Notes under the pieces: model-generated
Database searches by the model: none
What the model was told of the DNA's origin: nothing
Seen by the model: only the letters and a program-made list of their open reading frames with translations
Virus record (IMG/VR): IMGVR_UViG_3300026026_000012
Coordinates: 1 to 31,231 of that record
Reading direction: 5' to 3' (one strand)
From: a virus
Lineage: Duplodnaviria > Caudoviricetes
DNA length: 31,231 bases
Translations under genes and position numbers: made by a program
Shown: piece by piece, positions 1-31,231 of the stretch
How positions within the stretch are numbered: position 1 is the stretch's first letter
Layout of the letters: the number at the start of each line of letters is the position of its first letter

Positions 1-312
1 CCTCCAACCGAGATCAACGCGCTTGAGGGTACCCACGGTGTCCTGCGACCACACGGCGGAACCTGCGCCAAGCTTGATTGGATCGTATGTGGCGGAGAGT
101 CGGGCCCCAACGCTCGCCCCTGCCACGTCGAGTGGATTCGCTCGGTCGTGCGCCAGTGCGCGGAGGCCAAAGTTCCGTGCTGGAACAAGCAGCTGGGGAG
201 AGAATCGCGAGACAGCAACTGCATGATCTTTCCGCTACGCGACCGCGCCGGAGCCGATCCGTACGAGTGGCCCGCTGACCTGCGCGTACGGCAGCGCCCG
301 GTGGGGTGGTAA
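1..312 (+). CDS. DUF5131 / phage Gp37-Gp68 family protein, C-terminal part (5' truncated by window)
   Basis: My translation of frame 1: ...LDWIVCGGESGPNARPCHVEWIRSVVRQCAEAKVPCWNKQLG...GADPYEWPADLRVRQRP; TAA at 310-312. DWxIxGGESGxxARP and KQxG are family hallmarks. Not in the ORF track. Confidence 0.88.
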   Translation, partial: PPTEINALEGTHGVLRPHGGTCAKLDWIVCGGESGPNARPCHVEWIRSVVRQCAEAKVPCWNKQLGRESRDSNCMIFPLRDRAGADPYEWPADLRVRQRPVGW

Positions 313-314
313 TC

Positions 315-503
315 ATGAGTACGACAACGCAGGGACAGCAGCCGAGCGAGCCTGCGCCGGGTCTCGACCTGGCGGAGCGATGGCTCAAGCGAGAGGCTCA
401 CGATGAGGACGTGCTCGAACTGCCTGAGAAGCGCGCAACGTCCATCGTCGCCGAGCTAGACCGACTGCGAGCCCTGGTCCGCAGCCTGGGAGGTGAGCCG
501 TGA
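315..503 (+). CDS. Hypothetical phage protein (62 aa)
   Basis: ATG 2 nt after the previous stop; GTGA overlap with the next ORF. Confidence 0.65.
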   Translation: MSTTTQGQQPSEPAPGLDLAERWLKREAHDEDVLELPEKRATSIVAELDRLRALVRSLGGEP

Positions 504-760
504 CACTTGTGCAATCGATGGTGCGAGAACTCGACCGACTGCGCGCCGAGAACGCCGAACTCCGCCGGCAGCTCGAAAAGGCGAAGTCGGGATGGCGCGT
601 GGTGCGGACGGTGTACGCCGCGGGGAATACGCCAGAGTATGCGACGAAAAATGTCATGTCCGAACGATGGCACCTCACCCCTGAGGATGCGGGGATAGAC
701 GTCTTCGACGACGAGGCCATCTACGCCGTCACGCTGACGGCCAGGGTGGTGACGCCGTGA
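500..760 (+). CDS. Hypothetical phage protein with N-terminal coiled coil
   Basis: GGAGG SD; GTGA overlaps at both ends; ELDRLRAENAELRRQLEK. Confidence 0.7.
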   Translation: MTLVQSMVRELDRLRAENAELRRQLEKAKSGWRVVRTVYAAGNTPEYATKNVMSERWHLTPEDAGIDVFDDEAIYAVTLTARVVTP

Positions 761-1179
761 CGCCCAAGAAAATGTTCGTGTGCCAGAAGGATTACGAGAA
801 ATTGCTCAGTCTCGGAGCCACACCGGATGAATTGGCAGATCTCCAGGTCGTGGTCGATCGCTTCGGAGCGATACCGGAGGGCAGAGTCTGCCTGATGCAG
901 GAACCTCCGCTGGTCGCATTCAAGGCGGTAGAGACCCACGTCGAGACCGGAGAGGACTGGCGCGCGTCCATTCGCTACAGCTGCGAGATGCAGATGCCAA
1001 AGCTTCCCATATTGTTCTTCGGGGTGGACCCAAGCTATGTGGTGCCCAGCCGGCGCCAGGTCTGGACTGCGCTGTGGCGTCTGTCGTCGGAGCGCTCTCG
1101 GGCTCGGATGCGGCGACGGTGCGACTGGCGCTCAAACGTGAAGCGCGTGAAGCGGGCGCGCGAGCTGGCCAGGAGGTGA
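757..1179 (+). CDS. Hypothetical phage protein with Arg-rich C-terminus
   Basis: GTGA overlap with the upstream gene; fills the operon. Confidence 0.6.
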   Translation: MTPKKMFVCQKDYEKLLSLGATPDELADLQVVVDRFGAIPEGRVCLMQEPPLVAFKAVETHVETGEDWRASIRYSCEMQMPKLPILFFGVDPSYVVPSRRQVWTALWRLSSERSRARMRRRCDWRSNVKRVKRARELARR

Positions 1180-1183
1180 CGCC

Positions 1184-1345
1184 ATGAAGAAGTCCGACCG
1201 CGAGGCGCTGCGGAAGCGCATCGAGCGCAACGACTGGGATGCAAGCAACGATGGCGTGTACAAATTGGTCTCCCGCGAGGTAGACCGAGCCGTCCGTAGT
1301 GCGCGCCTCAGACGCGTCGTGCTTCCGAAGGGCGGTGGCAAGTGA
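1184..1345 (+). CDS. Small basic hypothetical protein (53 aa, MKKSDREALRKRIERNDW...VVLPKGGGK)
   Basis: AGGAGGTG SD at 1171-1178, ATG 1184, TGA 1343-1345; too short for the ORF track. Confidence 0.7.
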   Translation: MKKSDREALRKRIERNDWDASNDGVYKLVSREVDRAVRSARLRRVVLPKGGGK

Positions 1346-1404
1346 CCAGAAGATGCTGGTGGGCCAGCAGGAGACCCACGTGGCGCCTCGCGGGTGGTAC
1401 ATGA
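1342..1404 (+). CDS. Possible 20-aa coupling peptide (MTRRCWWASRRPTWRLAGGT)
   Basis: GTGA overlap with the upstream stop and ATGA overlap with the csf1 start. Confidence 0.3.
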   Translation: MTRRCWWASRRPTWRLAGGT

Positions 1405-2381
1405 ACGCAGCTACGATGATCTGGAATGCAGCGGGGCGCCCCGTGGTGGAAGGCGTACAGAACGTCTCGGCCGCGTGTTACCTGTGTGGCTCGGTAGCGA
1501 CCGGAATGCTGTCGAAGGCAAAAGTGCTCACGCCCACATTCACGGGCCACAGCGACGCGAAGGCGCTGTCTAGCTCATGGGTATGTGTCCCATGCTCGTG
1601 GTCGCTGAACGATGCGAGCGCTGTCGTGGGGCGCGACAGCGGCAAGTGGCGGAACTTCTCTCACGCTGTCGCCGAAGGGAAGTGGCTGACATTCACGAAA
1701 AAGGTAGAGGAGCGCCGTCGACTGTCCGCGCTGCTCTGCGCGCCGCCCTCGGGGCCATGGTGCGCGGTGGTAGCCGAGAGCGGTCAGAAGCAGCTGGCCT
1801 ATCGAGCGCCGGTGAACCACAGCGCGCATCGGTGCTCGGTGCAGTTCGAGGAGCAGCGGGTTGTCTACCAGCCGGCAGCCATGCGCTCATTGCTCGGGCG
1901 CATGGAGCGGATGCTGACCGTGTTCAGCAAGACTGAGGTGGCGAGCGGTGACTGGGACACGCGAAGGATCGGGCTCTATGGATGTGAGCGATTTGCAGCC
2001 GATGCCGAGGAGATGCGCCAACTGCGCGGATCGGCGCTGTTCTCATTGGCGATGTTCTTGGCCGCAAGGCCGGATGATGAAGGAAAGGACGAAAATGATG
2101 GAACGAACGGACCTGAGAGCGAAAGCGGTGAACCTGATAGGGGCCATCTGGTCGACGGTGGACCACGAATCGTGGGCGAAGCAGCGCCTGGAGATCTGGC
2201 GCATCTTCCAGGAGAACATCGAGGCGAGCGCGTCGACTACGCCGGACCTAGCGAGGTTCATCAACTCTCTCTCTTCGGCGATGCGATCGACTCCGGCCAG
2301 CCGGGAAGCGTCGGCGGTGGCGATCGCGGAGTGCGTGGCGGCCGAGTGGGCGGGAAGACTGCTGGACCTGATGCGGGATGA
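1401..2381 (+). CDS. csf1: Type IV CRISPR-associated Csf1 (Cas8-like large subunit)
   Basis: Zn-finger pairs CYLC and WVCVPC, KWRNFSH, PPSGPWCAVVAESGQKQL, VQFEEQ, FSKTEV, LRGSALFSLAMFLA; first gene of the csf cluster. Alternative start GTG 1380. Confidence 0.85.
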   Translation: MNAATMIWNAAGRPVVEGVQNVSAACYLCGSVATGMLSKAKVLTPTFTGHSDAKALSSSWVCVPCSWSLNDASAVVGRDSGKWRNFSHAVAEGKWLTFTKKVEERRRLSALLCAPPSGPWCAVVAESGQKQLAYRAPVNHSAHRCSVQFEEQRVVYQPAAMRSLLGRMERMLTVFSKTEVASGDWDTRRIGLYGCERFAADAEEMRQLRGSALFSLAMFLAARPDDEGKDENDGTNGPESESGEPDRGHLVDGGPRIVGEAAPGDLAHLPGEHRGERVDYAGPSEVHQLSLFGDAIDSGQPGSVGGGDRGVRGGRVGGKTAGPDAG

Positions 2382-2487
2382 ATCTGCGACCGTGGTAGCG
2401 ATGCTCCGCGTGCGCCAGCAGGAGGCAAAAGAAGCGCGAGAGGTGTACGAATCTCGCGTAAACTCTGACCGAGTGGAGGCTTGCTGA
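2095..2487 (+). CDS. cas11: Type IV-B small subunit Cas11-like, all-helical (130 aa)
   Basis: AAAGGA SD before ATG 2095/2098; position between csf1 and csf2; IWRIFQENIEASASTTPDLARFINSL and LLDLMRDE; stop overlaps the csf2 start. Confidence 0.75.
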   Translation: MMERTDLRAKAVNLIGAIWSTVDHESWAKQRLEIWRIFQENIEASASTTPDLARFINSLSSAMRSTPASREASAVAIAECVAAEWAGRLLDLMRDESATVVAMLRVRQQEAKEAREVYESRVNSDRVEAC

Positions 2488-3473
2488 TGATGGACACGAA
2501 AAACTATCGATACGAGGGAACCATCACGGCCATGTCGTCGATCGCCCATGGTGGCGAAACGAAGAGCACGACCCAGATCCTGCGACGTGAGAAGGTGGTG
2601 GCGCCTGACGGTAGCGTGGTCAGCATCCCGATCTACTCGGGGAACGCAATGCGCGGCATCCTACGCGACTGCGGGATGAGGTTCATGCTCCGCTGCCTCG
2701 GCGATCCCGAGTTGTCCATCGGGGCGCTGCACTTCCTGTTCTCGGGCGGCTCGCTGACTGGCAAGCCGATGGCAGGCGAGAAGGGCGCGAAGAAGCTCGG
2801 TGAGTCCACTAGCTCCGTTCCTATCGGGGATGCTCGCGAGCTGATGAGGGCGATCCCGCTGGTCGGCGTGTTTGGCGGAGCATGCGGCTCGATGATCATG
2901 GAGGGAAAGCTTCAGGTCGGCAAGGCGGTGCCCATCTGCCACGAGGCCGAGCGATTGATCCCGGCCAAGTTCAGACCATCATCGACGCTCACCATCTGGG
3001 AGTACCTGCAGACCGAGGCGTATACCAGGCGGGACGACTCCAAACGCGAGGAGATGCGCTCCCTGCTTGGAGCCGATGACCGGAAGCTGCTCGACTCCGC
3101 GCAATCGAAGTCCAGGCAGAAGACCATCACCGAGCAGCCCGACCAAGACGTCGGTCAGCACCAGCAGATGCGCTACCACGTCCAGACGTTCGCGGCGGGG
3201 ACGCGATTCTACTGGTGGCTCGCCCTCCGGGCCGCGACCGATCTCGAGTTCGAGGCCATGGCGTCGTGCCTGGTCGAGTTCGCTCGGTCGCCCGCGATCG
3301 GAGGCAAGACGGCGGCCGGCCACGGCCAGATCGAAATCAAGCTGGATGGCTGGTCCGAGATCGGGACTGCGGCGGTGCAGACCGATGCCATCGGCGCCCC
3401 GCTGGGAAAGGCGTACGCCGACCACCTCACCGTGAACAAGGACGCGATCGTCAAGCTGCTCGGGAGGATTTGA
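2487..3473 (+). CDS. csf2: Type IV CRISPR-associated Csf2 (Cas7-family RAMP backbone)
   Basis: ITAMSSIAHGGE, IPIYSGNAMRGILRD, LFSGGSL, PLVGVFGG, GKLQVG, YTRRDD, QMRY...AGTRF, and Gly-rich loop IGGKTAAGHG. Confidence 0.93.
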   Translation: MMDTKNYRYEGTITAMSSIAHGGETKSTTQILRREKVVAPDGSVVSIPIYSGNAMRGILRDCGMRFMLRCLGDPELSIGALHFLFSGGSLTGKPMAGEKGAKKLGESTSSVPIGDARELMRAIPLVGVFGGACGSMIMEGKLQVGKAVPICHEAERLIPAKFRPSSTLTIWEYLQTEAYTRRDDSKREEMRSLLGADDRKLLDSAQSKSRQKTITEQPDQDVGQHQQMRYHVQTFAAGTRFYWWLALRAATDLEFEAMASCLVEFARSPAIGGKTAAGHGQIEIKLDGWSEIGTAAVQTDAIGAPLGKAYADHLTVNKDAIVKLLGRI

Positions 3474-3475
3474 GG

Positions 3476-4132
3476 ATGGACACACCGGAGACCCTGGGGA
3501 CGCCAGACCTGCGCCGGATTCTCCGGTGCGACAGAAAGACCGTGCTGAGGTGGATTCGACTTGGCAAGCTCGAGGCGACGAAAGACGAGCGTGGACGTTG
3601 GCGCGTGGCCATGGACGCAGCCGTGCGCCTGCGCAAGCAGCATGGCACCAGACGCAATGGATACGGTCCATTTGGCCCTCGGCACGGCGGTGAGTGGTAT
3701 ACGGCATCAGAGCGCGAGCTGCTGCGCTCTGAACTGTCCCACGAGGAGGTCGGGAAGCGTATCGGACGCTCGACGATGGCCGTGGAAATCCAGCGTATTC
3801 GCATGCGCCAGGGGAAGACGAGAAACCTGGACATCAAGCGCCGCGCAGCCGAGGTCCAGGAGGGGGCGGCTGGGAAGTGGTTTATCTCGCCCCACGCGGT
3901 CAAGAGATATTGCGAGCGGGTGGCGCCGGGCACGGCGTTCAAAGACGCCCTCGCGATCTTGATCGCCATGTCGGAGGAGGCGAACAAGAGAGCGCGTCGG
4001 CTGCCCAGCGGCGCACTGGAATACGATGTTCGCGGCATCCGCTGCGTGGTGGTTCCGTCGAGAAATGGCCGCAAGCTTCCGGTGTTGGTCACTGTGAAGG
4101 CGAGGAGGCCGGCATGCGCCCCATCGTCGTGA
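3476..4132 (+). CDS. Multidomain protein: excisionase/MerR-like HTH, second HTH, putative RelE/DUF4258-like C-terminal domain (218 aa)
   Basis: GGGAGG SD; ATG 2 nt after the csf2 stop; DRKTVLRWIRLGKLEATKDERGRWRV; WYTASERELL...EEVGKRIGRSTMAV; FISPHAVKRYCERV...LPVLVTVK. Confidence 0.75.
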   Translation: MDTPETLGTPDLRRILRCDRKTVLRWIRLGKLEATKDERGRWRVAMDAAVRLRKQHGTRRNGYGPFGPRHGGEWYTASERELLRSELSHEEVGKRIGRSTMAVEIQRIRMRQGKTRNLDIKRRAAEVQEGAAGKWFISPHAVKRYCERVAPGTAFKDALAILIAMSEEANKRARRLPSGALEYDVRGIRCVVVPSRNGRKLPVLVTVKARRPACAPSS

Positions 4133-4761
4133 CAGCGAAACTAGGGGGCGTCGGGGTGATGGGGGATGGGTTCTTCCCTCTCGATGGGCTGCTGTCGTAT
4201 GCGGTCCATTGCGAGATGGGCAGACCACAGGTCGAGGAGGCTCCGGCGGTCGACTGCCTGGAACGACGTGGAGAGGGTGAGGACTGGTACTATGCAGCCT
4301 CGTTCGCAGTGGCCGAATGGAAGGGAGAGGGGAAATCGTTCTGGGTGAAGCGGCCCAGGTACAGCGAGTACATCACGCGCAGTGAGGCGAAGAGTGTGAC
4401 AGTTAATAGCGGCCAGTTCAAGGGCTACAACATGCCCGTGTTCTACCTGCTCGCCGATGAGATCCGCTGGTACTGCGTTGGCGAACCGGCGCTCATCCTT
4501 GACCTGCTGAGCACGCATGTCGGAAGCGTGGGCAAGAAGCGGTCGCAGGGCTGGGGGCTGGTATCTGCGTGGACGGTAGAACCGCACGACGAGGATTGGA
4601 GCGAGGTTCGCGACGGCGTGGTAACGCGCGCGCTCCCGGCTGTGGTCGCTCGCGACCGCGGGTTGGACGGCGATCCTGGATGGTACGGCGTGAAACCTGC
4701 ATACTGGGATGTGCGCAACCAGGGAGACGTGTTCTTGCCACCTGGTAAGCCAACAACATGA
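4114..4761 (+). CDS. csf3: Type IV CRISPR-associated Csf3 (Cas5-family RAMP)
   Basis: GAGGAGG SD; MRPIVVTAKL, PLDGLL, WYYAASFA, SGQFKGYNMP, WYCVGE, VGKKRSQGWGLV, RALP, KPAYW. Confidence 0.88.
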   Translation: MRPIVVTAKLGGVGVMGDGFFPLDGLLSYAVHCEMGRPQVEEAPAVDCLERRGEGEDWYYAASFAVAEWKGEGKSFWVKRPRYSEYITRSEAKSVTVNSGQFKGYNMPVFYLLADEIRWYCVGEPALILDLLSTHVGSVGKKRSQGWGLVSAWTVEPHDEDWSEVRDGVVTRALPAVVARDRGLDGDPGWYGVKPAYWDVRNQGDVFLPPGKPTT

Positions 4762-4785
4762 ACGAGCGAAAGGAGGTGAGGGAAA

Positions 4786-4902
4786 GTGGCCAAGGGAAAA
4801 TCGATTCAGTCGACGAAGTCGAGAGGCGGAGCGGCGAAGGGGGGCAAGGGAGCGGCGGCGAGCGGCGGAGGGGGAGGATCGGGAACGGGAGGTGGGAGGT
4901 AA
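4786..4902 (+). CDS. 38-aa Gly/Lys/Ser-rich microprotein MAKGKSIQSTKSRGGAAKGGKGAAASGGGGGSGTGGGR
   Basis: AGGAGGTG at 4771-4778, 7-nt spacer, GTG 4786, TAA 4900-4902; fills the gap between csf3 and cysH. Confidence 0.75.
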   Translation: MAKGKSIQSTKSRGGAAKGGKGAAASGGGGGSGTGGGR

Positions 4903-4907
4903 ACCAT

Positions 4908-5675
4908 ATGGACGAAGGCGAGCGGGCGCTGTACCTCGCGGTCGCTCGCCTTCGGTCGCACCTGGCGAAGGTAGAGCGAGCCAAGGTGCGCATCCGTGAG
5001 GCGTTCGCGCAGAGCAAGCGTGCATACGTATCGTTCTCTGGAGGCAAGGACAGCACCGTGGTGCTGCACCTGGCGCAACAGATCCAGCTTGACGTGCTCT
5101 CTTGCTTCTACGACTCCGGGGCAGAGTTGCCGAGCACATACCAGCTCGTGCACCACGTGCAGGACCACTGGACCACCGTCTTGAGTTGGTGCCATCCAAG
5201 GCGGACCATCCTGGATATCCTGCGCGCGGTTGGGGTCGGCAGGGAGGATGCCACCGAGTGGCTGAGTGCTGGTCAGATCGCAGACGAGATCATCAAGGAT
5301 GTTGCCGAACAAGCGGCGCGCGAACTCGAGACTGACTGCTATCTCCTAGGCCTGCGGCGTGACGAATCCGACGGTCGCAAGGCGGACCTTACCAAGAGGG
5401 GCTCGCTCTACCGGATGGCCAATGGCCAGCTCCGGTGTTGCCCGATTTGGGACTGGACCGACGACGATGTGTGGGCGTATATCGTGAGCAATGCGGTCGA
5501 ATACAACGAGGCGTACGACAGGACGTCGCTGCGGCCAAGGCGTGAGATTCGCGTCTGTACGTACGCCGGGAACACGTCCGAGCGCTACGGGCGGTTCGCG
5601 TGGCTGAAGCGTGAATATCCTGACCTGTTCCGCCGGCTATCAGCAGAGTTCCGTGGGATCGCAGCGATGACGTGA
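4908..5675 (+). CDS. cysH: CysH-like / PAPS-reductase-family PP-loop protein of type IV-B loci (255 aa)
   Basis: PP-loop SFSGGKDS, LGLRRDESDGR, PIWDWTDDDVWAYI, YNEAYD; GGAGGT SD at 4895-4900; no C-terminal ECGLH. Confidence 0.9.
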   Translation: MDEGERALYLAVARLRSHLAKVERAKVRIREAFAQSKRAYVSFSGGKDSTVVLHLAQQIQLDVLSCFYDSGAELPSTYQLVHHVQDHWTTVLSWCHPRRTILDILRAVGVGREDATEWLSAGQIADEIIKDVAEQAARELETDCYLLGLRRDESDGRKADLTKRGSLYRMANGQLRCCPIWDWTDDDVWAYIVSNAVEYNEAYDRTSLRPRREIRVCTYAGNTSERYGRFAWLKREYPDLFRRLSAEFRGIAAMT

Positions 5676-5681
5676 GCGATC

Positions 5682-5718
5682 TAGTTGACGACCCGCCACC
5701 AGACGCGGCACCCTGACG
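5682..5718 (+). promoter_or_regulatory. 37-nt direct repeat copy 1, promoter-like (TTGACG-N18-CACCCT)
   Basis: TAGTTGACGACCCGCCACCAGACGCGGCACCCTGACG, 32/37 identical to 5869-5905; all mismatches fall between the putative -35 and -10. Confidence 0.65.
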
Positions 5719-5720
5719 CC

Positions 5721-5869
5721 CCTTGCGGAAACCATCCTCCCCTGGCAAGATCCTCAGTGTCTGGCTGCTAATTTTGCTTGAGGTGACGGCCTCCATGGGA
5801 GGCGAAACGTTGAGCAGATCGGTAGAGGCCCTGTGCGAGCTGTTGAGCACTCGCACAGGGCTTTTCTTT
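5721..5869 (+). ncRNA. Candidate ~150-nt structured small RNA of unknown family
   Basis: Lies between the promoter-like repeat and a terminator; stems CTTGC/GCAAG (5722-5749), CCTCAG/TTGAGG (5752-5783), GCCTCC/GGAGGC (5789-5803) plus the terminator stem; no convincing ORF. Confidence 0.5.
5828..5869 (+). terminator. Intrinsic (Rho-independent) terminator
   Basis: Perfect 12-bp stem GCCCTGTGCGAG (5828-5839) / CTCGCACAGGGC (5850-5861) followed by TTTTCTTT. Confidence 0.88.
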
Positions 5870-5905
5870 AGTTGACGCCCCGTCGCCCGACGTGGCACCC
5901 TGACG
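5869..5905 (+). promoter_or_regulatory. 37-nt direct repeat copy 2, putative promoter for packaging/late genes
   Basis: TAGTTGACGCCCCGTCGCCCGACGTGGCACCCTGACG with extended -10 TGG-CACCCT; ATG at 5908 sits at the expected +1. Confidence 0.65.
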
Positions 5906-5907
5906 GA

Positions 5908-6144
5908 ATGCAACTCTCGAGCATCCAGACGTCGGGACAAGACCGCGACCGGTACGCTCACAAGCTGTCAAGGGACGGGCTGGTAGGTACCCGGACGCGC
6001 GAGCAATCGCGGCGCCGTGAAGCAGGCCAACGCCACGCGCGAAGGGGCATCGGCTCCGAAGGGCTCGGCCACGTGGAAGAAAAAGAAGGCGCTCAACTCC
6101 ACCACGTCCAAGACGGCACCGCAGGAACCGGACTGGCTCTCTGA
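5908..6144 (+). CDS. Possible leaderless hypothetical protein (78 aa)
   Basis: ATG 6 nt after the putative -10; no recognisable motif; competing frame 6017-6565. Confidence 0.35.
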   Translation: MQLSSIQTSGQDRDRYAHKLSRDGLVGTRTREQSRRREAGQRHARRGIGSEGLGHVEEKEGAQLHHVQDGTAGTGLAL

Positions 6145-6342
6145 CCACCTCTTCAGGATTGGGTACAGGGAAGCGGAGTCCCACTTGCGTCGTGCGCCCT
6201 GGGTCGCTCACGTATTGGACTTCGTATGTTTTTGGATTTCTGTCGTAACAGAAAATACAGAAAGCACTGGACAGCACGAACAAAGAACGGTATCGATAAA
6301 ATATCCATGTCGCATCCAGGAGACGTCTCGGAAACGCCAAAG

Positions 6343-6801
6343 ATGGCAGACGGAGAGCCAAAGCGCGTCCAGACCCAGGCCCAGCGAGACGCTCTCAAGC
6401 AGCACGCGATCAAACCCGGAGAGGTCAGGAACAAATCAGGAGCGAACGGCTGGAAGAAAGCTCAGTCTAGGATCGCTAGGTTCCTTCGCGAGGCAGACCC
6501 GGACGATCCGCGCAGGTCAAGCCGGTGGGACAACCTTCTCCTGGCGGCGTACGAGACGGCCCTGATTCGCGGCCTCAAGGGCTCGGCGGATCGCAAGCTG
6601 CTGATCGAGCAGGTTGCAGGGAAGGCGCGTGCGCAGCTCGATCTGAACGCCAGCGTAAGCGGACTGCGCGTGTTGGCAGTGTTGCCCGACAACGGACGCG
6701 GACCTGGAGACCCAGAAGATCCAGACGACGGAACTGGCGGCGCCGCCCCAGCAGCGGCCCCAGCGGTGGATACCGATGCAAGCGACGGCACAATCGAGTA
6801 G
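6343..6801 (+). CDS. terS: Terminase small subunit (DUF5681-like motif)
   Basis: IKPGEVRNKSG motif, LPDNGR near the C-terminus, overlaps terL; start may be 6307. Confidence 0.72.
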   Translation: MADGEPKRVQTQAQRDALKQHAIKPGEVRNKSGANGWKKAQSRIARFLREADPDDPRRSSRWDNLLLAAYETALIRGLKGSADRKLLIEQVAGKARAQLDLNASVSGLRVLAVLPDNGRGPGDPEDPDDGTGGAAPAAAPAVDTDASDGTIE

Positions 6802-8173
6802 CGACTACGATCTCGTGGTCGGCCCGCAACCTGGTTTCCAGACGCGGTTTCTGTCGTCGCGAGCCGACATCACGATCGGAGGCGGGGCTGGCGGCGCAGG
6901 CAAGAGCTACGCCGAGCTGCTCGCACCGGTGAAGTGGGTTCATCTGCCGGACTTCCGCTGTACGTTCTTCCGCCGGTCGATGGAGGAAATCCGCGACCAT
7001 GGCGGGCTCTGGGACGAGAGCGTGAAGCTGTATTTGCCGATGGGCGCCCGACCCATAGAGCACACGGCGGAATGGCGCTGGCCGCTCGGGGCCCGCATTT
7101 CGATGGATCACCTGCAGTACGAGCACACGGTCTTCGGGAAGCAGGGGTCCCAGATCGCGCTGCTCATCTTCGACGAGCTTACCCACTTTCTTGAGTCCCA
7201 ATTCTGGTACATGCAGAGCCGAAACCGCAGCGGATGCGGCATCAGGCCCTACACGCTCGCGACGTGCAACCCAGACCCGGACTCGTGGGTGGCGAAGCTG
7301 ATCGCATGGTGGATCGACCAGGACACCGGATTCCCGATTCCTGAGCATGCGGGGAAGCTCCGCTACTTCACTCGCCTCGATGGCGAGATGGTGTGGGGTA
7401 GCAGCAAGCGCGAGGTCCTAGCCCAGCTTCCACCCGGCTCAGGAGTGACCGCCATCGACGTGCAGAGCCTGACCTTCATTCCCGGAACGCTCGACGACAA
7501 CCCGCGCATGGTCGACAAGGATCCGAAGTACCGCGGGAAGCTGCTGGCCATGACCCGCGTGAATCGCGCGCGGTTGCTCGAGGGAAACTGGAAGGTGCGG
7601 GCAGTGTCGGGCAGCTACTTCCGCAGGTCCGACGTGAAGATCGTCAAGACGGTGCCATCAGACATCCGCGCGGTGACGAGGCGCTGGGACCTGGCCGCCA
7701 CCGAGCCAACGGATTCGTGCCGTGATCCTGACTGGACGTGTGGCGTGAAGATGGGTCGCTATCCAGATGGCAGGTTCATCGTCATGCACGTCGAGATGGC
7801 GCGCAAGCGGGCAAACGACGTGCGCGCGCTCATCAAACGGCTGGCCGAACAGGACGGAGAATCGTGTTCCGTCGGCGTCCCCCAGGACCCAGCACAGGCC
7901 GGCAAGGAGCAATCCGAGAGCTACGTTCTATTCCTCGCCGGGTTCAACCCATACGCCGACCGCGAGACGGGCGACAAGGAGACGCGCGCCGAACCGTGCG
8001 CAGCTCAGTGGCAGCACGGCAACATCGACGTGCTCGAGGGCGCGTGGAATGAGCAGTTTTTCAGCCAGCTCGAAGCCTTCCCGGACCCCAAGGTTCATGA
8101 CGACGCCGTCGACGCGCTCTCCGGTGCCTTTCGCCGAGTGCTCGAAGACGACGACCCATTCCGCTATTACTGA
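6776..8173 (+). CDS. terL: Terminase large subunit
   Basis: PQPGFQ, Walker A GGAGGAGKS, Walker B LLIFDE, motif III ATCNP, nuclease WDLA and HDDAVDA. Confidence 0.96.
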   Translation: MQATAQSSSDYDLVVGPQPGFQTRFLSSRADITIGGGAGGAGKSYAELLAPVKWVHLPDFRCTFFRRSMEEIRDHGGLWDESVKLYLPMGARPIEHTAEWRWPLGARISMDHLQYEHTVFGKQGSQIALLIFDELTHFLESQFWYMQSRNRSGCGIRPYTLATCNPDPDSWVAKLIAWWIDQDTGFPIPEHAGKLRYFTRLDGEMVWGSSKREVLAQLPPGSGVTAIDVQSLTFIPGTLDDNPRMVDKDPKYRGKLLAMTRVNRARLLEGNWKVRAVSGSYFRRSDVKIVKTVPSDIRAVTRRWDLAATEPTDSCRDPDWTCGVKMGRYPDGRFIVMHVEMARKRANDVRALIKRLAEQDGESCSVGVPQDPAQAGKEQSESYVLFLAGFNPYADRETGDKETRAEPCAAQWQHGNIDVLEGAWNEQFFSQLEAFPDPKVHDDAVDALSGAFRRVLEDDDPFRYY

Positions 8174-8182
8174 GGTGCCCTC

Positions 8183-10222
8183 ATGTCCATCCTCGACATC
8201 TTCCGCCGCAAGCAAGCAGCCGTATCCACCGAGCTGAGCGCGACTGTCGCCCAATACGTGCAGGCGCGAGCCCAGACCGATGTCGACAATCCATACGGCC
8301 CGTTCGCGAACCGAGAGGCCTACGACCAAGTGGCGAATTGGATGAGCGGCCAAGGCGGCGCGAATGACCCAGCCGTAGCCGCCCAGTGGATGCAGGCCAT
8401 CACCGAGAACTGGCAGAGCCTGGTCAACGTCTACCGCGTCTCGTGGCTGGCAAAGAAGATCGTCCGAAAGAAGCCTAGGGACATGTTGCGCCCGGGCTAC
8501 AACCTGATATGGGAGGGCAGCGGCGAGAAGCGAGGAGAGCGAGGCAAGAAGGGCGGCAAGGGGAAGGTAAGGGAGACGGAGGCCGACCGCGTCCGCAAGG
8601 CATGCCGGCGCCGGTGGAATGCTGACCAGCTCGTGGTCGAAGCCGCCACGTGGGCGCGACTGTTCGGCGGCTCCGTGATTGTCCTTGGCATCAAGGGTCA
8701 GCTGCTGTCAGACCCGTTGCCGATCGTCGAAGGTTCTGTGGACTACTCAGTGATTGGCAAGGGAGGCCTTGAATGGCTGCGCGTCTACGACCGATGGCGC
8801 GCGAACCACGACGGGCAGATCGACGCTGACCCGTTATCGCCGAACTACGGCAAGCCGCTCTATCACGTCCTCTCGGCCGACGCAGGTGGCATGCAGGGTC
8901 AGCGCGTGCACTGGACACGGGTCATCCGCTTCGACGGTGACGTGGTGCCGTGGTGGACCTATCGCGCGAATGCCTGCTGGCACGACAGCACGCTGCAGGT
9001 CTTGGTCGACTTGCTCAAGCAGTACGATTCGATGACCGGCGCCATCTCGTCCTTGATCCCGAAGGCTCGGCAAGACGTCGTGATGGCCAAGAAGGCGGCC
9101 GAGATGCTGAGCACCGATGCTGGCTCACAGAAGATGGCCCGTCGCTACGCCGCCACGGCTCGAATGGCATCCATGTACAACGTGGCGGTCTACGACTTGG
9201 ACACCGAGAAGAGCGAGCAGCGTACGTTTCAGTTTTCTGGCCTCGACAAAATCTGGGAAAAGTCCATGAAGGAGGTAGCGGGCGCCACGGGCTACCCGGT
9301 GTCCATCCTGTTCGGCGACGAGCCAGCGGGAATGAACGCCACGGGAGATGCTAGCCTGCGCAACTACTACGACGAGCTGGCTGGAGAGCGCGAAGAGCAG
9401 GTGGCGCCGCAACATCTCGCCCTGCTTGAGGTCATCACCCGCAATGAGCTTGGCCGCCTGCCCGACGGCTTCTCGATTGAGTATCGCCCGTTCATGCAGA
9501 TGAGCGCGGCGGAGTTGTCCGACATCAACCTCAAGCGCAGCCAGGCGGATCACCAGCGCATCGAGGACGGCATCATCACGCCGGGCTTGGCCGCGCGCGA
9601 GACCAAGGAAGACTCGCTCTACAAGACCATGGCCCAGGAGGATGTTGATCTGGCAGAGCTCGATGTGCCAATGCCAGATGACGACGCCGATACGGATGGA
9701 GACGCGGACGCGACCGAGACGGCGGCCACCGGCAACGCATCCCTAGCCCTCACGCCGACCATGCAGGGGTCGATCATCACGGTTAACCAGGCGCTGGCCA
9801 CAATGGGATTCCCGGCGTGGCCTGACAGCGACGGACTGCTGACCATCGCAGAGTTTCAGGCGAAGCACGCCGCAACCGTGGCGACGGCAGCCAACGCGAA
9901 TGCCGGCTCTGCGCCAGGAGAGGAATCGTTCGGGCTAGATGGATTTGACCCAGAACAGCCCAGAGATCCGAATGGTCAGTGGGCTGGCGGTGCAGGAGGC
10001 GGATCCGGGTTGTCATCGCTCAGTGAGGAAGAGCATGCTCTCGCTCGCGAGATGTCGTCTGGCAAGAGCGACAAAAAGGTCATGGCGTCGCTCGGGATCT
10101 CGCACGAGAGGGCAATGGCGATGGCTCACGAGATCCGAACGAAGCTTGGCGTAGGCATCGGGCAGTCTCTCAAAGAACGATACAAGTCGCTCGTCAAGCA
10201 GAGCAAGAAGAGTGCTTCCTGA
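8183..10222 (+). CDS. Portal protein (DUF1073-like) with long C-terminal extension ending in a LuxR-like HTH
   Basis: Follows terL; YRVSWLAKKIV, WARLFGGS, VHWTRVIRFDG, GYPVSILFGDEPAGMNATGDASLRNYYD. Confidence 0.9.
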   Translation: MSILDIFRRKQAAVSTELSATVAQYVQARAQTDVDNPYGPFANREAYDQVANWMSGQGGANDPAVAAQWMQAITENWQSLVNVYRVSWLAKKIVRKKPRDMLRPGYNLIWEGSGEKRGERGKKGGKGKVRETEADRVRKACRRRWNADQLVVEAATWARLFGGSVIVLGIKGQLLSDPLPIVEGSVDYSVIGKGGLEWLRVYDRWRANHDGQIDADPLSPNYGKPLYHVLSADAGGMQGQRVHWTRVIRFDGDVVPWWTYRANACWHDSTLQVLVDLLKQYDSMTGAISSLIPKARQDVVMAKKAAEMLSTDAGSQKMARRYAATARMASMYNVAVYDLDTEKSEQRTFQFSGLDKIWEKSMKEVAGATGYPVSILFGDEPAGMNATGDASLRNYYDELAGEREEQVAPQHLALLEVITRNELGRLPDGFSIEYRPFMQMSAAELSDINLKRSQADHQRIEDGIITPGLAARETKEDSLYKTMAQEDVDLAELDVPMPDDDADTDGDADATETAATGNASLALTPTMQGSIITVNQALATMGFPAWPDSDGLLTIAEFQAKHAATVATAANANAGSAPGEESFGLDGFDPEQPRDPNGQWAGGAGGGSGLSSLSEEEHALAREMSSGKSDKKVMASLGISHERAMAMAHEIRTKLGVGIGQSLKERYKSLVKQSKKSAS

Positions 10223-10305
10223 TTACCCAAGAACTCGCGATGCGCGAGAACAAACGCGAATGCCTGGACAGTGGCGACGTCCGAGGAACCATCCGTGCTC
10301 GACGC

Positions 10306-10333
10306 TTGACCGATGCGTAGGATCAGCTACCAT
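10306..10333 (+). promoter_or_regulatory. Putative sigma70-type promoter for the glycosyltransferase cassette
   Basis: TTGACC-N16-TACCAT in the intergenic gap; ATG 10340 lies at the expected +1. Confidence 0.45.
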
Positions 10334-10339
10334 CATGGC

Positions 10340-10453
10340 ATGCAAGGCACCGCCGTCTTTCGTCCGCCGAACTCGGCCGCGCGCGTCCCTGGTGCCTTGC
10401 AGTGCCAGGTCAGCAAGCGCGCGGCCGAGTCGGGCGGACGAAGGGTCCCATGA
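10340..10453 (+). CDS. Possible leaderless 37-aa peptide (MQGTAVFRPPNSAARVP...GGRRVP)
   Basis: Starts at the predicted +1 and ends in an ATGA overlap with the next gene. Confidence 0.35.
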   Translation: MQGTAVFRPPNSAARVPGALQCQVSKRAAESGGRRVP

Positions 10454-11130
10454 GACTGTATGCATGCTACACGCCGACGCACCTGCCGCTCGTCTCGAAC
10501 GTGTTTCTGCCGTCGCTGCCGGCTACGTGGTCGCGCAACGGGGTGGCGCTGTTCGACTCCGAGGTGGTGCTCAAGCAGTTGCCCCAGCGAACCGTAACCG
10601 GTTCCTACGGCACCGACGGATTCAATGCCACGTGCATGGACAAGGTCGACCTGATATTGGGAGCCATCGAACGCGAGCGCGAGCCGTTCCTTTACAGCGA
10701 CGTCGACGTGCGGTTCTACGGGCCCGTGGTCGACGACCTGATGGCGTGCCTCGGCGACAACGATATGGCCTGCCAGTGGGACGGCCAGGGCGGGATGTGC
10801 GCTGGGTTCATGGTCATCAGGCCGAGTGATCGGGCGTATTCGTTATGGCGTCGCGTGCGCGATGAGATGAAGAAAGGGCCGAGTCTGCACGATCAGGACA
10901 TGCTCAACTTAGGCATCAAGGATTTACTGGCCGTGGCATGCGTACCACTTCCGACGCGCTACTGGACAGTCGGGCTCGCGGGCTCCGTCTGGCGTCCTGG
11001 CCGGCCAGTGAACCCTCCCGCCGACATGTTGGTCCATCACGCGAACTGGACCATCGGAGTTGCGAACAAGCTGGCGCTGCTCGAGGCGGTGCGACTTGTG
11101 CGCGAGGGCGTGACGAAGGCAAGCTCATGA
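10450..11130 (+). CDS. Nucleotide-diphospho-sugar transferase (GT-A, Nucleotid_trans-like)
   Basis: FLYSDVDVRF (DxD), MCAGFMVIR, HDQDMLN, VHHANW. Confidence 0.85.
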   Translation: MRLYACYTPTHLPLVSNVFLPSLPATWSRNGVALFDSEVVLKQLPQRTVTGSYGTDGFNATCMDKVDLILGAIEREREPFLYSDVDVRFYGPVVDDLMACLGDNDMACQWDGQGGMCAGFMVIRPSDRAYSLWRRVRDEMKKGPSLHDQDMLNLGIKDLLAVACVPLPTRYWTVGLAGSVWRPGRPVNPPADMLVHHANWTIGVANKLALLEAVRLVREGVTKASS

Positions 11131-11985
11131 ACTTGAGGCGCGTTTTTGATCGAATCGCCGACGTCATTGACCCGGCTGTTCGGCGCCGGCACATGATAGT
11201 GGGCCAGCTCGCACGCCATCCATTGGGCGCAACGGCCGCCGCGCACCAGATTGCCAGCGATGCCGTCCGCGCATGCTGCCCGCCCCATCACCCGCTGCCG
11301 CTCGCGATCGTTCTGCAGATGTGGCGAGGCGATGCCAGGCAGGCCATGCGGCTGGCGCGGTTCATCGCCGATCTGGAGCCCACCCGGCGCTCAGACGTGG
11401 CGCTGGTGTTCGCTCGGCGGTTCGACCTGCCTCTGCTGTCCGAGATCGAAGAAACCATGCTCTACTGTGGCCACAAGTCGGCGCGAGGCCACCGGACACC
11501 CAGACGGGTGCTACGGCCTGTGGGCTGGGTCAGTCGAGGTCCTGGCCGAGCAGAGATGCGCGGCATGGCCGTACGACAACGTTCTGACCATCGAGGCTGA
11601 CGGCGTTCCCCTGCGGTGGGATTGGATCGACCAGATCAAGCGCGTGCACGCCGAGCATCTGGACAGCGGGAAGCGCATCACGGGCGTACGCATGTTCCAG
11701 GGCCAGCGTCACGTCAACGGAACGATGGCAATGCACCTGTCGTGCTGGGACGATCATCCGTCGCTTCATCGGTGCCGGGCTGGGCAACCCTGGGATTGCT
11801 TCCACGGCCAGACGCTGCTGCGTGAGTGTGGAGACCGCTCGGCCATCGTGAATCTGTATGGCGTCCAGGACGTGTCACCGTCTGTCTTTTCCATCCTTGG
11901 GCACGAACATGCGTGGCTGGCGAGTTCGAAGGATGAGAGCGCGTGGCGGTGCGCGCAGGGACTTCTGGCCGAAAGGCGACTATGA
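11127..11985 (+). pseudogene. Glycosyltransferase-like gene split by a frameshift near 11475-11480
   Basis: N-terminal half reads in the 11127 frame to ...MLYCGHK; C-terminal half in the +1 frame (SRREATGHPDG...LTIEADGVPL...HVNG...WD); ATGA overlaps at both outer ends. Confidence 0.6.
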
Positions 11986-12740
11986 CCACCATCGACTTCC
12001 TCGTTGTGACCTACCCGGCTGACTACGTTTGGCTGCGCTACCTGTTCCGATCGATCGAAAAGTACGCCACCGGGTTCCGCAAGCTGATTCTGGTCGTCGA
12101 AGAACGCGAGCCGCTACCCGATGACCTGCCCACCTACGTGGAGGTCAAGCGCTGCAGGAACTACCTGCGCCGGGGTGAGGCGCCGAGCTCTCCAGGGGAC
12201 GTGTCGGGCTACTTCGGCCAGAGCATCGAGGGCATGCGGGCGCACCAGCACAGCGACGCCGAGGTGATTTGGATCCTGGAGAGCGATTGTGTGTTCAAGC
12301 GCCCGATCGACCTGCAGAACGACCATAACTACCCAGTCGCGCGCCCGGAAATCATATGGCGACCATGGGAAGACGCCGGACCGGCGAAATGCTGGGCAGA
12401 TGCCGTGCGCGACCTCCTCCAGCACGAGCCGCCCGCCGAGTGCGGATGCTGTCTGCCGTTCATCTATCCGCGTGGACTCTATCGGGCTACGTGGGAGCAC
12501 GTTGGGGGTGAGACCGCCCTGGTCGAGGTGGTCAAAACAGGCAAGTCACTGAGCCAGTGCAACGTGATTGGAAACTACGGGCTCATACTGGAGGACATGT
12601 TGGGCGAGCAGCCAGCGTTTCGCTCGCGCCGATGCACCGCCGAGCAGATCGCCCGCCAGTGCATTCACCAGTTCTGGAGTCACGCTGGCATCAACGATCC
12701 TGCGGTTCAGTCTAAGCTGCGTGAGCTTGGGCTGTCGTAG
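11982..12740 (+). CDS. GT-A-like protein (DUF6492-like)
   Basis: IDFLVVTYPADYVWLRYLFRSI, GYFGQ, WILESDCVF, QFWSH. Confidence 0.7.
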   Translation: MTTIDFLVVTYPADYVWLRYLFRSIEKYATGFRKLILVVEEREPLPDDLPTYVEVKRCRNYLRRGEAPSSPGDVSGYFGQSIEGMRAHQHSDAEVIWILESDCVFKRPIDLQNDHNYPVARPEIIWRPWEDAGPAKCWADAVRDLLQHEPPAECGCCLPFIYPRGLYRATWEHVGGETALVEVVKTGKSLSQCNVIGNYGLILEDMLGEQPAFRSRRCTAEQIARQCIHQFWSHAGINDPAVQSKLRELGLS

Positions 12741-13043
12741 TCATGGCGTCTTGCTTTCAGGTTCGGATGGTGACAGCGGCTCGAGGTACGCCGGGATGAA
12801 CGCCACCTCTTCGAGCGGGCAGTCATCTTCGGAAGCCGGCTCGGTCCCGTAGCGCCGCATGCGGATGCGGTAGCCGTTCCTGTCGAAGTCGAAGTCGAAG
12901 TCGAAGTCGATGGTGATGTCCGAGGCTGCTCGAACATGCATGAGTCCGACGACGATCTCGGTAGGCTCGTCTTCGGTTCTCTGCTTTTCGAGGTCTACAT
13001 TTGGATACCAGAGATCGACGAGTTTTTGCATGGCAGCGCTCAT
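12741..13043 (-). CDS. Hypothetical acidic protein with (DF)n tract (100 aa)
   Basis: ATGA overlap with the upstream minus-strand gene; converges on the GT cassette with abutting stops. Confidence 0.7.
   Translation of the reverse strand: MSAAMQKLVDLWYPNVDLEKQRTEDEPTEIVVGLMHVRAASDITIDFDFDFDFDRNGYRIRMRRYGTEPASEDDCPLEEVAFIPAYLEPLSPSEPESKTP
12882..12910. repeat. Hexamer microsatellite (GTCGAA)x4.8
   Basis: GTCGAAGTCGAAGTCGAAGTCGAAGTCGA; encodes the DF repeat tract on the minus strand. Confidence 0.95.
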
Positions 13044-13282
13044 GGCGCCTTCCCCGCGGCGTCCCGCTCTGCAAACCGCTTCTCGAACAAGGCCAGTGTG
13101 CTTTCCGCCAGGTCCCCGCCAAGGGCCGCCACCTGCACTGTGCGCGAGCCAATGCCGAGGAACCGTGCCGTCTGTGCAAGTCCCTTTGCGGCCACGAGCT
13201 GAGACAGCCGCGCTCGCTGCTGCTCGTTGAGCTTTACCGTCGCCCTGCGTTTCGACTGCGTGTCACATGACGTTTGGTCCAT
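13040..13282 (-). CDS. Small HTH-like DNA-binding protein (80 aa)
   Basis: MDQTSCDT...GLAQTARFLGIGSRTVQVAALG; AT-richer promoter-like DNA directly upstream. Confidence 0.62.
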   Translation of the reverse strand: MDQTSCDTQSKRRATVKLNEQQRARLSQLVAAKGLAQTARFLGIGSRTVQVAALGGDLAESTLALFEKRFAERDAAGKAP

Positions 13283-13285
13283 GTC

Positions 13286-13317
13286 ATTATGACTATCAAA
13301 TTGAGCGCATCTGTCAA
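13286..13317 (-). promoter_or_regulatory. Putative leftward promoter
   Basis: Perfect TTGACA (13317-13312) and downstream TGATAGTCATAAT; spacing to CATAAT is 20 nt, so the -10 assignment is uncertain. Confidence 0.4.
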
Positions 13318-13359
13318 GCAGTCGTTTCGACAAAGGGTAATTTGCCGTACGACTAGATC

Positions 13360-14262
13360 GTGGGTCTGCATTTGGCGATTCTGCACGCGGGCGCCCGGGC
13401 ACACCGGAGGCGCCACGGGAATGCTCGACCTCAACGCCGGGCCCGACCCATCTACCCGAACCACCGCGCTGAGCTGAACTACCGGGCCGGTCTCCTGCGC
13501 CTGGTAGCCAAATGCCGCGCGCTCGTCGATGAGTACCTGGACAGCCTCCGCCACCGGTGGCCGCGCCCGTCAGAAGATTCCGCACCACAGCTCGCCGCCG
13601 ATGCTTCGTTCCTCCCTCCGGGCGTCGGCGGCGAGCTGGACCGTTTGGCCGCCAAGCTCGGCAACCTGGACGCGATGGCGAAGCAGCTGGCAGGGCTTGC
13701 GGTAGAGGCGAATCGGGACAGCGTCGACGAGCGACTGGCACGCGAGATCAACCGGGTCGTTGGCGTGGACATCAAGGGCATGCTCGCGACCAATGGGCAA
13801 CTCCTGCAGGCCATGCAAGAGGCCGCGCGTGACAACGTAGCGCTTATTCGGTCCATCCCCGAGCAGTACCTCGACCGCGTCCATTCGACCGTCACCGACG
13901 GCTGGTCCAACGGGGTCCGCTGGGAGTCGCTGGTCGAGCAGATTCAGCGCGACGGCGACATCACCGAGGTACGAGCGAAGCTCATCGCCCGCGATCAGAC
14001 CGCCAAGATGAACTCGTCGTTCAACGAAATACAGCAGCAGAGCGTGGGCGTCGATGAGTACGAGTGGAGCACCAGTGCCGACGAGCGCGTGCGCGACAGC
14101 CACGCTGCGATGGAGGGCAAGCGCTGTCGCTGGGATGAGCCGCCGATCGTAGACGATGAGCCCGTCCACCCGGGCGAGGCGATCAACTGCCGCTGCGTCG
14201 CCATTCCAGTAATCGACATGGAGGCCGGGGCCTCCATTGACCTTGGCCAGGAGGCCGCATGA
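13360..14262 (+). CDS. Minor head / head morphogenesis protein (SPP1 gp7, Mu F family)
   Basis: RAKLIARDQTAK, YEWSTSADERVRDSH, HPGEAINCRC. Confidence 0.93.
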   Translation: MGLHLAILHAGARAHRRRHGNARPQRRARPIYPNHRAELNYRAGLLRLVAKCRALVDEYLDSLRHRWPRPSEDSAPQLAADASFLPPGVGGELDRLAAKLGNLDAMAKQLAGLAVEANRDSVDERLAREINRVVGVDIKGMLATNGQLLQAMQEAARDNVALIRSIPEQYLDRVHSTVTDGWSNGVRWESLVEQIQRDGDITEVRAKLIARDQTAKMNSSFNEIQQQSVGVDEYEWSTSADERVRDSHAAMEGKRCRWDEPPIVDDEPVHPGEAINCRCVAIPVIDMEAGASIDLGQEAA

Positions 14263-14666
14263 GCACCGACAAGCGAATCTACCGAGAGTTGGCCATGGCA
14301 GGAAACGAGCACGCCAAGAACATCCTCGATGCTGGCGTGATTCCAGACGCCGAGATGGACCAGACCGTGACATCCGAGGCGGAGGAGTTGAAGGACCTCG
14401 AAGAGCTGGCTGCGCACCTCGGCATGATGCTGACCAAGGCCCGGGCGCACATCGAATCCCGCGACTACATGCGGGCCGCCGACACCTTCGCGGAGATCGG
14501 CCAATTCCACGAGAAGCAGGGAAATCACCGCGAGGCGATGGATGCCTACCGCGCCGGCATGACCAACATGTTCCAGCACGCGAGCGATTGCGGCTACGCC
14601 GAGGGCTACGACCTGCCCCAGATTCGCGCCATCCACGCACGACAAAACGCGGAGGGCAGCAAGTAG
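14259..14666 (+). CDS. Hypothetical helical (TPR-like) protein
   Basis: AGGAGG SD, ATGA overlap; DYMRAADTFAEIGQFHEKQGNHREAMDAYR. Confidence 0.72.
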   Translation: MSTDKRIYRELAMAGNEHAKNILDAGVIPDAEMDQTVTSEAEELKDLEELAAHLGMMLTKARAHIESRDYMRAADTFAEIGQFHEKQGNHREAMDAYRAGMTNMFQHASDCGYAEGYDLPQIRAIHARQNAEGSK

Positions 14667-14668
14667 CC

Positions 14669-15838
14669 ATGCGCTGCTCCGTCCGCGACCTGACGACGCT
14701 CTCGAAGCGCGAGATCACCCCGCGGGGCTACCTGTCCGCGCCGGCGGTGATCGGCCGCTGTGGCGTGCAGGTCTACGGGCGGAGCGAGCTAGGCCTTGAC
14801 GGCGATCCGCAGGCGCCCGTGCGGCTCATGCGGCTGCCAGAGGAAGTGTTCCGGCCCGAGACGGTGGCCAGCTTCGAGAACGTGCCGATCACCGACGACC
14901 ATCCCGACCGCGGAGTGGACGCCAGCAACTGGCGCGACCTGGCCAAGGGCGAGGTGAGGGACATAGGCAAGCATGATGGGAACCTGCTCGGCGGTGTGGC
15001 GCTCGTGAAGGACGGCGGGCTGGTCGCGAAGGTCGTCGGCGGGAAAGCCGCACTCTCGTGTGGCTACAGCTTCGACCTCGACCTCACGCCAGGGATGGGG
15101 CCAGACGGCCAACCATTCGACGGCTACCAGAGAAACATTCTCGGCGACCACGTTGCGATCGTGGACTCGCCCAGGGGCGGCCCCATCTGCCGCATCAGCG
15201 ACACGGAACAGAAAGGAAAGACCACCATGGCAATGAGGAAACTAGCAGTGGATGGGCTGCCGCGGTTCGAGATCGACGAGCTTGCGGCCGAGTCCATCGA
15301 GAAGGAATTCGCGAAGGTCACGAAGGACCGGGACAAGGTGATCGAGGACTTCGACACCTACGCCGACGAGGCCAAGGCGAAGCTGAAGGCGGCCGACGCG
15401 AAGGCGGCCGACGCCGCGTCCAAGCTGGCGGCGAAGGACACCGAGATCGCCGACCTGAAGGCCAAGCTGACCAAGGCGCAGTCAATCGACGTCGACGCAC
15501 TCGTTGCCGAGCGGGCTCAGGTTGTCGCCGACGCGAAGAAGCTGGCCCCCTCGCTTGAGGCCAAGGGCAGTAGCCACCAGCTACGGCTGGCCGCCATCGC
15601 AGTCGCGTGCGCCGACGAGACGAACAAGAAGGTCGCCGACGCCATCCTCGGCTCCGACCACGGCAAGGCCACCGAGGCGCAGGTCAAGGGCGCCTTCGAG
15701 GTCCTGCTGTCCCTCCCGAAGCAAGCGGCCCTTGCCGCCCAGGACGAGGCCCTGCGCGGTCTCGTCGCGGGCGACTCCAACACCATCACTGGCCCCATCG
15801 AGCGCATCGGTGGCGGCGACGCTTTCAAGTCCGAGTAA
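14669..15838 (+). CDS. DUF2213 prohead protease / scaffold fusion
   Basis: TPRGYL...IGRCGVQVY, PITDDHP, LSCGY, DHVAIV...RGG, followed by an Ala/Lys coiled coil. Confidence 0.9.
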   Translation: MRCSVRDLTTLSKREITPRGYLSAPAVIGRCGVQVYGRSELGLDGDPQAPVRLMRLPEEVFRPETVASFENVPITDDHPDRGVDASNWRDLAKGEVRDIGKHDGNLLGGVALVKDGGLVAKVVGGKAALSCGYSFDLDLTPGMGPDGQPFDGYQRNILGDHVAIVDSPRGGPICRISDTEQKGKTTMAMRKLAVDGLPRFEIDELAAESIEKEFAKVTKDRDKVIEDFDTYADEAKAKLKAADAKAADAASKLAAKDTEIADLKAKLTKAQSIDVDALVAERAQVVADAKKLAPSLEAKGSSHQLRLAAIAVACADETNKKVADAILGSDHGKATEAQVKGAFEVLLSLPKQAALAAQDEALRGLVAGDSNTITGPIERIGGGDAFKSE

Positions 15839-15860
15839 CCGAGGACGAAAGGAAATCACC

Positions 15861-16421
15861 ATGGCATCTCTGCTCAATACCACAGGCGGGTACGTTCTCG
15901 ATCTCGGCCTGGCCGGCGCGGAAGCGACCGGTTCCATCAGCGAGAAGGACACCTTCATCAACGAAGCGACCACCAACGGCATCGACAGCGCCGGCACCAT
16001 CGACTACGGCGTGATCGTCGCCAAGGGCACCGAGGACAAGGGCGTGGTCCCATTGACGGCCAGCAACGGAAGCCAGCGCGTCCAGGGTCTCACGACCCGC
16101 GTCGCTCTGCAGTCCGCATCGCTCCCCGGGAATGTCGTCGGCTACAAGACCGGCGCGGCGGTACCGGTGGCTCGCCTGGGTGACTACGTCGTATATGCGG
16201 CCGAGGCCGTGCGAGAAGGCGACGAGGTGATCGCGCTCGCGACCACCGTCACCATCAGCACCGGCATCACGACAAACGTCGGCGGCGCCAAGGGCGGCGT
16301 CGCGAACGGGACCACGCGGCTCGCGTGCGTCGGGATGAAGTGGAAGACCACCACGGCCGCGCAGGCCAAGGGGATCGTGTCCGTGTATAGCCGCGACCTC
16401 GGCACGGTGCTGACCTCGTAA
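15861..16421 (+). CDS. Head decoration / cement protein
   Basis: Between protease and MCP; beta-rich IDYGVIVAKG; GAAAGGA SD. Confidence 0.75.
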   Translation: MASLLNTTGGYVLDLGLAGAEATGSISEKDTFINEATTNGIDSAGTIDYGVIVAKGTEDKGVVPLTASNGSQRVQGLTTRVALQSASLPGNVVGYKTGAAVPVARLGDYVVYAAEAVREGDEVIALATTVTISTGITTNVGGAKGGVANGTTRLACVGMKWKTTTAAQAKGIVSVYSRDLGTVLTS

Positions 16422-16449
16422 CGGCCGCTGAAGGAAAGGACGAATCACC

Positions 16450-17667
16450 ATGTTGCTCCAAAAGCTCCAAATCAAAGACAAGCAGGGCGGCGTTCACGAG
16501 TGCCGACGGATCACAGTTCCTGACAAGTTCGGGAACAAGAAGACCGTCGAGCTGCTCGACCAGTACGCTCACAGGTACGACCAGATCGACGTTGCCCTCA
16601 AAGCGATGCAGGCGACGTTCATGGTCGACCACTCGCAGGCGTTCGACAGTACCGATCCGCTTGCGTGGAACGTCTCGCAGTTGGCCTACACCGAAGCGCA
16701 GGTGCTGGCCCGCGCCCGCGTGCCCGCGACCATCTACCAGGAGATGGTCCCCGTCTCGTACGAGGCCCCGGCCTGGGCCGAGACGGTGGAAGCGTGGGAG
16801 TCGGACGAGACCGGCATTGGAGACATCGTGTCTCCGGTCGGCACCGACATGCCGTTGGCTGACGCGAAGTTCGGGCGTCGCCTCATCGATGTCAAGGGCG
16901 GCAAGATCGGCTATCACTACGACGTGCAGGAGCTGATCGCCTCCGCTCAGCTCAAGCGCCCGCTCTCCGAGGTCCGCATGCAGGCCGCGATGAACGGCTG
17001 GCAGCGCCATATGCAGGTCATCGCCCTTCGCGGCGACACGACCAAGGGCATCTACGGGTTCTGGAACCAGCCCAACACGGTTATCACGCCGGTCATCGCA
17101 CCTACGGGCAGCTGGGACAGCGCCAGCACCTCGCCGCTGTCCATCCTCGGCGACCTGAACAAGGCCATCGCCGCGGTCTACGAGAACAGCGGAACGACCG
17201 AGGTCGTGACCGACATCGCGATGCCCGTCAAGGCGCTCAACGCTCTGGCGACGCGCGTGCTTGCCGCCACCTCGGGAGGCGTGACGGTCCCGGTGGGGAC
17301 CACCCTCCTGGACTTCCTCAAGGAGCACAACCTGAGCAAGACCCTGCGAGGCGTGGAGATCAAGTTCCACGGCATCCCGGTCGACCCTGACAGCTCGGCG
17401 GCCGGCTCCTCGCTCGACTACGCAGGCGTCCTCAAGCACGACGGCAGCGCGATCGGCGCCACGCCCTCGAGCCGCGTGGTCTACTGGGTGAGGAAGCCCG
17501 AGCGCTTGGTCATGCACCAGCCGCTGACCCTGACGTTCCTCGCCCCGCAGCCGCGCGGCACCGACGTCATCGTGCCGGGCCGCTACCGCTTCACACCGGT
17601 GGATGTCCGCTACCCCAAGATGATGTACTACCAGGACTGCGTCCTGACCGCGGATCCGCAGTCGTAA
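16450..17667 (+). CDS. Major capsid protein (DUF2184-like, HK97 fold)
   Basis: Position; SQLAYTE, IGYHYDVQEL, GDTTKGIYGFWNQPN, VDVRYP. Confidence 0.9.
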   Translation: MLLQKLQIKDKQGGVHECRRITVPDKFGNKKTVELLDQYAHRYDQIDVALKAMQATFMVDHSQAFDSTDPLAWNVSQLAYTEAQVLARARVPATIYQEMVPVSYEAPAWAETVEAWESDETGIGDIVSPVGTDMPLADAKFGRRLIDVKGGKIGYHYDVQELIASAQLKRPLSEVRMQAAMNGWQRHMQVIALRGDTTKGIYGFWNQPNTVITPVIAPTGSWDSASTSPLSILGDLNKAIAAVYENSGTTEVVTDIAMPVKALNALATRVLAATSGGVTVPVGTTLLDFLKEHNLSKTLRGVEIKFHGIPVDPDSSAAGSSLDYAGVLKHDGSAIGATPSSRVVYWVRKPERLVMHQPLTLTFLAPQPRGTDVIVPGRYRFTPVDVRYPKMMYYQDCVLTADPQS

Positions 17668-17676
17668 CGGAGCACC

Positions 17677-18096
17677 GTGACGCCCTCCGAGTTCAAGGCA
17701 CTCTTCCCCGAGTTCGTGGCCGAAACCAGCGAGCGCGTGCAGGCCATCATTGACCTGTCCGCGCCGTGGTTCGACGTGGACCGGTGGGGAGGCTGGTATT
17801 CGGAGGGCGTTGGGAACTGGGTTGCCCACAGCATCTCGGTTGCCAACGCCAGAGCGGCGCGGAGCACGTCGACGATTGACAAAGGGGCCACGACCGAGAA
17901 GCACGTGGGCCCCGTGGGGACGTCGTTCAACGGTGAGATCATCATGCGACAGGCGGAAGACACGTTCATGCTGACCGACTACGGCCGGCGGTATTGCGAG
18001 CTCCGCGCAATGGTCGGACTCGGCGGGGTAGCGGCGGCGAGCGACATGCTCGCAGCGTCCAGCGCAGCCTTCGTCAACTGGGTGGGGATCCCATGA
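17677..18096 (+). CDS. Head-tail adaptor (DUF4054-like)
   Basis: FKALFPEF, WVAH, TDYGRRY. Confidence 0.85.
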   Translation: MTPSEFKALFPEFVAETSERVQAIIDLSAPWFDVDRWGGWYSEGVGNWVAHSISVANARAARSTSTIDKGATTEKHVGPVGTSFNGEIIMRQAEDTFMLTDYGRRYCELRAMVGLGGVAAASDMLAASSAAFVNWVGIP

Positions 18097-18266
18097 AGCG
18101 CGGGCGGAAGAAAGAACTGCAGCGGATGCACCCGGCGACAGCGGTAGAGCCTCCCGCGCGCGAACCCACGCCCGTGACAGTCGCCGATCGCGAGTGGACA
18201 TTGACCACCGTCGAGATCGCCACCGACGCCGCACAGGTAGACATCGTGACCATGGGGGAGTCGTGA
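18093..18266 (+). CDS. Small hypothetical protein (57 aa)
   Basis: ATGA and GTGA overlaps with both neighbours. Confidence 0.55.
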   Translation: MKRGRKKELQRMHPATAVEPPAREPTPVTVADREWTLTTVEIATDAAQVDIVTMGES

Positions 18267-18748
18267 GCGCCGTAGTCCACGGTGGCGACATGCCGGGCAT
18301 TCGGCGTCTCGCGAAGATCATCGAGGAAGCGAACCGATCCGTCGTCGTCGGAGTCCCAGAGGGAAAGGCGGAGGCAGACGGCACACCACTGGCCATGATC
18401 GCGGCGGTGCACGAGTTCGGCTCTCCGGAACACAACATCCCAGAGAGGCCATTTATCCGCAACGGAATCGCGGCCGGGCGCCCCAAGTTTTCTCGGTTGA
18501 ATGCCGCCAACCTGCAGCTCATCTTGGCGGGACGAAAGACCGTGACGGACTCCCTCAACGAGCTAGGGGTGATGGCGGCAGGTGAGGTCAAGCGCGGCAT
18601 CACGACGTTGAAGTTCGCGCCGCTGAAGCCAGCCACCATCGCGCGCAAGGGCTCGTCGCGGCCCTTGGTCGACACCGGCCAGCTTCGACAGAGCGTCACA
18701 TACCAGCTCGAGGCCAATGGCGGCCAGACGTCGAAGGTGGTCGGCTGA
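18263..18748 (+). CDS. Neck / tail completion protein
   Basis: VVVGVP, IAAVHEFG, IPERPFIR, TIARKGSSRPLVDTGQL. Confidence 0.85.
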   Translation: MSAVVHGGDMPGIRRLAKIIEEANRSVVVGVPEGKAEADGTPLAMIAAVHEFGSPEHNIPERPFIRNGIAAGRPKFSRLNAANLQLILAGRKTVTDSLNELGVMAAGEVKRGITTLKFAPLKPATIARKGSSRPLVDTGQLRQSVTYQLEANGGQTSKVVG

Positions 18749-19119
18749 TGCGCATCAACGTTGCCGACCTGATGACCGATGCGGACCTCGGTGGCACCAC
18801 GTTCGCGCGTCGGCGCCCGACGTCGTCGTTGGCGTCCGAGGGGCAGGTCGTGGTCTCATACGCGAGCGCGAGCCTGGCCGGAATCGTCCAACCGGCTGCC
18901 ACGACCGACGCCAACCTACTGCCCGAGGGCGTGCGCATCTCGGACGTGCAGGCGTTTTTTACCGCTGGCGATGTGTCGGCGGGAGACGGCAAGAGCCAGT
19001 TGCCCGACGTGCTCCAGTATGGTGGCCAGACGTTCCGAGTGCTGCATGTGCAGGCATTCGACCAACACGGCATGCGGAAGGCGCTCGCCCAGCTTATCAC
19101 CGTCGGGAGCGTGGTCTGA
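18748..19119 (+). CDS. Head closure / head-tail joining protein
   Basis: Position; GIVQPA...LLPEGVR, PDVLQYGGQTFRV. Confidence 0.75.
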   Translation: MRINVADLMTDADLGGTTFARRRPTSSLASEGQVVVSYASASLAGIVQPAATTDANLLPEGVRISDVQAFFTAGDVSAGDGKSQLPDVLQYGGQTFRVLHVQAFDQHGMRKALAQLITVGSVV

Positions 19120-19862
19120 TGGCCGCCAGCTTCATCGACGCTGTTGGATACCTGGTTCGCTACCTCGTGCGCTCGGCCTGCGGGATGGCGGCCAATAGCG
19201 TGCGCCCGGCCAACCAGGCTTACCCCAAGGGGGACGAGGCTGCGGAGTTCGCGACCGTGCTGATTGAGAACGACCGTGGCGACATCTCGGGAGTCTCACG
19301 CCAGCTGGCCAACTACACCTATCCCGAGTGGGACGTCGCCACCCACTACACCGCTGGCGCCAGGGTGACCAAGTCATCGCTCGCCTACGTCTGCACGGTC
19401 ACCGTCACGGGCGGCACCGGGCCTGGCGTCGATACCGGTCACTGGGGCGCCACCACGCAATCAACCCAAGCGACGGAAACACTTTGGGTCTACCACGAGT
19501 TCTCGGCGTCGGTGCAGTTCTTCCGCCACGCTTCCCCGGTGGTCGACGGCGTCGGGATCGCGCAGCCTGGGCTCGGGGCGTTCGACCGCGCGGCTCGCCT
19601 GCAATCGCTGCTGATGCTGTCGACCAACATGGAGTTGATGGAGCGGTTCGGGCTGCAGCTGCTCGACGCCTCGCCGGCCCGCAACCTGTCGGCGCTCGTC
19701 GACGGAGCCACGTGGGAAGACCGTGGGTCTGTCGATCTGCACTTCGGCTGCTCGACGACTGAATCAGTCCTGCTCGACACCATCGCGTCCGCCAACATCG
19801 ACCTCTGGGCCCAGTGGCCCAGTGGCCAGATCGACCAACGAAACATCGAGGTGCCATCATGA
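19119..19862 (+). CDS. Tail terminator (neck terminator) with inserted CBM5/12-like module
   Basis: Directly precedes the sheath gene; VRPANQ, SVQFFR, RNLSAL...WEDRGSVDL. Confidence 0.72.
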   Translation: MAASFIDAVGYLVRYLVRSACGMAANSVRPANQAYPKGDEAAEFATVLIENDRGDISGVSRQLANYTYPEWDVATHYTAGARVTKSSLAYVCTVTVTGGTGPGVDTGHWGATTQSTQATETLWVYHEFSASVQFFRHASPVVDGVGIAQPGLGAFDRAARLQSLLMLSTNMELMERFGLQLLDASPARNLSALVDGATWEDRGSVDLHFGCSTTESVLLDTIASANIDLWAQWPSGQIDQRNIEVPS

Positions 19863-21337
19863 GTCTACTGCTGTCCGATCTCGTCTCCGTCTCCCTGCTG
19901 GTTTCCCCGATGCCGCCGGCCGCTCGCGACTTCGGGACGCTGTTCATCCTCGGCGACTCGGGCCGCATCCCGAGCGAGGAGCGAACGCGGACCTACAGCA
20001 GCCTGACCGGAGTGGCAGACGATTTTCAAAGCACCGACGAGGAGTACCTCGCGGCACAGGTATACTTCGGCCAGAGCCCCAAGCCGAAGTATCTCAAGCT
20101 GGGCGAGCATTTCGCGACGGGCGCGGCCGGGCACCTCAACACCGGCACGTGCAATACCGCCGCGCAGCTCGCGGCCATCAACGCCGTCACGTCAGGCGGG
20201 ATGGACATCAGCGTCGACGGGACTCTGATCAAGCTGCACGGCCTCAACTTCTCGACCGACGACACGTTCGCGAAGGTTGCGACTCGGCTGCAGACCGCCA
20301 TCGCGGCCGGCGTCGCGTCCACGACCTGCACCCACGACGGGACCAAGTTCATCATCACGAGTCCAACGCTCGTCACCGGTACCGTCACGGTCGGCAGTGC
20401 CCCGACTTACGACACGCCGCCAACGGCGATTCAAGCGCTCCTGTGCGCCACCGTCGCGACTGGCGCAGTCGTCTGCGCGCCGCTGGCCACCGAGACGATC
20501 ACGCAATCGCTTCAGGCCTGCTGGAATGCGGACCCGACCTTCTACGGCGTGGCGCTGTCGAGCGACCTGCAGGCCACTGCCCAGAACGTGAAGGACATGG
20601 GCGCGTGGGCGCAGGGGATGGGGCTCGCGGGATTCTACACCACGGCCGAGTCGACATGCCTCGCATACAACAACACGAGCAACCTGGGGTACTACTTTGA
20701 GAACCTGGGCTACGAGCACCTGGTTGGCACCTACTCGTCCGGCTACCCAAACGCGCATGTCAGCCTGGCGGCCCGCTACTTCGCCGTCGACTTCAATCAG
20801 CCGAACAGCACCATCACGGGCATGTTCAAGCAGCTGCCTGGCGTCGGGGCCGACACCCTGACCGAAACGAACAAGCTGCAGCTCGAAAGCTACAACCTCA
20901 ACTTCTACACCACGTTCGGCAGCTTCCTCATGCTAGCCAACGGGGTCACGGCCTCTGGCCGATACTTCGACGAGGTCATGGGGCTGGACTGGCTGCAGTC
21001 GACGGTGCAGACCAACGTCGTCTCAGAGCTGACGGGCGCCGTCTCCAAGATTCCACAGACGGATGGCGGAGTGGCCAAGCTGGTCAGCGCCATCACGCTT
21101 GCGCTCAAACAGGGCGTGACGAATGGTCTACTGGCCCCAGGCGTGTGGAACGGAGATGCGCTCGGCGAGAAGTCCACGGGCGCGTTCCTGGCTGACGGCT
21201 TCTACGTCTACGCCCAGCCGGTGGCGCAGCAAAGCTCGGTCGCGCGCGCTGCTCGCCAGGCTCCAGCCATCACGGCGATCTGCATCGGTGCCGGCGCCAT
21301 CCAGGGCTGCGCCATCACGGTCAACTTCCAGCGGTAA
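19859..21337 (+). CDS. Tail sheath protein (DUF3383-like)
   Basis: DFGTLFILG, EYLAAQVYFGQSPKP, FKQLPGV, YFDEVMGLDWLQ, KIPQTDGG, AGAIQ. Confidence 0.93.
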   Translation: MSLLLSDLVSVSLLVSPMPPAARDFGTLFILGDSGRIPSEERTRTYSSLTGVADDFQSTDEEYLAAQVYFGQSPKPKYLKLGEHFATGAAGHLNTGTCNTAAQLAAINAVTSGGMDISVDGTLIKLHGLNFSTDDTFAKVATRLQTAIAAGVASTTCTHDGTKFIITSPTLVTGTVTVGSAPTYDTPPTAIQALLCATVATGAVVCAPLATETITQSLQACWNADPTFYGVALSSDLQATAQNVKDMGAWAQGMGLAGFYTTAESTCLAYNNTSNLGYYFENLGYEHLVGTYSSGYPNAHVSLAARYFAVDFNQPNSTITGMFKQLPGVGADTLTETNKLQLESYNLNFYTTFGSFLMLANGVTASGRYFDEVMGLDWLQSTVQTNVVSELTGAVSKIPQTDGGVAKLVSAITLALKQGVTNGLLAPGVWNGDALGEKSTGAFLADGFYVYAQPVAQQSSVARAARQAPAITAICIGAGAIQGCAITVNFQR

Positions 21338-21348
21338 GGAGTCACCAC

Positions 21349-21840
21349 ATGTCCATGCGTGCATACAGCATCCTCGAAAATCACCTCATCGTCTCGGCGT
21401 CGGGCTACGCCAGCTTCGAGATCGATGGGTGGGGCGAAGGCGACGACGTGTTGACGGTCAAGCGCTCAGCCGATCTCGCGACCCACAAGATGGGGGCGGA
21501 CGGAAATATGGTGTTGTCGCTGAACCCAGACCGCAGCGGAGAGATCACCATCAAGCTGCAGCAGACTTCGAGCGCGAACAAGAAGCTGCTCGAGCTGGCC
21601 AGCACCGCCATCAGCGCCAATACGTGGGTGCCCGTGATGTTGCTCTGGCAGGATAGCTACCGCCAGGACAGCGCCGCTGGATCCCCGGGCTACATCAAGA
21701 GCTTCCCCGAGGTCAAGCGCGGGCGAGAGGCCAACGAGCAGGAATGGACCATCATCGTGGCCAACCTGCAGCTGCTGCTCGGCGATCCGGTCGCGGTCGC
21801 GGGCACCCCACAGTCGGCCATGCGGGCGCTGGGAGGGTAA
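21349..21840 (+). CDS. Tail tube protein (DUF3277-like)
   Basis: Follows the sheath gene; GADG...SGEITIKLQQTS. Confidence 0.87.
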   Translation: MSMRAYSILENHLIVSASGYASFEIDGWGEGDDVLTVKRSADLATHKMGADGNMVLSLNPDRSGEITIKLQQTSSANKKLLELASTAISANTWVPVMLLWQDSYRQDSAAGSPGYIKSFPEVKRGREANEQEWTIIVANLQLLLGDPVAVAGTPQSAMRALGG

Positions 21841-21843
21841 TTG

Positions 21844-22269
21844 ATGGCGTCTGCAGTGCTCAAGACGATCGGTGGACGAACATTCTCGTTCACCAAGTTG
21901 GCGGCCGTGAATGGCATCAAGCTCCAGCTTGCGATTGCCAAGCTGGCGGGCTCGGAGCTGGCAGAACTCGCCGGTATCTCCGGCAAGCCCGGCCTGGACC
22001 AAGCCGCCATGCTGGGAGAGCTTGGCGAGATCATAGAGCGCATTGCCGGCAAGGCCAGCCCAGACGAGGTGCTGGACCTCATGCGGCTGGTATTCTCGCG
22101 AATCATCTGCGACGGCAAGCCGATCGTCGACATCGACCTCACGTTTGGAGACGATTCGCTGTTGCCCTGGCAGGTTTTTGTGGAAGGGTTGAAGGTGAAC
22201 CTCGGCGATTTTTTAGCCGTCGCTCGCTCGACTGGAAGCCAACCCGCAATCCCGACGACAAATCCATAA
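21844..22269 (+). CDS. Tail assembly chaperone (gpG-like)
   Basis: Between tube and TMP; LKVNLGDFL at the slippery site. Confidence 0.82.
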   Translation: MASAVLKTIGGRTFSFTKLAAVNGIKLQLAIAKLAGSELAELAGISGKPGLDQAAMLGELGEIIERIAGKASPDEVLDLMRLVFSRIICDGKPIVDIDLTFGDDSLLPWQVFVEGLKVNLGDFLAVARSTGSQPAIPTTNP

Positions 22270-22475
22270 CGCCCGCCCAGCCCGCCAACCTGGACTGGAG
22301 AATCTGGAGACCGATCATGCGCAACCCGCCGCTCTGCCAGCTCTGGGAGCTCCAAGATGGCGGGCGTTACACGCTCGACGACCTGATGGACATGCATGAG
22401 GCCATGGACGTCGAGGAGGAAAACGAGCGGCGCGCGCAAGCGGCGGCAAAAGCGGCGGCAAGGGAGCACAACTAG
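22209..22475 (+). CDS. Tail chaperone -1 frameshift extension (gpGT-like)
   Basis: T TTT TTA at 22209-22215; the -1 frame gives WRIWRP...ELQDGGRYTLDDLMDMHEAMD and stops at 22475, abutting the TMP start. Confidence 0.8.
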   Translation, partial: FFSRRSLDWKPTRNPDDKSITPAQPANLDWRIWRPIMRNPPLCQLWELQDGGRYTLDDLMDMHEAMDVEEENERRAQAAAKAAAREHN

Positions 22476-24152
22476 ATGTCGATTCTCGACTCACTCTGGG
22501 TGAGGCTCGGCTTTCAGGTCGACGGGAAGGACCTCGAGAAGTTCGAGAGTCTCGCCGACAAGGCAAAGCACACCATGCTGGGGCTCGGGGCCTCCATATC
22601 GGGGGCCGCCATTGGGCTCGGGCTGATGGTCGAGAAGACGGCCGAGAAGATGGGCGGCGTCCAGGCGTTCGCCGAGCAGATCGGCATCACGGCTCGCGAG
22701 GTCGAGGCGCTTGGCAAGGTGGCGTCGGAGAATCACTCGTCCCTTGAGGCCATGGAGAGCGGTATCCAGTCGCTTACGTCCATGACGGGACAGGCGGCTG
22801 CCGGCGTCGGGCGCGGCGCCATGTTTTTCAAGAAGTGGCACCTATCTGCCAAGAACGCCGACGGCAGCACGAAGAATTTCAACGAAATCCTCGGGGACGT
22901 CGTCGACAAGATGTCCTCGCTGGATCGCTCGAAGCGGATCGCGCTTGGACAGCGGCTCGGCTTCGACATGGCAACGATCCAGCTCATGTCGAAGGGGCGA
23001 GAGAACTTCGAGAAATTGCGACGGGCGGCACTCGCCGGCAACCCGCTGACCAACGAGAATTACGAGCTGGCGGAGAAGACCGAGAAGCTGTTCCGCAAGG
23101 CCCACAGCTCGACCGCGCTGCTGACCAAGCGGCTCGCAGTTGCCCTCATGCCGACGGTCAACCGCATGCTCGACACGTTCATCAAATGGACCAAGAGCGA
23201 GTCAAACGTGAGGAGGCTGTCGAGCGCGGTCGAGACGGCCGGCCGGGCGATCGAGTTCGTTTGGAAGAACCTCGGCAAGGTCGTGGCGATGGTCGGCGTC
23301 TTCATGACCTACAAGCTCGGAATTTACGTAGGGGACCTGGCCGGCAAGATTGCCTCAGCCGCCAAGGCGATGGGGTCGCTAACGGCGGCCGGCGGTCTCC
23401 TGCGCGGGCTACTGACCGGCGGACTGATCGGGCTGATCCTGCTCGTCGCCGAGGACCTGTGGACGTTCTATCACGGCGGCGAGTCGGTGACTGGCCTGCT
23501 GCTGACCAAGTTCCCCGACGCGGTCGAGGTCATGCAGGGCGCGCTCGTGGGGCTCGTGGCCGCCCTCGGCGCCATCCTGACCCGTAGCGGCCCATTCGGG
23601 CTTCTGCTCGTTGGTATTGGCGGCCTCATCATCGCAGCCAACGCCATTCGCGAGGCGTGGAACCCGCTGACCCAGTGGTGGCAAGAGTTCTGGGACGGGA
23701 TGTACAATTCGATCGCGAACTTCTGGAACAGCATCCCGAAGCCGATTCGTCGCGTGCTCGGCGGTGGACTGATGGGCGATTTCAGCGGCGACATGATGAG
23801 CCTGGACGTGCTCAAGACGGCTGAGCGACAGCGGCTGAAGCTCGCGCAGTTCGGCGGCGACAACTACACCCCGTACGACCCGAACGCGGCCGACAAGGTG
23901 TGGAGTTCGAAGAAGGGCGCTGGCCAGAGGACCGGCGGTCCGGGCGTGATTGGCCAAGGCGACGCGCTCGGGATCACGATGCCATGGGCGCCGTGGCTTC
24001 CCCGCGGCGGCAACTCGCCGACCGCGAACTCGGTCACGACCAACATCGCGCAGGCGACGATCGTCATCCCGAAAGAGATGGGGACCGAGGCTGGCGCGAA
24101 GGAGTTCTGGCGGCAGGTGACCCGCCTTGGTCATGGGGGCGTAGGTGGCTGA
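22476..24152 (+). CDS. Tape measure protein (558 aa)
   Basis: Position; LWVRLGFQVD N-terminus; Ala/Gly-rich helices and hydrophobic segments; EDLWTFYHGGES. Confidence 0.87.
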   Translation: MSILDSLWVRLGFQVDGKDLEKFESLADKAKHTMLGLGASISGAAIGLGLMVEKTAEKMGGVQAFAEQIGITAREVEALGKVASENHSSLEAMESGIQSLTSMTGQAAAGVGRGAMFFKKWHLSAKNADGSTKNFNEILGDVVDKMSSLDRSKRIALGQRLGFDMATIQLMSKGRENFEKLRRAALAGNPLTNENYELAEKTEKLFRKAHSSTALLTKRLAVALMPTVNRMLDTFIKWTKSESNVRRLSSAVETAGRAIEFVWKNLGKVVAMVGVFMTYKLGIYVGDLAGKIASAAKAMGSLTAAGGLLRGLLTGGLIGLILLVAEDLWTFYHGGESVTGLLLTKFPDAVEVMQGALVGLVAALGAILTRSGPFGLLLVGIGGLIIAANAIREAWNPLTQWWQEFWDGMYNSIANFWNSIPKPIRRVLGGGLMGDFSGDMMSLDVLKTAERQRLKLAQFGGDNYTPYDPNAADKVWSSKKGAGQRTGGPGVIGQGDALGITMPWAPWLPRGGNSPTANSVTTNIAQATIVIPKEMGTEAGAKEFWRQVTRLGHGGVGG

Positions 24153-24819
24153 AACGTCGATCATCATCCGGAGATGGATCCTGTCCATCAACGGTGACGG
24201 GACCGAGAACGCCCTCACGTTCGATGCCGTCATCCGCGAGTCGCACACGAGTGAACTCGCCGTCACCGACAACCCCGTAGAGACCGGCGTTGTCATGAGC
24301 GACCATGCCTATATGCAGCCGCGCCGACTGAGCATGGAGGCCGCGTTTTCCAATACTCCAATCTACCAAAAGTGGTCCCACGATCCATCCACCGGAACCT
24401 GGCATCCGGTCTCGGGCGCGCCCGGCGTGCTCGTCGGCGGCGACGGCATCAAGACGGCAGCCAACAACGGGCTCCCGCGCTCGTGCAACGCCTGGGACGT
24501 GCTGACCAAGCTACAGGCGATGGCGATTCCGTTCGACGTCCAGACCGGGCTTGTCCTCTATCGCAACATGATCTTTCTCCGTCTGACGGCTGACCAGGAT
24601 AAGGACACCGCGGGTGCGCTATATTTCACGGCTGAGTTGCGCGAGATTCAGTACGCAACATCGCAAGCGGTGGCCTACCCGCCGCGTGCGCCCAAGCGTG
24701 TCCAGCCGAAAAAGAAGAAGGCGCCCGAGTCGACCGACGAGCCTACCGATTCTCAGATCAAGAAGAAGAAAGTGTCACTGCTGCTACAGGGAGCGCGCGC
24801 CGTGAGGGATGGCCAATGA
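24145..24819 (+). CDS. Baseplate / tube initiator (Dit-like) protein
   Basis: DAVIRESH...TDNPVETG...SDHA; VQTGLVLYRNM. Confidence 0.8.
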   Translation: MAETSIIIRRWILSINGDGTENALTFDAVIRESHTSELAVTDNPVETGVVMSDHAYMQPRRLSMEAAFSNTPIYQKWSHDPSTGTWHPVSGAPGVLVGGDGIKTAANNGLPRSCNAWDVLTKLQAMAIPFDVQTGLVLYRNMIFLRLTADQDKDTAGALYFTAELREIQYATSQAVAYPPRAPKRVQPKKKKAPESTDEPTDSQIKKKKVSLLLQGARAVRDGQ

Positions 24820-25196
24820 GCGTGATTGTGCCCTTCACCTCGGACGATTCGGCCTACACGTTTGAATGCCCGCTGAACGGCATTTCCTACCGGTTCGACG
24901 TCCGGTGGAATACCCGCGGCGGGTTCTGGCTCTTCGACCTGTACCGCGCATCAGATGACACTCTGCTGGTTGCTGGTGTACCGATTCTGCTCGGCGGGAA
25001 TCTGCTCGGCGCCTACCGGTACCTCGGCATCGGCGGTCTTTTTGCCGTCGACATGGGATCGAGCACGCAGAACGGATCGGTCAACGACGTCGCGACCAAC
25101 GTGCTGGTAAGCTCGGACGCGGGCGCGGACGACCTGGGCTCGCGGGTGAAGGTCTTCTATTACACGCCAGACGAACTCACGGAGGCCGGGTTGTGA
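24816..25196 (+). CDS. Baseplate plug-like protein
   Basis: RWNTRGGFWLFDL...GVPILLGGNLL; position. Confidence 0.75.
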   Translation: MSVIVPFTSDDSAYTFECPLNGISYRFDVRWNTRGGFWLFDLYRASDDTLLVAGVPILLGGNLLGAYRYLGIGGLFAVDMGSSTQNGSVNDVATNVLVSSDAGADDLGSRVKVFYYTPDELTEAGL

Positions 25197-26182
25197 CGTC
25201 ACTGCCGACTGGCGCCCACTGGGGAAAAGTCGTCCGCGTGCGCGTGGGCAAGAAGACCAGCGCGAGCGCGCCCGTGGTCGGGGTCGAGTTCACGCAGGCC
25301 CTCAAGATCACATTCGACGTCACCAAGACGATCTATCGCACGCCGAACGTCGGGACGATCAAGCTCTACAACCTCAGCGAGGACAACGAGAACCACATTC
25401 ACGACGAGTTCAACGACGTTGAACTCGATGCAGGCTACGCCGAGGATGGAGGTCCGCAGGGAATCTTCCGCGGAAACATCCGCTACGTGTACCGGTACCG
25501 AGAAGGAAATGACCGCATCACCGAGATCCAGGCCGGCGACGGAGACAAGGATTGGAAGGACGCCGAGGTCAACTTTACGCTGGCGGGCGGCCACACCGAC
25601 GGGGACGCGATCGGGAAGATGCTCGAAAGCCTTGGCACCACCACGCTTGGCTACGTGGCGGGAACGCAGATCACGAAACCCCACATCCTGGGCAAAACCT
25701 ACTCGGGCACCGTTCGCCAGGTCATGGACGTCATCGCCCGCAACAACAAAGCCCACTGGGCAATCCAGGACGGCAAGCTGGTCATGGTGCCCTTCGGCTC
25801 GACCATGCCAAACGAGGCCATCAAGGTCGATTCCACGACGGGCTTGCTCGGGGCGCCGCAGATCAACGACAAGGGCATCTCGATGAAGCTGCAGCTAGAT
25901 CCGAGCGTGGTTCCCAACGGCAAGCTGTGGTTGTCAAACAACGAGGTCAAGGCGGCGGTCTTCAAGGCGCCGATGCTGCTGCGAGAGCACCAGAAAAAGA
26001 GCAAGGCACACGTGCGGCTCGACCCAGACGGGGTGTACAAGGTACTGGTCGTCAACCATAAGGGTGACACTCGCGGGAATGACTGGTACAGTGAGATCAT
26101 GTGCATCGGCCTCGATGCAAAAATCCCCACGACCAAGAGCAACGTGCCAATGGCAGGATTGGAGACGTACCTCGGTGACTGA
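25193..26182 (+). CDS. Baseplate hub protein
   Basis: ITFDVTK, IKLYNLS, LDAGY, IFRGNI, AGDGD, WAIQDG, TGLLGAP, HKGDTRGNDWY. Confidence 0.82.
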   Translation: MTSLPTGAHWGKVVRVRVGKKTSASAPVVGVEFTQALKITFDVTKTIYRTPNVGTIKLYNLSEDNENHIHDEFNDVELDAGYAEDGGPQGIFRGNIRYVYRYREGNDRITEIQAGDGDKDWKDAEVNFTLAGGHTDGDAIGKMLESLGTTTLGYVAGTQITKPHILGKTYSGTVRQVMDVIARNNKAHWAIQDGKLVMVPFGSTMPNEAIKVDSTTGLLGAPQINDKGISMKLQLDPSVVPNGKLWLSNNEVKAAVFKAPMLLREHQKKSKAHVRLDPDGVYKVLVVNHKGDTRGNDWYSEIMCIGLDAKIPTTKSNVPMAGLETYLGD

Positions 26183-26837
26183 TACCACCCAGCAGGACCG
26201 AGAACGCGACGAAGAGTTGGTCGACGACGTCGCGGCAGCGTTGAGGTCCCATATCGAGGAGAACAACCTCGACCTGCACACGTGCCTGCCGGGCCACGTG
26301 GTGAGCTTCGATTCGGCGACCCAGACGGCGAAGGTGCAGCCGGGAATCCAGCGCATCTTTGCGCAGAAGGGCCCAGTGAACCTGCCAGAGCTGGTCGACG
26401 TTCCGGTGTGCTTCCCCGGTGGCCACGACTGGTTCTTGACCTTCCCGGTGGGGAGCGGAGACGAGTGCATCTTGCTCTTCAGCGAGCGCGCGATCGATTT
26501 CTGGTGGCAGAACGGCGGCACGCAACTCCCGGCCGAGTTCCGCACCCACGACCTATCAGATGCGTTCGCGATCGTCGGCGTGAACAGCAAGCCGCACGCA
26601 CTTACCGACCTGCGCACCGACGGGCCAGAGATCAGGACCCGCGACGGCTCGCACCGGCTGGCGCTGGCGTCAGGCTATACCTTCATCGGCACCGCGCAGT
26701 CGTCGATGGCGGCAAGCCTGGCAGAGCTTCCGATCATCACCCGCGGCGTGACCATGGCCGAGGCCATCGACACCCTGACGGAGCTTCCTCGCTTCGTCCT
26801 CGGCGGCACGTCCTTGCACACGGTGGTCAAGCCATGA
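26175..26837 (+). CDS. Baseplate central spike (Gp138/gpV-like)
   Basis: HTCLPG...VQP, LVDVPVCFP, GDECILLFSERAIDFW, HDLSDAF. Confidence 0.87.
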   Translation: MTDTTQQDRERDEELVDDVAAALRSHIEENNLDLHTCLPGHVVSFDSATQTAKVQPGIQRIFAQKGPVNLPELVDVPVCFPGGHDWFLTFPVGSGDECILLFSERAIDFWWQNGGTQLPAEFRTHDLSDAFAIVGVNSKPHALTDLRTDGPEIRTRDGSHRLALASGYTFIGTAQSSMAASLAELPIITRGVTMAEAIDTLTELPRFVLGGTSLHTVVKP

Positions 26838-27220
26838 GCAACAGAATCGTCACGCAGCTAGGCCCAGACGGCGACTTCGCGCGCGGCTTCTCCCAGGTGC
26901 TGTCGACGAGCGCCGCCACGGCCCAAAAGGTGAGGAGCCGGCTACTGTTGGTGCAAGGGGAGTGGTTCTTGGATCCAGACGCGGGTGTTCCGTGGTTCGC
27001 GAACGACGCCAGCGTGGACCCTCCCATCATGGGCTCGCGCGGGATTGACCTCGGATACGTCGAGAGAACTATCAAACGAACCATCCTGGAGACCGAAGGG
27101 GTCTCCAAGCTGGTCGACTTTTCGATGGCGCTCGATCGCGAAACGCGACGATGCTCCATCTTCACCACACTCGAAACCGACGACGGCGACGTGGAAAGCA
27201 TTGAGGTGTCGGTACCATGA
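26834..27220 (+). CDS. Baseplate wedge / sheath initiator (gp25-like)
   Basis: AQKVRSRLLLVQGEWFLDPDAGVPW, ILETEGV. Confidence 0.82.
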   Translation: MSNRIVTQLGPDGDFARGFSQVLSTSAATAQKVRSRLLLVQGEWFLDPDAGVPWFANDASVDPPIMGSRGIDLGYVERTIKRTILETEGVSKLVDFSMALDRETRRCSIFTTLETDDGDVESIEVSVP

Positions 27221-28416
27221 CCCAACTCACGACGAGCGGATTCACCAAGAGCACGCTGGCCGAGCGGATCATGCAGCTGCAGGGCATTTGGCAGTCCGCC
27301 CTCGGCGCCAATATCGACGTGGATGCCGATTCGCCCGATGGGCAGATCATCGGAGCGCTGGCCGAGATGTTCGCGAATCTCGACGACATTGCCGAGGCCA
27401 CCTACAACGGACTGCTGCCCGACGGCGCCATGGGGGACTTTCTCGCTCGGTTGGTGAAGCTCAACGGCATCAGCAAGAACGTCGGCGCCTACTCGACGGT
27501 GGCGTGTCTGTTCGAGGGAACCGCCGGTACCGTCATCCCCACCACGGCGCTCATCCGCTCGACTGAAGAGCAGGACACCACCGTTACGTGGTCCCCGATG
27601 GCGACCGTAACGATCGGAGGTGGCGGCACCCAGATCGGAACCGTCCAGTGCAATACCATGGGCGACAAGCAGGCGGCTGCAGGAACGTTGACGAAAATCC
27701 AGACGGTGATCTCCGGCTGGACGGCGGTCGGCAACGCGGCCGACGCCACCCGCGGCTACCTGTCCGAGACCGATGAGCGACTGCGGGCACGGAGAGGCCG
27801 CTCGGTCGCGGCTCCGTCGCAGTCAATCACCGATGGCGTCTATGCAGCTCTCGTGAATCTCGACAACGTCTCGCAGGTAGTGGTCTGGGAGAACGAGCAG
27901 GACACGGCCAAAACGATGCCGGGAGGATCGCTCGTGCCCCATTCGATTTTCGCCATCGTCGACGGCGGAGATCAGGACGAGATCGCCAATGCCATTTGGC
28001 TGCGGAAGTCGGGCGGATGCACCATGATGGGGGATGTTGCCAGAACGGTGGCCGATGCACAGGGGCACCTGCACACCATTCGCTTCTCTCGGCCGACCGA
28101 CGTCGACGTCTACATTGAACTCGACGTCACCAAGCGAGCCGGATGGATCGACGGATCCGAAACCATGATCGCGGAGGCGATTGTTGCTGCATCCGAAGAG
28201 CCGGGCGCGGTTCCGATCGGAGGCGATAGCAACAATGAATTTGCATGGTCGGACGTGCTCGCATGGATCGCCAGGGCCGGGATCGTCGGCTACTCGGTGA
28301 CTGCCGTCCGAATGGGCGCGAGTGCCGGCCCAACCACGCCGTGGCAAAACGTAGCGATCGACTTCGATGCCATCGCGCGCTTTGAGCTCGCCCACATCAC
28401 GGTGACGGCCACATGA
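27217..28416 (+). CDS. Baseplate J / gp47 family protein
   Basis: DSPDGQIIG, ETDERLRARR, PHSIFAIVDGG, IRFSRP. Confidence 0.92.
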   Translation: MTQLTTSGFTKSTLAERIMQLQGIWQSALGANIDVDADSPDGQIIGALAEMFANLDDIAEATYNGLLPDGAMGDFLARLVKLNGISKNVGAYSTVACLFEGTAGTVIPTTALIRSTEEQDTTVTWSPMATVTIGGGGTQIGTVQCNTMGDKQAAAGTLTKIQTVISGWTAVGNAADATRGYLSETDERLRARRGRSVAAPSQSITDGVYAALVNLDNVSQVVVWENEQDTAKTMPGGSLVPHSIFAIVDGGDQDEIANAIWLRKSGGCTMMGDVARTVADAQGHLHTIRFSRPTDVDVYIELDVTKRAGWIDGSETMIAEAIVAASEEPGAVPIGGDSNNEFAWSDVLAWIARAGIVGYSVTAVRMGASAGPTTPWQNVAIDFDAIARFELAHITVTAT

Positions 28417-29051
28417 GCATTCCAGCCATCAGCCACGGCCCACAGATGATCTTGCGACTGGCGAGTCAGTACGTCGACAAGACGAAATTTCGCGCGTTCC
28501 TGAATGACATGGCCGTGGTGCCAGACAACCTCGAGGCGGCATTCGCAGCCATCGGGATGTCGCTCGATCCAACGGCGGCCGAGGGGCAGCAGCTAGACAT
28601 TTGTGGCTCGCTCGTCGGCGTCTCGCGGACGCTGCCCAACGGAGACGTGCTCGCGGACGCGAAATACCGCGTGCTGGTGATGGTCAAGATTGCCCGCAAC
28701 TCCTGCAAGGGCACGGCTCCAGAACTGCTGGCGGCCCTGCGATACATCTTCAGCAACCCAGACATAGAACTCGACGATTCCGGTGGTATGGCGATGCACG
28801 CGCAGATCAATCGGTCGTTGACCAGCGACGAAAAGAGCGCGGTCGCGATTGCATCTGGAGACAGCCTAACGCCTGGAGGAATCTTGCCAAGGCCGTCGGG
28901 CGTGAGGCTCGTGTTGAGCGAGCGATCCAGCGTTAACTTTTTCTGCTTCTCTGACGTCTCAGCTCCAGGAACTCCGCTCATTGCGGGCGGTATTGGATTC
29001 AGCGACATTGCTACGCCCACCGGAACGTGGGCAGGAGTCATCACCATATGA
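28413..29051 (+). CDS. Baseplate wedge protein (DUF2612-like)
   Basis: AEGQQLDICGSLVGVSR, YRVLVMVKIARN, ILPRPSGV. Confidence 0.85.
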   Translation: MSIPAISHGPQMILRLASQYVDKTKFRAFLNDMAVVPDNLEAAFAAIGMSLDPTAAEGQQLDICGSLVGVSRTLPNGDVLADAKYRVLVMVKIARNSCKGTAPELLAALRYIFSNPDIELDDSGGMAMHAQINRSLTSDEKSAVAIASGDSLTPGGILPRPSGVRLVLSERSSVNFFCFSDVSAPGTPLIAGGIGFSDIATPTGTWAGVITI

Positions 29052-29704
29052 GCGAAGCGCAGCCTAGCAAACGCGAGATCCCATGGGCAAATAGCGCCGT
29101 AGCCGACAACATCGAGGAGCCATCAGACGGCCAGAAAGCGTCAGGATGGACAGGAACGCCGGCGCCTCCATATCAATGGTTCAACTGGATCCTGCGGCAG
29201 TCCGCGAAATGGATCGAGTATCTGCGAGGTCGCGGGATCCCTGACTATGCCGCCGCCGAGACGTACAGACTTGACGACGTCGTCCAGTACAGCCACCGGA
29301 TTTACCGGCGCATCGACTCGTCATCGACTAGCGGGATCGATCCATCCGACGGGCGATACTGGATCCCGTGCGACAGCACGTGCGACCTTGACGTGCCAAC
29401 GATCACGGCAGGTCGAGGGTCGGTCGCGAACATCACAGTCCTCAAACTAGGCACGGCAAAAATCGTCAGCTTCGCACTTAGCGGGGTCACAATCGGAACC
29501 AACCAGGATGTGCAGATCACGTTGTCCAGCTCTGCCGCATTCGACACCGCGATTCGCAACGTGCAGGTTACGTGCTTCTACGGCGCGTCCGGATTCTCGC
29601 CGTCGGCGACGTATCGGATCATCAGCGCGAACGTGGTAGAGCTGACATTCGCCGTCGGCGGAGACAGCTACGGGAACGCGAGCGTGACCCTGATCGGGAC
29701 GTAA
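29048..29704 (+). CDS. Short tail fibre / baseplate-attached protein
   Basis: GW...PPYQWFNW...RGIPDY fibre N-terminus; CBM-like segment; beta-rich C-terminus. Confidence 0.75.
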   Translation: MSEAQPSKREIPWANSAVADNIEEPSDGQKASGWTGTPAPPYQWFNWILRQSAKWIEYLRGRGIPDYAAAETYRLDDVVQYSHRIYRRIDSSSTSGIDPSDGRYWIPCDSTCDLDVPTITAGRGSVANITVLKLGTAKIVSFALSGVTIGTNQDVQITLSSSAAFDTAIRNVQVTCFYGASGFSPSATYRIISANVVELTFAVGGDSYGNASVTLIGT

Positions 29705-29708
29705 GGAC

Positions 29709-31231
29709 GTGACGGACTGGCAGGACACGGGCGCCGAACTCGGGGCAGAACTACAGGCTGCCAAGACGGCCGCGATCGCTGCCTTCATGGCGGCACCAGC
29801 CGAGAGCGAAATTGGCGCGGACCCTGCCATCCCGCCAGTGCTCTCGCGCCAGCAGCGCGCAACGCTAGGCATCCCGCTGTCGAGCGGAGATCGCTCGAAG
29901 GTCATAACCGTCACATGGCGCGCGCTTGCATCCGCGCACCTAAAGCACATTGGACCGGTAAGCAGCGACGGTAGCGTGCTGATTGGTATCCAGGAAAACG
30001 ACGACGGGATTCCGCAACTCGACCTGCGTAGCAAGGGCGGTAGCAGCTCCACCAAAACTAGCGCCCTCACCTGGGTCTCCGCCTACGACAAGGTCTTCGG
30101 TGACCTGGACTCGCAAGGCGTGTCCGACGACGGCGCGGTGGACCTTGGAGACGGCTGCGGTCCGATCTGGGTCGCACGCAATCGCGCGAATGCTGGGACA
30201 GCCCCCGCCGAATTTGGCATCGTCCACGGCACCGGACTGAAGATCCTCGCCGTTACCGGAGTCGATGCGCACAATCTACTCACAGCGCCGGTAATTTCGG
30301 CTTACCTCGGCTCGCTGTCGACCGCATTCGCGCCCGACCCATGGAGCCAACTCGACCTGTGGATCTGGGTGCAGGCGAATTGGGAGAACCGAAGCGCCAT
30401 GGTCGTCGGCAGCAATGACCGGATCATCGTCGGGTTCGCCTACAGTCACCTGACCACCGGAGTTCTCTACCCGCTGCTCGGGTGGAAGGTCCGGCAGTGG
30501 AGCGGATACAAGGACGCGGCGACCTTCGAGCAGCACATGCAGCACGTGACGAGCCCGAGCTACGCCCAGGAGGCATACAAAACCTGGAATAACGACACGG
30601 AGACCGAGCACGACGTATTCTGTTTTCACGTGCGGCCTGGCTACCACGTCGATGGCTACTTCGGCACCACGGTCGACGGAAACCTTCCGCAGCGCAAGGA
30701 TCTCACGTTCTGCGGGACTACCATGATGCAGGCATCGGGGATCAACATCGGAGCCGGCATCATCGCGCAGGCGTTCTACCCGACGATTTACTTCGGCGCT
30801 CAGTCGGCCGCCGGGGCGGGCAGCGGTGGAGCGAGCGGCCACCCCGCCATCATCGTGAAACGCTTGAAGGTCGAATACCTCAGCGTCGCCGAGACGATCG
30901 TCACGCGCACCTTGGGCTTCTTCGACGTCACGATCACCGACGGCAGCATCACCAGTTTCGCTACCAACCGCAATCTGCGCGCATATGGCATCGGCCCCCT
31001 CGTCGGTATCCAGGACGTAGGTTTTGAGGACGGAGAGCCAATGTCTATTACGTTCGGTCAGGACACCGCGATCACCAGCATGGGCGCTACGGGGCTCGTC
31101 CCGATTCGCGGTCCGTGGGATCAGGCCGAGGGCGCATACGTGTCAATCACTGCTGTGCCGTCCGGCGAAGAAATTCGACTGAAGTACATCACCAATAGCG
31201 GTGGATCTTTCAACGGCGGGTTGCCATATTT
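29709..31231 (+). CDS. Putative tail fibre / receptor-binding or other virion protein (3' truncated by window)
   Basis: GTG 29709 (MTDWQDTGAELG...); the frame appeared open to the window end in the stretches I translated; beta-rich; absent from the ORF track, consistent with having no stop. Confidence 0.65.
   Translation, partial: MTDWQDTGAELGAELQAAKTAAIAAFMAAPAESEIGADPAIPPVLSRQQRATLGIPLSSGDRSKVITVTWRALASAHLKHIGPVSSDGSVLIGIQENDDGIPQLDLRSKGGSSSTKTSALTWVSAYDKVFGDLDSQGVSDDGAVDLGDGCGPIWVARNRANAGTAPAEFGIVHGTGLKILAVTGVDAHNLLTAPVISAYLGSLSTAFAPDPWSQLDLWIWVQANWENRSAMVVGSNDRIIVGFAYSHLTTGVLYPLLGWKVRQWSGYKDAATFEQHMQHVTSPSYAQEAYKTWNNDTETEHDVFCFHVRPGYHVDGYFGTTVDGNLPQRKDLTFCGTTMMQASGINIGAGIIAQAFYPTIYFGAQSAAGAGSGGASGHPAIIVKRLKVEYLSVAETIVTRTLGFFDVTITDGSITSFATNRNLRAYGIGPLVGIQDVGFEDGEPMSITFGQDTAITSMGATGLVPIRGPWDQAEGAYVSITAVPSGEEIRLKYITNSGGSFNGGLPY

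Follow-up and report, generated by a model that had tools for sequence, protein, structure and literature searches.

Organisation of the locus

The window, by which we mean the whole stretch of 31,231 nucleotides analysed here, is a 31-kb virus record that carries terminase and major head genes together with an operon in the order csf1, cas11-like, csf2, HTH gene, csf3, small ORF, cysH (Table 1). By its genes the locus is a member of type IV-B, with all three Csf matches lying under the curated cut-offs. The csf1 ORF is open from GTG 1299 and its tail overlaps cas11; the cas11-like ORF between csf1 and csf2 has no Pfam or NCBIfam match and is conserved across loci as judged by a profile built here.

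Table 1. Features of the type IV-B operon in the window
Feature	Position	Strand	Basis or remark
csf1 (large subunit)	1401..2381	+	TIGR03114 E 2.3e-15, under curated cut-off
cas11-like small subunit, start approximate	2077..2487	+	Position and profile built here from related loci
csf2 (Cas7)	2487..3473	+	TIGR03115 E 1.5e-18, under cut-off
Inserted HTH gene	3476..4132	+	Pfam HTH_17 E 5e-7
csf3 (Cas5)	4114..4761	+	TIGR03116 E 1.9e-14, under cut-off
Alternative ATG, cysH frame	4758..4760	+	Overlaps csf3 stop (ATGA); without Shine-Dalgarno site (-2.9)
Microprotein Shine-Dalgarno site	4770..4779	+	10-nt match, AAGGAGGTGA
Lys/Gly-rich microprotein ORF, 38 codons	4786..4902	+	GTG 4786 to TAA 4902; equivalents in 18 further loci
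cysH Shine-Dalgarno site	4895..4900	+	GGAGGT, -11.6 kcal/mol, within last microprotein codons
cysH-like PP-loop enzyme, PAPS-reductase fold, 255 aa	4908..5675	+	PF01507 E 1.7e-24
17-bp hairpin, begins 5 nt after cysH start	4913..4954	+	First 60 nt of cysH z -5.25

Some features of the operon and its surroundings are recorded here in their own right. A QLxLF-type motif near the Csf1 C-terminus (about 2260-2280 in the window), resembling a sliding-clamp-binding peptide, was seen in 28 of 136 loci as against 0/148 for Csf2 and 0/150 for Csf3; it overlaps cas11 in 22 of the 28 and so may be the shadow of a Cas11 motif. A small domain with a HAVxRY-like motif and no family match recurs as an operon insert (window 3476-4132, L011 4199-5008, and L450) and is in frame with CysH in three database entries (P0117, P0122, P0163). 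Just past cysH, at 5682-5905, two 37-nt direct repeats resemble tandem promoters (TTGACG, 18 nt, CACCCT); this two-copy repeat, 187 nt apart, is the only one in 4500-6300, and it flanks a stretch of about 150 nt that closes with a long hairpin and a T-run (z -2.8), a candidate small RNA. Its C-rich stretch could pair in part with the microprotein mRNA around 4870, though other sites pair equally well, and in L446 a similar promoter, short RNA and terminator arrangement seems to come after the operon. Positions 1-8000 of the window gave no Rfam match, no sigma-70 promoter was found at the microprotein region, and an RNA-element reading of the ORF region was rejected, its folding being no better than that of shuffles (z 1.14).

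A small ORF with a strong Shine-Dalgarno site

An earlier note on this DNA had proposed that a hidden microprotein of 38 residues, placed at 4771..4902 and laid out as Shine-Dalgarno (SD) site, seven nucleotides and GTG, lies between csf3 and cysH. This layout and the 38-residue peptide were reproduced from the letters of the window, with AGGAGGTG at 4771-4778 followed by 7 nt and then by GTG 4786; the end at 4902 stands, while 4771 belongs to the SD site and the ORF itself begins at the GTG. At -17.2 kcal/mol the SD site is the strongest of three at or below -15 in the 31-kb window, both strands counted, and the remaining starts of the operon score -2 to -12 (energies calculated against the anti-SD sequence). 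The run X2 contig, possibly from the source sample, covers 4500-5169 with zero differences and zero gaps relative to the window, and the contigs over the ORF are variant-free in the parts they cover. The microprotein had no match in Pfam, NCBIfam or PHROGs, and nothing above 0.76 in the ESM Atlas.

The cysH SD site was found where the earlier note had put it, inside the end of the small ORF, 7 nt from ATG 4908. The same note had called the N-terminal extension of CysH from ATG 4758 apparently false. This start overlaps the csf3 stop, which speaks for it; it has no SD site, and the database product of the window cysH gene (P0001) begins at 4908. We grade ATG 4758 as probably a minor or unused start and the extension as probably false.

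Recurrence beside cysH

Loci were gathered by CysH and Csf2 alignments and one DNA pattern and form a sample only, five of the scans giving the best 80; after deduplication they comprise at least 154 type IV-B loci. These loci are related to one another, so that p-values across them are overstated. An initial scan of whole loci, which filtered by composition and whose counts were taken before deduplication, placed a small ORF directly 5' of cysH in 7 of 80 type IV-B loci (the window included), with 2 matches elsewhere, and in 163 other PAPS-reductase loci it returned 3 matches, none adjoining the enzyme gene. A rule blind to composition, which asks for 8-45 codons, an SD of -10 or lower and a stop close to the start of the next gene, picked out 18 of 150 cysH junctions in all sampled loci as compared to 10 of 533 other cas junctions, and in the group that we call clade X 11 of 13 cysH junctions versus 0 of 37 others. 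For the final set L244 was dropped (45 codons, hydrophobic) and L012 and L450, which have a weaker SD, were added by inspection, giving 19 loci of which L263 is a doubtful member.

An equivalent ORF of 9-38 codons thus defined stands immediately before cysH in 19 of the 154 sampled type IV-B loci, in three gene orders, and the search for equivalents in homologous loci, which found 18 beyond the window, removed the main refutation that the earlier note had foreseen. All 13 loci of clade X (99% local support) carry it. On a CysH tree of 152 sequences the 19 ORF loci need 3 changes versus 18.1 for shuffled labels (an earlier count of 10, inflated by unlabelled database proteins, was set aside), and the ORF-bearing branch has 31 loci (support 89), 12 of them without the ORF; the window CysH falls outside clade X, beside L003. 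Whatever precedes it, be it csf3, csf2, an HTH gene or no cas gene, the ORF is always immediately 5' of cysH: it follows csf2 with csf3 downstream in L007, L013, L015, L089, L257 and L286, and in L459 it stands ahead of the whole operon. The small ORF tracks cysH rather than csf3. The hidden microprotein is, as the earlier note had it, tied to cysH and probably under selection, and we conclude from these sequences that an unannotated microprotein family, probably translated, is real and is bound to a single lineage of CysH enzymes in type IV-B.

The remaining 135 of the 154 sampled loci are without the ORF, as is Skermania phage SPI1 (L351), the sole Csf2-matching record among 50,697 phage records, and the peptide is thus no general CasCysH substrate. 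SPI1 is of interest in itself as a cultured phage whose type IV-B operon is complete, its products being labelled hypothetical proteins (SPI1_40-44), and may serve as an experimental model. Close DNA relatives of the window operon were not found in viral contigs, so that the lineage of the window is known only from the proteins P0002-P0005, and 400 further genomes of the phylum of G001 held no clade match at E 1e-35.

The sampled operons also vary in ways that concern other genes. Type IV-B systems are described as rarely having Cas6; Cas6-family genes were seen in 13 of 146 type IV-B operons (L010, L024, L028, L033, L245, L299, L301, L303, L310, L314, L315, L317 and L334). A second PAPS-reductase gene, fused to DUF3440, is inserted in the operons of L022, L052, L163, L174, L205 and L377, with a ParB match in two cases. 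In L007, L013, L023, L029, L089, L165 and L196 cas11 and csf2 share one open frame, an apparent fusion, and in L164, L166-L169, L200 and L208 (mostly actinobacterial) cysH is opposite in strand to the csf genes.

Composition and selection

When the window peptide was compared with 5000 stop-free dinucleotide shuffles, its Gly content was matched by 41, its Lys content by 78 and its absence of acidic residues by 4, and its net charge was ordinary, being reached by 1601. A pooled test took in 16 ORFs and 364 codons, leaving out the near-duplicates L267 and L286 and the doubtful L263. Here Gly stood at 32.7% versus 16.6% in shuffles, Lys at 16.2% versus 10.2%, acidic residues at 3.8% versus 8.7% and hydrophobic residues at 5.2% versus 11.8%, each with 0 of 2000 shuffles as extreme, in a test that is partly circular as 7 of the ORFs were first found with the composition filter; the pooled net charge was no higher than in shuffles, 548 of 2000 reaching the same. 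Across the 19 loci the front half of the peptide is 26% Lys and the back half 49% Gly, and residue 2 is Ala in 11. The last residue is R in 10, K in 4, S in 3, Q in 1 and G in 1, and terminal Arg (9 of 16) is in excess over the last residues of cas genes (p 5e-7). The peptides share no conserved motif and vary in length between 9 and 38 residues, and 3 of the 19 are free of Lys. A likeness of KGGKG to the histone H4 tail, raised earlier, was rejected, KGGKG being present in 2 of 19 peptides only and not conserved, a chance product of low complexity.

Close pairs of loci bear on selection. Of the changed codons 4 of 5 are synonymous in the pair L012/L267 and 2 of 4 in L257/L286; for both pairs together 9 of 12 base changes fall at third positions and 6 of 9 changed codons are synonymous, small numbers all. 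In P0004, whose CysH is 78% identical to that of the window, the shifted frame of the gene-caller extension would allow both an unchanged first 8 residues behind Met and the Arg-stop end, as far as can be told from the protein. Since the changes in close pairs fall mainly on third codon positions, a translated and selected peptide is likely, and on this sequence evidence we hold with considerable confidence that the small ORF encodes one. The contrary reading, that the ORF is untranslated and the mere shadow of a CysH made from ATG 4758, draws on the overlap of that ATG with the csf3 stop and on a frame open through to cysH. It is highly improbable given the 10-nt SD at optimal spacing, the third-position bias, the extension of P0004, which differs compatibly with an unchanged peptide start and Arg-stop end, and the 5 loci in which the cysH frame is closed upstream and the ORF stays.

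As had been claimed, all four Gly codons serve in the window (GGA 8, GGC 3, GGG 3 and GGT just once among 15). GGA is enriched over cas genes in the ORF set (23% versus 14%) and in the window (8 of 15 versus 12 of 73, p 0.004), a sign of selection on RNA; among all the ORFs GGC leads the Gly codons (60 of 119), and purine-rich codons for acidic residues are avoided.

A conservation limited to composition, with a Lys-rich front and a Gly-rich back, is what might be expected if the peptide were a basic, disordered, non-covalent binder of DNA, RNA or the Csf-CysH complex, which would condense, chaperone or restrain its target. The strong SD and the several loci that adjoin terminase or head genes fit this role too. 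It leaves unexplained why the ORF tracks cysH and not the Csf genes, and the terminal Arg; members of 9-14 residues are short for a binder, and in ORF loci the charge of the Cas proteins is shifted in compensation by no more than about 1 per 100 residues. We regard it as a rather unlikely alternative that nonetheless deserves to be carried forward.

How cysH starts

Of the 19 loci 9, the window among them, have a canonical cysH start between -17 and +5 nt from the small-ORF stop. In the other 10, a start farther downstream would remove part of the conserved first helix, and the usable starts lie either 5' of the strong SD or within the ORF itself; in every one of the 19 loci some in-frame canonical start exists upstream of or within the ORF. 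Relative to the ORF, 10 loci have cysH in the -1 frame and 9 have it in the +1 frame, and the microprotein SD beats every cysH-start SD in 18 of 19. Where L083, L257, L286, L263 and L272 might show the ATGA or GTGA stop-start overlap of other loci they have ATA, GTA or CTA in the cysH frame where the small ORF stops, and near-cognate re-initiation there is possible.

Another reading is a leader for translation control, at whose strong SD ribosomes would assemble before being passed to or kept from cysH, the peptide itself being an inert by-product. In addition to the 9 close starts, this draws on the 17-bp hairpin that covers the cysH start region of the window and would favour translational coupling, on similar structure in L006, L257 and L286 (z -2.4 to -3.6), and on the GGA enrichment and a purine content of 0.56-0.77. 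Structure at the cysH start is however not general (median z -0.24 versus 0.13, p 0.037, among related loci), the prevalence of GGC and the avoidance of acidic purine-rich codons do not suit it, and a pure ribosome-delivery role explains poorly why the ORF persists in the 10 loci without a coupled start. We place the leader, like the non-covalent binder, among the less likely readings that still carry some weight.

Long unconserved N-terminal extensions are found in 61 of 129 clade proteins versus 1 of 38 others (clade-X profile, among the matches listed, 120 of 240). They read like shifted frames of the small ORF, three of them continuing into the upstream gene, from which it follows that the ORF is often nested in an apparent cysH frame and still kept. 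One might take these extensions, the 10 loci without a canonical cysH start near the stop, and a G GGA AAA heptamer in the window, where cysH is open in the -1 frame, to mean that the ORF is the N-terminus of CysH joined on by ribosomal frameshifting. This seems to us scarcely credible: the cysH frame is mixed across loci, the start-less -1 loci have no -1 slippery heptamer, an in-frame canonical start is available in every locus, and the cysH of the window owns an SD and an ATG.

The CysH-like enzyme

The predicted structure of the window CysH (pLDDT 94.7) has PAPS reductase 6vpu as its best match (E 1e-12), with ATP sulfurylase, FAD synthase, TtuA (5gha, E 1.6e-6) and TilS (2e21, E 3.9e-6) lower down; a DndC profile matched at E 1e-6 only. 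The SGGKDS PP-loop is nearly invariant in the CysH alignment, the ECG motif is absent (0/64) and no Cys is invariant, the best Cys column reaching 56%. This agrees with the published view, as set out in the available portions of PMC8175902, that CasCysH has no catalytic Cys and is proposed to act by adenylating a substrate. No clear in-frame fusion of peptide and CysH occurs among the 129 clade proteins (among the matches listed), and P0066 and P0087 have K/G-rich extensions, seen in the protein only.

The earlier note had offered the glycine-rich end as that of a ubiquitin-like or sulfur-carrier protein, and this form did not survive, the ubiquitin-like reading being rejected on conservation: 1 of 19 peptides has a Gly-Gly end, Arg or Lys closes 14 of 19, a Cys occurs in 1 of 19, and the enzyme has no ECG motif. 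A carrier resembling ubiquitin, ThiS or TtuB might still be activated at a C-terminal Gly-Gly, perhaps after trimming of the last residues, given that 13 of 19 have a Gly-Gly among their final 7 residues and that TtuA, the partner of TtuB, is a distant structural match of CysH. We think this very unlikely. The window peptide ends in Arg, the peptides, of low complexity and about 5% hydrophobic, are at 9-38 residues too short for a beta-grasp fold, and CysH is without the conserved Cys for an Fe-S cluster; furthermore, no peptidase or ThiF family was found by Pfam among 75 neighbours in 14 peptide loci or among 78 genes inserted in type IV-B operons, in both of which many ORFs or genes have no family at all.

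A proposed co-substrate of CysH

We tentatively favour the possibility that the peptide is an over-produced co-substrate of an adenylating CysH. The small ORF would be translated into a disordered peptide, which the strong SD would supply in far greater amount than the enzyme, as for a substrate that is consumed; the Lys-rich half would hold nucleic acid and the Gly-rich half would reach into the CysH active site. Two routes can be envisaged. CysH might adenylate an oxygen of the nucleic acid, to be attacked in turn by an amine of the peptide, in the manner of TilS; alternatively, CysH might adenylate the C-terminus of the peptide, as in microcin C. By either route CysH is predicted to spend ATP in joining the peptide to a nucleotide or to Csf-handled nucleic acid.

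What leads us to a consumed partner is the strongest SD, an ORF fixed before an adenylating enzyme and kept without a coupled start, and a constrained composition and last residue. In its favour we count the published proposal of adenylation by CasCysH, the results of the composition-blind rule, the tree and the position always 5' of cysH, the levels of Gly, Lys and acidic residues, the terminal Arg, the third-position changes in the close pairs, and the SD that beats those of cysH. Net charge, the GGA enrichment, the lack of a fusion and the Lys-free members tell against it, and the main objections are the 135 loci without the ORF and 9-residue members that share no motif. A more specific version, in which Cas proteins direct the covalent linking of a Lys/Gly peptide to DNA or RNA selected by Csf in one phage type IV-B lineage, for example as a phage DNA modification, we consider unlikely; if true, such Cas-directed conjugation of peptide and nucleic acid would be without a described counterpart.

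The CysH-like enzyme is presented as the key to the unexplained type IV-B systems in the available portions of PMC8175902, PMC7937560 and bioRxiv 780106, which give no substrate for it. A missed gene fixed beside cysH across a whole clade provides a testable candidate substrate for this enzyme, and a reconstitution from the annotated genes would omit one component in the ORF-bearing lineage. About half of the CysH database entries of the clade, among the matches listed, have doubtful N-termini. Should the peptide prove to be no more than a translation leader, what results is a modest annotation fix.

Comparison with known systems

Such a peptide is undescribed in the available portions of PMC8175902, PMC7937560, PMC10848311, PMC12669027, PMC11437467, PMC12914056, PMC4010828, PMC7138817, PMC4231749, bioRxiv 780106 and bioRxiv 270033, to which supplementary locus tables or subscription papers could add a mention of the ORF. 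A close system is the Csf complex of Mycobacterium sp. JS623, a type IV-B system with CasCysH (PMC7937560, PMC8175902, as far as the available text goes), which shares with the window the csf1, csf2 and csf3 genes, a cysH-like gene with the SGGKDS PP-loop and no catalytic Cys, and a setting on a mobile element. Its cas11 has a candidate counterpart in the cas11-like ORF of the window, and beside the window operon no CRISPR array was seen in the stretches covered (Rfam over 1-8000, repeats over 4500-6300). The window differs in the extra microprotein gene before cysH, unmentioned in the accessible parts of those two papers, and in its setting on a tailed-phage contig beside terminase genes.

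In the mccA-mccB pair of microcin C, too, a tiny ORF that varies in length and is easily overlooked stands just 5' of the gene for an adenylating enzyme, and mccA is made in excess over mccB (PMC4010828, PMC4231749, in the portions available); the same excess would be expected of the window peptide, the adenylating activity being predicted. The window enzyme is however of the PP-loop/PAPS-reductase fold and not a ThiF-family MccB, the peptide set conserves no terminal Asn, as its last residues listed above make plain, and no exporter or immunity genes were seen in what is a Csf operon setting.

Among PP-loop enzymes, TtuA-TtuB and similar pairs (PMC7138817, in part) offer an enzyme that adenylates nucleic acid and could accept the flexible C-terminus of a small partner; the window lacks the Fe-S cysteines, the folded carrier and the Gly-Gly end. 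DndC, SspD, BrxP and TdpC (PMC12914056, in part) belong to the same PAPS-reductase domain family, there put to use in DNA backbone modification. The window operon differs from these in having no P-loop NTPase partner and no conserved Cys. An et al. (2025) reportedly deal with an adenylated DNA intermediate. In the lysidine synthetase TilS, also a PP-loop enzyme, the nucleophile is a lysine amine and not sulfur. TilS joins free lysine to tRNA and has extra domains, whereas the amine in the window would come from a ribosomal peptide.

Follow-up and report, generated by a model that had tools for sequence, protein, structure and literature searches.

Which RNA is natural to type IV-B complexes is treated as an open question in the available text of three papers (PMC7937560, PMC8175902, PMC11656645), and the locus described here asks whether a short element lying directly behind a phage csf operon could encode it, or whether another explanation serves better. 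The window analysed, 31,231 nucleotides in length, is a linear phage contig whose plus strand carries a type IV-B operon at 1299..5675 in the order csf1, a cas11-like gene, csf2, an HTH gene, csf3 and a cysH-like gene, as assigned from profile matches and position. Matches to TIGR03114, TIGR03115 and TIGR03116 lie under the NCBIfam cut-offs yet reach E-values of 1e-13 to 1e-18, the domains PF01507 and PF12728 are also matched in the operon, and the cas11-like assignment derives from position and from tblastn matches to the equivalent slot of relatives. The cysH-like gene ends with TGA at 5673-5675 and is followed by some 630 nt without a convincing gene, and then by the genes for the small terminase, the large terminase and the portal. 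Neither a CRISPR array nor a match to any of the three Cas6 families tried was found in the contig, which is 42% complete according to CheckV, and no tRNA was found in it. As portrayed in the available text of PMC7937560 and PMC8175902, the Csf system of Mycobacterium sp. JS623 is likewise array-less and likewise comprises csf1, a cas11-like gene, csf2, csf3 and a cysH-like gene; the window differs from it in having a candidate transcription unit after cysH and an HTH gene between csf2 and csf3. The latter gene (219 aa, 3473-4132) overlaps both neighbours and has an N-terminal, excisionase-like HTH_17 domain, and tblastn gave no match to it among the other Csf2 loci fetched.

A reading of this DNA from the letters and open reading frames only (the sequence-only reading) had placed a promoter-like element 6 nt after the cysH stop, and such an element does begin there, at 5682. 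It forms the first copy of a 37-nt direct repeat on the plus strand (5682..5718), with TTGACG at 5685-5690, an 18-nt spacer, CACCCT at 5709-5714 and a predicted start at 5721. The second copy (5869..5905, plus strand), overlooked by that reading, sits directly 3' of a predicted terminator, so that the two copies bracket a 149-nt element; it comprises TTGACG at 5872-5877 and a TG-extended CACCCT at 5896-5901, with a predicted start at 5908. The copies are identical at 32 of 37 positions. All five differences fall inside the 18-nt spacer and the 19 nt of boxes and flanks are unchanged (p=0.02), a pattern to be expected were both copies maintained as promoters. The TG extension is found in copy 2 and not in copy 1, which may be the weaker promoter. 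A strict consensus scanner returned no promoter and no terminator between 5000 and 7000, which is explained by a -10 box far from TATAAT and by a terminator loop of 10 nt, above the scanner limit of 8.

Copy 2 leads into a conserved unit (unit 2; 5908..6190, plus strand) that also occurs in related phages, and it is this unit that informs the position of transcription starts. In the homologous units of L180, L181 and L182, -35-like boxes paired with -10-like boxes (the latter reading CACGTT, CACCTT and TAGGTT) end 6 nt ahead of a conserved ATG, and positional homologs of copy 2 are present in all three relatives with a visible 5' end. Given this conserved spacing between boxes and ATG in homologous units, the repeat is best read as a promoter, more specifically a predicted sigma-70-type promoter, and the start of the first unit is predicted at 5721, the +7 position of copy 1. 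With the U-tract of the terminator ending at 5869, the transcript from copy 1 is predicted by analogy to be 149 nt long (5721-5869). These are the ends given in the sequence-only reading, which thus match the transcript predicted from the duplicated promoter, the spacing in homologous units, the terminator and the lack of a coding signal.

The predicted 149-nt small RNA (RNA1; 5721..5869, plus strand) has a calculated folding energy of -64.8 kcal/mol (z -3.59, reached in none of 200 shuffles), a signal that comes from its terminator and from one long hairpin, P2. The predicted intrinsic terminator (5826..5869) consists of a 12-bp stem (5828-5839 pairing with 5850-5861), the 10-nt loop and TTTTCTTT at 5862-5869, and taken alone it has a z of -6.5 that none of 500 shuffles attained. 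P2 is imperfect and spans 5764..5825 on the plus strand, its 61 nt at 5764-5824 having a z of -3.3 (2 of 500 shuffles) and its lower stem pair probabilities of 0.63-0.99. At its apex lies GCCTCC-ATG-GGAGGC (5789-5803), followed directly by GAAAC (5804-5808), and a first TTGAGCA (5810-5816) is paired in its stem; a second TTGAGCA (5843-5849) occupies the terminator loop. The sequence-only reading, which located the apical hairpin with its GAAAC, a GGAAAC at 5727-5732 and the 12-bp terminator correctly, had described about 150 nt with three hairpins. P2 and the terminator bear this out, and the third hairpin, at the 5' end (5722..5749, plus strand) and containing GGAAAC, is no stabler than chance (z -0.22, matched by 192 of 500 shuffles); the body of RNA1 minus the terminator is also no stabler than shuffles (z -0.43). 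As a promoter-plus-terminator pair, the RNA1 cassette is the strongest across the window and three relatives. TTGAG recurs at 5778, 5810 and 5843, at spacings of 32 and 33 nt, and the first two occurrences pair with each other in P2. Self-similarity within RNA1 is not above chance, an internal duplication of two TTGAGCA-containing units being matched in 574 of 1000 shuffles.

Codon usage gives no sign that the element is translated. Two overlapping plus-strand ORFs score -0.08 and -0.24 and the minus-strand frame -0.27, compared with values of +0.11 to +0.40 in six ORFs of the window used as reference, and a stop in either plus-strand ORF can be reached only by reading through the terminator. 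Small proteins of 50 aa from 5723 and of 26 aa from 5795 were rejected on their negative codon scores, as was a minus-strand ORF of 197 aa, the frame of which ends, in three relatives, close to where unit 2 begins. The 149 nt of RNA1 thus look non-coding, and this appearance, together with the stable P2 and terminator, makes it likely that a discrete small RNA is made from the cassette.

The same terminator would also stop the csf-cysH transcript, and the element is to that extent compatible with the earlier suggestion that it is the 3' untranslated region of the operon. Taken strictly, this explanation holds that there is no functional small RNA but only a terminator and the untranslated end of the csf-cysH message, copy 1 being left over from the duplication or insertion event by which the junction arose. 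It accords with the dominance of the terminator over the body in the fold, with the negative result of the strict scanner and with the failure to find an RNA1 homolog anywhere searched. The word "just" in the original suggestion is countered by promoter copies whose differences avoid the boxes and by a P2 that is stable independently of the terminator, and we regard an untranslated end as the whole explanation as unlikely, while giving it appreciable weight.

Unit 2, by comparison, is well represented among relatives. It is matched by nhmmer in L180, L182, L181 and L170 (E 1e-59, 6e-38, 8e-38 and 3e-7, with nucleotide identities of 92, 81, 80 and 59%, respectively), the copies lying at about 1315-1590 in match orientation in L180, L181 and L182 and at 9-285 in L170, and in relatives this stretch of some 280 nt is mostly found just upstream of the small terminase gene, as it is in the window. 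The frame opened by its ATG at 5908 shows 9 synonymous against 39 non-synonymous codon changes, a codon score of -0.05 and conservation across a frameshift, all of which suggest that unit 2 is probably non-coding. It ends in a hairpin, and the RNAalifold covariation term for the unit is small (-0.83). No Rfam family matched it at E<=5, and no description was found in the literature searched, which covered few subscription journals. Unit 2 is likely to be either a non-coding RNA or a DNA element of phages that has yet to be described, and, being common to five phages and unmatched in Rfam, it may be a better RNA lead than RNA1.

Ahead of unit 2 the relatives diverge. The slot there holds an ORF of 65-67 aa in G002 and G004 and one of 190 aa in G003, and the RNA1 cassette accordingly occupies a variable slot in which relatives carry small protein genes. 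These three genomes (86, 98 and 100% complete for G002, G003 and G004, respectively) keep unit 2 and have neither csf genes nor RNA1. The complete genome, G004, has 70-72% nucleotide identity to the window over the virion module; it spans 64 kb (L256-L259) and shares this whole module with many proteins 50-85% identical, its large terminase is largely different, and the csf operon is absent from it.

The position of the cassette ahead of terS, terL and the portal gene recalls the short late leader of phage lambda, pR'-tR', in which a promoter, a short structured RNA and an intrinsic terminator precede the packaging genes. On that model, an alternative raised in the sequence-only reading, RNA1 would be a short constitutive transcript which antitermination would carry on into the packaging genes, and the order of promoter, structured RNA and terminator is indeed the same. 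The locus departs from lambda in having a second promoter copy at once after the terminator and close relatives that possess unit 2 and the terminase without the cassette, and L170 and L180 have a further -35/-10 pair past unit 2. On these grounds the leader model fares poorly, and we judge it highly improbable.

Searches for RNA1 itself were uniformly negative. The comparison with Rfam proposed in the sequence-only reading produced no match to it: no family reached its gathering cut-off across the window, and between 5500 and 6400 the only match was to mir-191 (E 7.4), outside RNA1. No homolog was found by blastn or nhmmer across the fetched loci, INPHARED and PLSDB held no match below E 2, and exact patterns in IMG/VR retrieved 13 loci for the promoter, 2 for the stem with GAAAC and 15 for a gapped P2, none of them homologous to RNA1. 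A covariance model, insensitive because it was built from a single sequence, turned up nothing credible as a homolog, whether in two sets of loci (94 sources with 984 kb and 96 sources with 902 kb) or in 150 Myxococcota genomes. Its sole non-self match below 0.01, to L083/L084 at E 6e-5, was rejected as lying on the opposite strand about 5.4 kb upstream of csf2 and lacking both P2 and the U-tail. A DNA search of Myxococcota gave matches in 8 of 401 genomes, every one short and within unit 2. With no Rfam family and no homolog found, RNA1 is so far a single example among phage promoter-small RNA-terminator units.

Whether the element belongs functionally to the csf operon was assessed against other Csf2 loci, 80 from IMG/VR and four from metagenomes. 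Removal of truncated and near-duplicate loci and of three with a mis-called operon end left 68, or 67 besides the window, and these are distant, with Csf2 28-48% identical. A scan of metagenomes for Csf2 loci recovered only the window record, a fragment thereof and two distant loci, and closer relatives are known as proteins (P0002-P0004, P0122-P0125; Csf2 71-85% and CysH 55-84% identical) encoded on contigs no longer than 9.4 kb. None of the 67 loci has a hairpin followed by GAAA(C/G) downstream of the operon or GTTGAGCA, a motif that RNA1 carries twice, within 300 nt of the operon end, and the covariance model found no credible match among them. An ORF of at least 40 aa starts at the operon end in 31 of the 67, and a promoter-plus-terminator cassette, in a scan that detects sigma-70-like boxes only, follows the operon in 4 of the 67 loci; of 225 positions drawn at random from these loci, 12 are followed by one. 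An RNA cassette behind the operon is thus not general among phage IV-B loci, which speaks against a dedicated RNA occurring universally at that position. Short structured non-coding stretches do follow a few other phage IV-B operons, namely a 74-nt promoter-terminator unit in L017 (~4460-4535), a 261-nt stretch after csf3 in L044 and one after csf3 in L002, and none is clearly similar to RNA1.

The sequence-only reading had offered the element as the missing natural RNA of the Csf complex. More specifically, RNA1 or a piece of 55-60 nt could be the natural RNA of this phage's own complex, acquired with the operon. RNA1 starts 45 nt past the cysH stop, its P2 of 61 nt is close in length to the 55-60 nt RNAs that Csf complexes bind according to the available text of PMC7937560, and a hairpin of at least 6 bp directly followed by GAAA(C/G) is rare, arising in 1 of 2000 shuffles and at no other site on either strand of the window (the background in IV-B loci is 25 sites in 1.44 Mb). 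RNA1 and csf are also present together in the window and absent together from G002, G003 and G004. This co-absence draws on four genomes, one with both features and three with neither, and it is a weak link, since what precedes unit 2 differs throughout the relatives; it keeps the Csf idea alive. Set against the idea are the lack of any equivalent in the 67 other IV-B loci, whether by motif, cassette scan or covariance model, the failure to find cas6 in this partial contig, and a GAAAC that abuts the stem and is partly paired. [quoted passage not shown]

A fuller version of the Csf reading would make RNA1 the dedicated RNA of an array-less IV-B complex particular to this lineage: it would have arrived with csf-cysH, copied the neighbouring promoter and been loaded on Csf2 as a guide or scaffold, possibly by way of host type I-B repeat handles. 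We hold this, too, to be improbable. No description of a dedicated IV-B RNA was found in the literature searched, few subscription journals being covered, and if the reading were true, subtype IV-B would have in RNA1 its first natural RNA, for which the locus offers a sharply bounded candidate.

Any resemblance of RNA1 to CRISPR repeats bears on this reading and equally on the proposal of the earlier reading that it mimics a crRNA. Cas6 cleavage typically leaves an 8-nt handle according to the available text of PMC7937560, and because GAAAC follows the stem at 0 nt, cleavage at the base of the stem would fail to give a typical repeat-derived 8-nt handle ending in GAAAC. In the predicted fold the GAA of this motif lies in an internal loop and its AC is paired. 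The motif, moreover, fits a pattern resembling the hammerhead ribozyme and is not specific to CRISPR. With no match to a repeat profile and no guide target found, the mimic proposed from the GAAAC hairpin is not supported.

A different mimicry is suggested by GTTGAGCA, which occurs twice in RNA1, at 5809 and 5842, 33 nt apart. In the available text of PMC9372919 this is the end of the Leptospira type I-B repeat, and it also ends array repeats in 5 of 301 Myxococcota genomes, all five of which encode a PF09559 Cas6. RNA1 might then be a crRNA-like decoy or regulator, comparable to Racr or Cracr, directed against a type I-B system of a Myxococcota host, its two repeat 3' handles flanking a 25-nt spacer-like stretch before the terminator. 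Weak evidence for such a host comes from the large terminase, whose top genome match by E-value is a Myxococcota bin (52% identity); a search for Csf2 in 401 Myxococcota genomes found none, and 230 spacers compared with the window and three relatives gave no near-full-length match among the matches listed. Two copies of GTTGAGCA arose in none of 2000 shuffles, a figure to be read knowing that the motif was picked after seeing the sequence and that some 8-mer was doubled in 273 of the 2000. A two-block matrix, also chosen after seeing the sequence, scores 18.3 and 15.6 in RNA1, a sum reached in none of 5000 shuffles; scores of 18.2 and 18.0 occur elsewhere in the window, nearly equalling it, and the RNA1 score is reached seven times in 346 kb of relatives.

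Comparison with whole repeats weakens the case for a type I-B mimic. Local alignments of RNA1 to the five Myxococcota repeats were equalled in 5 to 132 of 2000 shuffles, and a profile of the five full repeats did not place RNA1 among its best 15 matches. The first TTGAGCA handle is paired in P2, the second lies in the terminator loop and a repeat-like stem has a probability of 0.002, so that both handles are predicted to be unavailable and the predicted fold of RNA1 offers no Cas6-type stem-loop with a free 8-nt handle. For the spacer-like stretch, whose seed is 5818-5842, the best match in 151 kb around the five arrays, the phage's host not being among their genomes, was 9 nt long and inside ORFs, with no intergenic match; this is below the level reached by 200 of 300 random 25-mers, and a longer seed was found in none of the five genomes. 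Resemblance to CRISPR repeats, which the sequence-only reading had proposed to examine against those of the host, is weak as judged from five Myxococcota repeats.

The likeness to described viral RNAs is similarly partial. Racr solitary repeat units, as presented in the available text of PMC10651486, are likewise small non-coding units downstream of a predicted promoter in phage genomes, and they differ in that RNA1 matches, among the five repeats tested, only a 9-nt repeat end and a gapped 5' block, and lies beside cas-like genes. SRUFinder, according to the same text, requires a match to cover 50% or more of a known repeat at an identity of 90% or above, and RNA1 stays below this threshold against the five Myxococcota repeats and Rfam. 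Cracr and viral crlRNAs (bioRxiv 10.1101/2024.10.29.618823, available text) share with RNA1 a layout that can be read as repeat-like, 25-nt spacer-like and terminator; RNA1 is unlike them in that no PAM-proximal target of at least 9 nt was found in a cas promoter among the five arrays searched and in that its handle is predicted to be paired. Altogether we consider a type I-B mimic quite improbable.

The hammerhead-like pattern merits consideration in its own right, as hammerheads occur in phage intergenic regions according to the available text of PMC3088659. TGACG before and GAAAC after the 6-bp stem, with 5753-5760 able to pair with 5807-5814 beside GTC, are consistent with RNA1 being a variant or decayed type III hammerhead ribozyme, and a relaxed descriptor of this arrangement finds a match in only 2 of 3000 shuffles and in a single tile among 2722 from the genome. 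That descriptor was relaxed post hoc, the strict one (CUGANGA and GAAA core, three stems) fails, Rfam gives no match, and the forced fold costs 10 kcal/mol with a stem III probability of 0.0. Under the core numbering that we assume, position C3 is a G, which precludes the C3-G8 pair, A9 is absent and the junction is 10 nt where 7 would presumably be expected. A ribozyme is scarcely credible here.

We tentatively favour a stand-alone, non-coding small-RNA cassette of the phage, with P2 acting as a decoy in trans and the terminator insulating unit 2. Host RNA polymerase would start at copy 1, at position 5721, and make the 149-nt RNA, which is predicted to fold as one long hairpin, P2, before transcription ends at the terminator. 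By cutting read-through from csf, the terminator would give unit 2 a clean 5' end. The form of the RNA suggests, as a guess, that it acts through the 61-nt P2 as a decoy, its target being some structured-RNA-binding protein other than a Cas protein. The cassette has no IV-B-wide link by motif, adjacent ORF or cassette counts; the joint absence of csf and RNA1 from the three relatives weighs against the favoured reading, as a link to Csf would predict it too. Antisense pairing of RNA1 to unit 2 or to 10 start-codon regions was rejected, the best score being reached in 11 of 200 shuffles, which is not significant over 11 targets.

Two further features of the surrounding DNA were observed. Between the portal and the head morphogenesis gene (10402-12740) lie several genes with homologs in G002 and G004, which by eye look like glycosyltransferase-type genes. 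In four of the five phages the motif CCA(A/G)TACGTG separates unit 2 from the gene that follows it, at 6207-6218 (minus strand) in the window, 299 in L170, 38702 in G002 and 36568 and 36622 in G003, and is absent in G004. It is reversed in the window, forms an inverted pair in G003 and is also found twice within genes of the window, and is possibly an operator.
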